Positions 1 to 64,000 of a DNA stretch of 64,000 nt are shown in pieces. The position numbers were made by a program, and so were the translations under genes. The stretch is from Bacillota bacterium (GTDB lineage: Bacteria > Bacillota > Sulfobacillia > Sulfobacillales > JAIMBI01), in contig JAJZYZ010000001.1 of assembly GCA_021797815.1 (NCBI GenBank), positions 35,973 through 99,972 of the forward strand, in the 5' to 3' direction. Under the pieces are notes generated by a model. It did not search any database and had not been told where the DNA came from. It saw only the letters and a program-made list of their open reading frames with translations. Each line of letters starts with the position of its first letter. Positions within the stretch are counted from its first letter, which is position 1.

Positions 1-146
1 GGCGTGAGTGCCGGACATGCCGAACAGCGGGAACACCTGGGCTTTGATGGTGCTGTAATCAATGTCCGAGTCCGCCCGAGGCTCCACCGGCCGCTCCCCG
101 ATCCAGCCGGCCACTCCCGCCGCCTGTCAACCTTCCTGTTAGTCTG

Positions 147-671
147 TCACCGCAGCGACACGCTGTCTTCGTCGGCACCCGGCACACCCATCCCTGAATC
201 GAGAAGGTGAGTCCGATTCACGTGCAGCGCCGAGTAAAGCGCGTGTAAGTATGCTCGGGCCGATTGCACGACGGCGTGACCGTCCACCAGTACGAGGGGG
301 TTTTTGGCTCCCCCCTGGCCGGTATCGATGATCGTGACCAAAGTCTTTTTACCCTTCGTCACCACCACCGTGAGGCGAGGCCCCCAGCCCTGAGCCGGCT
401 CGCCGTTGGTGACCCACGGGATTGACGCCAGCTTGAGAGCCCGACTATCAGCCAGCAGCTTGCGGACCAGGGCCCGGTTCGTGAGGCGCTTCACGTACGG
501 GGTCGGGGTGCCGGCGCCGTCCCACGTGGTCCGGGTGGCGGTGAGAACGAGGGTGGCGGGCAAAGCTTTGGGCAGCTGGCGTTTGATTGCGGGCCCTGAC
601 CCGAACCAGGAGACCGCCGCAGCCAGCATAAGCGCAAGAACACCCAGTCCCAGAACGCTCCGGATGGTCAT
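147..671 (-). CDS. Hypothetical secreted/membrane-anchored protein
   Basis: 174-aa ORF with an N-terminal hydrophobic signal-like stretch (LGLGVLALMLAAAVSWFG) and a GAGGAG RBS upstream; no family recognised. Confidence 0.6.
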   Translation of the reverse strand: MTIRSVLGLGVLALMLAAAVSWFGSGPAIKRQLPKALPATLVLTATRTTWDGAGTPTPYVKRLTNRALVRKLLADSRALKLASIPWVTNGEPAQGWGPRLTVVVTKGKKTLVTIIDTGQGGAKNPLVLVDGHAVVQSARAYLHALYSALHVNRTHLLDSGMGVPGADEDSVSLR

Positions 672-1272
672 GCCGAGTCATCTCCTCGGATCGGTCCAGC
701 GACCGCAAACGTAGTGCGGCCTAAAAGCCATGACGTGAGCAGCGCCGAGGTTCCTCAAGATGGCCACGCGATCTACCGATGGGGACTCTTATGGTCATGA
801 TAGTCTCGTGCGCAATCGGAATCCATGGCCCCCGCCGGTTGCTCCTCTTTCAGGCGGGTCGACAACGCGGACTCGTTGCAGCGGCGCCGTCCCAGAGGCG
901 ATTCCCTGAATGGGCCGGGCGAAGCCGAGACGCGCCGAGGGTAGACGACGCCGGCTGACCGCCCCGGTGGTGTGCCGCCGCCCGAGCGCCCCCGCCGGGC
1001 TCCAAATGTGGTGGCGGGCATGGCGGCGCCCCCTCGCTGGTCCCGGAAGGGCGTGATACGCTGCCTCATGCTCCGGGATCCGTCCCCATGCAGAGCTGAA
1101 CCATGGTGGCACGCCGGTGCGGCGCCTTGCCCGCGGCCGCCGCCACGGGTGCCCGTTCGGCTCCATTCCTGCCTTATACTTATTAGATGATTCGCATCAA
1201 GCCCCCGGGGGAAGGACACCGCCCTTGAGAGCGGCCCGCCCGGACTTTGGTTTCCGAGGAGGTCCCTGGCGC

Positions 1273-2205
1273 ATGATCGTTCGGAAGTACTATCAGCCCG
1301 ATGCCCCTGACCCGGTTCTGTCCAACGACTTGGTGATAAGCCTGGCCCGTCGCCATCTGCCTTCACTGGAGGCCGTCACCGGCATCGACGAGACCGGCGG
1401 CGAGGCGCGCGTCTACTTCCTGGATCGGGACTACGTGTTCAAGGTGCAGCGGCCCCAGCAGCTTCGCTCCTGGACCAGCCTCGCCAAGGAAGTTCGGTTC
1501 TTGCAGCAGATTGAGCTGGACGACCCGGAGCTTCCTATCCCGCGCGTCGAGGGGTATGGCCGCGAGGGTGATGTGGAATACATACTCATGACTCGCATGG
1601 GCGGTGATGCCGCTGTCCGCACGCCGATTCCCGAGGCTGCCCGCAAACCGGCCCTGGAAGCGCTCGGACGGGTGGTCCGCCGCATTCACGCAATCCAGCA
1701 GGAGCCGATCCGGGCCTCGGGGCTCTTTCCCGAGGAGCACACGCCGGAGGACCTCCGAGCAGGGGTGGCGGAGGATGTGGAGGAGTATGCGGAACTCTTC
1801 CAGAAACGGGGCATCGGCTGGCCGTTTCCGTTCTCGCCGACCGACCTTATCGCCCGGGCCCAGGCCGAGGTTCCGGATGAGTCGCCGGCCGTCGCACTCC
1901 ACACCAACCCCGGTCCCACCCATACTTTCGTGGACCCGGCGACGGGCGCCTTTGTCGGTCTCATTGACTTCGGCGACGCCTACATCGGGCACCCGGCGCA
2001 CGATCTCGGCCGCTGGCCCGATCCTCGCGACAGGGCGGCGGTCCTCTCCGGTTACCGGGCAGCCGGGGAACCGGAACCCGGCTTCTTCGCGTTCTGGCCG
2101 GTCGCGACCGTGCTGGCAGACCTTCTGGTCATGTACCGCAACGAGAAGATACGCGCCGCGGCGCAAGAAGATCTGATCGGCATTGTGGAGGGCTGGACCC
2201 GCTGA
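1273..2205 (+). CDS. Aminoglycoside phosphotransferase (APH/choline kinase-like) family protein with atypical catalytic loop
   Basis: ATG 1273 after GAGGAGG. YVFKV (Lys), KEVRFL (Glu), PIPRV and GLIDFGDA motifs present; catalytic loop reads HTNPGPTH instead of HGDxxxxN. Stop overlaps the next ATG (TGATG). Confidence 0.85.
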   Translation: MIVRKYYQPDAPDPVLSNDLVISLARRHLPSLEAVTGIDETGGEARVYFLDRDYVFKVQRPQQLRSWTSLAKEVRFLQQIELDDPELPIPRVEGYGREGDVEYILMTRMGGDAAVRTPIPEAARKPALEALGRVVRRIHAIQQEPIRASGLFPEEHTPEDLRAGVAEDVEEYAELFQKRGIGWPFPFSPTDLIARAQAEVPDESPAVALHTNPGPTHTFVDPATGAFVGLIDFGDAYIGHPAHDLGRWPDPRDRAAVLSGYRAAGEPEPGFFAFWPVATVLADLLVMYRNEKIRAAAQEDLIGIVEGWTR

Positions 2206-3275
2206 TGGAAGAAGGACCCGCCGTCAGTCTGCAAGCGGTGGGCAAAGTCTACCCCGGCGTGGAGATGTCGCTCCGCGGCACCAAGCTTGAAACGCTGGGC
2301 CCGGTGCTGTGGGCGAGAAACGCCATCCGCGCCGCCCGCCTCACCATCGAGCACGCTCCACCGGTGACAGCGCTGGTTGACGTGAATCTGAGCGTGGCCC
2401 GGGGCGAGGTTCTCGGGGTCCTGGGTCCGAACGGGTCGGGGAAGACGACGCTTATCAAGATCGTGGCGGGTCTGCTGCGGCCCAGCACGGGCGATGGCAT
2501 GGTGGCCGGGTACCCACTCACGGCGTCCGACGCCATCCGCCGGCGTGTCTCTTATGTGTCCACGACCGGCTGGATGGGACTCGAGTGGGCGCTTTCGGCC
2601 CGGGACAATCTCCGGTTCTTCGCGGAGCTTTCGGGGATGTCCCCGGCACTTGCGCGCCGGCGGACCGACGAGGTGCTCAGGGCCCTCGACCTTGAGGAGG
2701 ACGCCTTCAAGCTCACGTCAGAGCTTTCCAACGGGATGCGCCAGCGCCTCATCATGGCCCGGGCACTTTTGTGGCGAACGCCGCTGGTGCTTCTTGACGA
2801 GCCCTTCGTGGGACTCGATCCGGGGCACCGGCAGGCGCTTTCCGACTATATCCGGCGGGAGCTTCCGGCACTGGGCCAGACGGTGGTTATCTCGGACCAC
2901 CAGGCCGAGGTGGTGGAGAGCGTGGCCGACCGGGTGCTGATTCTGGAGGGAGGTCATGTGCGCGCGCTCGGCACGGTGGCCGACATCATGCGGAGCCTCG
3001 CCGGCCTCATCGTTCTCGAGGTGGTGACGGAGCTGTCTGACACGCCGACACTCTTGCCACCGCCTCTCGTGCACCGGGTGGAGCGGCGTCTCCGGCCGGG
3101 GCCGCTGGGTCTGGTTCACTGGCGTCTCACCGTGGAACAGGGTCCGTCGACCTTCTCGGCCGTGCTGGCGTGGCTGTCAAGCGCCGGCGGGCGGATCGTG
3201 GAAGTGGAAGAACGGCGTCCGGGCCTGCAGGACGTGATGGCGGACAGCACCGTCCTGGCTGCGGAGGGGGCGTGA
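2205..3275 (+). CDS. ABC transporter ATP-binding protein (exporter type)
   Basis: Walker A GPNGSGKTT, signature LSNGMRQR, Walker B LLDEP. Confidence 0.92.
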   Translation: MEEGPAVSLQAVGKVYPGVEMSLRGTKLETLGPVLWARNAIRAARLTIEHAPPVTALVDVNLSVARGEVLGVLGPNGSGKTTLIKIVAGLLRPSTGDGMVAGYPLTASDAIRRRVSYVSTTGWMGLEWALSARDNLRFFAELSGMSPALARRRTDEVLRALDLEEDAFKLTSELSNGMRQRLIMARALLWRTPLVLLDEPFVGLDPGHRQALSDYIRRELPALGQTVVISDHQAEVVESVADRVLILEGGHVRALGTVADIMRSLAGLIVLEVVTELSDTPTLLPPPLVHRVERRLRPGPLGLVHWRLTVEQGPSTFSAVLAWLSSAGGRIVEVEERRPGLQDVMADSTVLAAEGA

Positions 3276-3276
3276 A

Positions 3277-4185
3277 ATGACTACACCGGCGCCCCGACGG
3301 GCAGTGCGCGCGCTGTGGCGGCAGACGGCGGCCTTCGGCGCGTTTACGCTCCGGGAATATCGCATCTGGCAGTCCTACCGGGTGAACCAGATCATGTGGC
3401 TCACCAACATCTTCGTGACCACCCTCCTCTTTTTCCTCATGGGGCGGATGCTGACCGCCTCGGATGCGCATCTCATGGGCGCGGCGTATGGCACCAATTA
3501 CATGTCGTTCGTGGTGGTCGGGATTGCGGTCAACACGTTCTTGTTTACCAACCTGGCGGATCCCTACACCCGTATCCAGCGAAGCTACTTCAACGGGACC
3601 ATGGATCTATTCTTGCTGAGCCCCATGTCCATCTACATGCCGCTCGTGGGGCTCATGACCAAGTCACTCCTCGACGACTATCCCAGATTGTTTATCGTGG
3701 GAGCATTCGGCATGCTCCTGTTCGGGGCGCAGTTTCGTTTCCAGTTCTCACTGGCTGCCCTCGGAATCACGGTCCTTCTGCTGGCGGCGGCCTTCGGCAT
3801 CGGCGCCATCAGCGCCAGTTCGTTCTATCTGCTGAACATCAAGCGCGGCACCGAGCCGGTCCGCTTCATCGTGCAGCAGCTCCTGGCCACCCTTCTGGCC
3901 GGCACCTACTATCCCATCACGGTGCTGCCGCGTCCGCTGCAGTGGGTCGCCTGCTTCATTCCGCACACTTACGCCTTTGACGCGCTCCGGCGGCTTCTGG
4001 ATCCGGGAGCGCACATGGCGGTCCCGGTCCTGCCCGTGCAGCGCATCCTCCCCTGGTCTCCGCTGACCGTCGACGCGGTCGCGCTCGGCCTCATGACGGC
4101 CATCCTGCTGCCGCTCGGCTTCTTCCTGTACGGGCGGGGCATCGAGAAAGCGCGGCGCGAAGGGACCCTCACACGATGGCAGTAA
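3277..4185 (+). CDS. ABC-2 type transporter permease
   Basis: Six hydrophobic segments and an ABC-2 style YYPITVLPRPLQWVA...PHTYAFDALR motif; lies between ATPase genes. Confidence 0.9.
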   Translation: MTTPAPRRAVRALWRQTAAFGAFTLREYRIWQSYRVNQIMWLTNIFVTTLLFFLMGRMLTASDAHLMGAAYGTNYMSFVVVGIAVNTFLFTNLADPYTRIQRSYFNGTMDLFLLSPMSIYMPLVGLMTKSLLDDYPRLFIVGAFGMLLFGAQFRFQFSLAALGITVLLLAAAFGIGAISASSFYLLNIKRGTEPVRFIVQQLLATLLAGTYYPITVLPRPLQWVACFIPHTYAFDALRRLLDPGAHMAVPVLPVQRILPWSPLTVDAVALGLMTAILLPLGFFLYGRGIEKARREGTLTRWQ

Positions 4186-5153
4186 TTGACGTCGCGGGAC
4201 TCACCAAGAAGTATGGCGGGCGGCGTCAGACGGCCGCCCTCACCAGCGTGAATCTTCGAGTCCAAGAAGGGGCCGTGCTCGGCCTTCTCGGCGAGAACGG
4301 CGCCGGCAAGACCACCCTCATCAAGATTTTGGCCGGTCTTCTGGTCCCGGACCTGGGCGGTGGCCGGGTGCTCGGATTCGACCTGGTGCGCGAGTCACGG
4401 GCCATCCGGGCCTCGGTCAGCCTGGTCGCGCCGACGGCCGACGTGGGACTCGACAATAACCTGACCGTGCGCCAGAATCTCGTCTTCTGGGCCCCCATCT
4501 ACGGCCTTTACGGGGCGCATGCGCGCCGGCGCATCGACGAGCTCCTTGAACGGCTTGGTCTCCGGGATAAGGAGCACGCCTGGCCGATGCATATATCGGC
4601 CGGCCAGCGGCAGCGGCTGGCGCTGGCCCGCTCGCTGCTGGCGGAGAATCGGCTGGTGTTCCTGGACGAGCCCACCAACAAGCTGGACGCCGAGGGGGTT
4701 CGCTCCGTGCGCACCCTTATCGCCGATCTGAACCGGCAGCATGGAGTCACGATTGTCCTCACCACCCACGTGATGGAGGAGGCGGAAGAACTCTGCACGG
4801 AGATTGCCCTCCTCCACGCGGGCATTCTCATCCGGCACGAGGAGACGCGGGCTCTGGTCCGCTCCCTGAACGAGGAGCGGCCCATCGTGGTGGAAATTGC
4901 GGAGGGGTCGAGCGTGGCGGTGCCGCTGGCCGACTCCTTCCCGGCGGCGGTGCGCGTCGAGGCTCACCCGGCTCCGGGGGGATCCGGGCTCGCGCTTACC
5001 ATCTGGTCACGGGACATACCGGCCACGACCCCGGCCGTCGTGGAGTTCATGCGCCGAGAGGGCCTCGAGGTGCGTCGCATGACCAGTGAGCGTCTCACCC
5101 TGGACGACGTGTTCCGGCTGGCCGCGCGGCCGGTGGAGGAGGACGCGCGATGA
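4176..5153 (+). CDS. ABC transporter ATP-binding protein
   Basis: Walker A GENGAGKTT, signature ISAGQRQR, Walker B FLDEP, H-loop LTTH. Confidence 0.93.
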   Translation: MAVIDVAGLTKKYGGRRQTAALTSVNLRVQEGAVLGLLGENGAGKTTLIKILAGLLVPDLGGGRVLGFDLVRESRAIRASVSLVAPTADVGLDNNLTVRQNLVFWAPIYGLYGAHARRRIDELLERLGLRDKEHAWPMHISAGQRQRLALARSLLAENRLVFLDEPTNKLDAEGVRSVRTLIADLNRQHGVTIVLTTHVMEEAEELCTEIALLHAGILIRHEETRALVRSLNEERPIVVEIAEGSSVAVPLADSFPAAVRVEAHPAPGGSGLALTIWSRDIPATTPAVVEFMRREGLEVRRMTSERLTLDDVFRLAARPVEEDAR

Positions 5154-6025
5154 CGGTGGACCGATTCGCGGGCTTCGAAGCCCAGCCGAAGTCCGTTCTG
5201 GGATTCCTCCGCGCGACCCGCGCCGCCGCGTGGGTAGAGTACCGAACCCTGCGCCTCTACCCCGCGAATCTGTGGCTAGCGGCGGCGCAGCAGCTCACGA
5301 CCGTGGGTGTCTGGTACTTTGTGGCCCTCTTTTTGAGTCCTGCCGCCAACAGTGCCGTGGGTCGCTATGGCGGTCACTATGTGGCGTACGTGCTGGTGGG
5401 GGTTCTCTTGAACCAGGTGGCGCTTGCCACCCTCCAATCGCCCTTTACGACCCTGTCGGAGGCGTTTTGGGACAAGCGTCTGGAGACCTATCGTCTGGCG
5501 GCGGCCGGCATCTGGGCAAATCTTGTCGGCCGTCTCCTATGGCTCGCGGTGTTCTCCACCGTGTGGCAGGCGGCGGCCATGGTGGTGCTGGTGCTGGGCG
5601 GGGCCATCCGGCTCGCGCACGGACTCCCCGTGGGGGCGGTCGTGCTGGTCTGGGTGCTTCTCGTGGCGGCCAATGCCGGCATCGGGCTCATGGGGGGCAG
5701 TCTCTTCTTCCTGCTGGAGGTGAAGAACGGCCGCGACCCGATCACGTGGGTGTATCAATACCTCATTCAGATTGTCTCCGGCCTCTACATCCCGCTGTCG
5801 GTGCTCCCGCACTGGCTTTCCGCCATCGGCCGCGGACTTCCTCAGACGTATGCCTTCTCGGCCATGCGGCTTCTGGTGCTGACCAACGTACGCGGCGCGC
5901 AGGTGACGAGGCTTCTCGTGCCGCTCGGCATCGAGGCCGCGCTGCTGATCCTGGTCAGTATCGTCATGATTGCGTGGGCGCTTCGACGGGCCGAGCGCAT
6001 TGCGGGACTGGGCGTGGTGGTGTAG
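5150..6025 (+). CDS. ABC-2 type transporter permease
   Basis: Multiple TM segments, SGLYIPLSVLPHWL...PQTYAFSAMR motif; ATGA overlap with the upstream ATPase. Confidence 0.9.
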   Translation: MTVDRFAGFEAQPKSVLGFLRATRAAAWVEYRTLRLYPANLWLAAAQQLTTVGVWYFVALFLSPAANSAVGRYGGHYVAYVLVGVLLNQVALATLQSPFTTLSEAFWDKRLETYRLAAAGIWANLVGRLLWLAVFSTVWQAAAMVVLVLGGAIRLAHGLPVGAVVLVWVLLVAANAGIGLMGGSLFFLLEVKNGRDPITWVYQYLIQIVSGLYIPLSVLPHWLSAIGRGLPQTYAFSAMRLLVLTNVRGAQVTRLLVPLGIEAALLILVSIVMIAWALRRAERIAGLGVVV

Positions 6026-6040
6026 CAGATCCAGGATCCG

Positions 6041-6068
6041 GGACCGCCGCACCGAGGAGCGGCGGTCC
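6041..6068. terminator. GC-rich hairpin between convergent genes (probable bidirectional terminator)
   Basis: Perfect 10-bp stem GGACCGCCGC (6041-6050) / GCGGCGGTCC (6059-6068) with 8-nt loop, between stops at 6025 and 6080; no U-tract. Confidence 0.55.
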
Positions 6069-6079
6069 GGGATCATCGA

Positions 6080-6589
6080 TCAGGGGTTCATCATGGTAGG
6101 CGAGGTGATGAACCAGCCCACCTTGTCGGTGGCGATCTCGTGGGTCAGATGGCTGCCATTAATCATGAGCGTGGTGGAGTTCAGCGCGGACGCGCCGGTC
6201 GAGGGGACGTAGTTGTAGTACTGACTCGCAGACGTCACGGCAGGGTCGTTCAGGGAGAAGAGCACCTTCCCAAAGGTCGTCGGACCCGCTCCGCCCGAGG
6301 GTGTCGTGACATTAAACATGAAGTCGAAGATAACCTGCTGACCGGCGGGCGCGACAAAGTTGGCTGTCGGGCCCTCCATCACGCTGAAGATGACGGGCGT
6401 GGAAAACGTGCCGGCCGGAATCGTCACGGTAGCGGTCTGAAAATGGATCACGGTGGTGTGGGACGGCGACACCATCTGGGAGGCCACAACGGTCGGGTAA
6501 GGGGCCGAGGCGGCCAGCGCGGTCCCGGCGCCCAGCACCAGGCCCCCGGCCGCGAGAGCCGTCGCGGCTTTCACGAAAACAGACTGCAT
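6080..6589 (-). CDS. Hypothetical secreted beta-rich protein
   Basis: Signal peptide MQSVFVKAATALAAGGLVLGAGTALA (AxA cleavage); AGGAGG 8 nt upstream of ATG 6589; divergent from the ECF sigma gene. Confidence 0.8.
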   Translation of the reverse strand: MQSVFVKAATALAAGGLVLGAGTALAASAPYPTVVASQMVSPSHTTVIHFQTATVTIPAGTFSTPVIFSVMEGPTANFVAPAGQQVIFDFMFNVTTPSGGAGPTTFGKVLFSLNDPAVTSASQYYNYVPSTGASALNSTTLMINGSHLTHEIATDKVGWFITSPTMMNP

Positions 6590-6656
6590 GTGCATATCCT
6601 CCTGTCCTCCTGCGGGCAAATCTCTTTCGAAGTGTGAGCTTTATGCCCGTATGGGT

Positions 6657-6683
6657 ATTCGCGGGGGATGGCGTCCTGGATTC
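6657..6683 (-). promoter_or_regulatory. Candidate SigK/ECF-type promoter for the secreted protein
   Basis: Minus strand GAATCC-N16-CGAAT, resembling the mycobacterial SigK consensus (CCATCC-N15-CCGAA) at equivalent spacing; adjacent to a SigK/RskA-like pair. Confidence 0.45.
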
Positions 6684-6751
6684 AACCGGTCATAATGACA
6701 GAAGATTCGCCAGATCGACGATCGTTTTGTCAACGCGGATGCCCGGAGGGT

Positions 6752-7318
6752 ATGACGACTCCATCAGACGAAGAGCTCCTTCATCACGCTCGGGAAGATG
6801 AAGACGCCATCGAGGAACTGTATCGGCGCTGGGCTCCCCGCGTGGCCGGCCTGGCGCGGGCAGCCGGGGTTTTGGAAGGCGATCGGGCCGATGTGGTCCA
6901 ACGCGTCTTCACGGAACTATGGCGGCATGCGCGGCGGTTTGACCCCGCACGCGGGAGCGCTGAAACCTGGATCCTGACCCTGGCCCGCCGTCGGGTCATC
7001 GATGCGCTGAGGATCCGCGGCGGTCGGACCGACTCGGTCCTGGACGAATCGGACGGGACCGCTTCCGACGCCGACCGGGCCCACTCTCCCGACGCTGAGT
7101 CGGCGGTGGACGATCGGGCCTGGCTTTCCGCCAGTCTTGCCCAGCTCAGCGACCGGGAGCGGCATCTTTTGGAGCTCGAGTACTGGGGAGGCTTCACGCA
7201 GGGCGAACTGGCGCGCATGTGGAAAGTGCCGCTGGGGACGCTTAAGACCTGGAACCGGCGGGCGCTTGGGAAGCTTCGGACCGTCATGGTCGACAGTGAT
7301 GCGGGAGGTGGCGTGTGA
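6752..7318 (+). CDS. ECF RNA polymerase sigma factor (SigK-like)
   Basis: Region 2 (DVVQRVFTELWRHARRFDPARGSAETWILTLARRRVID) and region 4 (YWGGFTQGELARMWKVPLGTLKT); ATG 6752 after GGAGG. Confidence 0.92.
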   Translation: MTTPSDEELLHHAREDEDAIEELYRRWAPRVAGLARAAGVLEGDRADVVQRVFTELWRHARRFDPARGSAETWILTLARRRVIDALRIRGGRTDSVLDESDGTASDADRAHSPDAESAVDDRAWLSASLAQLSDRERHLLELEYWGGFTQGELARMWKVPLGTLKTWNRRALGKLRTVMVDSDAGGGV

Positions 7319-7983
7319 ACGGGGCGGTGCATCCCGAGGAAGCTGAGCTTCTCGCAAGCGGTCGGCGCTGGCGCGGGCCTGCGGACGGGACCGGTCGGCA
7401 CCTGCAAGGGTGTGCCGAATGCCAGGAGCGTCTGGCCGAGATTGAGCGGCGGCTTCCGACGAGGGCGCCGGAAGCGCCGGCACCCTCCTGGAGGACGTTC
7501 GCCGCGTCGGTACGGGTCCGTCGCCGTCGCATAATCCGGTCATGGGCGGTCGTGGCCGCCGCCGTGCTCGGGGTTCTGGTGCTCTTGCCGAAGCTTGGCC
7601 CCACGACCGCTCCCTGGGGCTATGATGTGGCCCTCATGTGGGTTAACGGGCAGGGGACGACGCTTAGTCCCGTGTCTGCCTCGGGGGGGCGGGTGCGTCT
7701 GCACATCGATCGATCCACTGGCTGGGCGCATCTCGTGGGCGTGGGTCTGCCGGCCCTGGCACCCGGGCAGGTATATGAGGTGTGGTGGATTCGGGGGACG
7801 CGGCACCTGCCGGCCGGCGTCTTCGTGCCGTCCGGCAACGGTTCAGCCTCCCTGTGGATGCAGTCACCGGACCACTTCACGGCGGTCGTCGCCGTCGGCA
7901 TCACCCGGGAGCCGGCCCCGGGCACCACGCAGCCAAGCGGACCCCGCCAGTACGCCGGGCGCCTGGTCGCGCGCCCGGACTGA
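7315..7983 (+). CDS. Anti-sigma factor, RskA-like (ZAS motif, TM helix, RskA C-terminal domain)
   Basis: HLQGCAEC zinc motif, one TM helix, GLPALAPGQVYEVWWI...PAGVF...VGITREPAPGTTQPSGP; GTGA overlap with the sigma gene. Confidence 0.88.
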   Translation: MNGAVHPEEAELLASGRRWRGPADGTGRHLQGCAECQERLAEIERRLPTRAPEAPAPSWRTFAASVRVRRRRIIRSWAVVAAAVLGVLVLLPKLGPTTAPWGYDVALMWVNGQGTTLSPVSASGGRVRLHIDRSTGWAHLVGVGLPALAPGQVYEVWWIRGTRHLPAGVFVPSGNGSASLWMQSPDHFTAVVAVGITREPAPGTTQPSGPRQYAGRLVARPD

Positions 7984-8044
7984 AATTCCGCCAACGCTCC
8001 GCAAATCTATCCCCGGAGCCTTGCCGGGCGTGCGACTGCCGCGG

Positions 8045-8554
8045 CTAGAGCTTTCGCGTCCGGACCCGGCGCTGCCCTTTTTTCAAGGTCGCCCGGGAAG
8101 GTACGACCGAAATGGTGCCGTCGGTCTCCAGAACGGCCAGCGACACCTCCGACACATCGCTAAATCCATGCTCGCGAAGCGCCATGAGGCAGTCATCGTT
8201 ATCCAGCTCTTCTCGACGGAGCGCATCCTGGAGCCAGTGCCCGTCCCGCGCGATGATGGTGGCGTTTCCCTCGACCAGCTTTCGGAAAAACGGGCTGTGG
8301 GGCCTCAACACGGCGATGGCGCGGTTCAGAACGAACAGGGTGGCAATGATGATGAGCCCACCGGTCACGGAGCTGTCGGGACCGGTCATAGCCGGTTGCA
8401 CGGCGTTGGCCACCAGCAGCACCAGGACCAAATCAAACAGCGTAAACTGCCCCACCTCGCGCTTGCCGAAGAAACGGAGGCCGGTCCAGAGTGCCAGATA
8501 GATAATGGCCGAGCGAGCCGCAATCTCTATCGCTGGAATCGCCAAGTGCCACAT
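8045..8554 (-). CDS. DUF421/YetF family membrane protein
   Basis: GKREVGQFTLFDLVLVLLVANAV and LREHG...AVLETDGTISV motifs. Confidence 0.88.
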   Translation of the reverse strand: MWHLAIPAIEIAARSAIIYLALWTGLRFFGKREVGQFTLFDLVLVLLVANAVQPAMTGPDSSVTGGLIIIATLFVLNRAIAVLRPHSPFFRKLVEGNATIIARDGHWLQDALRREELDNDDCLMALREHGFSDVSEVSLAVLETDGTISVVPSRATLKKGQRRVRTRKL

Positions 8555-8893
8555 GCGCCTGCCCCCTCCTGATGTTTTCGGCCACTCTTTCGGAATCGGC
8601 CGGGAGCACCCCTGCCGCGCGAGCGCCGCCTATCGTAATCATGCGTGCTGGCTTTCCGGCCGCCCGGCTCTGCATCCTTTTTCGCGCGCCTGTATCACGC
8701 GCGCCGTCGTATCCGTCATGATTCATGGGCGACTGGGTTGAACGCGGTTCATGTCCACGCGTGACACACCCGGTGGTCAGGCGCGGTGGGGCGCCGACAT
8801 CCCTCCCAATTTCGGAGAGGACAGAAACGCGCCGGGCGTATAGCATGGAGGCGGGCCCGGGCGTGTGACCGCGGCCGACAGGGAGTGACAGCA

Positions 8894-9844
8894 TTGGCGA
8901 TTTTCGTGTCCCGGCGTTTTCTCCAGGCCATTCCGACCCTGGTGGGCCTGACTGTGGTCAGCTTTCTCCTGGTCCACATCGTGCCTGGCGGTCCGGCACA
9001 GGCCATGCTGGGTCCAAAAGCCACTCCGGTCCGGGTGGCGGCCATCGATCGGGAATTTGGGCTTAATCGGCCGCTTTACATCCAGTATTACGAATGGGTC
9101 GTCCAGCTCATTCACGGGAATCTCGGCATTTCCTACTTCTACAATCTCACCGTCACCCAGCTGTTTCTGATTACGCTCCCGCGCACGCTGGCCATCGTGG
9201 CGACGTCCATCGTGTTCTCGCACGTGGGGGCCATCTTGCTCGGATGCATCCAGGCCTACTGGCGCGACAGCTGGTTTGACCACGTGACCACGTCGGTGCT
9301 GTACTTCTTCTACTCGATGCCGACGTTCTGGCTCGCCATCGTGGTGCTCATCATCTTCTCGCTGGATCTGAACCTTTTTCCGCCCGGCGGCATCACGGAC
9401 CCGACCGGCGTGCAGAATTTTTGGGACTGGGCGGCACATGTCACGCTTCCGGTCTTTACCCTGGTCATCGCGACGATGGCGGGCTGGACACGGTTCATGC
9501 GCACGACCATGGTGGACACCCTGGTGCAGGACTATGTCAGAACGGCGCGCGCCAAGGGACTCTCCGAGTTTATGGTCGTGTTCAAGCACGCCCTCCGGAA
9601 TGCGCTTCTGCCGCTCGTGACGCTGTTTGGTTACAACATCCCGGCGCTGTTCTCGGGAGCCCTCTTCATCGAGGTGGTGTTCAACTACCCCGGCATGGGC
9701 CTTCTTCTGTACAACTCCGCCATCAAGCGCGACTATCCGGTCATCATGGCCGGTGTTCTCGTCACCGGCGTCCTGGTCGTGGCCGGCAACCTGATTGCGG
9801 ACATCCTCTATGCGGTGGTGGACCCCCGCATCCGCTACGACTGA
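8894..9844 (+). CDS. Peptide/nickel ABC transporter permease (OppB/DppB family)
   Basis: HIVPGGPA, GNLGISY, EAA loop DYVRTARAKGL, HALRNA and C-terminal DPRIRY; TTG start 8894 inferred from RBS. Confidence 0.92.
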   Translation: MAIFVSRRFLQAIPTLVGLTVVSFLLVHIVPGGPAQAMLGPKATPVRVAAIDREFGLNRPLYIQYYEWVVQLIHGNLGISYFYNLTVTQLFLITLPRTLAIVATSIVFSHVGAILLGCIQAYWRDSWFDHVTTSVLYFFYSMPTFWLAIVVLIIFSLDLNLFPPGGITDPTGVQNFWDWAAHVTLPVFTLVIATMAGWTRFMRTTMVDTLVQDYVRTARAKGLSEFMVVFKHALRNALLPLVTLFGYNIPALFSGALFIEVVFNYPGMGLLLYNSAIKRDYPVIMAGVLVTGVLVVAGNLIADILYAVVDPRIRYD

Positions 9845-9871
9845 GCTCTCGCGAGGCGCGACGGTCGGCGT

Positions 9872-10768
9872 CTACCGCGAGAACCGCGTGATGACGCCGT
9901 CTATGCCGGCCGCAAACGCCGCCGCATCTTGGTGGCGCGCGCCGAACACCGCTTCCTGGAGGGCGAACGTACCCTCGTAAAAATCTATCCGCTCGCGCAT
10001 GGAGGAGTCCACGGGATACCCCGTGTCGGAAAGCGCCAGATCGCCGAAGCTTGCATGAAACGCGGCCAGATCCAGCGCGGGGTCTCCGAAGCCGGCTTCC
10101 GTGAAGTCAAGCACGCCCGTGGCGTGTCCCGTGTTCGGATCCCATAAGAGGTTGGTCGTGCCGAAGTCGCCATGAATCAGGGTCGCAGGGGTGTCCAGGC
10201 GCCCGGCCAAAAACGCCTCGAAGTGTCGTCGCAGGCGCGCCTCGACTGTAGGTGGCAGGTGGTCGAACACCGTCTCTTCGGCATCGCGGTAAAGAGAGGC
10301 CCAGTCGTCGTCCGCCGGCGGGCCATAGGGGCTCGCGCCGGTCGCATGCAGGGCCAGAAGGAATCCACCGAAGTCCCGGGCGAGGCTTTGCCGAACGGGA
10401 AGGGCCAGCCGGCTCCAGACTTCGGGCGCCAGAGGCTCTCCTGACAGCCTGGCATAGGCGAAATATGAGAGGCCGTGCTCTTCGAAGAATGCGTAGAGCG
10501 GCCGGGGAACCGGGAGAGGAAGGGGAATCGGCAGCTCTTCCGGGAGTGAAAGGAGGAACCCATGCTCACGCTGCAGGCGCGCCGCACTTTCGGACCCGGG
10601 ATGGCGTGCGACCCGCACCATGATCCCCGGGTTCTCTCCGAAGCAGAACAGCATATGATGCTGGCCGCCAGCGGCCGCGCGCACAGGACCAGTCGGACAG
10701 TCTGGCCACGTCCGCCTGATGGCGTTCAGCATCGCGGTCTCTTCCTCATGGCGGGCCGCGTCGCTCAT
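9872..10768 (-). CDS. Aminoglycoside phosphotransferase family protein
   Basis: Canonical HGDFGTTN and GVLDF motifs, GDPALDLA; GGAGG RBS. Confidence 0.88.
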   Translation of the reverse strand: MSDAARHEEETAMLNAIRRTWPDCPTGPVRAAAGGQHHMLFCFGENPGIMVRVARHPGSESAARLQREHGFLLSLPEELPIPLPLPVPRPLYAFFEEHGLSYFAYARLSGEPLAPEVWSRLALPVRQSLARDFGGFLLALHATGASPYGPPADDDWASLYRDAEETVFDHLPPTVEARLRRHFEAFLAGRLDTPATLIHGDFGTTNLLWDPNTGHATGVLDFTEAGFGDPALDLAAFHASFGDLALSDTGYPVDSSMRERIDFYEGTFALQEAVFGARHQDAAAFAAGIDGVITRFSR

Positions 10769-11087
10769 CGTAATGGCCTCCAGCTAAATGGCCGCCAAAC
10801 CGGAAAACGGCCGCGTGGCGAGCCGGAGTCGGTTGACCGCCGGAAGCTTCGAGCTTGCGTCTTCTGTCTTCCGTCCTGGCTGCTTCCTTCAGGTTTCCCG
10901 CTTCCCCTGTCCTTCTTCCTGCTTTCTTCCTCCCGTCCTCCGCGGTTCCTCCGACAATGACGGAAGGATGGGCGAGCGGCGGAGGTCCTCCCCCAGATGC
11001 AAGCACTGTCCGCCCAAGACCGTCTGGTACGATGACGGCGCACGGCCCGGGGGCCGCCTCTTCTCCAGATCTCAAAGGGGGTTCATT

Positions 11088-11972
11088 ATGGCGCGGAGCC
11101 GGGCCGATGCGCGGCGGACGCGGACATCGTTTGACCGTGTGGCTGCCCTCTACGACCGATATCGGGATCCCCCTCCGGAGGTGGTCCTCCGCCATGCGAT
11201 CGAGGTGGCGGCCCTCGGACCCGAGAGCCGGGTGCTGGAAGTGGGCGGGGGAACCGGCCAGCTGAGCCTCCCGCTGGCGCGGCTCGGACTCGATCTGACA
11301 GTTGTTGAGATGGGTCCCCATCTCGCTCGGATAGCCCGTGATAAGCTTCGCGCGTTTCCTAGGGCCCGCGTCCATGTGGCTGCCTTCGAGTCCTGGACGC
11401 CGCCGCCGGCGCCTTTTGACGCGGTCGTATCCTGCAACGCCTTTCACTGGCTCGACCCCGCCGTCCGGTTGGTACGGAGCGGGGACGTGCTTCTTCCCGG
11501 CGGGATCCTTGGCATTATTCATCCGCACCATGTGCGGGGAGGGACCCCGGGCTTCGTCCGCCGGACCCAGCCCCTCTACATGGAATGGGGCCTCAGTGAC
11601 GACCCCGAATTCATGCCGCCGACACCGTCCGAGCTGTCACCGATTTACCCGGAAATCGACATCGACGGCCGTTTCACCGACGTCCACCGCCAGCGGTTTC
11701 CCGTCCTCCGGGCCTACACCACCGACGCCTACGTGGGTTTGCTGCAGACCGACTCCCTCATCCTGGGCATGGAATCCGAGGCAGACCGCCAGGGGTTTCT
11801 GAGCGACATACGTGCCCTCATTGACGGAGAGTTCGAGGGAAGGGTCGTCCGTCAATATGTTTACGAGGTTGTCACGGGGCGGCGGACGGAACCGCCGTCG
11901 GAAAAGACGGCGGGACCCGTGGCCGCACGACAAGACGGCGCGGCGTCCCGGCCGTCAGGCTCTCTTATGTAA
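11088..11972 (+). CDS. Class I SAM-dependent methyltransferase
   Basis: SFDRVAALYDRYR, motif I VLEVGGGTG, FDAVVSCNAFHWLD; ATG 11088 after AAAGGGGG. Confidence 0.9.
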   Translation: MARSRADARRTRTSFDRVAALYDRYRDPPPEVVLRHAIEVAALGPESRVLEVGGGTGQLSLPLARLGLDLTVVEMGPHLARIARDKLRAFPRARVHVAAFESWTPPPAPFDAVVSCNAFHWLDPAVRLVRSGDVLLPGGILGIIHPHHVRGGTPGFVRRTQPLYMEWGLSDDPEFMPPTPSELSPIYPEIDIDGRFTDVHRQRFPVLRAYTTDAYVGLLQTDSLILGMESEADRQGFLSDIRALIDGEFEGRVVRQYVYEVVTGRRTEPPSEKTAGPVAARQDGAASRPSGSLM

Positions 11973-12711
11973 GCGACTTGCCTCCGTCCGCCCCCAGCAC
12001 CTGGCCGGTGATGAACCGGGCGGCACCCGACAGGAGGAAGGCGACGGCGGGCGCCACATCATCCGGTTCTCCCCACCGCCCGAGCGGCGTCTCCGCCTGA
12101 ACCTGGGCGGCAAACTCCGGGTCCTCCCAGCCGTCCCGGTTCATGTCGGTTCGGATGAAGCCGGGGAAGACGGCGTTGACGCGGATGTCCGGCGCGAGCT
12201 CTGTCGCGAGGCTCCGGGTCAGATGATTGAGGCCGGCCTTGCTGGCCTGGTAGGGGTACGCGCCGGGGGAGGCCGTAACCCCCAGGATGGAGCTCAGGTT
12301 TACCACTGAACCGCGCCCGCGTCTCAGGGCCGGCGCCAGATCGCGGATGAGGAAGAAGGGCGCCGAAAGATTGATGGCGAGCACGCGATCCCATTCTGCG
12401 TCTGAGGTGCCCGCAAGCTCCCGCCCTTCGTATACGCCGGCGTTGTTGACGAGTCCCCAAAGGGTGTCCGTGGCGCCGCGCACCTGGTGTGACAGCTCTG
12501 CCGCTCCCTTGCGCGTCGACAGGTCCGCCTGCAGGACCGTCACGGTCGCGCCCAGGTTCCGGCAGTCTTCCGCCGTGGTTTCGGCCGACTTCGGATCATG
12601 TCCGTAGTGGAGCAGCAGATCGTGGCCGGACTGCGCCAGAAGAAGACAGATGGCCCTCCCGATGCCGCGGCCCCCGCCCGTCACCAGCACCGGCGCCTGC
12701 ACGTTGTCCAC
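11965..12711 (-). CDS. SDR family oxidoreductase (FabG-like)
   Basis: TGGGRGIG, NNAG, YQASK, PGFIRTDM; GTG 12711 chosen from GGAGG spacing (alternative 12753). Confidence 0.92.
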   Translation of the reverse strand: MDNVQAPVLVTGGGRGIGRAICLLLAQSGHDLLLHYGHDPKSAETTAEDCRNLGATVTVLQADLSTRKGAAELSHQVRGATDTLWGLVNNAGVYEGRELAGTSDAEWDRVLAINLSAPFFLIRDLAPALRRGRGSVVNLSSILGVTASPGAYPYQASKAGLNHLTRSLATELAPDIRVNAVFPGFIRTDMNRDGWEDPEFAAQVQAETPLGRWGEPDDVAPAVAFLLSGAARFITGQVLGADGGKSLT

Positions 12712-12919
12712 GAGATCCCTCCCGTGCACAGTATTCGCCGCCTGCGGGTCCACACTCCTTGTCGATGAACCGGGCCGGGGGGCGCCGTGCTTCGCGACCC
12801 CGACGAAAAAACCGACACGGCCGGATGCGAAAGGATCGGACGGCGCACCATCAAATACCTCCGTGTTGAGGAGTCGAGCGGAATCGGATGCATGTCATGC
12901 CAATCGGGAGGAATGTCGG

Positions 12920-13594
12920 GTGAAGTTGACGGAGGGAATCACGACGCGCGAGGAGATCCGGCTCCGGGTCGAGGGGCACCTCGTGCCTATCGTCGAGTTG
13001 GATCTGGATGCCCGGCACGCGGTGTACTTCGAGCATCACACGATTCTCGCGAAGGATCCCGGACTCACTATCGGTCTTCGGCCCATGCGGGGCGCCATTC
13101 GCCGGATGATGGCGGGGCTTCCTGTCTTGCTGACGCAGGCAGCGGGTCCGGGCCACCTCTCCCTGTCTCGGGACGGCGTGGGCGAAATCGTGGCGCTCGA
13201 TCTGAATGGGGAAGAAGTTGACGTTCTGGAGCATCGCTTCCTCGCCGCCAGCGCCTCTGTCGAGTACAGCGTGCAGCGGGTGCGGGGCATCAAGAATCTC
13301 TTGGGGTCCGGTACCGGCTTCTTCATGGATCGCTTCTCCGGTCAGGGGCTTCTCGTGATGCACGGCTATGGGGACGTGCTGGAACGCACACTTGAGAGCG
13401 GGGAAAGTGTGGATCTCGATCCCATGGCCTGGCTCTACAAAGATTCAACCGTGCGCATGGATACTCACATGGTCGGGGTGACGACAGGACTTTTCGGCGG
13501 CAGCGGGTTTGTGATGAGCCGCTTCACGGGTCCCGGTCGGCTCGCGTATCAATCCCTCGACCCCCTCGCTCCGATGGAGGCTACAAAGGAGTAG
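12920..13594 (+). CDS. AIM24 family protein
   Basis: G-rich AIM24 pattern (GPGHLSL, FLAAS, GTGFFMDRFSGQGLLVMHGYGD, RFTGPGRLAYQS); GTG start after GGAGG. Confidence 0.85.
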   Translation: MKLTEGITTREEIRLRVEGHLVPIVELDLDARHAVYFEHHTILAKDPGLTIGLRPMRGAIRRMMAGLPVLLTQAAGPGHLSLSRDGVGEIVALDLNGEEVDVLEHRFLAASASVEYSVQRVRGIKNLLGSGTGFFMDRFSGQGLLVMHGYGDVLERTLESGESVDLDPMAWLYKDSTVRMDTHMVGVTTGLFGGSGFVMSRFTGPGRLAYQSLDPLAPMEATKE

Positions 13595-13701
13595 GGCGCC
13601 CCTCTCATCAGTGTCGGGCGCGTTCTGCGGGCAGCCGCGAGAGACCCGCCGGGGCGCGATTTGGCCCGGGCGGCTCTCCGTTTCCCGTGGAGACTCAGAG
13701 C

Positions 13702-14112
13702 TCAAGGGCGGGCCGACTGGTTTAAGCTCACGGCTTCGCGTACAAGGGCCCGGAAGGCCGCCTCATCCAAGGCATCGTGTTCACGGATATCAAGAGCCCG
13801 CCGCGTGCGCCCCTCGAGGCTCGAGTTGAAAAGCCCCGAGGGGTCTTCCAGTGACGCCCCTTTAAAGAACGTAAGCTTTACCACGGATTTGTACGTCTCG
13901 CCGGTGCAGATGGGGCCGTGGCAATACCAGACCGGTACGCCAGGACTCGACGCCTTCTGCCATTTCCACTCCTCGGTGACGTTGGGCGCGGCGTCCCGGA
14001 TAAGGGCGCGGACCCGGGCGAGGGTCTGTCCCCGCCAGTCGTCGAGTCCCGCGATGTGCGCGTCTATCTGCTGCGAACCTGATGAAGCCGCATCCGACGA
14101 GCCGCTTCCCAT
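13702..14112 (-). CDS. DUF1801 (YdhG-like) domain protein
   Basis: IDAHIAGLDDWRGQTLARVRALI...EEWKW...ICTGETYKSVVKLTFFKGASLEDPSGLFNSSLEG. Confidence 0.9.
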   Translation of the reverse strand: MGSGSSDAASSGSQQIDAHIAGLDDWRGQTLARVRALIRDAAPNVTEEWKWQKASSPGVPVWYCHGPICTGETYKSVVKLTFFKGASLEDPSGLFNSSLEGRTRRALDIREHDALDEAAFRALVREAVSLNQSARP

Positions 14113-14368
14113 AGTGTCCCTACCCCCGTTTTGGAACCGTGTCCACATACTAGCCGACGAGGTGGGGTGCCGAAAGCGGCGCCTAACGGGCATCTCAGGG
14201 TCGTGATCCGGCAGGGACCCGCCTCCGGGGTTCGCGACCCCGACGGCGCGGCCGCCCGGATAGATGAACGAACGAAAGAAAGACCGGATGACGGGACGGC
14301 GGAAGCGCGGGATGAGCGTACGCAGAGTCGCCACGACGGACTCAGATTACACCCCGCTCGAGACCCGG

Positions 14369-15580
14369 TCATGGCGCCAGCGTCACACGCCAGGGTGACC
14401 AGGTGCGGCCGGCCCCTGACGTCTCGTACATCTCCGTCATGCTGAGGACCCAACCCGGGCCGCCTGGCAAGATGCTGGCGGCCGTTGCCACGGACATCGG
14501 GATGCGGCTCACAAGATGCCACCGCGGCCCGGCGGCATGGGTGACGGTGAGGGCGTACTCCTCTGTGCTGCGGCCGGTCGGCACCAAAAGCCAGCGGCCT
14601 CCCACCACGAGAAAATTATCGGGCAGCAGGGGATAAACAGGGGCTGTCAGCGTCCCCAGCGGCAAGGGGTGCGGCCACGGACTCGCGGTAGAGGTAAAGC
14701 TGGTTCCCTGATTGGTGGTTGCGTAGACCAGAAGATCCTGGGTCTTCGGGGTCACGTCATATGTTACCGGGATAAGAGCCACCCCGCCCGACCCCAGACT
14801 CGGCATCCCTTCCGCGGTCTCGGTTTGAAGAGCGGCCGACGGCAGCGCCAGCCGGACGGAAGACCAGGTGATTCCCCCGTTTCGGGTCACAAGCACCTCG
14901 GCCCGATCAAATACGACCGTGTTCTCGGTCGCGATGCCCCAGCCGCTTTTCGCAAACGCGACAGCGGTCACGTCTTCGAACACGGACGGGCCGGTGACGG
15001 AAGGGCGTTGCAGGAGATTCCAGCTGGTCCCTTCGTCGGACGTGGCCAAGAGCGCGCCTTCCGTGCTGCCGGCATTGTCCGGCGAGACCAGGAGCAGCCA
15101 GCCACGGGACGCGGACACAAACTGGACCTGCACCATGCCGCCCGCCACAGCCCCGCCGACACGCGACGGGATGTCGACGCGATGCGCGATCCATCGCTGG
15201 CCGCCGTCGGTCGTTTCATATACGGACGCACGGAGAGTCGACCCGTCTGATGTGGCGACGGCCACCACCCCCACGTTCGAGGTGGGGTAGGAGGACGCCA
15301 CTTCTGTGCTCGACGCACTGGCGGAGGACGGCGCCGCAAAGACGCGCGTCCAGTGGCTCCCGCTATCTGTGGTCCGGTAAACGACGGTGCCCGCCGTCGC
15401 CCACCCTACCCTCGCCGTGTCCATATGAATGGTCGAGAAGCGCACGCGCCTTGGGGAGACCCCGGCCGACGGGGCTAACTTCGCGGTTGGCCTGCCGGGC
15501 TTCCCGCCCGCGACCGCACCACAGCCGACCAGCAGCAAAACGGCAAGCAGGACGGCTGCTGCGTGACCGGCAGGCTTCAC
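14369..15580 (-). CDS. Lipoprotein with Asp-box (BNR) repeats, beta-propeller
   Basis: Lipobox LVGC; Asp-boxes TTDSGSHW, TTDGGQRW, TSDEGTSW, TRNGGITW, TTNQGTSF, TSGAGRTW. Confidence 0.82.
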   Translation of the reverse strand: MKPAGHAAAVLLAVLLLVGCGAVAGGKPGRPTAKLAPSAGVSPRRVRFSTIHMDTARVGWATAGTVVYRTTDSGSHWTRVFAAPSSASASSTEVASSYPTSNVGVVAVATSDGSTLRASVYETTDGGQRWIAHRVDIPSRVGGAVAGGMVQVQFVSASRGWLLLVSPDNAGSTEGALLATSDEGTSWNLLQRPSVTGPSVFEDVTAVAFAKSGWGIATENTVVFDRAEVLVTRNGGITWSSVRLALPSAALQTETAEGMPSLGSGGVALIPVTYDVTPKTQDLLVYATTNQGTSFTSTASPWPHPLPLGTLTAPVYPLLPDNFLVVGGRWLLVPTGRSTEEYALTVTHAAGPRWHLVSRIPMSVATAASILPGGPGWVLSMTEMYETSGAGRTWSPWRVTLAP

Positions 15581-15819
15581 CGGAACACCTCTTCACCGGG
15601 CCCCAACACCGCGGCTTCGTGTGCCAAAACGTCGTTTGGGCCCATGGGGTGGCGGTCCAGCGTGAGCGGTTCGCCCCCGGTCCGGGTCGGGTCTCGCAAG
15701 GACATGGGATCTCTGCGGCATAGCTCGGTGCGGGATTGCGGCTGCTTAGCAGGAGCCCCGGGCCGCGGACGATGAGGCGACCAAGTCCGGGGCTCATGAT
15801 GAGCGGTAGTTTCCGTGCG

Positions 15820-16455
15820 TCACCAGTTGTTGGCCGTGATGGGCTTCTCAAAGACGGTGCCGCACGGGGAGCCGAAGGCTCGGATTGTGCCGGCGGTTCC
15901 GCTAACGGTCAGGGCCCCGTGATCTTTCGTCGGAGTCACCTGCAGGAGCGCCGACGCAGGGCAAGCGTCCGGTGAGTCATTGTTGCCGTCGGGATACCAG
16001 AGCTCAAACCAGGCGCTCCCGTGCGGCGGCAGGACGACCGTTCTCTCCTCCGATTGCTCATAGAGGGTAATGCCGTTGTCGAGGGTAATGAGTCCGTAGG
16101 CAGCGGGCTCATGCACGATGTGGCTCTGCATGATCTGCCCGTCTGCGGCCTTTAGTTCCAGGGTCGGGTACCCGTACAAGGTACACGGGCGGGGCCCCCT
16201 GTTCGTGAACTGGTATACGCGGTCGAGGCTGCCGGCGGCGGCCGCATTCTCCACCAGCGCCAGAGAGAGCTCCTCAGTGGTGCAGGCCAGCGCCGACGGG
16301 GCCGGCGCCTCCGACGGCGCATGTACGATTTCTGTCCGGGTACGATGGAGGACCGTGTGGTGTGACGGGGCGGCACCCCGCACAGGGGTTCCGCAGGCCG
16401 TCAGCATAAGGCCCAAAATCACGGCGGCCACGGCACCCCCGTAAACACTGCCCAT
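15820..16455 (-). CDS. DUF4232 domain lipoprotein
   Basis: Lipobox LTAC; ACTTEELSL...AAAGS...FTNRGPRPCTLYGYP...VVLPPHGSA...LQVTP pattern. Confidence 0.82.
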   Translation of the reverse strand: MGSVYGGAVAAVILGLMLTACGTPVRGAAPSHHTVLHRTRTEIVHAPSEAPAPSALACTTEELSLALVENAAAAGSLDRVYQFTNRGPRPCTLYGYPTLELKAADGQIMQSHIVHEPAAYGLITLDNGITLYEQSEERTVVLPPHGSAWFELWYPDGNNDSPDACPASALLQVTPTKDHGALTVSGTAGTIRAFGSPCGTVFEKPITANNW

Positions 16456-16564
16456 GAGGGGACCTCCTTCTCTGCCATCCCTCCCTATAAACGTCGCGGC
16501 CGTCGCGGTCGTCCTCGTGAAGCCTTCGGAGGCACGACGTCAGGATGATTCGGTACGCGGCTCT

Positions 16565-17431
16565 TTAAAGTGCCTCCAGCGCGTCGGCTACGGCGACGGC
16601 CAGGTCAATCCCAAGCCGGGGCGCCCGTCCTTCGGGATCGCCGGGTGGATTGATGGACGAAAGGGCCATGGCGACCAGAGGAACCGTTTGGGCTGTGGCG
16701 ACCACCGACTCCAAAAGCCGTTCTCGTGAGGGCCAGTAGGGCGCGGGGGTGACCACGCCCGGGGCCTCGGGCCCCGCGACGTCCATATCGATATGGAGGT
16801 ACCAGGCGCTCGAGGCGCCACGCCGTGGTCCCAGGATCGCGCGCACGTTTGCCGGCGTCAGATCCCGGGCATCGAGGTGCGCGAGGCCCTCCCGTTTGAT
16901 GGCGTCGACCTCGGCCGCATCCAGATCGCTGGTGCCAAGAATCGCGGCGGCCTCGGGGGGCACCGGGCGGGCCAGGCCGGCCGCCTCACGCCAGTCGGGA
17001 AAGTCCCATCCCAGCGCGACGGCATACGGCATGCCACCCCAGAATCCCGTCTCGGAGGTGCGCATAGTGTGCATGTCGCCGTGCGCGTCGTACCACGCGA
17101 TCCCCACCTCTCCGTATTCCCGGAAGATGCCGCCCGCGACCCCTGGCGCATGCGTGCAGTTGCCCGTAAGGGCCAGAACCAGCGTGTCTCGCCGATGAAG
17201 CGCCGAGGACACCAGATCAGACGCGGACGCATTGATCCGGGCAAGATTGGTGACCGTGTCGCGCGTCCGCCGCTCAGGGGGCAAGTGAGCAAACACCGGC
17301 TCCCCCACGGTATGTCCGTGTTGCTCGAGCGCCCTCACAAGACCGTGCTCGAGAAAAAATTCCGGACCCCCGGCATAGCCCCAGCGACCGATGTCATGCC
17401 CGTAGGGCACCGCGACCACCGCGATCTTCAT
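16565..17431 (-). CDS. Arginase/ureohydrolase family protein
   Basis: WYDAHGDMHT and HIDMDV metal motifs; the GGDH motif appears as TGNC. Confidence 0.85.
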   Translation of the reverse strand: MKIAVVAVPYGHDIGRWGYAGGPEFFLEHGLVRALEQHGHTVGEPVFAHLPPERRTRDTVTNLARINASASDLVSSALHRRDTLVLALTGNCTHAPGVAGGIFREYGEVGIAWYDAHGDMHTMRTSETGFWGGMPYAVALGWDFPDWREAAGLARPVPPEAAAILGTSDLDAAEVDAIKREGLAHLDARDLTPANVRAILGPRRGASSAWYLHIDMDVAGPEAPGVVTPAPYWPSRERLLESVVATAQTVPLVAMALSSINPPGDPEGRAPRLGIDLAVAVADALEAL

Positions 17432-17559
17432 GGAGATTCTTCCTCCCCGCGCTTCACCTTGCGGACGAAATCGGGACCGGCTCGTGCCCCGGGGTCCTCC
17501 CGCATCTTAGCGCGGCCGCCCGAACACGGCCGGGCTAAGATGCGGTCATCGGACCGCTC

Positions 17560-18303
17560 TCAAGCATGCGGGCCCAACACCGCCCACAGCAGATATCCGC
17601 CGGTTCCGATCAGAATACAGAGCTGAAGCGCGCGAAACGCGGCGGGCGACAGGCGACCGAAGAGCTTCTGTCCCAGCACCGCGCCCACCGCCAGGGCGGG
17701 GAGCAGGAAGACCGAGCGGAGCAGCAGGTGTGGTGCGGCTCCTACCGTGAGCATCTGAAGCACGATGGCGGCACCGTACACCACCAGATAAAAGGCGAGG
17801 GTCGTGCTGCGCACGACGGCCTTACCCTCGCCCGCGCCCGTCATGTACGCGAGGAGCGGCGGGCCGGGGACTCCCACGCTGGTTCCGAAAAAGCCGCTCA
17901 GGAACCCTGCCCCCAGATCCCGGCCGGGGGAACGGGCGATGCGCACCCGGAACAAGAGGGGAAGGGCTACGGCCAGGATGGCAAATCCCAGGCCCAGTTT
18001 GATGTCCCGCGCCGACAGGGAGACGAAGGCCAGGATGCCGAGTGGCAGTCCGAGGATGCTCCCCAGCACCAGCCCGCGCAGCAGCGGCCGTTCCACGGCC
18101 GTGCGCGTCTTCACCAGCATGACCAGGGAGATGACGAGGGACAGCAGGATATTCATCTGGATGGCCTCGCGGGTCGGAAACAGGGTCAGGAGCACCGGCA
18201 CGGCCAGAAGCGAGAAACCGAAGCCATTGCTGATCTGCAGGGCCGAGGCCGCGAGAACGACCGCCGACGCTTCGATGATGACGTGCCAGGCTATCCCGCT
18301 GAT
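17560..18303 (-). CDS. TauE/SafE (TSUP) family transporter, probable non-canonical ATC start
   Basis: Hydrophobic ORF with SGFFGTSVGVPGPPL. The in-frame N-terminal ...ALQISNGFGFSLLAVP lies upstream of the first GTG (18201); AAGGAG is 6 nt before ATC at 18303. Confidence 0.85.
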   Translation of the reverse strand: MSGIAWHVIIEASAVVLAASALQISNGFGFSLLAVPVLLTLFPTREAIQMNILLSLVISLVMLVKTRTAVERPLLRGLVLGSILGLPLGILAFVSLSARDIKLGLGFAILAVALPLLFRVRIARSPGRDLGAGFLSGFFGTSVGVPGPPLLAYMTGAGEGKAVVRSTTLAFYLVVYGAAIVLQMLTVGAAPHLLLRSVFLLPALAVGAVLGQKLFGRLSPAAFRALQLCILIGTGGYLLWAVLGPHA

Positions 18304-18372
18304 ACGCGTCTCCTTTGTTTCACCCGTGTCACCTGTCTCGAATGGCGCTTGGGAGCGTTTTACGGGCGGCGC

Positions 18373-19161
18373 CTACTGCGCCGTGTACCCGCCGTCGATG
18401 ACAACTGCCTGCCCGGTAACGCCCTTCGCCCGCTCCGACGCCAGAAAGGCCGCATAGTCGGCAACCTCAGAAGGGTCAAGGAGGCGATTTTGGGGCACGA
18501 GCGGCGCAATCACTTCGGCGATGACCCGGTCCTCGGGGATTCCGCGGAGAGACGACAACTCCGCCAGCTGATTTCGCACCAGCGGGGTGTCGACGTACCC
18601 GGGGCACAGGGCATTGACCGTGATGCCGTACGGCGCCGTCTCGAGCGCCACCACGCGGGTCAGGCCAATAAGCCCGTGCTTGGCCGCATTATAGGCGGCC
18701 TTGCCGGGGAATCCCACGAGACCGTTAATGGACGCGATGTTGATGATGCGTCCGCTCCGCCGGGCCTTCATAGCGGGGACCACCAGCCTGGTGGAGAGGA
18801 AGGCGCCCATCAGCATGACGTCCAGCAGTTCCCGGAAGGTCTCGACCGGGAAATCCTCCACCTGGGCCACGTGTTGACGCCCGGCGTTGTTGACCAAAAT
18901 GTCGGGCGGCCCCAAGGCGGCCTCGGCGCGCGCCATGACACGCTCCCAGTCGGCCTGCAGCGACGCGTCCGCCGCCACCGCGATGGCGTCGGCGCCCTCC
19001 CGGCGAAGCTCCCCCGCCAGCGCCGCCGCCGGCTCCTCGCGCAGATCGGCCGCCACGATGCGCGCGCCCTCTCGCGCGAACGTTCTCGCGATAGCGGCAC
19101 CGATCCCGCTCGCGGCCCCCGAAATGACGGCCACCTTGCCGTAGAGCGTCTCGTTTCCCAT
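18373..19161 (-). CDS. bdhA: 3-hydroxybutyrate dehydrogenase (SDR)
   Basis: SGAASGIG, NNAGRQHVAQVEDFP, KAAYNAAKHG, CPGYVDTPLVRNQL, IDGGYTAQ, typical of 3HB dehydrogenases. Confidence 0.85.
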   Translation of the reverse strand: MGNETLYGKVAVISGAASGIGAAIARTFAREGARIVAADLREEPAAALAGELRREGADAIAVAADASLQADWERVMARAEAALGPPDILVNNAGRQHVAQVEDFPVETFRELLDVMLMGAFLSTRLVVPAMKARRSGRIINIASINGLVGFPGKAAYNAAKHGLIGLTRVVALETAPYGITVNALCPGYVDTPLVRNQLAELSSLRGIPEDRVIAEVIAPLVPQNRLLDPSEVADYAAFLASERAKGVTGQAVVIDGGYTAQ

Positions 19162-19202
19162 CAATAGATCGTCTCCTCTTCGCACACCGGGCGCGATGGT
19201 GG

Positions 19203-20408
19203 TCAGGGCCCTCCGGCCGGTGTCAGGAGGGCGTCCGGATCGTAGAGGTCAGACACCTGCTCCAGCGCGCGAGACGGGGGTGGCGCCTCACCCTGCTCGA
19301 CCCACGCTTCGAGACGGTAGAGGGCGGCCTCAAAGAAAGGGAGCACCGGGCGCTGTCCCGTATCCTCGGCGCGTAACAGGCCGTCCACATGGTTTCCGCG
19401 GGGAATGCGATAAAGACGGTGCCGGTCAGCCTTGCGGCTTCTCCGGACCATAAGTTCGTACGCCTCCGCGTGATCGCGAAACGGCAGGAGGCAGTCGTAG
19501 TCGCCCGCGATGGAGATGAGGGGCCGGCCGATATCGCCGGTATTGGCCAGAGGCGCCATCCGTGCCCTCAGCTGCTCCTGGCGCTCCGACGGCCTGTAGT
19601 CCCCGAGGAGAGGTGCCGGGTCGTCGAGCCATCCCGGTGTAAAATCGGCGCTGAACGGCTCCCAGTCCGGGTCGAGGTTTCGCCCGTAGAGCCACAGCGA
19701 CACGACCCAATACCGGCTGAAATACCTGTCCCAGCTCGACTCCGAGCCTGTGGCCAGACCGGCTTCGACCAGGCGGTCGTGGGCGCGTCGGCGGGCGGTG
19801 GAGTCCTTCGCGGCGCGGTAGTGCGGGTAGGCCTCCACGAGAACCGGCAGCGTCGTCATCAGGTGGCGGCCGGCCGGATCCATCAGGAGTCCTTCCCACT
19901 CAACCCCGCCGTCAAAGAGATCTGGTTCTTGCTCGAGAAGCGCTCGAACCACATACCCGCCGTTACTGACGCCGGCTATGTACGTACGGACCGGAGCCCG
20001 TCCGCGGGTGCGGCGAAGAAGCTCGCCCGTCCGGCGCACGAGCGCTCTGTACGCCGGGACCCACTCGGCCATGCTGCGCCGGGGGTCACGGAGAGTCAGG
20101 CCCGGCGTCCCCTTATCGCAGGCGGCATACGCATATCCGCGCTGCAAGACAATATCCGACAGGATCTGATCGAGAGCCCGTTCGTTGCGGACCGCCGGAA
20201 TCCCTCCGACCATGAGCTTGCCGTTGAAGTGGTCAGGAACCGGTATGCGGATGACGGCGGATGCGCCTTCGATGCGGCCGGTCCACTCCAGGCCAGGTAC
20301 GGGTGCCCGGATGACGGGCGGCTGGTAGACGAGTCCGCGGTTCTCGTCATCGACGCCTGAACCGTTGGTGGTGAGGTCCGCCCGGAAGACCGGCTCTCGC
20401 GCACGCAT
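19203..20408 (-). CDS. Tannase-like alpha/beta hydrolase, possibly 3-hydroxybutyrate-oligomer hydrolase
   Basis: Nucleophile GVSNGG, FDGGVEWEG, NTGDIGRPL...GDYDCLL, C-terminal GNHVD; directly upstream of bdhA. Confidence 0.7.
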   Translation of the reverse strand: MRAREPVFRADLTTNGSGVDDENRGLVYQPPVIRAPVPGLEWTGRIEGASAVIRIPVPDHFNGKLMVGGIPAVRNERALDQILSDIVLQRGYAYAACDKGTPGLTLRDPRRSMAEWVPAYRALVRRTGELLRRTRGRAPVRTYIAGVSNGGYVVRALLEQEPDLFDGGVEWEGLLMDPAGRHLMTTLPVLVEAYPHYRAAKDSTARRRAHDRLVEAGLATGSESSWDRYFSRYWVVSLWLYGRNLDPDWEPFSADFTPGWLDDPAPLLGDYRPSERQEQLRARMAPLANTGDIGRPLISIAGDYDCLLPFRDHAEAYELMVRRSRKADRHRLYRIPRGNHVDGLLRAEDTGQRPVLPFFEAALYRLEAWVEQGEAPPPSRALEQVSDLYDPDALLTPAGGP

Positions 20409-20427
20409 GGGATTGCCCGCGCCCGTA

Positions 20428-21498
20428 TCAGCCGCCGCCTCGAAGGAAGCGGATGATGACGGGGGTGACGACGTCAGGGCGCTCGAGGTGGGGGGAGTGC
20501 CCGGCCTCGGGGACCACCAACTCCTCATAATGACCGCCGTTGTTCTGATAGTGCTCCAATACATACCGCATCTGGGAGACCATCGGCTGGGGCGGGAACC
20601 GCGCATCGCCCGGCCACCCGGGAACGGCCTGCAGCTTGCCCAGGGTGCCGAAGTCTAAGAGCGACTGGTCGGAGACGATGGCGTCGGAATCTCCCCGGAT
20701 CCACAACACCGGCGCCTTCGGCTCGATGTCCACCAAGGGCATCAGGTTGACGGCGCCAGCCGCCATCGCGTTGGCGGTCCCGTCATCACCCGGCGCCACG
20801 CCCGGCCAGTTGTCCGAGGGGCGGAGCGAGCCCGGATAGAAGCCCGGGCCGGTGCGCGTCGACAGTAGTCCGTCCACAAGCCTCTCCTCAAGTGCCGGCT
20901 CTACCCGGAAAGGCGGCCTGAAATAAAACTGGTTCATCACCGCGCGCGGACTGTTGGCGTCTACAGCCTCGCGCTCCCCGCGCTCGATGCGTGTGACAAA
21001 TTCGGGGTTGACGGTGCCTCCTCCCGAGCCCGCGAAGTCGGAGTACGCTGGCTGACCGTCGGCGCTGACGGTGCCGCCAAATCCGAACGGGGAAAGCGGA
21101 CTCTCCAGAATGAGACGCCGGACGCGCTCGGGGTGGTCAATGGCGAACTGCATCGCGACGCCGCCGCCGAGTGACCAGCCGAGAAGATGCACGGGCTCCG
21201 CCAATCCCAGCGCATCAAGCCAGGCCGCCAGGTCGTCCGACCAGTCGCGGAGGCCACGCCGGGCGTCTATGGGCAGGGCCTCGGTCGCACCGAAGCCGCG
21301 AAGGTCCGGGGCGAGGGTCCGAAAGTGCGGCTGCAGTTCGGTCATGAGCGGCTCGAAGAACACGCTTGACGAGCAATTGCCGTGCAGAAGGATAAAGGGC
21401 GGCGAGGAAGGAGACCCGCTTTCCCGAAAGGCGACCCGGATGTTCGCCGTGTCCGTCTCCCGAACCGACGGCCGGTTCCGCCCGTGTTCTGGACTCAT
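20428..21498 (-). CDS. Alpha/beta hydrolase (PhaZ-like intracellular PHB depolymerase candidate)
   Basis: LLHGNCSSS, PDLRGFG, lipase box GWSLGG, GDSDAIV, AGHSPHLE; ATG 21498 after AAAGGAAG. Confidence 0.82.
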   Translation of the reverse strand: MSPEHGRNRPSVRETDTANIRVAFRESGSPSSPPFILLHGNCSSSVFFEPLMTELQPHFRTLAPDLRGFGATEALPIDARRGLRDWSDDLAAWLDALGLAEPVHLLGWSLGGGVAMQFAIDHPERVRRLILESPLSPFGFGGTVSADGQPAYSDFAGSGGGTVNPEFVTRIERGEREAVDANSPRAVMNQFYFRPPFRVEPALEERLVDGLLSTRTGPGFYPGSLRPSDNWPGVAPGDDGTANAMAAGAVNLMPLVDIEPKAPVLWIRGDSDAIVSDQSLLDFGTLGKLQAVPGWPGDARFPPQPMVSQMRYVLEHYQNNGGHYEELVVPEAGHSPHLERPDVVTPVIIRFLRGGG

Positions 21499-21624
21499 GT
21501 CGCTCTTCCTTTCGCACTGTCGCTCTTTCGCTGCCCCGTCGCTTGCCCTTCGTCTAGCGCTGCCTCCCGAGCGGCACGGGCCGGGCCCACACGGTCGACC
21601 GTCCGGCCTCACGCCTCTCTTGCT

Positions 21625-22812
21625 CTAGACGTGCGCCTCCCGATCCGCCCGCGCCCGCCACAGCGAGCGGGACGGGATCTTCTCCCGGTCACATCGGTAG
21701 GCGTACTTCTTCGCGACATCGGCCACTTCTTCAAGCAGCCCGTCTTGGAGGGTGATGGGCTCGAGACCCAGATCCAGAAACTGCCGGTTCTCTACGGCGA
21801 GCTCGTTCTCCTCGGCTTCGTTGCGCGGATTCTCGATGTAGTCGATGCTCGCTCCCGTGAGGTTCGACACGAGCGTCGCCAGGTCGCGCAGGCGGTGGGT
21901 CTCCGTCATCTGGTTGAAGATACGGACCCGGTCGCCGAGTGCCGGCGCGTTGGTGATGGCCAACTCGATGCACCGGACCGTGTTCCGAATGTGAATGAAA
22001 GCCCGCGTCTGGCCGCCGGTGCCGTGGACGGTAAGCGGGTAGCCGATGGCTGCCTGCATCAGGAACCGGTTCAGCACCGTGCCGTAGTCGCCGTCATAGT
22101 CAAACCGATTGATGAGTCGCTCGTCGCGGCTCGTCTGCTCCGTCTGCGTGCCCCAGACAATGCCCTGGTGCAGATCCGTGACCCGCACCTTGTCGTTGCT
22201 GTTGTAATAGGCGAACAGAAGCTGGTCCTGCGTCTTCGTGAGGTGGTAGATGCTGCCCGGCCGCGGCGGGTAGAGAATTTCCTGCTCGATGCGGTGTTCG
22301 TCGTCCACCCGTACTTCGACTTTGAGATATCCCTCGGGAATGCGGAGTCCCGCCGTGCCGTACCCGTACACGCCCATGGAACCAAGATGCACCACGTGAA
22401 TGTCCTGGCCGGACTCAACCACCGCGGCCAGAAGATTGTTGGTCGCGTTGATATTGTTGTTGACCGTGTAGCGCTTGTGCCAGGAGCTCTTCATCGAGTA
22501 CGGGGCCGCCCGCTGCTCGGCGAAGTGGACAATGGCGTCGGGCCGTTCTTCCTTGATGAGGGAGAGGAGACGGTGGTAGTTCTCCGCCACGTCGAAGCGG
22601 TGCCAGGAAATGTCCCGCCCGCTCACCTCTTTCCACGCACGCAGCCGGGTCGTCATGGGCGCGATCGGCGTGAGCGAGGCGACCTCCAGCTCGTTGTCGA
22701 TGTTGCGTCGTGAGAGGTTGTCCACGATCACGACCTCATGGCCGCGATCGGAGAGATAAAGGGACGTCGGCCAGCCACAAAAGCCGTCGCCGCCCAGCAC
22801 GATGATGCGCAT
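21625..22812 (-). CDS. sqdB: UDP-sulfoquinovose synthase
   Basis: GGDGFCGWPTSL, HFAEQRAAPYSM, HLGSMGVYG, YHLTK, TDLHQGIVWG, RFDYDGDYGTVLNRF. Confidence 0.95.
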   Translation of the reverse strand: MRIIVLGGDGFCGWPTSLYLSDRGHEVVIVDNLSRRNIDNELEVASLTPIAPMTTRLRAWKEVSGRDISWHRFDVAENYHRLLSLIKEERPDAIVHFAEQRAAPYSMKSSWHKRYTVNNNINATNNLLAAVVESGQDIHVVHLGSMGVYGYGTAGLRIPEGYLKVEVRVDDEHRIEQEILYPPRPGSIYHLTKTQDQLLFAYYNSNDKVRVTDLHQGIVWGTQTEQTSRDERLINRFDYDGDYGTVLNRFLMQAAIGYPLTVHGTGGQTRAFIHIRNTVRCIELAITNAPALGDRVRIFNQMTETHRLRDLATLVSNLTGASIDYIENPRNEAEENELAVENRQFLDLGLEPITLQDGLLEEVADVAKKYAYRCDREKIPSRSLWRARADREAHV

Positions 22813-23030
22813 TTAGCGTCCTCCCGACATAACTTTCGGGGACGCTGCACGGGCGGCGTCCGCGTTTGCCTAAGTAAAGATCTAACACTTATTCGCCGCC
22901 GGGGTGCGCCGGGCCTGCTGACAGGTCTGGCACGAAAGAGGGGAGCGGCCTACTTCGGCCTTCTTAAATGAAGCGCGGAGCGGTGCGCAGGAACCCGGCC
23001 CGACGCCCGGACAGCGCTGGCCCGATCCCG

Positions 23031-23999
23031 CTATGAACGCGGCTCCATGGCGATGGCGAGGCGCACGGCCGCGAGCGGCTGGTAGCCGATGACGGAGACG
23101 GAGTACACGGTGCGATCCCAGACCCATTCGAGGGTCGTGAGCGCACTGCTGACGTCTCCGCAGGAGGCACCGAAAGCGAGCGACCCGGCCGTCTCCGGAA
23201 GAAGATGGGTGTGCAGGTAGGCGACGATGGTGGCAGCGGTCGTCTGCGCCTGCTGCTGGGGGCTCGTGGCCGCCGGGCACGTGCCGTAGTTGACGGCGAA
23301 ATGCCACTGCCCTTCCGTCCACGCGATGACGCCCGGGCTGTTGCTGGCGCCCGTGATCCCGGAGCCGAGGTCGACAGGTGTGCCCGCAGGCGCCGGCAAC
23401 GCCACTGTCTGACGGGCCTGTGCGCTGCTCGCGTACAGGATGCCGCCGAAGTCGTACCCGGTGACCAGCACGGCTATCGACTGATTGCAGACGGCCTGGC
23501 CGACTTGGTGCTCGGATTCGCCCGCCGTATGCACGGCCGGGCACTGTCCGACATGGACCCAGTATGAGGCGGCATTGGCCTGATACCAGGCCGCAGTCCA
23601 GCACGGGGAGCCGGCACTGACACCGCCGACACAGCCGGAAGGATTGACGGGACCTTCGAGAGGAACCGATGAGAGGGCCGCGACGCCACTGAGCGCCATG
23701 GTCACGACCGGCGCCCAGGTCGATGCGCTGGTGGACTGGGGGGAGCTGGACGGGCTGGAAGCGGACGCCGATGCCGAGTGCGGGGAGGAGGAGGAAGCGG
23801 AAGAGGAAGAAGAGGAAGACGAGGAAGACGAAGGAGCCGCGACCGAGACTTTTGCGTTCGATGTTTTCGAAGCCGTTCCAGCGGATCCGATAAGCCCGCA
23901 GGCGCTTGTGACGAGAAGCACTCCTGCCATGCCGAGCCCAAGCGTCACAGCGGACCAACGCCCATGCACCACCGCGGCCGAGCACCTCCTGTTGAGCAC
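23031..23999 (-). CDS. Hypothetical lipoprotein with poly-Ser linker
   Basis: Hydrophobic stretch ending TSAC; long Ser-rich linker (PSSSSSSSSSSSASSSS); Cys-containing C-terminal domain. Confidence 0.7.
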   Translation of the reverse strand: MLNRRCSAAVVHGRWSAVTLGLGMAGVLLVTSACGLIGSAGTASKTSNAKVSVAAPSSSSSSSSSSSASSSSPHSASASASSPSSSPQSTSASTWAPVVTMALSGVAALSSVPLEGPVNPSGCVGGVSAGSPCWTAAWYQANAASYWVHVGQCPAVHTAGESEHQVGQAVCNQSIAVLVTGYDFGGILYASSAQARQTVALPAPAGTPVDLGSGITGASNSPGVIAWTEGQWHFAVNYGTCPAATSPQQQAQTTAATIVAYLHTHLLPETAGSLAFGASCGDVSSALTTLEWVWDRTVYSVSVIGYQPLAAVRLAIAMEPRS

Positions 24000-24161
24000 G
24001 CGAAGCCCCTCTTATGCTGACAACGCTTCAGACATCGACACGGTTTCCCGCACGTGATGACTCACCGCATGGGCATGGATGCCGCGGGGAGAGTGATGGC
24101 GCGGCGCATGTGAAACCGGATGATGTCAGCGAGCGTTTGCCTAGACGCGGAGGCGAGAGCA

Positions 24162-26174
24162 GTGCGGGCGCGTGTGTGGCTTCTTTCCGGCCTCGTGGCA
24201 CTGGTTACGGCGTGCGGACTCCCATCGGCCTCACCCACGAACCCCGGGGCCCCGCCATCGACGGCGCACGTGTCGGCCCGCTTCCTGACCAATCCGCTTG
24301 CGGCCGCGGGCGGCGCGCCGATAGCCGTGGCACCCGTTTCCGGGACCGCCGGGTTCATATTGTCCCGGGCCAATTCCAACAATCCGGCGGGCGGCATCCT
24401 GCTCACGACATCAGATGGCGGGAAGCACTTTACGAAGACGCCGCTGCCCGCGAACCTGGTGTACGAGGGTCTTTACGCCGCGTCCGCTGACACGGTGGCA
24501 ATCTGGGCCGAGACCCCGGGCTGCATCGGCGAAGGACAGGGATGCACGGCCGAGGTATTGGTAAGCCGAGACGGCGGGCGCAAATTTTCAGCGGAGCTCC
24601 AGGTGAAAAATCTCATGTGGCTTGCCTCTGCGTCCTACAGTCCGTCGGGACTCTGGCTTGCCGCCACGACCCCCAATTGCTCCGGGTCCTGCCAGCCGAC
24701 CACGGCCGTGTACACATCGTCGAATGGCGGGCAAACCTGGAGCAGGGCCGCCGCCAGCACGGCCCTGCCCGTTTTCGCCGCCATCGGCACGACGAACGGA
24801 ACGACGGGTTACGGGCTTGCCGGTCCGGGCAGCGTGTACCGGACCACCGACGGCGGGCGCTCCTGGGTGCTTTGGACCCATCTTTCGCTGCCCCAGGGTC
24901 TGTCTCTGGCCCCGGCGGGAGGGCAGGTGGTGCTCCCCGCTCCCGGCGTCATCGACATCAGCACCTGCAACGGGGCTGCAGCGGGCGGCGGTGGCTGCCC
25001 GGTTTCGGTTTTTGTGTCCACGGACGGCGGCCGCAATTTTCAGGACGTGCTCAACTGGAACGGGAGCCAGGAGGGATACCTCCACATGGCGACGGCCCGG
25101 ACGGGCGTCGCCATCATGACGGGCCAAACAGGGGGAAACTCCCTGCCCGGTCACCCGACCACCAACATCGCCATCGCGACCACGAACGGCTTTTCCACGA
25201 CCACCGTGAAGGCGTTGCCGCTCAACGTTGCGGCCGTGGCATTCCGCTCCGCCCTGGATGGCTGGGCCGTTGGGTCCCCGAGCGACTGCCTCGGCAATGC
25301 ACCGGGGATGTGCCCGGTGGCGGTGGCTACGACAACCGATGGAGGAACGTCCTGGTCTGTACCGAGCAGGCCCCCGCTTCCCGTCACAACGGTCGGCCAC
25401 CCGGCGAAGCACATGTGGTGGGGGCTCAACGCAGCCGGAAACGGCGGCACCCTCTTCACGAGCCCCAACGGCCGCACCTGGACGTCCGTCGGGAAGACCC
25501 CTGGCACCACGTTTGGCGACTGCGGAACGTTAAACACCTCGTGGGTGTCGCGACGTGTCGGTTTTCTGGTGGCCGGCGCCTTGCTCTTTCAGACCACGGA
25601 CGGTGGCCGCCACTGGACCAAGATGCCGGCACCGCCGCGCGACGTCACCGGCATCTGGTTCGGGCCGTCGGGTCGCGGCTATGCCGTGGCCGGAAGCTGC
25701 ACCCTGCTTGGCGGCAGCGTCTACGCCACCACCGACGGTGGACGGCGGTGGGCACGGGTGGGGCCGCTTCCATCCCGCACCTATACGGCCGCGTTTACCG
25801 GCCCCGGGCTCGGATACGCGCTCCAGAGCCGAAAGACGGCGGAGCACCCGAAGGCCGGTGTTCGCCTGATGCGTACCACCGACGGCGGGCGTACCTGGCA
25901 GGCGATGGCCGTGAGCGTACCGGCCTCGAGCCCCGAGATTGTGGGCCTGCCCGGCGGGAGCGCGGCCATCATGTCTTTTGGCACCTTACTGGTCGTGCGC
26001 CCTGATGGGTCGACCACCGTCGTGAAAATCCAGGGAACCGATATGAGTGCCCTCATGGTCGCCGGCATCGTCCCGGTCAGCGTGTCGCCGAGCCTCGAGT
26101 TTTTCCTGCCGGGAGTGGGCCTCTTCGGGAGTCCCTGGGGTTCGCACATGCGCATTCAGGGGCCACTCCCGTGA
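24162..26174 (+). CDS. Large Asp-box (BNR) repeat lipoprotein
   Basis: GTG 24162 after GGAGG (alternative ATG 24120); lipobox VTAC; about ten Asp-boxes (TSDGGKHF, SRDGGRKF, TTDGGRSW, TTDGGTSW, TTDGGRHW, TTDGGRRW, TTDGGRTW and others). Confidence 0.85.
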   Translation: MRARVWLLSGLVALVTACGLPSASPTNPGAPPSTAHVSARFLTNPLAAAGGAPIAVAPVSGTAGFILSRANSNNPAGGILLTTSDGGKHFTKTPLPANLVYEGLYAASADTVAIWAETPGCIGEGQGCTAEVLVSRDGGRKFSAELQVKNLMWLASASYSPSGLWLAATTPNCSGSCQPTTAVYTSSNGGQTWSRAAASTALPVFAAIGTTNGTTGYGLAGPGSVYRTTDGGRSWVLWTHLSLPQGLSLAPAGGQVVLPAPGVIDISTCNGAAAGGGGCPVSVFVSTDGGRNFQDVLNWNGSQEGYLHMATARTGVAIMTGQTGGNSLPGHPTTNIAIATTNGFSTTTVKALPLNVAAVAFRSALDGWAVGSPSDCLGNAPGMCPVAVATTTDGGTSWSVPSRPPLPVTTVGHPAKHMWWGLNAAGNGGTLFTSPNGRTWTSVGKTPGTTFGDCGTLNTSWVSRRVGFLVAGALLFQTTDGGRHWTKMPAPPRDVTGIWFGPSGRGYAVAGSCTLLGGSVYATTDGGRRWARVGPLPSRTYTAAFTGPGLGYALQSRKTAEHPKAGVRLMRTTDGGRTWQAMAVSVPASSPEIVGLPGGSAAIMSFGTLLVVRPDGSTTVVKIQGTDMSALMVAGIVPVSVSPSLEFFLPGVGLFGSPWGSHMRIQGPLP

Positions 26175-27052
26175 GTCCCGCAGTCGCTCTCGCTGTCCTC
26201 CGTCAAACATCGTGCCGCGGCCCTTTACTTGAGCTGGCACACGGATTCTCCACGACCGTTCTGGTCTCCGCCGACAACATGGTGATCCGCGTGCCGCGCG
26301 ATGCCGAGAGCGGACGGCGCCTCGAGCGTGAGGTGTTGACGCTCCAGCGTCTCCGTCCGCAGCTCCGCACCGCGATTCCGGGTCCGGCTACATGGTGGCC
26401 CGCCGAGGGGCCCAATCGGTTCGGGTTCCTGACCTATCCCCGGGTCGCGGGGCAGGTGCCTGATGGCGATGCCTTCTCGAGCACGGTCTCGGAATGGCTC
26501 CCGGACCTGGTCGCCGTATGGGAGGATCTGCGGGCCGTGCATGGGGGACTCGGCGGCCGTAGAGTCGGGGACGGTTCCGCGTGGGTCCAGGATGAGCTTC
26601 GGCGAGCGTCCCGCCTTGAACCCCGGCTGGCGGCTTTCCTCACGGCCGGCGAGCGGCATCGATGGCGTCGGTGGTTTGCGACCGAGTCCCGGATTTATGA
26701 CCGTGTCCCATCGGTGCATGTGAGCCTGGCTCACAAGGATCTGTGGTGGGGCAACCTGCTCTTCACCGAGGCGCACCGGCTTTCCGGCGTGTTGGACTGG
26801 GAGTGGGCGGGGCCGGATGATCCGGCTGTCGACCTTGCCGGCCTGCGGGAGGCCGGGCCCGACCTGGTGGACGCCGTCATCCCCGCCTTTGTCGAGCTGT
26901 ACCCCGAGCCTATTTCCCGGCTGCGGCGGAAAGTGGACGTGATGTGGGCGCTACGCGCGCTGCAGGGTCTCGAGTGGGCTTTCCGTCACGGGGATACGCC
27001 TGAGTGGGAAGAGGGGCTCGGGAAGCTTCGCGCCGGACCGATCTTGGCTTAG
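26171..27052 (+). CDS. Aminoglycoside phosphotransferase family protein
   Basis: VIRVPR, LAHKDLWWGN, GVLDWEWA, DPAVDLA; GTGA overlap with the upstream gene. Confidence 0.85.
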   Translation: MSPAVALAVLRQTSCRGPLLELAHGFSTTVLVSADNMVIRVPRDAESGRRLEREVLTLQRLRPQLRTAIPGPATWWPAEGPNRFGFLTYPRVAGQVPDGDAFSSTVSEWLPDLVAVWEDLRAVHGGLGGRRVGDGSAWVQDELRRASRLEPRLAAFLTAGERHRWRRWFATESRIYDRVPSVHVSLAHKDLWWGNLLFTEAHRLSGVLDWEWAGPDDPAVDLAGLREAGPDLVDAVIPAFVELYPEPISRLRRKVDVMWALRALQGLEWAFRHGDTPEWEEGLGKLRAGPILA

Positions 27053-27152
27053 CCGGACCCCGAACTCCTCGGCAGTGACGGCCTGACCGCTCCCGGACAT
27101 CGGATCCGTCAGGATCCGGCTCCGGTGGACGGATGCGGAGCGCCTCCCATGA

Positions 27153-27749
27153 TCATGAGACCGGGCGTACGAGGCGGTGCGCGCCCTCCCGGGGCCGAAA
27201 GATGCGCTCGAAGTCACGTTCGTTAGGCTCCCAAATCGACTGCCAGAGGGCATCCGTGTCTTGGCCAAGCTCCCGCGCCCGCGCGATGCCCTGGGCCGTG
27301 GCCCGAACAAGCGGCACGTCTAGCCAGATCCGGTAGTCAAGATAACCAAGCTGCCGCGGGTGAAAGAGCCCGACGCCCTCCACGACTAGATATCGGCCCA
27401 CCGGCCATTCCACCGGAGCGGTCGCCCATGACTCCCAATCATCGCAGGCGTCATAGCGGATCTCGGGACATCCCGACGAAAATGGCTCCAGCACCTGCTT
27501 TTGTAAACGGACCCGGTCAAACCCATGCCAGTCGCTCGAACGGTGGAGGAGGGCTGACGTGCCAAACGCGTCCAGCGGGACGACAGGACACTCGAGGCGC
27601 CGGGAGAGCGCTCCCGCGAGGGTCGTCTTGCCGGCCCCGCCGTATCCGGAAATCCCCACCAGGACACGCCCGCGATCGAGGCTTCGGATCGTATCGGCGA
27701 TGGTGTCGAGCCCGGGCTCGTACCTATAGTCCACATTCTCTAAGCGCAT
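27153..27749 (-). CDS. P-loop nucleoside kinase (uridine kinase-like)
   Basis: VGISGYGGAGKTT, LVVEGVGL, DYRIWLD. Confidence 0.8.
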   Translation of the reverse strand: MRLENVDYRYEPGLDTIADTIRSLDRGRVLVGISGYGGAGKTTLAGALSRRLECPVVPLDAFGTSALLHRSSDWHGFDRVRLQKQVLEPFSSGCPEIRYDACDDWESWATAPVEWPVGRYLVVEGVGLFHPRQLGYLDYRIWLDVPLVRATAQGIARARELGQDTDALWQSIWEPNERDFERIFRPREGAHRLVRPVS

Positions 27750-28025
27750 GCGTCCAGTGTAGCAAGGCCGTTCGGTGCTTTCGTGATGAGGGCGGCCACT
27801 CCACCACGGGAGAGAGGCAGGCACGGTCCACAGCAGTCCCAGCATCTCACCCGAGACCTGCGGCGAGAGGTGCGGGAACGGTCATACGATGAGGATTATC
27901 GTCTACCCGCCTTGAGCCTGGCCGGACGGCAGCGAAGCTTGCCCTGCGAGTGCAGCCGTCCCATCACCGCCGGCATGCGGGCGTCCACCAGCAATCCCTG
28001 TGGGGCACTGAACGGTCTTCGGTCC

Positions 28026-28802
28026 TCAGCTTGTGAGGCGGCGCTCCAGCACCCGCGCGGGCAGGGCCAGCATGATGGCGGTATAGAGGGCAAGCCACAG
28101 CACGTCGGCGATGTTGGCGAGGGACACCTGACCCAGGATGAGGGAGCGTCCAAGATTCACGGCGTGATAGAGGGGAAGCGCGATGATGATGTCCTGGACC
28201 GCATGCGGCAGGCGGCCGATGGGGAAAAAGACGCCGGAGAACAGGAAGAGGGGCGTAATCACGAGCGTGAAGTAATAGAAGAGCTGTTCGTGAGAACGGG
28301 CGCTTGCCGCCACCAGAAGGGCCGGTGCGCCAAACAGCATGCCGCTTAACGCCAGCGGAACCGGCAGCAGCACGGACCACCAGGAATGCACCAGGCCCAG
28401 CACCAGGAGCACGAGGAAGAAGACACCGCCGTAAAGCATGGCGCGGGTCATCTCCCACAGCATCTCGCCGCCCACCACCTCGCTCACCAGAATCGGCGCG
28501 GACATCATGCCGCTGTAAAGCTGCGACTCGTTCAGGCGGTCATAGCCTTCAAACCCCATGTCAAAGGTGACGGCGTTCATGGCCGTCACCATCAGAAGAC
28601 CCGGGCCGATGAAGTCGATGAATGGATCGCCGTTCATCTTGGCCACATAGGCGCCGAGTCCGAATCCGAGCGCCATGAGATTGGTGAACGGTTCGCCGAA
28701 GTTGAGCAGGATGGAACTCTTGTAGTTCTTGACCCAGCTCAGGTAGTCGCGATACCAGACCATACGGGCCTGGCGGTTGAAACGCGGCCACACGATGGTC
28801 AT
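28026..28802 (-). CDS. ABC-2 permease (NodJ-like)
   Basis: FGEPFTNLMALGFGLG, FIGPGLL, TPLFLFSGVFFP, PLYHAVNLGR. Confidence 0.9.
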   Translation of the reverse strand: MTIVWPRFNRQARMVWYRDYLSWVKNYKSSILLNFGEPFTNLMALGFGLGAYVAKMNGDPFIDFIGPGLLMVTAMNAVTFDMGFEGYDRLNESQLYSGMMSAPILVSEVVGGEMLWEMTRAMLYGGVFFLVLLVLGLVHSWWSVLLPVPLALSGMLFGAPALLVAASARSHEQLFYYFTLVITPLFLFSGVFFPIGRLPHAVQDIIIALPLYHAVNLGRSLILGQVSLANIADVLWLALYTAIMLALPARVLERRLTS

Positions 28803-29713
28803 TCGCGTAAATCCTTTCCCGTCAGCAGCAAAAATACGTCTTCGAGCGACGCCGGCCGCACCTGCATCCGCTCGGGTTTCAGGGCTCCCGCAAGGAGCCG
28901 GCTCACGACGGCCTCGGCACTGTCGGTCAACACCGCCAGGGAGTCGCCCCGGGCCTGGACGCGGCCCAGGTTTCCGATCTGCTCTGCGACCACGGTCTCC
29001 TCAAGGCCCCAGACTTCCACGGCCTCCCGTCCGGCGATCCGTTCCACCAGGTCGGCCGGGCTTCCGGCCTCCAGGATGCGGCCGTGGTCCATGACCACGA
29101 TGTGATCCGCGAGGCGCGCCGCCTCTTCCATGTAATGGGTGGTGACGATGAGGGTGACGCCGCTCTGGCGAAGCTCATTCAAGCGCGTCCACACGAGAAG
29201 ACGCGCCTGCGGGTCGAGGCCCGTGGTCGGCTCGTCCAGCACGAGCAGGCGCGGCCGGCCGATAAGGCCGCGGGCGATGACGAGGCGCCGGCGCATCCCG
29301 CCCGAAAGCTCCTTCACCCGGTTCTGGCGCTTGGCGTAAAGCTGCATGAAGGTGAGAAGCTCCTGGCCGCGCTCCCGCGCCTCCCGACCCGACAGGCCAT
29401 AGAACCGTCCGTGCAGGACCAGATTCTCCTCCACCGTCAGCTCCCGGTCGAGGTAGTCCTCCTGCGCCACCACTCCCATCTGCTGCTTGATTCGCACGGC
29501 ATGGGGATGGGCGGGTATACCGAAAACGGTCAGGCTGCCGCCGCTGATGGGGCTCTGGCAGCAGATCATACGGATAGTGGTGGACTTGCCGGCGCCGTTC
29601 GGCCCGAGAAATGCAAAGCACCGGCCCTCTTCGACGTCGAAGTCGAGGCCCCGTACTGCTTCGAGGTCGCCGTAGCGCTTCCGCAATCCGCGCGCGGCGA
29701 CGATGGATGCCAT
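28799..29713 (-). CDS. ABC ATP-binding protein (NodI-like)
   Basis: GPNGAGKSTT, LSGGMRRR, LDEPTTGLDPQAR, TTHYMEEA; ATG 29713 after GGGAGGG. Confidence 0.93.
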   Translation of the reverse strand: MASIVAARGLRKRYGDLEAVRGLDFDVEEGRCFAFLGPNGAGKSTTIRMICCQSPISGGSLTVFGIPAHPHAVRIKQQMGVVAQEDYLDRELTVEENLVLHGRFYGLSGREARERGQELLTFMQLYAKRQNRVKELSGGMRRRLVIARGLIGRPRLLVLDEPTTGLDPQARLLVWTRLNELRQSGVTLIVTTHYMEEAARLADHIVVMDHGRILEAGSPADLVERIAGREAVEVWGLEETVVAEQIGNLGRVQARGDSLAVLTDSAEAVVSRLLAGALKPERMQVRPASLEDVFLLLTGKDLRE

Positions 29714-30021
29714 ATGTTCCCGGCCCTCCCACAGTGCTGCCTGCGACGTGCGTCGGAAGCGGCCAGGGGCCGGCCGCCGCGACGCGTCTTCATCCTGGTA
29801 TTGTCCTTGATTCTCCCGGGTTGCGCGAGGACGATGTCCGGTGTGTCGGCCGGGTCGTGACCACACTTTGATGATTTGAATCGAGAGGGATGGCAAACGG
29901 GCATCGGATCCCCAAAATGCTTTACGATCAGACGACGAAGGGTGGCGGCCGAGCCGCAGGAAGCGACGACCGACCCTGCCCCCATGCTTCTGAGTCGAGT
30001 CCGTAAGGGAGACTACCAAGA

Positions 30022-31542
30022 ATGGCGGAACGAGAGAACGAAGGCGCCGAGCGCGACGCGAAAACGCGGTCCCAGTTGCACGGCGAGGAGAGTGCCCGGC
30101 CAGCACCGACAGATGATCTGGTCACCACCAGCCATGTGCTGAAGACACCGTCGGGGGAGCTTCGGTACACGGCCACCGCGGGGCGGGTCGTGCTGCGAGA
30201 AGAGGTCCTGGAGGACGGCAAGTGGGTCGGATTCCAGGCGAAGGCCGAGATGTTTCTCACCGCCTACGTGCTGGAGGGAGCTGACCCGGCGACCCGGCCG
30301 GTAACGTTCGCGTTCAACGGCGGGCCGGGATCTTCGAGCGTCTGGCTTCACCTCGGACTCTTCGGTCCGCGGCGGGTGGTCATGGGAGATGCCGAGGCCC
30401 CTCTGCCGCCACCTTGGGGCATCGCCGACAACGCCGAGACCCTATTGTCGGTCACCGACCTCGTGTTTATCGACCCGGTGACGACCGGGTATTCACGGGT
30501 GGTTGAGGGCGGCAAAGCGGGCGAATATCACGGCTTTCAGAAGGACCTGGAGTCGGTTGGCGCCCTCATCCGCCTCTGGACCTCGCGAAACGGACGGTGG
30601 TTGTCGCCGAAGTTCCTGGCCGGCGAGTCCTACGGCACCACTCGCGCGAGCGCCCTGGCTGACCATCTGCAAAAACGCTACGGGTGGTTTCCCAATGGCA
30701 TCGCCCTCATCTCGTCGGTCATCGATATGGGCACCATCCGGTTCACGGAGGGCAACGACGAGCCGGCGGCGCTCTACCTCCCCACGTACGCGGCCATGGC
30801 GCACTACCATGGCAGGCTTGGCGACCGGCCCTGGGATGGGGTGCGGGCGGAGGCGGAAGAGCTGGCGGCGCGCGACTACCCCTGGGGGCTCTCCCGCGGG
30901 GCGCGGCTGACGGAGGAGGAGCGCGAGGAGCTGGCACGGCGAATCGCGGCTGTCACGGGCCTCTCAGAAGATTATGTGAGTCGGGTGAACCTCCGCATCG
31001 AGCACCAGCGGTTCTTCCGGGAACTCCTGCGCGATCGCGGTCAGGTTATCGGACGGCTCGACGGTCGATTTATCGGCTACGAACCGGATGAGGGAGGGGA
31101 GAAACCATCCCACGACCCCAGCAACGTGGCGATCCACGGCCCGTACTCCGGAGCCTTCAACCACTATGTGCGGGAGGAATTGGGCTTTCAGTCCGACCTG
31201 CCATACGAGATTCTGACCGGCCGTGTGCAGCCCTGGAGCTACGCCCAGTTCGAGGGTCGCGCGGTGAGCGTGTCGGCCATGCTGGGCGACGCCATGCGCC
31301 ATAATCCTCACCTGCGCGTGTATGTCGCGTGCGGCTACTACGACGGCGCCACGCCCTACTTCGCGGCCGAGCACGCCTTCGCACATGTCTCCATCCCGGA
31401 GCACCTGCGCTCAAACATCGCCCTGCACTACTATCCGGCCGGGCACATGATGTACGTGCACGAGCCGACTCGCGTCCAGCAGAGCGCCGACCTGGCCGCG
31501 TTCATTAAGGAGGCATCCGGGAACCCGGCGCATCCCGACTGA
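30022..31542 (+). CDS. Peptidase S10 family serine carboxypeptidase
   Basis: FNGGPGSSS, DPVTTGYS, GESYG, GYYD, GHMMY motifs. Confidence 0.93.
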   Translation: MAERENEGAERDAKTRSQLHGEESARPAPTDDLVTTSHVLKTPSGELRYTATAGRVVLREEVLEDGKWVGFQAKAEMFLTAYVLEGADPATRPVTFAFNGGPGSSSVWLHLGLFGPRRVVMGDAEAPLPPPWGIADNAETLLSVTDLVFIDPVTTGYSRVVEGGKAGEYHGFQKDLESVGALIRLWTSRNGRWLSPKFLAGESYGTTRASALADHLQKRYGWFPNGIALISSVIDMGTIRFTEGNDEPAALYLPTYAAMAHYHGRLGDRPWDGVRAEAEELAARDYPWGLSRGARLTEEEREELARRIAAVTGLSEDYVSRVNLRIEHQRFFRELLRDRGQVIGRLDGRFIGYEPDEGGEKPSHDPSNVAIHGPYSGAFNHYVREELGFQSDLPYEILTGRVQPWSYAQFEGRAVSVSAMLGDAMRHNPHLRVYVACGYYDGATPYFAAEHAFAHVSIPEHLRSNIALHYYPAGHMMYVHEPTRVQQSADLAAFIKEASGNPAHPD

Positions 31543-31807
31543 TCGTGGCGACGCCGCTTTATCCGGCCGCCCGGAGTCCTGTCCTCGCAGAAGGTTCGGC
31601 GGGTATCGGGATCTGACGGGGACGGCTGTCGAGCGCGTGTAGAGCGCCGTTAGCTGCGGGAATCCGGTGCTCCCAAGGCCATGACCGGGAGCACCGGGTC
31701 GAGGGCGTGCTAGAGCGTCGTGTCGCGGGCGGAGACGATGGGACGAGGCACGTCGTTGTTTCACTCATGATCTGGTGGCGTACGGGAGACGTTATGAGGC
31801 AGGGGGC

Positions 31808-32806
31808 ATGAAAGCCGTGGGAGATCTTCCCTACCTCGCCTGTCCGCCTCTCGCCGGAGGCGCCTACGGGCGCTGGTTTACCGACACCACCATCTGGAGG
31901 CCATACGTGGAGTGGGTCGCCCGCCGGCACGCTCTTCCGGCACCCCGGGAGCTCTCTGTTGGAACTCCGGGATCGCACCCCGTATTCGTGACGGCGGACG
32001 GTTACGTGGTGAAGTTCTACGCCCCTCATTGGCCCTCCGATGCGCGCAGCGAGTCCGCGGTATTTGAGTGCCTCAGGGCCACATCCCTAGCTGCCGTACC
32101 GCGTCCAGCCGTGCTGGCGGGCGGCCGACTGTTTGCGGGAGGCGAGCCCTGGGCGTGGCCGTACGCGGTCTTTGTCTCGATGAAGGGGCGTGCGCTCGCC
32201 GACCTTGGCGCGCACTGGCCGCCATCCGCCTGGACGACGACGGCCCATGAACTGGGGCGGATCGTTCGGGCCCTGCATGAAGTGCCGCTAGACGACACCG
32301 TGCCAGATTTCGCCTCATGGTCGGCGTATGAGATGTCCAACCTGCTGCGCACGGCGCCCGAACGACGGCGTCATGAGCTGGCCTGGGCCCGATTGGACTT
32401 TGAGAAGTGGGAGGCTCACTGGCACGAGGTTATTGAACGTGAATGGGCGCGACCGTGTCTCCTGCACGGGGACTTGACCGCGGACCATGTGTTCATTCAG
32501 AAGTCGTCCGACGCCGTGCGGATTACGGGGCTCATCGATTGGGCCGATGCCCTTATCGGTGATCCGGCCTACGAACTCGTGGCCGTCTACGTCGACCTCT
32601 TTCGAGGTCAGCGTGACCAGTTTATGGCTTTCCGGTCCGGGTATGGGGATGGCCCCATGTTTCGACCGACCTGGAAGCGGCGGGCAACAGCCTGGCTGCT
32701 CGCATACCGGTTCGATGTCGGGAGCATGCTCGCCGCCATCCGGCCAGCTCTTTCATCGATCAATAGCTTCCAGGACGTGGAGGAGATCGTCTGGGAAGGA
32801 TTCTGA
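31808..32806 (+). CDS. Aminoglycoside phosphotransferase family protein
   Basis: YVVKFY, LLHGDLTADH, GLIDWADA, GDPAYEL; start could be GTG 31775. Confidence 0.85.
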   Translation: MKAVGDLPYLACPPLAGGAYGRWFTDTTIWRPYVEWVARRHALPAPRELSVGTPGSHPVFVTADGYVVKFYAPHWPSDARSESAVFECLRATSLAAVPRPAVLAGGRLFAGGEPWAWPYAVFVSMKGRALADLGAHWPPSAWTTTAHELGRIVRALHEVPLDDTVPDFASWSAYEMSNLLRTAPERRRHELAWARLDFEKWEAHWHEVIEREWARPCLLHGDLTADHVFIQKSSDAVRITGLIDWADALIGDPAYELVAVYVDLFRGQRDQFMAFRSGYGDGPMFRPTWKRRATAWLLAYRFDVGSMLAAIRPALSSINSFQDVEEIVWEGF

Positions 32807-32847
32807 TGGTCCTTCATGCCATCCACGGCTTGACCGCTGGCTGGCAG

Positions 32848-33354
32848 CTACGCACCGGGAAGCAACACCTTGACCAGAAGACCCGTTACCAACGCGAACA
32901 TCACACCGAACGTCCATTGCCACAGGCGATAGGAACTATCCATTCGCTGCTCGAGAGCATCGAAGCGGTGGTCGACCACATCGAAGCGTTGCGCCATCCC
33001 TTCCGTGCGGCGGTCGGCGGCATCGAAGCGACTGGTGAGATCCTGGCTCACGCCCTCCAGGCGGCGGTCGACGGCATCGAAGCGACGGGTGAGATCCTGG
33101 CTCACGCCCTCCAGGCGGCGGTCGACGGCATCGAAGCAGCTGGTGAGATCCCGCGTCAGACTCTCGAAGCGGCGGTCAACAGCATCAAACCCACTGGTCA
33201 GCCGTTCCCCCATACGCTCAAAATGGTGGTCAGCCGTGTCAAGCCGCGTACTCACATCCTCCAGACGCTGGAGGATCAGCCAGCTGGCGTCGATCGAACT
33301 GGAACCTTTCGCGCGGTCGCCTCCTCGGGCCCCATGGTCTTCATCAGCAATCAT
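32848..33354 (-). CDS. Coiled-coil repeat protein with C-terminal membrane anchor (DUF1640/CCDC90-like architecture)
   Basis: ATG 33354 after AAAGGTGA; 18-aa repeats FDAVDRRLEGVSQDLTxR; C-terminal WTFGVMFALVTGLLVKVLL helix. Confidence 0.75.
   Translation of the reverse strand: MIADEDHGARGGDRAKGSSSIDASWLILQRLEDVSTRLDTADHHFERMGERLTSGFDAVDRRFESLTRDLTSCFDAVDRRLEGVSQDLTRRFDAVDRRLEGVSQDLTSRFDAADRRTEGMAQRFDVVDHRFDALEQRMDSSYRLWQWTFGVMFALVTGLLVKVLLPGA
33007..33200. repeat. 54-bp coding tandem repeat (about 3.5 units)
   Basis: GCGGCGGTC recurs at 33007, 33061, 33115 and 33169; the first two units are nearly identical. Confidence 0.9.
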
Positions 33355-33874
33355 TTGAGCCTCTCGTTCACCTTTCATATGCGAGGTGTGGATTCCATTT
33401 CGTCTGTTGTGTCTGGCGCCACACCGAGGCTGACGCTCATTGGTACTTATGGCCCGCGCCATCCATTTTAAGAACATTCCGGTCGCTTACCAAGATCACT
33501 CGTCCGACAAATCACGTCATGTTCATACAGAAAAGACCGGATGGACGGCCCCTTTTTATTTGCGAGACGGGAGTGGCGGGGGGACCGGGAGTGGTCGTCG
33601 TTCCCGAGAGGAAACGTCTCTAGGCGGGACGGTCTGTGGCGCAGGGTGGTGAGAAGTGCAAGCGTCTGAAGAACCGGCTCGCGGTCACGCCCATGACGCG
33701 AGGTGGCGGGCGTTTCCGACCATGGGCCGTCGTGAGCACCATGGCGGGATCGGACGAACGGGAGGAAGGAGAGGGAGCGGCCGGGCGAACCCGCGAAGAG
33801 CGCCGCTCTGCCAGGTCGCGCCCAGATCCACGGCATCGCCTGTCCTGGCAGGTCGGACCCGGCCGGACCTCAGC

Positions 33875-34369
33875 TTAAGATGCGCAGCATGAGCTGTTTA
33901 AATAGATGGGCGGCGCGGTGCGAACGAGGCCGAGCTGACCATAGCAAGCCTCGAGGTGCTCTGCCGCCCCTGGTACACAGGGGCAATTTTCGAGGATAAG
34001 CCGGTACCAGAACGCGGCCTCGGCCCATCGCTCTCCCGCCTCGGCGCGCTCTGCCCTGGCTTCGTAGATCCACACCGGATGCACGCGGATCGTGAGACGG
34101 GAACGGTGCCCCCGGCCGGGCGAGGGCAGCCATTGCAGAAGATTGAGCGCCTCGAGCCGCCGAAGCGTCTCCTGGGCGGCTCGAAGCGAACAGTCCCAGA
34201 TGCGGGCCAAATCTGCGAGCGTGACCTCAAGCTGTCCGAGGCAGACCGAGTCACCGGGGTCGGGCTCTGCCAACGCGGCTACTTTCAAGTACCGCGCCCA
34301 GAACACTTCAATCTTCGTGCTCTCCGATCCGTTCCTCACCGAGAGACCACCCAGAATCGCCTCCATCAT
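33875..34369 (-). CDS. SgrR_N-type HTH protein with Cys-rich helical C-terminus (putative regulator)
   Basis: VTLADLARIWDCSLRAAQETLRRLEALNLLQWLPSPGRGHRSRL matches the SgrR N-terminal DNA-binding pattern; no solute-binding domain; ends SSCCAS. Confidence 0.72.
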   Translation of the reverse strand: MMEAILGGLSVRNGSESTKIEVFWARYLKVAALAEPDPGDSVCLGQLEVTLADLARIWDCSLRAAQETLRRLEALNLLQWLPSPGRGHRSRLTIRVHPVWIYEARAERAEAGERWAEAAFWYRLILENCPCVPGAAEHLEACYGQLGLVRTAPPIYLNSSCCAS

Positions 34370-34384
34370 GCTGGCGGAAAACGG

Positions 34385-34783
34385 CTAGCAGCAGGCGCTG
34401 ACCTCGTTCGAGGTCGCCATTATCATATCGCGCTCGAGGACCTGGAACACTTCCCAGCGCCGCCCATCGGGATCCGCCGCCCAGACCTTGGTCTGCAGGG
34501 AGTGGCAGCAGCGTGTCTCCGTTTCGGACCGCGTTGCAAAGCCGGCGCCTTCCAGGCGTGACGCCGCGGCCGACACGTCGGACGCCGTCTCCACTTCAAG
34601 TCCGTAGTGGCCGCCCGACGAATCCACACTTCCGCTGGCCCCCGTGAGCGCAAGGTTCACGCTCGACGTCAGAAAATGCGTGTACCCGGGAAACGATCGG
34701 GTCGGTGCCTCTCCGAGCAAGACTTCATAGAAGCGCGCCGACTCATCCAGATTGGCGGACGGCAGGGACAGATGGAGCCTCAT
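34385..34783 (-). CDS. ArsI/CadI family VOC (glyoxalase-like) metalloenzyme
   Basis: RLHLSL (His), GHYGLEV (His), TRCCHSLQTKVWAADPDGRRWEVF (vicinal Cys, Glu), C-terminal ACC; GAGGTG RBS. Confidence 0.88.
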   Translation of the reverse strand: MRLHLSLPSANLDESARFYEVLLGEAPTRSFPGYTHFLTSSVNLALTGASGSVDSSGGHYGLEVETASDVSAAASRLEGAGFATRSETETRCCHSLQTKVWAADPDGRRWEVFQVLERDMIMATSNEVSACC

Positions 34784-35016
34784 CAATTCTCACCTCACCC
34801 GCATGGTAGGGCCCGCCGATGAGAGTAAAAAGTGAGAGATCGCGGGGAAGCCGGCGGGGTTTCGAACGGTCGCGGGGTCGATGGGCGCCGCACGAGGCGC
34901 GCCTCAATCCGCGGATGGCCTTCAGGCGGCCCCTAAAAAAGGGTTCTATCCCGCCGCCGCAACCGGCTTTGCCCGAGTACCCGTTCCGTCACCGAAGTCT
35001 GTCGCCCTCCCACTAA

Positions 35017-36693
35017 CCCGGCGTTTGCAGTAACGCCGTACCCGATGTGCCGCAAAGAGGCGCAAATGCCCGTCCGGTGCGGGATAATGGGGTTGTCAGC
35101 ACGCCATTAGCTCCGCGAAGGAGGGCACTTGATAGAGGCATCCTACCACACCGCCTCCCCGTGTTCACTGGACCCTCGGCGACGACCGGATCGCCACGCA
35201 TGGGGGCGCCCGGCTCCTGTGCGACCTCGCCGACACGCTCGGCCTCACCCCGGGGCTGTCCGACGCCCTGGCTCCCCTCAAACAGCGTCGCCGCGGGCCT
35301 GACCGGGGGCAGGTGCTGACGCATCTCGCCGTCGCCATCGCGGATGGCGCCACCCGGGTGACGGATATCGACGTCCTGGGCCGGCAGCCCGCAGTCTTCG
35401 GGGCGGTGGCCTCGGTCGCCACCACCTGGCGCACGCTGGAGGCCTTGGATGCCTCGGCGCAGGACGCGGTGGGGCGGGCGCGGGCGGCGGCACGGCGCCG
35501 CGCCTGGGCCGCTGGCCTCGACCCCGGGTTCTACGTGGTGGACATCGATGGCACGTTGGTCACCGCCCACTCCGAGAAGGAAGGCGCGGCCCCCACGTAT
35601 AAAAGAGGCTTTGGGTTCTATCCGTTGCTGGCGTTCCTGGATGCGACCGGCGAACCGCTGGCGGGCCTCTTGCGGCCGGGGAATGCCGGCTCAGGGACGG
35701 CCGCCGATCACGTGACGGTGCTCGACGCCGCCCTCGCCCAACTCCCCGTGGATCCGCACGCCCAGGAGGTCATCGTCCGAGCGGACAGCGCCGGCTGTTC
35801 CCATGCCTTCCTGGACCATTGTGGGACCCAGGGTGTGCGCTTCATCGTGGGGCATCCGTTCCCCGAGGACCTCGCCGCCCAGGTCATCGGCGCCCGGGGG
35901 ATCCGGTGGATCCCCGCCCTCACCGCGGATGGGACGGCGGAGCGGGACGTGGGGGAAGTGGCCGAGTTCACGGCTCGGGTGGATCGCACAGGCTGGCCGC
36001 CGGGCAGTCGCGTGATTGTGCGGCGGGAAATCCCGCATCCCGGGGCGCAGCTCCGCTTCACCGACGTCCACGGCTACCGGTACCAGGTGTGTCTCACCAA
36101 TCTGGAGACCCCGGACATCGCCTTCCTGGAGGCGCTATACCGCGGCCGGGGCCGGTGTGAGCAAGCCATTCGGGATCTCAAAGCCACCGGGTTGACCCAC
36201 CTGCCGTCCGCGGGCTTTGCGTTCAACCAAGCCTGGCTGACCGCGGTGTTGCTGGCGGGGGATCTCCTGGCCTGGACGCGGGGACTCCTGCTGACCGGGG
36301 CGCTCCGCCGCGCGACGGCGCCCCGTCTGCGGTACACGCTGCTCCACACCGCGGGCCGGCTGGTGCGTTCCGCCCGGCGCACGACCGTGCGGCTGCCATG
36401 GACCTGGCCCTGGGCGGAGGCGCTGTGCGGGGCATTCACCCGTTGCGCTCGGTTGGCCGCAGCCATCCCGTGACGCCCCGGTCCGTACCGACCTTCCTCT
36501 ATTCACCGCCCCAGACCCTCGGCCCTCGGCCGGGGGGCGGTCGCCTGCGCGCCGACGGGTCCGGCGCTGCGCCACCGCCCGCGCCACGGACCCCATCGTG
36601 GCGTTCCCGGCCCCGAACACCCCCAAGAGGCTGCCTCCTCGACCCTCATAGGGCCCCTTGCAGCCCCTCGCTAGGCTTACTGCAAAGTTTGGG
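35017..36693 (+). mobile_element. IS1380 family insertion sequence (1677 bp)
   Basis: Imperfect TIRs CCCGGCGTTTGCAGTAA (35017-35033) and the reverse complement of 36677-36693 (CCCAAACTTTGCAGTAA), 13/17 identical; 4-bp duplication CTAA at 35013-35016 and 36694-36697; internal transposase. Confidence 0.92.
35129..36473 (+). pseudogene. IS1380 transposase, apparently frameshifted just after the start codon
   Basis: Motifs DIDGT, GFYPLL, LRPGNAGS, VRADS, YRGRGRCEQAIRDLK. The main frame is open from 35136 but has no start until GTG 35313; the RBS-linked TTG at 35129 is out of frame. Confidence 0.72.
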
Positions 36694-36740
36694 CTAACTC
36701 CCCGATCGCAAGCATGACGAGATGGTTTGGAGCCGGTGGC

Positions 36741-37085
36741 CTACTTCAGCGGCCACACCGTGGCATGCATGCAGAGCCAGGCGCCTTCGTGACGAATGTA
36801 GCTGTCGACGTACCGGTTGTAGTGCCCGGGCCGGGAGCTCGAGCGTGCGGACACGACCGCCGCATCGCCCGCCACGTGAATCACGAGCTGGTCGATTTGA
36901 AGCTCCGGCTGAGCGCCTTGTCTAAGCATGTCGATGTAGCGGGATCGAGCCACCGGCTCACCCGTGGCTCCGTTCATATAGGCAAACGTTGGGGTGAGGA
37001 TGGGTTCGAGAAGGTCCCAGGAGCCCTGGCGCCACGCCTCTATGAACCGGTCGTTGAGCTCTTGCAGCACGCTGATGTCGTCCAT
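36741..37085 (-). CDS. Nuclear transport factor 2 / DUF4440 family protein
   Basis: LQELNDRFIEAW...IHVAGDAAVV...RYVDSYIRHEGAWLC pattern; RBS GAGGAAAGG. Confidence 0.85.
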   Translation of the reverse strand: MDDISVLQELNDRFIEAWRQGSWDLLEPILTPTFAYMNGATGEPVARSRYIDMLRQGAQPELQIDQLVIHVAGDAAVVSARSSSRPGHYNRYVDSYIRHEGAWLCMHATVWPLK

Positions 37086-37429
37086 GGCCTGTCCTTTCCT
37101 CAATCTCTTTGTGTACCGGTCTCTCCCGCTCTCTATCTCTCAACCGAAACCATCGTGTGACGGCCGCTGTCGCCATACTGGTCCCTCGGGCTACTGCGAG
37201 AAAGGTCCAGATACCTCGGTGTGGGAGGATCCACCGGGGCCCGATTGCTGAGCATATTTCCCTGTCGCCAGAGGCTAAGGGAGCCGGAGTGGCCGCGACA
37301 GGGGTGGTGTGCCCGGCGGCGTGGTGGATTTCCCGTGAGCGTGCTGACGCTCCGTACCGGCTGCGCTCGCGAAGGAAGAGGCGGCCTGCTGCCGCAATCC
37401 GTAATCTGCCCGCACGGTCGGTGCGGAGA

Positions 37430-39178
37430 TTAGGGGCGCGAGTCGGGACGATGAGGCGGTGTCGGGTGCGGCTTGGTGGGACCCGCGGGATGACCGCTCG
37501 CGTGGGATGGGGGAGCGGGGGACGGTTTCGAGGACGCCGGTGAGGCCGGCGAGTGCTGCGGGTGCGCCGGAGCGGGATGGCTGCCTGGGAGTGTTGGGGT
37601 AACCGGCCCGCTCGTCGCCAGGGATACGAGCCCTGCGGGAGGCACCGTAAGAGAGTGGCTACCCACCGCGAGCGCGGCCGGACGAGAGCTCATATTCACC
37701 GCAAACACGTGGTAGCCGGCGCCACTCGACACCTGACCCACAATGAGCGTCGACGTCTCCCAGGTTGTCAGGGTCCCGCCTCCCGCCACGGCATGCAAGA
37801 AGGTCGACAGGGCGATACCAGACGGGTAGAGGGCATTCACGGGCAGCTCCGGCGGGATGCCGTCTCCGACCAGTGCGAAGAGTCCGTACGCGGTGTGCGG
37901 GACCGTGTCGACGGGATAGCCGGGCACGGCCCGGTGGGCCTGTCCATCATAGCTCCACACCACGAGACGGGCGGCGCCAAGCGCCCGCCACAAGATCGCG
38001 CTCTCCACCATCGCCGCCCCGTAAACGGGCCGCGTCGCCTGGGGACCGGGCTGATAGTAGGGATTGAACTCGGTAATCCAGATGGGAAGCGTGGCTGGCC
38101 CGGTTGTCGGCAGGTCGGCCCGGAGTTGACCGCGGAGCGTCTGGAGCGAGTCGGTGATGTCGGCGGCCAGGCCTGAGAGCAGCCCCGCATCGCTCGCGCT
38201 GTGGAAGATCGGATACTCATGCACACTCACGAAATTGACGTAGCCCCCGGCCGCCCCAAGGACGGTCCGGTTCCACGCCACGTCATAGGGCGCCGTGCCG
38301 GGGTCCATCACCAAGCCCACCAGCATGGCGGGATCCACCTGGTGAATCGCCGCTGCGATGGCCGCGGCCTGCTGGCCATAATAGGCGGCCGAGGTGCTGG
38401 GGTTCAGGTTGGCGGCATAGTCCCAAGAGCCGTACTCCTCACTGCCAATGACGATGGCATCAATGGGGAGATGGCGCTGAACGATATAGCGGGTGACGGC
38501 GGCGGCGTCGGCCGGGGTGCCCCCTCCGGTCCAGGCCGGGTTCTCGTCGTAGTTGAAGATGAAGAGCCCGCGAGAGCCGGTTGCCTCCAGGATGGACCCC
38601 CAGCGGGCAAGTGACACGGCGCCCGCAGATCCGGATCGGAACGTGTTGGTGGTCCAGCTCCAGGTGTTGTCATTGGGAAACTGCTGCAGACCGATGCCCA
38701 GTTTCTGCAGGGCAGGAGCGGTCGAGGGAGCATTGAGCTGCTGGTCGTAACTGAAGACATCGACCCCATACTGGAAGCGAGCGATGGACGCTTCGCCCAC
38801 CAGCGACAGACTCGTGCCGACAGCCGATGCGAGCGCCGGACTGCTCGCGGCCGGAACGCTCCCACTCGCCTGGGTGGGTGGCGTGCCCGATGGCCGGGAG
38901 GCAGGGGCCCCTGAAGCACCGGTGGTGGACGAATGCTCGCGGGGAGCGGGAGAGGACGAGGCCGGAACCAGACCAGGTCCAAAGATCTTTCCGCCCGGGT
39001 GCATAGGAGCGGCGGTGGCGGCATGGCGCGCGCGTGCGCCGGAAACCGGCTCGTTCGGCGCGTGCGCGAGGGTCTCGGAGGCCCAAGAAGGTGTCATTCG
39101 AGAAGCCGGTGCCAGCGGATGGCCGAGAAGGCCGAGGAGCACCAGGACGGCCCCCGGGACCAGATAGGACCGGCGCAT
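37430..39178 (-). CDS. Secreted glycoside hydrolase-like protein (clan GH-A-like TIM barrel)
   Basis: Signal-like N-terminus and Ser/Pro-rich linkers; QFP, IVIGSEEYGSW, FVSVHEYP and WITEFN motifs; GGAGG RBS. Confidence 0.65.
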   Translation of the reverse strand: MRRSYLVPGAVLVLLGLLGHPLAPASRMTPSWASETLAHAPNEPVSGARARHAATAAPMHPGGKIFGPGLVPASSSPAPREHSSTTGASGAPASRPSGTPPTQASGSVPAASSPALASAVGTSLSLVGEASIARFQYGVDVFSYDQQLNAPSTAPALQKLGIGLQQFPNDNTWSWTTNTFRSGSAGAVSLARWGSILEATGSRGLFIFNYDENPAWTGGGTPADAAAVTRYIVQRHLPIDAIVIGSEEYGSWDYAANLNPSTSAAYYGQQAAAIAAAIHQVDPAMLVGLVMDPGTAPYDVAWNRTVLGAAGGYVNFVSVHEYPIFHSASDAGLLSGLAADITDSLQTLRGQLRADLPTTGPATLPIWITEFNPYYQPGPQATRPVYGAAMVESAILWRALGAARLVVWSYDGQAHRAVPGYPVDTVPHTAYGLFALVGDGIPPELPVNALYPSGIALSTFLHAVAGGGTLTTWETSTLIVGQVSSGAGYHVFAVNMSSRPAALAVGSHSLTVPPAGLVSLATSGPVTPTLPGSHPAPAHPQHSPASPASSKPSPAPPSHASGHPAGPTKPHPTPPHRPDSRP

Positions 39179-39451
39179 CTTCGACCACCTCCCGACCTAT
39201 GCGCGACCAAGCTACCACCGGTGCGGGGTTGGGGAAGTCTCGATACATGTCTCACCATAATCTCCTGCCCAATCTCATCCTGCCTTCTTGGCCGAGGGAG
39301 GCCCAATCCGTTCGGTGTGAGAGGTCCCGGATTCCGGGGAACGACCCCGCGACGCCTGCGGGCCTTGCCGGCGTTCCCCCGCGCGCAAGAACGAGCGGGC
39401 TTCATAACGACGGAGGGTCACACGACGTTTTTCTCTAGGAGGAGATGCTCT

Positions 39452-40513
39452 GTGCGGCGCCTGCTGGTGCTGATGGCGGTGCTGATGGTGGCCGGCTCCG
39501 GGGTCTTGGCCGCCCGTGGGCTCGGAGGGCGGGGCCACCTCCTGGACCGTCTTGCTGGACATGCGTCGGAGCATTCCCGGGCACGGACCGGACAGGCCTC
39601 CGGTGGAGGCCCGCGCCCGGGCTACAAGACGGCTAGGATTCTCGGCATGTCCGTGGCGATGCCCGCTGGGTGGCGCGTGAAGGGGATATCAACCTCCAAC
39701 GGCACCTCTACCTGGACGGCCGAGACATCGCTAGGGTTTTTCGTGCAGCTGACCGCAACTCCACTGGGAATGCAAAGTGCCTTTCAGCTTCTGCCGATGT
39801 TGCCCGCCAGTGGCGGGCTTCTCCCCCGCGGCCAGTCCCCGTACGAGTCGACAAGCGTCCAGGGGAGCGAGGCCTCCGAGCAACTTCTGGGGCGGGCGGG
39901 CACCTTGTACGGATTCTCCGTACAGGCCCCCACCCCATCCATCGCGCACCGTGTCTGGGTGAGTTGGATCCATCCCCCCGCGAGCTCGGTGACACAGGCG
40001 GTAAAGCACATCGAAGCCGTGCAGAGTGCGGCCGGCGGCACGGCCTTTCCCGACTATGCTCGAAGCTTCGGCAGCCAGAGGGACGGATGGATCATGGTCG
40101 GGGAGGGGGGGTCTGCGGGTCAGGAAGGGTACGTGCTGTTCGAGACCGGCGACGCAGGCCGCACGTGGAGTCTCGAACGTTACACGACGTGGGCCGGATG
40201 CGCCCCCGGGAGCTCGTCCGCGTGCACATTTTTGGGACTCGCTGGCTCGCTCAGCATGACGTTTTGGAACAGTCATGACGGTGCCGTGGTTCAGGCCACC
40301 ATGGTGCTGAATTCTCTCTCTTTCTACCGCACCCAAAACGGAGGCCGGACATGGATCGCTTCTCGCATCCCGGTGAACCACCCCTCGGACAACGCGGTCA
40401 TCAACTACCAGAGCGGCCGTCTTATGCTCACCATCGACTTTTACGGGTCGCATCCGAGCGTGCACGAGGTCAGCACCGACGGCGGCGCCACATGGGTGCG
40501 GGCCCCGTCCTAG
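39452..40513 (+). CDS. Secreted protein with Asp-box repeats
   Basis: GTG 39452 after AGGAGG; signal peptide RRLLVLMAVLMVAGSGVLA; ETGDAGRTW, RTQNGGRTW, STDGGATW. Confidence 0.75.
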   Translation: MRRLLVLMAVLMVAGSGVLAARGLGGRGHLLDRLAGHASEHSRARTGQASGGGPRPGYKTARILGMSVAMPAGWRVKGISTSNGTSTWTAETSLGFFVQLTATPLGMQSAFQLLPMLPASGGLLPRGQSPYESTSVQGSEASEQLLGRAGTLYGFSVQAPTPSIAHRVWVSWIHPPASSVTQAVKHIEAVQSAAGGTAFPDYARSFGSQRDGWIMVGEGGSAGQEGYVLFETGDAGRTWSLERYTTWAGCAPGSSSACTFLGLAGSLSMTFWNSHDGAVVQATMVLNSLSFYRTQNGGRTWIASRIPVNHPSDNAVINYQSGRLMLTIDFYGSHPSVHEVSTDGGATWVRAPS

Positions 40514-40604
40514 CCGCGGGTTCGACGGCTGTCTTCCAGGTGGTGGACAAGGCCAGCAACAGCGAGAGCCGCGCCCATGTATGGTATGAGCGGGTGGAGG
40601 GCGG

Positions 40605-41189
40605 TCACGGACGAGGGGGCGTTTTCCGGAAGCTCACTCCGTGAACGCCGACGCCGTAGTGATAGACCATGCTGCCTCCGAGCGTTCCGGTCACCGAGAT
40701 CATGACCACAGCCGCCACCAGCAGCACCAGTGACAGTCCTGTGGGGCGCCCACGACCGGATCCCCAGGCCGACCATGCACCGGACGGGCGGTTCGACGAC
40801 CAGCGGCTGTTGCCTCCGTAGCGTCCGACGAGGCGAGCGCCAATCGCCGCCAGCAAGAAGACGCCCGTGAGGATGGCATCGCGTTGATGGGCCGACAGCA
40901 GGGCGAATGTGGCTGGCGTCCAGCGGACATATTGCTCGGAAATCACGCCCGCGGCTGCCGCGGCCACACCCGCCAGAAAGCTCAGGATGAGGAGCCAGAA
41001 GCTCACACGGTCGTAAAATCTGTCGCGCGGCTGGGTGATGCGGCCCAAAAGCTCGATAAACAGGCACGCATAGAGGAGCGCAATGGGGAAATGCACCAGC
41101 ATGGGATGAATCGTCGGCGGCAGGAACCCTTCGCCAATCCGAATCCACGTGGTGAGAAACCAGCTCCAGATTCCTAAAATCGCTCCCAT
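40605..41189 (-). CDS. DUF2231 domain membrane protein
   Basis: IHPMLVHFPIAL, four TM helices, TGTLGGSMVYHYGVGV. Confidence 0.85.
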   Translation of the reverse strand: MGAILGIWSWFLTTWIRIGEGFLPPTIHPMLVHFPIALLYACLFIELLGRITQPRDRFYDRVSFWLLILSFLAGVAAAAAGVISEQYVRWTPATFALLSAHQRDAILTGVFLLAAIGARLVGRYGGNSRWSSNRPSGAWSAWGSGRGRPTGLSLVLLVAAVVMISVTGTLGGSMVYHYGVGVHGVSFRKTPPRP

Positions 41190-41678
41190 GCGTCTTTCGG
41201 TCCCCCTCAAGGTCTCCGGCCGGCCGGCACCCTGCCCTATGATCCCGTCGACATGCGCCCAAGCTGGTGGCCGGGCCCGGCACCGGCGCGGTCACCCCAT
41301 CCACATGGGTTTCGGACGAAGAACGTCCAGTTACGAAACAGCCTACACGGACTATGAACCCCGAGGCTACCCCGGGGGTTACCAAACAGCAAGTTAAGTC
41401 CATCCAGACGTCGGACTCCGTGGCCGGCGCAGGAAGCCAAGACCCCCGGTCCGCTCACGCCCTGAAGACGGCCGCGGTCTAGACGGCAGGCGGACCCGCC
41501 AGGAGTGGGCAGCCTGCCCACCTCGGGGGGTGACGGGAGGCACGCTGCCACGCGGCTTCAAGGGGATAGGAGCGCATGACAAAATCGCGGATCTGCCCCT
41601 CATGTCCTTGAGAGGAGTTACCCGGAAGCCTGCACGGGTGACGTCTGGACGTGCAATCGGGGAGAGAGGCTCGCGGGA

Positions 41679-42314
41679 TCAGAGCAGGCCGTGGCGGTGG
41701 GCAATCATGACGGCCTCCACCCGATTTTTGGCGCGGAGCCGGTGAGCGATGTCATTCACGCGGGCCTTCACTGTATTCTCGGAGAGAAAGAGGCGGCGGC
41801 CAATCTCCCGGTTGGTGAGCCCTTCCGCCACCAGCCGCAGCATGTCCAGGTCGTGTGCATTCAGCGGCAGCGCCGGCTCGGTGGAACCCGTCTGGATCCA
41901 GTGCATGACGACGTCGGTGGCGCGGGCGTCAAGCACCGACCCACCGTCCACGATCTTCCGGAGGCTTTGCAGGAGATCGAATCCTTCCACCTCCTTCAAA
42001 ATGTAGCCGCGGACGCCCAGCCGAATGCACGTTTCAATCAGCGCCTCGTCCAGGTAGCTGGTCAGGATCACAAGGGCCGTCCGGAGTCCTTCGTCCCGGA
42101 CCGCCTGACACAGCGTCGCACCGTCCCGCCCGCCCATGCGAAGATCGACGAGAGCGAGATCAGGATCCAGGTCCCGGATGACCTGAAGCCCTTCTACGCC
42201 GTCCCGCGCCTCGCCGACCACGCGAAACTCGTCGGTCTCCTCCAAAATGGAGCGGATGCCGCGCCGCACCACCTCATGGTCGTCGACCAGGACGACGCGG
42301 ATGGCCTCACTCAT
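41679..42314 (-). CDS. NarL/DevR(DosR)-family response regulator
   Basis: VLVDDHEVVRRG, ALVDLRM, ILTSY, GYILK; LuxR HTH AEGLTNREIGRRLFLSENTVK. Confidence 0.93.
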   Translation of the reverse strand: MSEAIRVVLVDDHEVVRRGIRSILEETDEFRVVGEARDGVEGLQVIRDLDPDLALVDLRMGGRDGATLCQAVRDEGLRTALVILTSYLDEALIETCIRLGVRGYILKEVEGFDLLQSLRKIVDGGSVLDARATDVVMHWIQTGSTEPALPLNAHDLDMLRLVAEGLTNREIGRRLFLSENTVKARVNDIAHRLRAKNRVEAVMIAHRHGLL

Positions 42315-43482
42315 GGGGCGCCTTTCGCGGCAGCTGGACCCGAACCGTCGTGCCCCCCTCATCGTTGCGGAACACCGAGAAGTCGCCCCCGAACTCCTCC
42401 ACCAGACTGCGCATGGCGTGAAGCCCGTAGTGGGCGGTGAGTCCCGTCGGCCCGGCCAGGGCGTCGTCGTCGATCCCCTGCCCGGCGTCCTGAATGCTGA
42501 CAACCAGTGTTTCGCCATCGAATCCGGCGGCCACAAATGCGACGGAGCTCTGGCTGTGGCGGCGCACGTTGGTGAGCGACTCCGAAATAATCTTCCCGGC
42601 GCACGCGGCCAGTGCTCGGGGAACCATGTCGAGGGATCCACGGGTGACAAGCGTCGTACGGATGCCGCTTTCCTGCTCGAAATGCTGGACCAGGTCCTCG
42701 AAGACGAGCGACGCCGGCCGCCCCAGATCGGTGTCCTGTGCCAGCGAGAAGATGGCGGCCCGGATTTCGCTGGCTCCCTCCGCCGCCAGCTGCTTGGCGC
42801 GGATGAGTCGCTCGATGGCGGCGTGCTGGTTTGCCCGAAGACCCTTCAGCGCCTGATCCACTTCAATCCCGAGGGCGAAGAGGATCTGGGACACCGAGTC
42901 GTGGAGCTGCTGGCTGATGCGGGTTCTCTCTTTCAGCACGGCCAGTTCCTCGGACTTCGAGTACAGGCGGGCATTGTCAATCGCAATCGCCGCCTGGGTC
43001 GAGAATGCGAGCAGAAGTTCCTCGTCTTCGGTGGTGAAGAGGGCACCCCCGGGTTCGTGGGCCAGAAACAGCGACCCCAGGATCCGGTCCCGCATCGCCA
43101 GCGGTACGGCCAGAAACGCTCCCACCGGTGGATGCCCGGCCGGGGTGCCCACAGACAGCGGGTGCTCCGGCAGCGTGGCTACGCGCAGGGGAGAGCCCGT
43201 CTTATGCGGGAGGGCAAAGATCCCGCGCCCCTCCGGAAAGCCGGCCGGACCGGGCCATCCGGAGACGGTGAAGTACTCATAGCGGCCCGGAGCCTCGGGG
43301 TCTAAGACCAACAGACCCCCCATTTCGGCCCCGATAAGTTCGCGCGCTGCGTCCACCACTGTTTGCAGCAGGGGCTCAAGCGCCATGTGGGACGTGATGC
43401 GGGTGCTGACCTCAATCAGGGCATTCAGTTCCTGGACCTTGCGCCGAAGCATCCGTGTCGGTTCCGGACCGGGTGAGACCAT
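42307..43482 (-). CDS. GAF-domain sensor histidine kinase (DevS/DosS-like, HisKA_3)
   Basis: GAF with HPLSVGTPAGHPPVGAFLAVPL; H-box ERTRISQQLHDSVSQ; ESLTNVRRHS, DAGQG, GLHAM, GTTV; ATG 43482 after GGAGG. Confidence 0.92.
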   Translation of the reverse strand: MVSPGPEPTRMLRRKVQELNALIEVSTRITSHMALEPLLQTVVDAARELIGAEMGGLLVLDPEAPGRYEYFTVSGWPGPAGFPEGRGIFALPHKTGSPLRVATLPEHPLSVGTPAGHPPVGAFLAVPLAMRDRILGSLFLAHEPGGALFTTEDEELLLAFSTQAAIAIDNARLYSKSEELAVLKERTRISQQLHDSVSQILFALGIEVDQALKGLRANQHAAIERLIRAKQLAAEGASEIRAAIFSLAQDTDLGRPASLVFEDLVQHFEQESGIRTTLVTRGSLDMVPRALAACAGKIISESLTNVRRHSQSSVAFVAAGFDGETLVVSIQDAGQGIDDDALAGPTGLTAHYGLHAMRSLVEEFGGDFSVFRNDEGGTTVRVQLPRKAPHE

Positions 43483-43560
43483 GGCGTCACCTCCGTGTGG
43501 CACTGTCGGCGGAATACAGTCAACTCGAAGCGTCTCCGATGAAGTGGCCCAATTGTACCT

Positions 43561-43573
43561 CCGATTGGATCGG
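43561..43573. promoter_or_regulatory. Palindrome CCGAT-N3-ATCGG, candidate response-regulator site
   Basis: Perfect inverted repeat in the TCS/coxM divergent intergenic region, with related copies at 43536, 43584 and 43652. Confidence 0.35.
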
Positions 43574-43768
43574 TGGGAAGGATCCGAAAGGATCTGGTGG
43601 TCGAGGCCGGAGCGGGCGAGACTGAAAGCATTGATCGGTCATCGACCCACCCCGATTCCGTCGCCGATCTCTCAGCCATCCGTTGTGGTCGCCCTGTTAA
43701 GGTTTTCTGCCCGCTGGCCGCGTCGGGCCTTCGGGTCACCGGAAAAGAGAAAGGAGCACCGAGGGCCT

Positions 43769-44656
43769 ATGTTCCCGAACGCCTTCGAATATCAATCTCC
43801 GACGTCTCTCGACGAAGCCGTGGCGCTTCTCGTTGAACATGGCTACGAGGCCAAGATCCTGGCCGGGGGCCAGAGCCTCCTGCCGATGATGAAGCTTAGG
43901 GTGGCGGCGCCGACGGTCCTGGTGGATCTCGGGCGCGTGCCGGGCCTTGACGCCCGAACCGAGAACGACCGAGAACTCTCCCTCGGAGCCATGACACGCC
44001 ATGCGAGTCTCGAGTGGGATGAAGATCTTTGGGCGCGCTATCCCCTTCTCCGCGAAACGGCCGCCTGGATTGCCGATCCCCTGGTCCGGAATCGGGGCAC
44101 CATGGCCGGCTCTCTCGCCCACGCGGACCCCGCGGCCGACTGGGGAGCCGCGCTTCTCGCCCTGCACGGCTCGGTGACCGTGGACGGGCCGAACGGTTCC
44201 CGTCGCGTTGGAGCCGACGACTTCTTCGTGGACGTCTTCACCACCCGGCTGGAGCCAGACGAGGTGCTGACGGCGGTTCACATCCCCCGCCCCGAGCATG
44301 ACGTTTTTGCCACCCATCTCAAGCTTGAACGGAAGGTGGGCGACTTTGCCGTGGTGGCGGTGTCGCTGCAGGTGGAGATAGACGGTGACGGCCGCATCCG
44401 CCGCCCCGGCATCGGTCTCGCCGGGGTCGGCCCCACGTCGCTGCATGCTACGGCCGCCGCTTCACTCCTCGAAGGACAGCCCCTGTCGTTGGAGCTCATC
44501 CGTGAGGCCGCCGCCAAAGCTTCCGCGGCCACCGATCCGGCTTCTGACCGCCGCGGCAGCGCCGACTTCAAGCGTGACATGGTGCGGCTCTTCGTGGAAC
44601 GCGGACTCCGCTCGATAGAGAGCCGTTTCGATGAGGGGCGGCGTCGGAGCGCATAG
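43769..44656 (+). CDS. coxM: Aerobic CO dehydrogenase medium (FAD) subunit
   Basis: [51 protein letters not shown]; first gene of coxMSL. Confidence 0.92.
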
Positions 44657-44691
44657 ACCTCTACCCACTTGAAAGGATGGGAGGAAGTCCC

Positions 44692-45186
44692 ATGTTGATT
44701 TCCGTAACCGTGAACGGACAGGAACGAACGGCAGACGTCGAACCCCGTACGCTCCTTTGCTACCTGGTGCGGGACGAGCTGTCCCTCACCGGCACGCATG
44801 TTGGCTGCGACACCACAAGCTGCGGCGCCTGCACCGTCTTGCTGGACGGCGTGCCGGTCAAGTCCTGCACGGTGCTGGCCGTCCAGGTCGACGGACAGGA
44901 GCTCATGACCGTGGAGGGTCTCGAGCAGGCCGGCGATCTCCATCCTCTCCAGAAGGGGTTCTGGGAGAGCCACGGCTTGCAGTGCGGATTCTGCACCCCC
45001 GGCATGCTCATGACCACCTACGCGCTTTTGGAGCGCAACCCCGACCCGACCGAGGACGAGATCCGCCGGGCCATTTCCGGCAATCTCTGCCGATGCACCG
45101 GCTACCAAAACATCGTGAAAGCGGTCCAGTATGCGGCCCCGCTCGTGCGTGAAAAGCGCGAGGCAGCCAGGGAGGTGGCAAGGTAA
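44692..45186 (+). CDS. coxS: Aerobic CO dehydrogenase small (2Fe-2S) subunit
   Basis: [12 protein letters not shown]...KSC and QCGFCTPG...NLCRCTGY. Confidence 0.95.
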
Positions 45187-45187
45187 T

Positions 45188-47539
45188 ATGGCTCTCGAAA
45201 CAACGGAGCTCCGTCCGCTCGGAAAGTCTATCAAGCGCAAGGAAGACGCCCGCCTGGTCCGCGGGCAGGGCCGCTTTCTGGACGACATCAAGCTCCCTCG
45301 CATGCTTTACCTGGCCCTCGTCCGCAGCCCGTACGCCCACGCCCGCATCGTCGGTATCGACACCGCACGGGCCCGTGCCCTTCCGGGCGTACACCTGGTT
45401 CTGACGGGGGAAGACCTCGCGAAGCTTAACCTGGCGTGGATGCCGACTCTGGCCGGCGACAAGCAGATGGTGCTGGCCACCGACAAGGTCCTCTTCCAGT
45501 ACCAGGAGGTGGCGGCCGTCATCGCCGACACCCGAGCCCTGGCCGAGGATGGGGCGGCGCTCGTGGAGGTAACATACGATCCCCTGCCCGTGGTAGTAGA
45601 CCCCCGGCGGGCGCTTGAGCCGGACGCGCCGGTCCTCCGTGACGACCGGGAGCAGCGGGACAATCACATATTCCACTGGGAGGTGGGGGAGCGCGCCGCC
45701 ACGGACGAGGCGCTGCGAGCCTCGGCGGTGGTTGTGAAAGAGAGCATCCGCATGCCGCGGGTGCATCCGGCGCCGGTCGAACCGTGCGGATGCATCGCGG
45801 ATTATGACGGCGCTATGGGCAAACTCACCTGGTACGTCACGTCGCAGGCACCCCACGCCCATCGAACCGTCCTGGCCATGGTGGCCGGCCTGCCCGAGCA
45901 CAAGATCCACGTCATTTCCCCCGACGTCGGCGGCGGCTTCGGCAACAAGGTGCCCGTCTTCCCCGGGTACGTGGCGGCCATCGTCGGTTCCATCTCTCTC
46001 GGACGGCCGGTGAAGTGGGTCGAGACACGCACGGAAAACCTGACCAGCACCAACTTCGCCCGCGATTACTTCATGGACGTCGAGCTTGGGGCGGACGACA
46101 AGGGACGCGTCACGGCTCTCAAGGTGACGACCGTCGCCGACCACGGCGCCTTTGACGCCGCGGCCGACCCGACGAAGTACCCGGCGGGCCTCTTCAGCAT
46201 TGTTACGGGCTCCTATGACTTCCCCACCGCCTTCGCCGAGGTTGACGCCGCTTACACCAACAAGGCCCCCGGGGGCATCGCCTATCGCTGCTCGTTTCGC
46301 GTCACCGAAGCCTCGTTCCTCATCGAGCGGGCGATGAACTCCCTGGCCCTTAAGCTTGGCGTCGACCCGGCGGATCTCCGCTTCCAAAACTTCATAGGGA
46401 GCGACCGGTTTCCTTACGACTCGCCGCTTGGATGGACATACGACAGCGGAAATTACGCGGCCACGCTTAATCGGGCGCTTGACATGATTGACTACCGGGC
46501 GCTGCGCCAGGAACAGGCCGAGCGGCGGGCGCGGGGAGAATTCATGGGCATCGGCATCTCCACCTTCACGGAGATTGTCGGAGCCGGCCCGAGCCAGTCG
46601 TTCGACATTCTCGGCATCAAGATGTTCGACAGCTGCGAGATTCGCGTACATCCGACCGGCAAGGTCATCGCCCGTCTCGGCACCCGCCATCAGGGTCAGG
46701 GACATGAGACCACGTTTGCCCAGATCATCGCGGAGGAGCTCGGCCTCAGCACCGAGGACGTGCTGGTGGAGGAAGGCGACACCGACACCGCCCCGTATGG
46801 TCTCGGCACATACGCCAGCCGCAGCACCCCGACTGCCGGGGGCGCCGCGGCTCTGGCTGCGCGGCGGGTGCGCGACAAGGGCCGGAAAATCGCCGCGCAT
46901 CTCCTGGAAGTGTCGGACGACGAGGTGGAATGGGACGGCCAGCGATTCTATGCCGCCGGGGCCCCGGAGCACGCCGTGAGCATGGCCGAGGTTTCCCTGG
47001 CGGCCTACACCAACCTGCCCGCCGGCATGGAACCGGGCCTCGAGGCGACCTTCTACTACGACCCGCCCAATCTCACGTTTCCGAACGGCGCCTATGTGGC
47101 GGTAGTCGACATCGACAAGGGCACCGGCGAGGCCAAGGTGAGGCGGTTTGTGGCCGTTGACGACTGCGGCACGGTTATCAATCCGATGGTGGTGGAGGGA
47201 CAGATCCACGGCGGGCTCACGGAAGGGTTCGCCATTGCCTTCATGCAGGAGATTGCGTTTGACGAGGACGGCAACTGCCTCGCCCCCAACTTCACGGAGT
47301 ATCTCGTGCCGACAGCGGTCGAGGCACCGAAGTGGGAGACGGACCGCACCGTGACCCCGTCGCCGCACCATCCTATCGGCGCCAAGGGGGTGGGGGAGTC
47401 GCCCAACGTGGGCTCACCGGCCGCGTTTGCGAACGCGGTCATGGATGCGCTCTCGCCGCTTGGGGTCACCAACCTCGACATCCCGCTGTTTCCCTGGAAG
47501 ATCTGGGAGGTTCTGAGACAGCATGGCGTGACCGAGTAA
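45188..47539 (+). CDS. coxL: Aerobic CO dehydrogenase large (Mo-Cu) subunit, form I
   Basis: Form I active-site signature AYRCSFR (PGGIAYRCSFRVTEA); VGGGFGNK, QGQGHET, GTYASRS, KGVGES; gene order M-S-L. Confidence 0.96.
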   Translation: MALETTELRPLGKSIKRKEDARLVRGQGRFLDDIKLPRMLYLALVRSPYAHARIVGIDTARARALPGVHLVLTGEDLAKLNLAWMPTLAGDKQMVLATDKVLFQYQEVAAVIADTRALAEDGAALVEVTYDPLPVVVDPRRALEPDAPVLRDDREQRDNHIFHWEVGERAATDEALRASAVVVKESIRMPRVHPAPVEPCGCIADYDGAMGKLTWYVTSQAPHAHRTVLAMVAGLPEHKIHVISPDVGGGFGNKVPVFPGYVAAIVGSISLGRPVKWVETRTENLTSTNFARDYFMDVELGADDKGRVTALKVTTVADHGAFDAAADPTKYPAGLFSIVTGSYDFPTAFAEVDAAYTNKAPGGIAYRCSFRVTEASFLIERAMNSLALKLGVDPADLRFQNFIGSDRFPYDSPLGWTYDSGNYAATLNRALDMIDYRALRQEQAERRARGEFMGIGISTFTEIVGAGPSQSFDILGIKMFDSCEIRVHPTGKVIARLGTRHQGQGHETTFAQIIAEELGLSTEDVLVEEGDTDTAPYGLGTYASRSTPTAGGAAALAARRVRDKGRKIAAHLLEVSDDEVEWDGQRFYAAGAPEHAVSMAEVSLAAYTNLPAGMEPGLEATFYYDPPNLTFPNGAYVAVVDIDKGTGEAKVRRFVAVDDCGTVINPMVVEGQIHGGLTEGFAIAFMQEIAFDEDGNCLAPNFTEYLVPTAVEAPKWETDRTVTPSPHHPIGAKGVGESPNVGSPAAFANAVMDALSPLGVTNLDIPLFPWKIWEVLRQHGVTE

Positions 47540-47590
47540 GCGCGTTCACCCGTACAGGCAGACGGGCGGAACAGAAGACCGGAGGAGGCC

Positions 47591-48550
47591 ATGAGACAGA
47601 CGATCTGGTCCACGATGGCGGCGCTTGAGGAACAGCGGACCCCGTACGTGCTGGTGACGGTGGTGCGGAGCGTCCGCCCGTCCTCCGCCCGGCCGGGGAT
47701 GCGGGCGGTCGTAACCGCCGACGGGCGCATCGATGGCTTCATCGGCGGACAATGCACCCGGCATCTGGTGCTGGAGATGGCCCGCGAAGTGCTGGCGCGG
47801 CGCGATGCCTGCCTGCTGCGGGTCACGACCGACCCGGTCCCCAGCTCAGATCCCGGCGTGGTGACACGGCTTATGACCTGCCAGAGCGGCGGGGAGGTGG
47901 AGCTCCTGCTGGAACCCCATCTGCCGCCGCCGGTCCTGGTCATCATCGGCGGCACGCCCATCGCGGACGCGGTCAGAAGTCTCGCCGAGGATCTTGACTA
48001 CACCGTCCACCAGCACGCGTGGGAGCCGCCGGAGACACTCGAGGCCCTGTTCGCCCGCGCCCTGTCGGTTGAGGGGGAACGTCCGGCCTATCTCATCGCG
48101 AGCCAGGGTGAGTATGACGAAGATGCGCTCCTGGCTGTGGCCGCGCACCACCCATCCTATGTGGGGGTGGTGGCAAGCCCCCGGCGGGCGGAGCGGCTGC
48201 GCGAGGTGTTGATAGAAGCGGGGGCATCGCCCGAGTTCGTCGAGGCGGTATCGGCCCCGGCCGGTCTTGATCTGGGTGCGGTGAGCCCGGCCGAGGTGGC
48301 GCTCAGCATCCTGGCGGAACTGCTGGTGGTCCGTCGCAGGACGCCTGTCGAAGCCGCACGGCCGGTGGCGCGGGAGGAGGATGTCCGGCCGTCCGCGGTT
48401 CTGGATCCGGTCTGCGGGATGACCGTGGACCTGAACGCCACACCCCATACGGCCGTCCACCAGGGAACGACGTACGGGTTCTGCGGTCGGGGCTGCCTGC
48501 AGGCCTTCTTGCAGGATCCCGCCTCCTACGCGGCCCAAAGCGCCCACTAG
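47591..48550 (+). CDS. XdhC/CoxF family maturation protein fused to a C-terminal YHS (TRASH) domain
   Basis: GFIGGQC, MTCQSGG, SYVGVVAS, APAGLDLGAVSPAEVALSILAE; C-terminal DPVCGM...YGFCGRGC. Confidence 0.88.
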   Translation: MRQTIWSTMAALEEQRTPYVLVTVVRSVRPSSARPGMRAVVTADGRIDGFIGGQCTRHLVLEMAREVLARRDACLLRVTTDPVPSSDPGVVTRLMTCQSGGEVELLLEPHLPPPVLVIIGGTPIADAVRSLAEDLDYTVHQHAWEPPETLEALFARALSVEGERPAYLIASQGEYDEDALLAVAAHHPSYVGVVASPRRAERLREVLIEAGASPEFVEAVSAPAGLDLGAVSPAEVALSILAELLVVRRRTPVEAARPVAREEDVRPSAVLDPVCGMTVDLNATPHTAVHQGTTYGFCGRGCLQAFLQDPASYAAQSAH

Positions 48551-48591
48551 GGACAGGGCACGCTGGCCAGCATCGGCACCACGGGTCCCAA

Positions 48592-48646
48592 CGTTCGAAG
48601 AAGGTTCGAATATGGGTCGAGGAAGGGTCGAGGAAGGGTCGAAAAA
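48592..48646. repeat. Five tandem 11-bp units in the XdhC-coxG spacer
   Basis: CGTTCGAAGAA, GGTTCGAATAT, GGGTCGAGGAA, GGGTCGAGGAA, GGGTCGAAAAA; TCGA at 48595, 48606, 48617, 48628 and 48639. Confidence 0.85.
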
Positions 48647-48660
48647 GGAGGGAGCCGCAG

Positions 48661-49137
48661 GTGCACACGTATACCGGAACTCTCGCATTAGAGGCTCCCC
48701 TGGAGCGGGTCTACCGCTTCATCACGGCCGCCGCCGACGTCGGGCCCTGCATGCCCGACGTCGCCTCGGTGGACGTGAAAGACGACACGCACTTCCAGGC
48801 CCGCGTCCGGGTGGGCGTGGGACCGGTCCGCGGTTCTTTTGACCTGAGTGCGGCCATCGTGCCTGACGGGGAGGGGAAATCGGCGGCCCTGGAAGTCCGG
48901 GGTGGCGGCATGGGGAGTGGGGTGGACATTGCGAGCGAGCTTCAGCTGGCGGAAGTCGCGCCGGGCTCCACGGAACTCCGGTGGGAAGCGCGCGTCACCA
49001 TCAGTGGACCGCTCGCGGCGTTGGGTGCGCGGCTCATCGACGGGCAGGCCAAACGCATTACGGCGCAGCTGTTCGACAACATAGAGGCCCGGATCCGACA
49101 GCTGTCAGAGGGAGGACCCCGGGAAGTTGAGGGATAG
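48661..49137 (+). CDS. coxG: CoxG (SRPBCC) CO dehydrogenase accessory protein
   Basis: VGPCMP, VRVGVGPVRGSF, GPLAALGARLI pattern; inside the cox cluster. Confidence 0.88.
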   Translation: MHTYTGTLALEAPLERVYRFITAAADVGPCMPDVASVDVKDDTHFQARVRVGVGPVRGSFDLSAAIVPDGEGKSAALEVRGGGMGSGVDIASELQLAEVAPGSTELRWEARVTISGPLAALGARLIDGQAKRITAQLFDNIEARIRQLSEGGPREVEG

Positions 49138-49144
49138 CCGGGAA

Positions 49145-49999
49145 ATGGCGGCCGACCGCGTGGACGCCCTGCTCGACCGCCTTCGGCAGGCGAGCTACAT
49201 CGCGTCGCGAGAGGCGGTAAGCGCCCTCTATCTCGCGGAGACCCTCGGCCGCCCGCTCCTGGTTGAGGGACCGGCCGGCGTGGGCAAGACCGATCTGGCC
49301 CGCGCATGGGCAGCACTCAGCGGACGGGATCTTGTGCGTCTGCAGTGTTACGAAGGCATCGATGCCAGTCAGGCGGTCTATGACTGGAATTATCCAAAAC
49401 AGCTGCTGTCGGCGCGCCTGGCCGCCGAGGGGACCGATATCGGCGCCCTGTACGGGCCGGGGTTTCTGGTTGAGCGCCCCCTCTTGCAGGCCGTCTCGGC
49501 GAGCCCTGCCCCGGTATTGCTGGTGGACGAAGTCGATCGGGGCGATGAGGCGATGGAGGCGCTGCTGCTGGAGTTTTTGGGCGAGTCGCAGATTACGATT
49601 CCCGAGCTGGGCACGGTGCGGGCCGGGGAACCGCTGCGGGTCATCCTCACCTCGAACCGGGTGCGGGAGCTGTCAGATGCGCTGCGCCGGCGGTGTCTGT
49701 ACCTCTGGCTCGACTTCCCGGATGCCGAGCGCGAAGTTGAAATTATCCGTGTCCGGGCGCCGGAGGTTCCGGGTGTCCTGGCCCGGGCGGTGGCAGACGC
49801 GACCCATGCGCTTCGACGCCTCGATTTGATAAAGCCCCCGGGCCTGTCCGAGGCCGTCGACTGGGCCCGCGCCCTCAACGCGCTCGGCTTCCACGAGTTG
49901 AGCCGGGACGCCGTCGAGGCGACCGCCAGTGCCGTGGTGAAGACAGCCGAGGACCGGGCCGCCGTGGAACGGCACTTAGGAAGTCATGGACGGCTCTGA
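49145..49999 (+). CDS. coxD: MoxR-family AAA+ ATPase CoxD
   Basis: LVEGPAGVGKT, RLQCYEG, YDWNYPKQLL, LLVDEVDR, LTSNRVRELSDALRRRC. Confidence 0.9.
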   Translation: MAADRVDALLDRLRQASYIASREAVSALYLAETLGRPLLVEGPAGVGKTDLARAWAALSGRDLVRLQCYEGIDASQAVYDWNYPKQLLSARLAAEGTDIGALYGPGFLVERPLLQAVSASPAPVLLVDEVDRGDEAMEALLLEFLGESQITIPELGTVRAGEPLRVILTSNRVRELSDALRRRCLYLWLDFPDAEREVEIIRVRAPEVPGVLARAVADATHALRRLDLIKPPGLSEAVDWARALNALGFHELSRDAVEATASAVVKTAEDRAAVERHLGSHGRL

Positions 50000-51104
50000 T
50001 CCGGCGGCCGCCCTCGCGAGCTTTTCCCACTATCTCCGCCGCCAGGGATTCAGTACCGGCCCGGACGACACCCGGCTCGCTCTTCTGGCGCTCGGGCATT
50101 CCCATCTTCTTGACGGCGGTGAGGTTCAAGACCTGCTGCGGACCGTCTATGCGCGATCGCCGTCCGAGTGGAGCCGCTTTCCCGATCTCTGGACCGCGTA
50201 TCTCACGGGACGCCGCCCGCGGGCTGTTCCCCCGCCTCCCCGGACGCTCCCCGAGGGGTCGGGTTCGAAGAGCCGCGAGGAGGCCGGACCGTCCCTCACC
50301 CGGCCGGCCGTCACGGGCAGGCGCCTGGCCTACAGCCCCACCTGGGGGGAGCGCTTTGACGTGCGTCTGGCGACGGGCTCAGAGCTTCTCGGCGTGCGCC
50401 AGGCGGCCATCGGCACCCTGGCCGCCCTTCACCAACACCCGGGAACGCGGCGGGGTGCGCCTGGCCATCCTCTTTTGGATATGCGTCGAACGATGGCGGC
50501 CGCCCTGCGCCTCGGCGGAGAGCCCGCCGTCTGGCACGAACGGCGCCGGCGGCCTCAGCCGCCCGCCATGGTGCTGGTGGTGGACTGTTCGGGATCCATG
50601 CGCGAGCATGCGTCCTACCTGCTCACCTGGGCATGGGCGCTGTCCCGGCTGCCGATCCGGCTCGAGGTGTTCGTGTTTTCCACCGAAGTCATTCGGCTCA
50701 CCCCGCGCCTCCGCCGTCTGTCGCCCGGCCAGGACCCGCTGGTCGGGCTTGACGCGCTGTCGGGCGGGACCAAGATCGGGGCGGCGCTCGAGCATATCCT
50801 GACCGCCTATCGGGAGCGGCTCGGTCCACGGACAACGCTGGCGGTCGCCTCAGACGGGTTCGACTCCGGGGACCAGGCGCTTCTTTCGGTCAGCACGCGG
50901 GCGCTTGCGGCCCGCGTCCACTGCCTTACCTGGCTCAATCCGGCCGCATCTCAGAAGGGATACCGCCCGCAGTCTGCGGGGATCCGGACCGTTCTGCCCC
51001 TCGTGGACCAGCATCTGCCGGTCCACGACCGGGCGAGCATGCTGGCCGCTCTGCAGCAAGGGGCATTTCGGAGAACGTTCAAAAGAAGCGCCGCGGACGG
51101 ATGA
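49986..51104 (+). CDS. coxE: vWA-domain protein CoxE
   Basis: MIDAS DCSGSM, VFVFST, SGGTKIG, SDGFDSGD, WLNP. Confidence 0.88.
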   Translation: MDGSDPAAALASFSHYLRRQGFSTGPDDTRLALLALGHSHLLDGGEVQDLLRTVYARSPSEWSRFPDLWTAYLTGRRPRAVPPPPRTLPEGSGSKSREEAGPSLTRPAVTGRRLAYSPTWGERFDVRLATGSELLGVRQAAIGTLAALHQHPGTRRGAPGHPLLDMRRTMAAALRLGGEPAVWHERRRRPQPPAMVLVVDCSGSMREHASYLLTWAWALSRLPIRLEVFVFSTEVIRLTPRLRRLSPGQDPLVGLDALSGGTKIGAALEHILTAYRERLGPRTTLAVASDGFDSGDQALLSVSTRALAARVHCLTWLNPAASQKGYRPQSAGIRTVLPLVDQHLPVHDRASMLAALQQGAFRRTFKRSAADG

Positions 51105-51346
51105 CAGGCGGGAGCCGGTGCCGGTCCAGCGCGCATTGCCGTGGGCGGCGTCTGGTGTATGAATGAGAGAACAGAAGACAGTGGCCGCAGGTTCGCCAGC
51201 CGGGTAATGTCTCCATAGGCGCACCCGTCAGAAGAGCGGTCCAGGGCTTCGTTGCCCGGTCGCCGTGAGGCCTCGGCGCGGTGCCTCTTTAGGAGACGGA
51301 CACTCGATGAAGCGAGAGACGTGCGAGACGTGCGAAAGGAAAGTCC

Positions 51347-52471
51347 ATGACCGAACCACTCTTGCGAACCCACTGGACCGACCCCGTCACCGGCGTTCAC
51401 GGGTGGCTCGTGCTTGACCGGGTGCAAAATGGACTGGCCGGCGGCGGCATTCGCATGCGACCCGGTCTCACCCCGGCCGAGGTGGAGAGTCTGGCGCGGG
51501 TGATGACCCGTAAGCTTCGCATTCTTAACTTTGACGCGGGCGGGGCAAAGGCCGGCATTGCCTGCGACCCGGCACGTTCGGACGCGCTTCAGATTCTGGA
51601 GCGCTTCTTGACCGTTCATCGCCCGTTCCTCGCCGAGACATGGGCCACGAGCGAAGATCTGGGCACCCATGAACGCGACATCCTGGCCATCACCGAGCGT
51701 CTCGGGCTCCACACATCGGTGCACGCCGGCCTGATGCACCAGCCCGACCCGGCGGCGGCCGGGGAGCGGCTGGCCCGCATCCTTCAGCTCACGACCTCCG
51801 GAATGTCCATCACCGACGCCGTCACCGGCTATGGGGTGGCGGCGGCGACCGCCCGCTGCCTGAACGCGTTCGGCTGGGAGTCATCGTCCGTGCGCGTGGC
51901 GGTGCAGGGCTTCGGCACCGTCGGCGGGGGCAGCGCCTGGTACCTCGAACAGCTCGGCCTCAGAATCGTGGCGGTGGCGGATCGCGCGGGACTCATCGTC
52001 AAGCACGATGGCCTCGACGTGGCTACCCTCCTGGCCGCCCGCAACCAGTTCGGCGTCGTCGACCGGACGGCGCTTCCCGCGGACTACGAGACGCAACGCG
52101 GTGACGAGTGGCTGGAGGTTCCGGCCGACGTCCTCATCCCGGCCGCCGTGGCCGGCGCCATCCATGCGGGCAACGCGGACCGTGTGCGTGCGCGTCTTGT
52201 GGTTGAGGGGGCGAACCTGCCGGTCACGGCGGAGGCCGACGCCATCCTCCATCAGCGCGGCGTTGTGGTGGTGCCGGACTTCGTCGCCAATGCCGGCGGA
52301 GCCGGTGTTTTTGTGGCCGCCCTCTCGAACGACGTGGGGTCGACGGCGGAGGGCGTGCTGGATTACGTGGGCCACACCATCGGGGAGTGGACAGACCGCA
52401 TCTTGGCCGTCGCGCGGGAGCGGAAGTCAACCCTCCGGGCGGCGGCGGTGGAGCTCACCGATATCGGGTGA
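51347..52471 (+). CDS. Glu/Leu/Phe/Val amino-acid dehydrogenase family protein
   Basis: GGGIRM, MTRK, GGAKAG, EDLG, VTGYGV, QGFGTVG, VEGAN, PDFVANAG. Confidence 0.88.
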   Translation: MTEPLLRTHWTDPVTGVHGWLVLDRVQNGLAGGGIRMRPGLTPAEVESLARVMTRKLRILNFDAGGAKAGIACDPARSDALQILERFLTVHRPFLAETWATSEDLGTHERDILAITERLGLHTSVHAGLMHQPDPAAAGERLARILQLTTSGMSITDAVTGYGVAAATARCLNAFGWESSSVRVAVQGFGTVGGGSAWYLEQLGLRIVAVADRAGLIVKHDGLDVATLLAARNQFGVVDRTALPADYETQRGDEWLEVPADVLIPAAVAGAIHAGNADRVRARLVVEGANLPVTAEADAILHQRGVVVVPDFVANAGGAGVFVAALSNDVGSTAEGVLDYVGHTIGEWTDRILAVARERKSTLRAAAVELTDIG

Positions 52472-52477
52472 AGGGCC

Positions 52478-53623
52478 TCACCCGACGCCATCGGACGGCG
52501 AGGCGCCTCTCCGAACATTTTCGCGCGCTCGCAGGCGCATGCCGCGCCTTGTCAACCAGACATTGCGCACGGCCATTATACTTACGGCCGCCCAGGCTAG
52601 AAGGGCGATCCACACGAATGCGGCCCCGATCGGATGGAGCCCGGAAAATCCCGGCACCCGGGAGAGCGTGGTGGTGGCGGTGGCGTACATGCCGAGCGGG
52701 AACACGATGCTCCATTGGGCGGGATGGTAGCCAATCGGCTCGTGCTCATGCCCGTACTTCCACCAGCCCAGCACCAACAGAAGGGGAATCCACCAGGAAC
52801 CCCAGGCCCACAAGACCACGGTCAGGCCTTCCAAGAACGGACGCACCGTCACGAGGGCGGCGCCGGCGTGATGCAGCAATAGGAGCCGGGAGCTTGCCAG
52901 CACGGTGATGGCGGTCGCCCCCATGTTGATCCAGTAGGGCGGGTCAAGGTCCGCCGCGCGGACCCGGTAAAAAAACAGGCGGTCCATCACGAGGCCGATA
53001 AAGACCACGTACAGCATGATGCCCATGGCCCAAAAGACCAAGGCCGCGAGAAAGAGCGCTTTCCCTGCGTGCGGCAGGTGATCGACCATGGCGCCGAGCC
53101 AGGTGGAGAGAGACTCTTCGGCCACGATGGCGATGAGCCAGCCGCCGTTGACCATCGTGAGGCGAACACGCCGCCCCACGATGAGAAGAGTGGTCAGGCT
53201 GTAGAACAGCACGATCCACAGGAGGCATCCGGTTACCCCCAGCGCGAGGCCCAGAAACGGCCGGTGCGCGAACAGAAACCGCACCGCCAGGACGTTGGAC
53301 GCGGCCACCATCGTGAAGTAACCGAACATGCGAGCGGGATTCGTGACATCCTGACGGGTCTCTTCGGTGAAGCGTGCCCCGCGCAGGACATAAGTCACCC
53401 AGAGGAAGCCATATGCCGCGGCGCCGATCCACATAAGCCCCATGGAGATGGCCGTCTGATGATAGAGATGAAGCGCGGTCGACACGATCTCGGTGGCCAT
53501 GACGAGGGCAAAGTAGCCGGGGTACAGACCCTTCAGGGTGGAATGCGCGCCGGTGGTGCTGGAGGCGCCCTCCGTTCCGCCGGCTTTTAGTGTTGTCGGT
53601 GTTCGTGATGGGAAAGCTTCCAT
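52478..53623 (-). CDS. TDT (tellurite-resistance/dicarboxylate; SLAC1/TehA-like) family anion channel
   Basis: PGYFALVMAT, NGGWLIAIVA, PPYWINMGATAIT, WSIVFPLGMY; about 10 TM helices. Confidence 0.9.
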   Translation of the reverse strand: MEAFPSRTPTTLKAGGTEGASSTTGAHSTLKGLYPGYFALVMATEIVSTALHLYHQTAISMGLMWIGAAAYGFLWVTYVLRGARFTEETRQDVTNPARMFGYFTMVAASNVLAVRFLFAHRPFLGLALGVTGCLLWIVLFYSLTTLLIVGRRVRLTMVNGGWLIAIVAEESLSTWLGAMVDHLPHAGKALFLAALVFWAMGIMLYVVFIGLVMDRLFFYRVRAADLDPPYWINMGATAITVLASSRLLLLHHAGAALVTVRPFLEGLTVVLWAWGSWWIPLLLVLGWWKYGHEHEPIGYHPAQWSIVFPLGMYATATTTLSRVPGFSGLHPIGAAFVWIALLAWAAVSIMAVRNVWLTRRGMRLRARENVRRGASPSDGVG

Positions 53624-53687
53624 GGGAAGAACGCCGCCGCCTTTCGTTCCCGTTCTATCTTCTATGGCGCAGCGGCGCCCGCCTAAG

Positions 53688-53703
53688 TGTGATCTGCATC
53701 ACG
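53688..53703. promoter_or_regulatory. Fnr/Crp-type box
   Basis: TGTGA-TCTGCA-TCACG, 9/10 match to TGTGA-N6-TCACA; on the TDT side of the divergent region. Confidence 0.7.
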
Positions 53704-53749
53704 ATCAGCCCCATCCCCACGCTCACGCTCCCCTCCGACTTTCCTTGGT

Positions 53750-53771
53750 CATCGTGACAATGATCACGATG
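53750..53771. promoter_or_regulatory. Fnr/Crp-type box
   Basis: Perfect inverted repeat CATCGTGA-CAATGA-TCACGATG upstream of the hemerythrin-nar operon. Confidence 0.7.
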
Positions 53772-53893
53772 TTCCTCGCGGCCTTGCCCCCACTTGAGTA
53801 GAGAAGCTCACCCATCGCGCCCGGGCACACGGCCGGGATCGATGTGGACACTGAAGTCCGCGGCACCTACCCCCAAAGAGAGGAGACGAGGGG

Positions 53894-54343
53894 ATGTCCG
53901 GTCCCGCCCTCCGTCAGGTTGAGCCGCATCGCGCCATTCATGCCGCCATGCGGCATGAACTCCAGGCGACCGTCATGGCTGCCGAAACTCTGTCTCCCGA
54001 TGGGGACCAGGCCCGGCGGCTGAGACAGGTGGTCGAGGTGTTTCTGGAACTGGTGGAGACCCGCATCCTGGCGCACGCGCACGAAGAAGAGGCCGGCCTC
54101 TATGCGGAGTGGCTTCAGCTTCAGATTCAGGGCGGTCGGGAGGCGCTCTCCGCCGCGGTCGCGTCTCTGGTCCTCCAGCACAGCATGCTGCGGCAGCTGG
54201 CGTCGGACGTCGAGCGGGCCACGGTGGTTGGCAAGCGCGAGGCCGTGCTGCGCGGAATGCGAGAGTTTCAACGCGTACTGGACGACCACGAGCGCCACGA
54301 GGAGGACCTGGTGCGAGAGCTTTTGGAGATGGGCGGCGGCTGA
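53894..54343 (+). CDS. Hemerythrin domain protein
   Basis: HRAIH, HAHEEE, QHSML and HERHEE HHE motifs; GAGGAG/GAGGGG RBS. Confidence 0.85.
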   Translation: MSGPALRQVEPHRAIHAAMRHELQATVMAAETLSPDGDQARRLRQVVEVFLELVETRILAHAHEEEAGLYAEWLQLQIQGGREALSAAVASLVLQHSMLRQLASDVERATVVGKREAVLRGMREFQRVLDDHERHEEDLVRELLEMGGG

Positions 54344-54470
54344 GTGCGCGGGCAAGACGAGGACCAGCAAGCGCCGCACCCGAACCGCACCGGATTTTGG
54401 GTGTGTGGCCGGACCGGCCGGGCGATTCACTACCGATGCGTGGGTGGATGCGGGGGAGGCGACGACGGCT

Positions 54471-54727
54471 ATGACAGACGGGGATAAGACACGGCGCGTC
54501 GCGACGGACGATGACATCAGCGATCTCCTCACTATTCTTCAGTGGCGCTTTGGTCCCGTGTCCGACGAGCTGGCGGCAAAGGTCCGCAAGCTCACTGACG
54601 TGAGCCAGATCGACCACCTGATCCTGGCTGCCGCCAACGCGCCGACGTGGGACGTGGTGGCATCGGAATTGCGTGAGCCCGGCTTTCGCATGACAGGATT
54701 TCAATTTGACCCGCACCCGGAGGGGGC

Positions 54728-54737
<10 letters not shown>
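54471..54737 (+). CDS. Small hypothetical protein (DUF4351-like helical fold)
   Basis: ATG after GGAGG; ILQWRFGPVSDELAAKVRKLTDVSQIDHLI; stop overlaps the narG start region. Confidence 0.7.
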
Positions 54738-58412
<3,675 letters not shown>

Positions 58413-58423
<11 letters not shown>

Positions 58424-59951
58424 GGCGCAGATTGCGATGGTCATGAACCTCGACAAGTGCATCGGATGCCATACCTGCAGCGTGACCTGCAAGAACACCT
58501 GGACCAATCGTCCGGGCGCCGAGTATATGTGGTTCAACAATGTCGAGACCCGTCCGGGTCCCGGCTATCCCCAGGAATGGGAAGACCAGAAGCGCCGCCG
58601 CGGCGGGTGGGTGCTTGACGGTGGCCGGCTGCGGCTGGCCGCGGGCGGCCCGCTGGAAAAGCTGGCCCACATCTTCTACAATCCGGATCTTCCTCAGATT
58701 GACGACTATTACGAGCCCTGGACCTACGACTACCAAACTTTGACGGACAGCCCCCGGCGTACGCACCAGCCTGTCGCGCGCCCCCACTCGCTCCTGACGG
58801 GTGAGGTCATGGAGCGGCCGGTCTGGGGCCCGAATTGGGACGACGACCTGGCCGGTGGTCCCGAGATTGCGCCCCGGGATCCCAATCTGAAGCCGCTCAT
58901 GGAGCATATTGCGCTCGAGTATGAGCAGGCCTTCATGATGTATCTGCCACGCATCTGCAACCATTGCCTCAATCCCGCCTGTGTGGCCGCGTGCCCTTCC
59001 GGCGCGATGTACAAACGGGAAGAGGACGGCATCGTGCTGGTGGATCAGGATGCGTGCCGCGGCTGGCGCTACTGCGTGAGCGCCTGCCCTTACAAGAAGG
59101 TCTACTTCAACTGGAACACGCACAAGGCGGAGAAGTGCACGTTTTGTTATCCGCGCATCGAGGCCGGTCTTCCGACCGTGTGCTCCGAGACGTGCGTCGG
59201 CCGTATCCGGTATCTGGGCCCGGTCTTCTACGACGCGGATCAGGCGCTGGCCGCCGCCAGTGTGGAGAATCCCCAGGATATCTACGAGGCGCAAAGACGC
59301 ATCTTTCTGAACCCTCATGACCCGGACGTGGTGCGCGAGGCGCATCGTCAGGGCATCTCCGACACCTGGATCGAGGCGGCCCAGCGCTCGCCGGTTTACA
59401 AGATGGCCGTGGAGTGGCAGATTGCGCTTCCGCTGCATCCCGAATACCGCACGTTGCCGATGGTGTGGTACGTGCCGCCCTTGAGTCCTATGATGAACCA
59501 CCTGGCCGACGCCGCCCACATGCCGGCCGATGCCTTTCTCACGGCCGTGGACAGCATGCGCATCCCCCTTGACTACCTGGCCTCTATCCTGGCCGCCGGC
59601 GATGTCGGACCGGTCCGGCGGGCGCTTGTGCGTCTCAGCGCGATGCGGACCGCCATGCGGGAGAAGAACCTGGGCACTCAGGGCACCGACTGGACGGCAA
59701 GCGCCCTCATGACCGAGGCCGGCCTGTCGGTGGAGCAGCTGGACGCGATGGCGGATCTGCTTGCCGCCGCCAAGTATGACGCGCGGTTCGTGATTCCCAC
59801 CGGGGACCGGAGTCACGAGGGCAACCTGGATTACTGGCAGGGAGCGTGCAGCCTGGAAGGGCTGGCCCCAGCCGAAGGCATCGCGCCGCCACGCCGCACG
59901 ATTCCACTGGAGGTTCACCCCGCGTCGTCATCACGGGAGGTTGAGCCATGA
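58413..59951 (+). CDS. narH: Respiratory nitrate reductase beta subunit
   Basis: DKCIGCHTCSVTCK, CNHCLNPACVAACP, CRGWRYCVSACPYKK, KCTFCYPR. Confidence 0.97.
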
Positions 59952-60565
59952 CCGAAACCCAGCGGCTCATACTGAAAATCGCCTCCGGGATCCTCGATTA
60001 TCCCGGTTCCAGCGCGTTCGGGGACCGGCTCCAAAGGCGGAAGGGGCTGGCCGGAGAGGTTGACCCCCGGCTTCTGGCGGTCATTCAGTCTCTCTTCGGG
60101 CCGGGCCCTCTGCAACTGGAGCAGCTTTACGTCGAAACGTTTGATTTCAACCCCCGGCACGCCCTCTACGTGACGGCGCAGGAGATGGGCGACGCCCGTG
60201 AACGCGGTCAGGCGCTCCTCGAGTGGGCCGCCCTGTACGGCGCGGCGGGCTATGAGGTTCCCGACGGTCAGCTGGCGGATTACGTGCCCATGCTGCTCGA
60301 ATTGACCGCCGTCCGGCCGGACGTGGTGCAACAGGCGTTCATAGACCGCCTGGCGGCGGCCTGCGCCCAGATCGCCGACACCCTGGAGGTCGAGAACCCG
60401 TACCGGCCGTTATTTGACCTGATTGTGGACACGTTGGGAGGGCAGGGCGGGCAGGAGTCCAACGAGCCACGGCCTGCCCATGACGCGGCCGGGGGTCTCG
60501 ACGACCTGCCCTATCCGCTCCATTACCCGGGGACTGAGTCGGAACACGGGAGGGGTGTCTCGTGA
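59948..60565 (+). CDS. narJ: Nitrate reductase molybdenum cofactor assembly chaperone
   Basis: LDYP, YVETFDF, RERGQAL, LADYVPMLLE; between narH and narI. Confidence 0.92.
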   Translation: MTETQRLILKIASGILDYPGSSAFGDRLQRRKGLAGEVDPRLLAVIQSLFGPGPLQLEQLYVETFDFNPRHALYVTAQEMGDARERGQALLEWAALYGAAGYEVPDGQLADYVPMLLELTAVRPDVVQQAFIDRLAAACAQIADTLEVENPYRPLFDLIVDTLGGQGGQESNEPRPAHDAAGGLDDLPYPLHYPGTESEHGRGVS

Positions 60566-61278
60566 ATCAGTTCCTGTGGGTCATCTATCCGTATCTCGCT
60601 CTCACTCTCATGATTGTGGGAAGCCTCTACCGGTACGCGCACAACCCCATGAGCTGGAGCGCCCGCTCAAGCGAGCTCTTGGAGAAGCGCTGGCTGAAGT
60701 GGGGGAGTCTTTTGTTTCACTGGGGCATCCTGCTGGTCATCGCGGGCCACGTCGTCGGCCTGTTGGTGCCGCTCGGGGTGTATCAGGCCATCGGGATTTC
60801 CGCCTCTTTCTATCACACCAACGCGGACATACTGGGAGGCCTTGCGGGGTTCATGACATGGGTCGGTCTCGCCATCCTGCTTCTGAGGCGGCTCGGCAAT
60901 GCACGCGTACGGCGCAATTCGAGTCTGTCGGACTTCGTGGCGCTCGGCCTCCTGTTCATCGTGGTCACGAGCGGCGACTATGTGACCCTGGTGCGCAACA
61001 CCCTGCTCGGTCCCTACGAATATCGGGCGACCGTCGGTCCCTGGCTTCGCGGACTTCTGGTGCTGCACCCGGACGCGGCGCTCATGGCGCATGTGCCGGC
61101 GGCGTTCCAGGTGCATATCATCCTGGCCTTTCTGCTGTTCGCCGTGTCCCCCTTCACCCGCCTCGTGCACATCTGGAGCATCCCCCTGGCATATCTGCGC
61201 CGGGCGCCCATCCAGTACCGCGACCGGGCGCAGTACCGCACCCGTGCAGCATCTGACGGCGATCGGGAGGTTCTATAG
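60562..61278 (+). CDS. narI: Respiratory nitrate reductase gamma (cytochrome b) subunit
   Basis: WVIYPYL, SSELLE, GSLLFHWG...GHVVGLL, FQVH, PFTRLVHIWS. Confidence 0.96.
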   Translation: MNQFLWVIYPYLALTLMIVGSLYRYAHNPMSWSARSSELLEKRWLKWGSLLFHWGILLVIAGHVVGLLVPLGVYQAIGISASFYHTNADILGGLAGFMTWVGLAILLLRRLGNARVRRNSSLSDFVALGLLFIVVTSGDYVTLVRNTLLGPYEYRATVGPWLRGLLVLHPDAALMAHVPAAFQVHIILAFLLFAVSPFTRLVHIWSIPLAYLRRAPIQYRDRAQYRTRAASDGDREVL

Positions 61279-61314
61279 GCGCCGCGTTCCCGTTGACGGA
61301 CGCACAGCTCTTGG

Positions 61315-63099
61315 TCAGCGCACCAGCGGAAACAGCACCGGCGCAATGAGGACGGTCAGGACCCACATGATGGCGCTCAGGGGAATGCCGATTTTGAGAA
61401 AATCCTGGTATCGGTAGCGTCCGGGCCCCATGGCCATGATGAAGACTTTGTTGGCCAGTGGTGTCAGCGGGGCTGCGGACAGGGCCACAATCATCGCGAT
61501 GATGAGGGCGTCCGGCGACCAGTGGTTGGCCGACGCCATCGAGATGGCAAGCGGTGACAGGACCAGCGCCGCCGCCACATTGCTGATGACCTGGGTCAGG
61601 AGCGCGGCCAGCCCGAAGAAGATGGCCAGTACGGCGTAGGGGCCGAAGGATCCGACCGCGTGCAACAGGAAATGCGCGAGCCCTGCCGTGACTCCGGTGC
61701 GGGTGAGCGCCAGGCTTAACGGGGTGACCCCGCCTACCAGCATGATGATCCGCCAGTCGACGGCGCGGTACGCGTGGTCCAGCGACAGGATGCCTGTGCC
61801 CACCAGTATTCCGATCCCGACGGCCGCCGCCACCTGGATGGCGAGAAAATTGAAAGCCGCCATGAGCAGCACGCCAACCACCACCGCCACCGCGATGAGA
61901 CTCTTGTGAGGGAGCGCCGGCGCCGCCTGCTCGACATCGGCGAACACGAGCAGATCGTCGCTGTTCTGAAGGCGCGAGATGGATTCCGGCGTGCCCATCA
62001 CCAGCAGGATGTCGCCTGCCTGAATCGGTATTCTGGGCAGTTCCCGCACCCGCGTGACCCCCTGGCGCAGGATGGCCAGGACCGTCGGCCCGTAACGGAC
62101 GCGGAAGTTGATGTCGCGAAGCGAGTGGTTGACCAGACGCGAGCGCTGGGGGACCATCGCCTCCACCACCCGGACATGCTCACTGCGCAGCCGCACGGCC
62201 GTGGAGTCGCCCGTCAACTCGAAGCCGTCTTCCGGGGTCATGTCCACGATGGCCGACACGTCTCCCTGCACGACCAGCCGGTCACCGGCCTGAAGTTTCA
62301 CCCGCCCGCCCGGGACCATCGGCGGATGCCCCTCCCGAATGATGCGCAAGACGGTGAGCGAGTGGGTGCGAAGATACGGAACGTCCTGGAGCACATGGCC
62401 GATAACCGGGGATTCGTCGCCTACCCACAGTTCGCTTAGATAGCTCTTGACCTCGTGGTAGTTGCTGAAAAACTCGGCGTCGCCGCCGGAGTTCTGGTCA
62501 GGCAGCAGTCGGACGCCCCACCAGCGCATGAAGATAAAGCCCGCCGCGACCAGAATGGCGCCCAGCGGGGTGATACCAAAGAGCGGGATGGGGTGGTAGT
62601 GCTTGGAGGCCAGGGCCGCGTTGCCAATGATGTTGCCGGCCGAGCCCACCATGCTCAGCAGACCGCCCAGGGCGATCGCAAACGCCAGCGGCATCAACAG
62701 GCGATGGAGAGACAGCTTGAGGCGCTGGCCCATGCGGACCATGGTCGGCAGCAAGATGCTCATGAGCCCGACGTCCGACACGAACGTGGAGGGAATGGGC
62801 GGCAGCGTCAGGAGCGCTGTCAGAAGAGGCGCCTCGCCCCGCCGACCCAGGCGCTCGAACCACTGTGCCATGATCTCGGTGGCCCCGGACCGCCGGAGCC
62901 CTTCTCCCAGCACAAACATCTCGGCCAGAATGATGGCGGCATAAGAGCTGAATCCGGAGAACAGCTGCCCGGTCGGAATCAGACCGAACACACCGACCAG
63001 CGACAGCGCCACGACTCCTACGAGGTCGATGCGGACGCGTCCCGAGACCAGAAGGACAATGACCACCAGTAAGATGCCGACTGCCATGACTGCCTGCAT
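61315..63099 (-). CDS. SLC13/DASS-like permease with two TrkA-C domains
   Basis: FSGFS, LLMPLAFA...GGLLSMVGSAGN, two RCK-C segments (LQAGDRL, IQAGDIL), ISNVAAA, GPGRYRYQDFLKIG. Confidence 0.9.
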   Translation of the reverse strand: MQAVMAVGILLVVIVLLVSGRVRIDLVGVVALSLVGVFGLIPTGQLFSGFSSYAAIILAEMFVLGEGLRRSGATEIMAQWFERLGRRGEAPLLTALLTLPPIPSTFVSDVGLMSILLPTMVRMGQRLKLSLHRLLMPLAFAIALGGLLSMVGSAGNIIGNAALASKHYHPIPLFGITPLGAILVAAGFIFMRWWGVRLLPDQNSGGDAEFFSNYHEVKSYLSELWVGDESPVIGHVLQDVPYLRTHSLTVLRIIREGHPPMVPGGRVKLQAGDRLVVQGDVSAIVDMTPEDGFELTGDSTAVRLRSEHVRVVEAMVPQRSRLVNHSLRDINFRVRYGPTVLAILRQGVTRVRELPRIPIQAGDILLVMGTPESISRLQNSDDLLVFADVEQAAPALPHKSLIAVAVVVGVLLMAAFNFLAIQVAAAVGIGILVGTGILSLDHAYRAVDWRIIMLVGGVTPLSLALTRTGVTAGLAHFLLHAVGSFGPYAVLAIFFGLAALLTQVISNVAAALVLSPLAISMASANHWSPDALIIAMIVALSAAPLTPLANKVFIMAMGPGRYRYQDFLKIGIPLSAIMWVLTVLIAPVLFPLVR

Positions 63100-63620
63100 G
63101 TGACCTCCCGGGGCGCCGCCGTGCATGCGCTGGATTGATCCGGACGCCGTAGAAGCCGATCAAGATAAGAGCCGTTCCTCGTCTCAGCCGCCGCACCCGT
63201 CGTCCTGAGCGGCGCCGGCACGGACGTCTTTGCGCCTTTAGTCCCTGGGGGCGGAGCCGGCGCCGCTCCATCTGAACGCCTGCGCCAGAGCGGCGCGGTG
63301 ACATTCACCCCTCCCTATACGTTCGGAACCGGCTCGGTTTTGTATGGTGTCTCGACTCTCCCTGACGGTCGCTGAGGGGGCGGTGCGCAGATGACCGGAG
63401 CGATGGGTGCAAAACCGAAGACGCCCTCGCGGGGAGTGAAGGAGGCAGCGGCCCCGGACCCGCCAAGGACGGGCAGGGACGTCTTGGCTATCCGCGATGG
63501 TGGTGGCATGACGATGCGCGAGATGGGAGGATGAGAGCGCTGGTCTCGCGCACGCATCGACCAGACGCGACGCCACGACGCGATAATCCTGGAGAAACAG
63601 CGTTCGAAGGAGACGAGACC

Positions 63621-64000
63621 GTGCTGCTGGATCACCGAGCTTTTCGGCGTTTTGTAAATACGGTGGCCATCGTCGGGGTGGCCGTCGGCGATGTTGTCAA
63701 TGCCATGGCGGCGGAGTGGGCGACGCCCGTATCTATCGAGCCGCGCCTGCTGGGAGTGTATGTCGGTGACACGCGATACACGGGAGAGCTTATGGAGCAG
63801 ACCGAAGTCTTTGGCATCAGCCTCCTGAGCGAGGAGCAGGCGCAGCTGGCGCATCTTCTGGGCAGCTGGAGTGGGCGCGAACTCAACAAGGCCGCCGAAG
63901 TCGGCTCCGGGTTCGAATGGGGAGCCGTGGAGCATGTGCCTCTCATCCGCGGCGCCCAGGCGCAGTACGAATGCCGGGTCCACAGCCGGACGGTGCTGGG
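63621..64000 (+). CDS. Flavin reductase-like (DIM6/NTAB) protein, truncated by the window end
   Basis: GTG after AAGGAG. My translation: NAMAAEWATPVSIEPRLL...FGISLLSEEQ...GSWSGRELNK...PLIRGAQAQYECRV. No stop before 64000, so it is absent from the ORF track. Confidence 0.82.
   Translation, partial: MLLDHRAFRRFVNTVAIVGVAVGDVVNAMAAEWATPVSIEPRLLGVYVGDTRYTGELMEQTEVFGISLLSEEQAQLAHLLGSWSGRELNKAAEVGSGFEWGAVEHVPLIRGAQAQYECRVHSRTVL

Follow-up and report, generated by a model that had tools for sequence, protein, structure and literature searches.

A DevS-like two-component system with a tyrosine-less heme-type GAF pocket, linked to CO dehydrogenases of two unrelated kinds: a candidate CO sensor

CO sensing by aerobic CO oxidisers is poorly known. 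CooA is a one-component regulator of the CRP/FNR family in which CO displaces an endogenous ligand (nothing comparable can be read from the sequence of the kinase studied here). RcoM, a one-component protein combining a heme-PAS and a LytTR domain, is a regulator devoted to CO alone and is encoded next to cox as well as coo genes. In Oligotropha carboxidovorans, the form I cox cluster includes CoxC and CoxH, MHYT-domain proteins regarded as putative gas sensors. The accessible part of a 2026 survey names RcoM as a CO regulator and lists only CooA, RcoM and CorQR as such; it also reports that 80 of 179 genomes lack a known CO regulator adjacent to their Ni-CODH/ECH loci, and calls for 'novel regulatory mechanisms' (PMC13077300).

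The pair described here shares with DevS (DosS)/DosT-DevR (DosR) of Mycobacterium a heme-type GAF-A fold, the proximal His of an HPP motif, a P-E-G-R-G loop, a HisKA_3 plus HATPase_c core and a NarL-type partner. It differs in having one GAF instead of tandem GAF-A and GAF-B, in substitutions relative to DevS (Tyr171 to Phe, Glu87/His89 to Leu/Leu and HPPM to HPPV), in having CO dehydrogenase neighbours instead of a dormancy regulon, and in belonging to a separate clade with the Gly-type kinases described below. The job that we propose for it, a heme CO signal switching on adjacent CO-oxidation genes, is like that of CooA and, like CorQR of Thermococcus onnurineus, described in the same part of the survey as a CO-responsive pair, it is encoded with a CODH cluster (PMC13077300). 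However, Pfam detects neither the CRP/FNR-family domain of CooA nor the heme-PAS and LytTR domains of RcoM, and CorQR, which we set apart by its description and not by its sequence, is archaeal and has neither a GAF/HisKA_3-NarL phosphorelay nor a heme GAF. Unlike CoxC and CoxH, the kinase shows no MHYT and no membrane domain in a Pfam scan of the protein, although two Phe-type relatives (P0028 and P0029) carry four MHYT repeats fused ahead of the GAF. Judged by its domains, the pair belongs to none of the CooA, RcoM and CorQR types. Our literature search found no description of a Tyr-less DevS-like kinase pair beside CO dehydrogenases; the pair may represent an undescribed kind of CO sensor. 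New here are the clade-wide Phe, the links to two unrelated CODH kinds, the Gly-type sister clade and a conserved 14-bp palindrome.

Within the window (the whole stretch of 64,000 nucleotides that was analysed), the pair and its neighbours are arranged as follows:
41679..42314, minus strand: NarL/DevR-type response regulator, 211 aa, REC plus GerE/LuxR HTH
42307..43482, minus strand: sensor histidine kinase, 391 aa from ATG, N-terminal helix, single GAF, HisKA_3 and HATPase_c (Pfam)
42973..43380, minus strand: GAF domain of the kinase (residues 35-170), a homologue of DevS/DosT heme GAF-A
Within the kinase, minus strand: GAF (residues 35-169), HisKA_3 (residues 185-249; phospho-His H194, codon 42901-42903) and HATPase_c (residues 297-387), from Pfam
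43766..44656, plus strand: coxM, FAD-binding medium subunit of Mo-Cu CO dehydrogenase, starting MFPNAFEY
44677..45186, plus strand: coxS, [2Fe-2S] small subunit
45188..47539, plus strand: coxL, form I large subunit (ORF open from 45131)
47591-48550, plus strand: XdhC/CoxI-like protein with C-terminal YHS domain, opening the accessory block 47591..51104
48661-49137, plus strand: coxG
49127-49999, plus strand: AAA ATPase, coxD-like
49986-51104, plus strand: VWA coxE

The sequence-only reading of this locus as a single-GAF kinase with a NarL-type regulator is borne out by the open reading frames and Pfam domains, which in these two proteins are only GAF, HisKA_3, HATPase_c, REC and GerE. The frame of the kinase is also open to an alternative GTG start 21 nt upstream of the ATG. 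No NCBIfam model names the kinase, the best being MadS (99 bits against a cut-off of 500). The regulator, which has DevR (3c3w, E 2.3e-31) among its top three PDB matches, starts 8 nt before the end of the kinase stop and is translationally coupled to the kinase via this overlap. The pair does diverge from coxM as first described, across a spacer that we measured at 283 bp instead of 286 bp, an immaterial difference. CoxL scores 1214 bits against TIGR02416 (cut-off 991) and contains AYRCSFR, which we take to be the motif marking form I. The cluster has the form I order with maturation genes, coxM-S-L then coxI-G-D-E, and no coxF was identified in it.

The GAF is a true homologue of the DevS/DosT heme GAF-A, and the resemblance is not due to chance. 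Its best PDB matches are the GAF-A domains of DosT and DevS (phmmer E 1.2e-21 for 2vzw and about 1e-19 for 2w3d and 2y79), with 33-36% identity and no insertion or deletion across the pocket region, and Foldseek superposes an AlphaFold model of the kinase (pLDDT 87.5) on these domains with TM 0.84-0.89 and an rmsd of about 2 Å. The peptide quoted earlier, GHPPVGAFLAVPLAMRDRILGSLF, lies in this GAF. Read by eye, it had appeared to keep the His and to place Phe at +22, and HMMER alignment to DevS and DosT agrees: H117 (codon 43132-43134), in the HPP motif, aligns to the proximal His (DevS H149, DosT H147), and F139 (codon 43066-43068) to the distal Tyr (DevS Y171, DosT Y169). L58 and L60 align to DevS E87 and H89. 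The distal pocket is thus predicted to be wholly apolar, with Phe139, Leu58 and Leu60 replacing Tyr171, Glu87 and His89 of DevS.

The loop F82-P-E-G-R-G-I88, preceded by G81, aligns to the heme-contact loop L112-P-E-G-R-G-V118 of DosT. As far as the available portion of the source goes, DosT residues within 4 Å of the heme include S111, L112 and E114-V118, with P113 not listed (PMC4082495). Mapped from this residue list, with positions hand-counted on the phmmer/HMMER alignment, E114-G-R-G is kept in the window kinase, L112 is replaced by F and V118 by I. The proximal His is invariant in the 27 Phe-type sequences aligned, as are loop residues P83, G85 and G87 and the HPP motif in Phe-type sequences; the distal residue is Phe in 27/27 clade members versus Tyr in 25/25 Tyr-type sequences (alignment A3). 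In a few relatives the proximal His is replaced, by D, Y, R or C. In DevS, according to the same portion of the source, the engineered Y171F change abolishes ligand discrimination and leaves every liganded state, CO included, kinase-inactive (PMC4082495). Because all liganded states of that variant are inactive, a Phe variant need not be CO-selective, and by this analogy Phe would not by itself make a CO-selective sensor.

Phe is fixed across the whole clade and is not a private change of the window kinase. All of P0001-P0028 have His and Phe, P0030-P0091 have Tyr in 62/62 cases, and the Phe clade forms one side of a branch with 100/100 support. Gly at position 139 marks a sister clade, the split between Tyr and Phe+Gly having an SH-aLRT of 100. 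This Gly-type clade is without most of the P-E-G-R-G contact loop (which reads IPVRPSV); form I coxMSL follows its kinase gene on metagenome contig L083 and in 7 of 9 Chloroflexota genomes. Homologues of the Gly type number over 700.

CO dehydrogenases of one of two unrelated kinds adjoin 33 of the 37 Phe-type loci with readable context: 22 are linked to Mo-Cu form I enzymes, in three gene orders, and 11 to Ni-CODH cooF-cooS, with 3 next to FdhF-like/hydrogenase genes and 1 elsewhere. These counts leave out the Alicyclobacillus/Hydrogenibacillus-type subgroup (P0015, P0020-P0027), of which a metagenome scan found no relative. In a sample of 201 genomes of the window's class, a Phe-type kinase (there, 41% identity or more) is present in 20. 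A form I coxL lies on the same contig within about 6.5 kb in 18 of them, with the kinase divergent in 13 and at the 3' end of the cox cluster in 5; in another genome the locus is interrupted within coxI by a contig break, and in the last genome the pair lies directly upstream of a Ni-CODH cooS (TIGR01702, 621 bits for a cut-off of 478; PDB 6elq, E 8e-200). The pair is also divergent from coxMSL in further genome loci (L014, L018 and L019). The Ni-CODH-linked loci come from Anaerolineae and one Bacillota-type genome, plus a metagenome locus that also precedes cooS. From a sample of 301 Anaerolineae genomes, 13 Phe-type loci were read, 9 preceding cooF-cooS, 3 preceding an FdhF-like/hydrogenase cluster and 1 preceding other genes. 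Locus L037 has a cooF-cooS-Pyr_redox_2 layout. Identification of a neighbour in G414 as Hcp was dropped, as the gene scores as a cooS equivalog and far under the Hcp cut-offs.

In the class sample, 79 kinase matches are more distant (36% identity or less) and, as checked by hand, none of them shares its contig neighbourhood with a CoxL-family gene. Similarly, none of 50 His+Tyr metagenome loci, 15 of which span at least 10 kb, has CoxL or CooS; they come from a scan with a generic GAF pattern, which picked up mostly Tyr-type kinases and serves as a control, not as a survey. The expected co-occurrence of Phe with form I cox thus holds in that Phe is linked and Tyr is not, but the link is broader, extending to Ni-CODH and to the Gly type. 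For the same reason, the initial idea of a system dedicated to aerobic CODH keeps its CODH linkage and loses its aerobic limit, since Phe-type kinases also adjoin the anaerobic Ni-CODH. That the clade is found beside this unrelated enzyme in another phylum strengthens the case that CO is what these links share.

The neighbours of three Phe-type paralogues are an FdhF-like Mo enzyme and a group-4-like hydrogenase instead of a CODH. These paralogues form one derived subclade nested in the Ni-CODH-linked clade, one of them has Tyr instead of the proximal His, and their genomes retain a second copy that is linked to cooS. In a related family, four genomes possess form I cox but not the pair (in two of these, no pair lies in the 19-kb stretches read), so the pair is not obligatory. 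Linkage counts overstate the number of independent events because many linked genomes are kin, and the tree requires only about 2-4 context changes.

The spacer between kinase and coxM contains the following elements:
43581..43594, no strand assigned: exact 14-bp palindrome GATCC-N4-GGATC, candidate regulator site, conserved in orthologous spacers
43558..43571, minus strand: imperfect second copy GATCCAATCGGAGG with 2 mismatches, at a distance of 23 bp from the first palindrome
43552..43579, minus strand: predicted sigma-70-like promoter (-35 TTCCCA, 16 nt, -10 TACAAT), directed towards the kinase

GATCC-N4-GGATC is exact in the spacers of the window and of L010-L014 (6/7 close-clade sequences), with no second exact copy within those 11-21 kb loci. 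The promoter is the only sigma-70-like match in the spacer; its -35 abuts the palindrome, and the second copy sits between the predicted -35 and -10. At the same place, Sulfobacillus-type loci have ATACC-N6-GGTAT, exact in 4 of 5 distinct loci and with one mismatch in the other. The palindrome was rejected as a regulon marker, as it is not enriched in the window (7 matches with at most one mismatch versus 4.8 expected, not above shuffles); the window contains 2 exact sites, the genome 8. All its weight as a putative operator comes from its conservation. The cox promoters did not stand out in a generic scan for tandem CC...GG inverted repeats. Where the pair lies 3' of cox, the clade shows an enrichment of about tenfold in ACC-N4-GGT upstream of coxM (7 in about 1 kb versus 0.71 per kb); 2 of the 5 loci behind this count are near-copies of each other and the motif was picked post hoc, and we do not use the enrichment as evidence.

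We infer heme binding, the ligand and the target promoters of the pair from homology and gene context. On balance, and with modest confidence, we favour a sensor that uses heme, serves CO-oxidation genes specifically and takes CO as its signal. It seems to us somewhat better than an even bet that the pair, as a cytoplasmic DevS/DosT-DevR-family two-component system, controls the adjacent CODH genes and probably its own operon. The single GAF would bind a b-type heme via His117, and the apolar distal pocket, as aligned, would offer no hydrogen-bond donor to bound O2. A diatomic gas, most likely the substrate CO, would then switch the HisKA_3 kinase/phosphatase by binding to ferrous heme. The phosphorylated regulator would bind the 14-bp palindrome seen in the spacer, and transcription of coxMSL-IGDE and of the kinase-regulator operon would change, with either sign of response.

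A heme O2 or redox sensor like DevS/DosT, tuning low-potential enzymes of gas-linked energy metabolism (Mo-CODH, Ni-CODH and formate hydrogenlyase-like complexes) to oxygen without CO as the physiological signal, is a rather unlikely alternative. DosR of Mycobacterium smegmatis controls hydrogenases under hypoxia, which counts in its favour, as do the FdhF-like/hydrogenase-linked paralogues, which have no obvious CO connection. In the consulted part of PMC4082495, characterised members of the family sense O2 or redox state, and DevS Y171F still binds O2, more tightly. However, a single O2 logic would have to suit both the O2-requiring Mo-CODH and the O2-sensitive Ni-CODH, the loss of all distal hydrogen-bond donors is fixed across the Phe clade, and the window's own genome keeps a separate Tyr-type paralogue elsewhere (G000:C5) that would be the natural O2 sensor. 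The FdhF-like-linked copies, being derived and kept alongside a cooS-linked copy, also argue against it. Improbable, in our view, is a GAF without heme that senses another small molecule or a protein partner, its conserved His having another role: the ligands of GAF domains are diverse, the proximal His is missing from some clade members, and the Gly-type clade has lost most of the contact loop, but the Phe type shows no variation in His117, the HPP motif or the P-x-G-x-G loop, and the identity to heme GAF-A extends through the pocket without an indel.

Slightly less probable still is a non-discriminating diatomic-gas or NO sensor giving the same output with any ligand, the CODH link then reflecting detoxification or stress control. 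DevS Y171F acts exactly so in the part of PMC4082495 at hand, and NsrR/IscR-like regulators are associated with some Ni-CODH/FNOR clusters in what is accessible of PMC6344411; the cooF-cooS-Pyr_redox_2 cluster of L037 has this Ni-CODH/FNOR layout. Yet such a sensor would be permanently O2-liganded in an aerobe and thus carry no information, and its neighbours are CO-oxidising enzymes, with cooS well over its cut-off, not NO reductases or Hcp. The close kinship of many linked genomes would suit historical hitch-hiking, in which the targets of the pair are unrelated genes and it is simply carried along with the cox island. We consider this very improbable given the three Mo-CODH gene orders, the links to the non-homologous Ni-CODH, the third layout in the Gly-type clade, and candidate operators that are conserved and co-vary with the regulator clade.

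The CO-sensor reading can be extended, tentatively and at a little less than even confidence, to the Phe and Gly types together as one old family of heme CO sensors, which would be the first bacterial two-component and the fourth class of CO regulators, switching on both CODH kinds in several lineages. On that same tentative footing, the family would range at least over Bacillota-type thermophiles and acidophiles, Anaerolineae and abundant soil Chloroflexota/Dormibacteria-like lineages, a group that includes atmospheric CO oxidisers. As a CO-sensor candidate the pair is concrete and clonable, comes with a predicted operator and is linked to CO dehydrogenases of two unrelated kinds, and Tyr, Phe and Gly constitute a natural experiment at the residue deciding ligand discrimination in the best-studied heme GAF sensor. 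If the proposal is true, it would show how widespread thermophilic and soil lineages regulate trace-gas oxidation, provide structural biologists with a GAF heme pocket tuned to CO, and yield a ready-made kinase-based CO biosensor. Finally, a search of protein representatives, whose results were mostly giant multi-GAF proteins, returned about 10 clusters (50% identity) with His and Phe among the nearest single-GAF matches.

Reading frames and domains confirm the gene layout proposed by the sequence-only reading, in which a single-GAF kinase and its regulator are divergent from coxM, although the spacer measures 283 bp instead of the proposed 286 bp. The genes concerned are the following:

41679-42314, minus strand: REC+GerE regulator, 211 aa, whose ATG overlaps the kinase stop by 8 nt
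42307-43482, minus strand: sensor kinase, 391 aa, with one GAF (residues 35-169), HisKA_3 (185-249) and HATPase_c (297-387)
43766 (start), plus strand: coxM, divergent from the kinase and 283 bp apart from it

After coxM, the plus strand carries coxS, coxL, an XdhC/CoxI-like gene with a YHS domain, coxG, an AAA coxD-like gene and a VWA coxE gene, in that order. On TIGR02416 ("aerobic CO dehydrogenase large subunit", cut-off 991), the window CoxL reaches 1214 bits, and it contains AYRCSFR, the signature of form I. The YHS domain lies at the C-terminus of the XdhC/CoxI-like maturation protein (47591-48550); YHS is a metal-binding domain and may have a bearing on the insertion of copper at the Mo-Cu site. 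A DUF2231 membrane protein (40605-41210) is encoded directly 3' of the regulator on the same strand, and just past the cox cluster are found a Glu/Leu/Phe/Val dehydrogenase (51347-52471), a SLAC1/TehA-type anion channel (52478-53623) and a NarG-like respiratory nitrate reductase alpha subunit of 1231 aa (54728-58423). Elsewhere, the window's genome carries two more CoxL-family paralogues (G000:C102:3199-5529 and G000:C134:5126-7408; 41-43% identity to form I CoxL) and a classical His+Tyr single-GAF kinase with a regulator upstream (G000:C5 = L053:7523-9585), which neighbours a glucodextranase-like gene and an enoyl-CoA hydratase and has no CoxL-family gene near.

Searched against all PDB sequences, the kinase finds as top matches the heme GAF-A domains of the mycobacterial kinases DosT (2vzw, E 1.2e-21) and DevS (DosS; 2y79, 2w3d and others, E about 1e-19). 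As HMMER aligns the query segment GHPPVGAFLAVPLAMRDRILGSLFLAHE to DevS GAF-A, H117 pairs with the proximal His and F139 with the distal Tyr; according to PMC4082495, the proximal heme ligand is H149 in DevS and H147 in DosT, and the distal residue Y171 and Y169, respectively. The same assignment (His kept, Phe at the distal Tyr) had been made by eye, and the HMMER alignment, the PDB matches and a structural superposition all bear it out: the GAF domain of an AlphaFold2 model (52 homologues as input, pLDDT 87.5) superposes on DosS/DosT GAF-A with TM 0.84-0.89 and an rmsd of about 2 A at 33-36% identity, and the kinase core of the model matches DesK. DosT residues within 4 A of the heme include S111, L112, E114, G115, R116, G117 and V118 (PMC4082495), which correspond to query G81, F82 and E84-I88 when counted by hand on the HMMER alignment; E-G-R-G is thus retained in the contact loop, with S to G, L to F and V to I relative to DosT. 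In contrast, DevS E87 and H89, the hydrogen-bond network partners of Y171, are replaced by Leu58 and Leu60. At the sequence level, the domain is a heme-GAF homologue in which the pocket framework, with its His and contact loop, is retained while all polar distal residues are lost, which leaves an apolar distal pocket.

Phe at this position is a clade character. When the 100 best homologues were aligned and scored for the His and for the residue at position 139, P0001-P0028 (35-100% identity, mostly about 390 aa, single GAF) were all His+Phe, P0029 was Asp+Phe, and P0030-P0091 had Tyr in 62 of 62 cases. Phe-type and Tyr-type kinases (27 + 25 alignment) are separated by L38/V, G56/A, K72/I, V73/T, T95/E, V120/M and F139/Y, the V120/M difference being that between HPPV and HPPM. 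In a tree of 36 kinases, built without L019 (identical to L018), five non-His/Phe loci and a second weak match in L038, the Phe-type forms one side of a branch supported at 100/100. Two Phe-type GAF kinases, P0028 (661 aa) and P0029 (in which Asp replaces the His), are fused to four N-terminal MHYT repeats; in the cox cluster of Oligotropha, MHYT is the putative gas-sensing domain of CoxC/CoxH.

A scan of genome contigs for kinase relatives yielded 13 loci. All 12 with at least 40% identity have coxM-S-L divergent from the pair, as in the window, and stem from MAGs of Bacillota, from two Sulfobacillus benefaciens MAGs and from one that is labelled Actinomycetes; cox genes are absent from the 13th, a Tyr-type locus with 34% identity. 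An even sample of the window's class (201 genomes), which already contains the genomes of nine of these 12 loci (coordinates matched by hand; the other three are L014, L018 and L019), was searched with the kinase and with CoxL. Kinase matches of at least 41% identity (E 5e-78 or lower) occur in 20 of the 201 genomes, the next best having 35% (E 4e-50), and there are 24 CoxL matches of at least 68% identity (23 full-length, one partial), the next having 48% or less. For 18 of the 20 kinases, form I coxL is found on the same contig no more than about 6.5 kb away; 13 of these kinases are divergent from the cox cluster, and five share its strand and lie at its 3' end. As for the other two, the kinase and cox parts of G475 are on two contigs, with the break inside coxI, and G414 has no form I coxL, an anaerobic Ni-CODH coming next after its pair (TIGR01702 621 bits, cut-off 478; best PDB match 6elq, E 8e-200). 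Form I coxL without the pair is found in four family f3 genomes (in the two that were read, 19 kb contained no pair), and in one further genome of the sample coxL is present in part only. Of the remaining 79 kinase matches (at most 36% identity), none is near any CoxL-family match on the same contig (hand comparison), and residue 139, checked in three of them, is Tyr in all three. Two complete genomes of a related family (L031 in G058, L032 in G100) have form I coxMSL-G-I without the pair, with an IS110-type transposase 2 kb upstream of coxM in L032.

Linkage to Ni-CODH recurs in Anaerolineae, of which a 301-genome sample centred on the genome of L022 was searched with the Phe-type kinase P0018. 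Twenty of the 26 matches were read, six being left out at 37% identity or less, and 13 of the 20 have Phe at position 139. The next genes are cooF-cooS in nine of these 13 (708 and 752 bits on TIGR01702 for the two CooS tested); in three, they encode an FdhF-like Mo enzyme (646 bits on TIGR01591, just below the cut-off of 666) with Mrp/Nuo-like subunits and a hydrogenase large subunit; the last copy is divergent and has a sugar kinase as its neighbour. No CODH is present at the seven loci that lack the His/Phe pattern. Phe-type loci linked to these two enzymes are:

L023:7359-12081 (G414); L033, L035-L039, L041, L042, L045, L054: pairs directly upstream of cooF-cooS
L040:1633-12298; L043:9407-20000; L044:1-10668: FdhF-like-linked paralogues (formate-hydrogenlyase-like cluster)

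Some cooF-cooS loci have a Pyr_redox_2 (FNOR-like) gene or NuoE/NuoF-like genes next. The three FdhF-like-linked copies, of which the L044 kinase has Tyr instead of the proximal His, form one subclade that is sister at 100/100 to cooS-linked copies; as the same genomes keep a cooS-linked copy, they look like a later duplication. A second metagenome scan (generic pattern, 80 loci) serves as a control: its single His+Phe locus, L054, has cooS next, and none of its 50 His+Tyr loci, 15 of which span at least 10 kb, has CoxL or CooS. Co-occurrence of the Phe-type with form I cox, suggested as a check by the sequence-only reading, is thus observed: among 37 Phe-type loci with readable context, 22 are beside Mo-CODH, 11 beside Ni-CODH, three beside the FdhF-like/hydrogenase cluster and one beside another gene.

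A sister clade has Gly at position 139. On metagenome contig L083 (1172-6801), a kinase reading GHPPV...IGMIGVANK, with the His retained, is followed on the same strand by a regulator and form I coxMSL (VAYRCSFR). Homologues of this kinase at E 1e-40 or lower number at least 761; soil metagenomes are the source of many, and some carry the label of Chloroflexi or Dormibacteraeota MAGs. Among 401 genomes sampled from the phylum to which L022's genome belongs, nine have a Gly-type kinase, and in seven of these Chloroflexota genomes (L134, L136-L141) the pair precedes form I coxMSL by 1.2-4.5 kb in the same orientation (1174 bits on TIGR02416 for the one CoxL tested); of the remaining two, one locus ends 0.6 kb past the regulator and one is a partial match without cox. 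The Gly-type retains the His and HPPV, without the P-E-G-R-G loop. In a quick, unrooted 49-row tree (a subset of 20 Phe, nine Gly and 20 Tyr rows, a small Tyr sample), the split between Tyr and Phe+Gly has an SH-aLRT of 100, with 97 for Phe and 100 for Gly.

The strongest argument for CO as the signal is that the neighbouring enzyme switches from Mo-Cu (aerobes) to Ni (anaerobes) while the sensor type remains constant, the common property being the substrate. We infer that the kinase would bind heme with CO as ligand and would pass phosphate to the regulator, as is textbook for such pairs. In heme sensors such as the H-NOX domains of aerobes, a lack of distal hydrogen-bond donors tends to go with exclusion of O2 and binding of NO or CO. 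Caution in applying this tendency directly to the Phe-type is advised by engineered DevS Y171F, which loses discrimination, being off with CO, NO and O2 alike and binding O2 more tightly (PMC4082495). This behaviour is among the strongest arguments against CO as the signal, as is the shift of one derived subclade to an FdhF-like/hydrogenase cluster.

The divergent spacer contains a candidate operator and a promoter match:

43581-43594: exact palindrome GATCCGAAAGGATC, in the kinase/coxM spacer
43579-43574 (-35) and 43557-43552 (-10), towards the kinase: the sole sigma-70-like promoter match in the spacer, its -35 abutting the palindrome

Exact GATCC-N4-GGATC is conserved in the orthologous spacer of the window and L010-L014 (6/7 close-clade sequences) and occurs nowhere else in 11-21 kb; taken alone, the pattern is not rare. 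Most close-clade loci have a degenerate second copy 22-23 bp off. Five distinct Sulfobacillus-type loci have ATACC-N6-GGTAT instead (four exact, one with one mismatch), so that the candidate site varies with the regulator clade. A palindrome abutting the -35 is in the place expected of an activator of the pair's own operon, and DevR uses tandem sites, the proximal one overlapping the -35. The regulator would probably bind at this palindrome, where its control may be positive. No promoter-like match towards coxM was found in the spacer; control of cox from the palindrome is suggested by the position of the site and by repeats upstream of coxM/cooF in other layouts. In the layouts other than the divergent one, short inverted repeats in tandem, with CC...GG cores, were seen by eye, with weak statistics, just upstream of the first CODH gene (coxM in L025, L026, L027, L028 and L030; cooF in L036-L038 and L042), and were not counted as evidence; examples are GACCGTTTGGTG and GACCAAACGGTC, or CCATCCAGATGG beside TTGACA.

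We found no description of a GAF/DevS-like two-component system beside CODH genes in the full-text literature, although supplements may list neighbouring genes. The portions available of a 2026 survey name only CooA, RcoM and CorQR as CO regulators, and report that 80 of 179 Ni-CODH/ECH genomes lack all three (PMC13077300); near Ni-CODHs, the available portion of PMC6344411 mentions only a COG0642/COG0745 pair, a different family from the window pair. NCBIfam has no model for the window kinase, which the sources label only "GAF domain-containing sensor histidine kinase". Judging from its sequence, we rate it as a member of the DevS-family heme GAF kinases, the probable novelty lying in its pocket, its architecture and its target.
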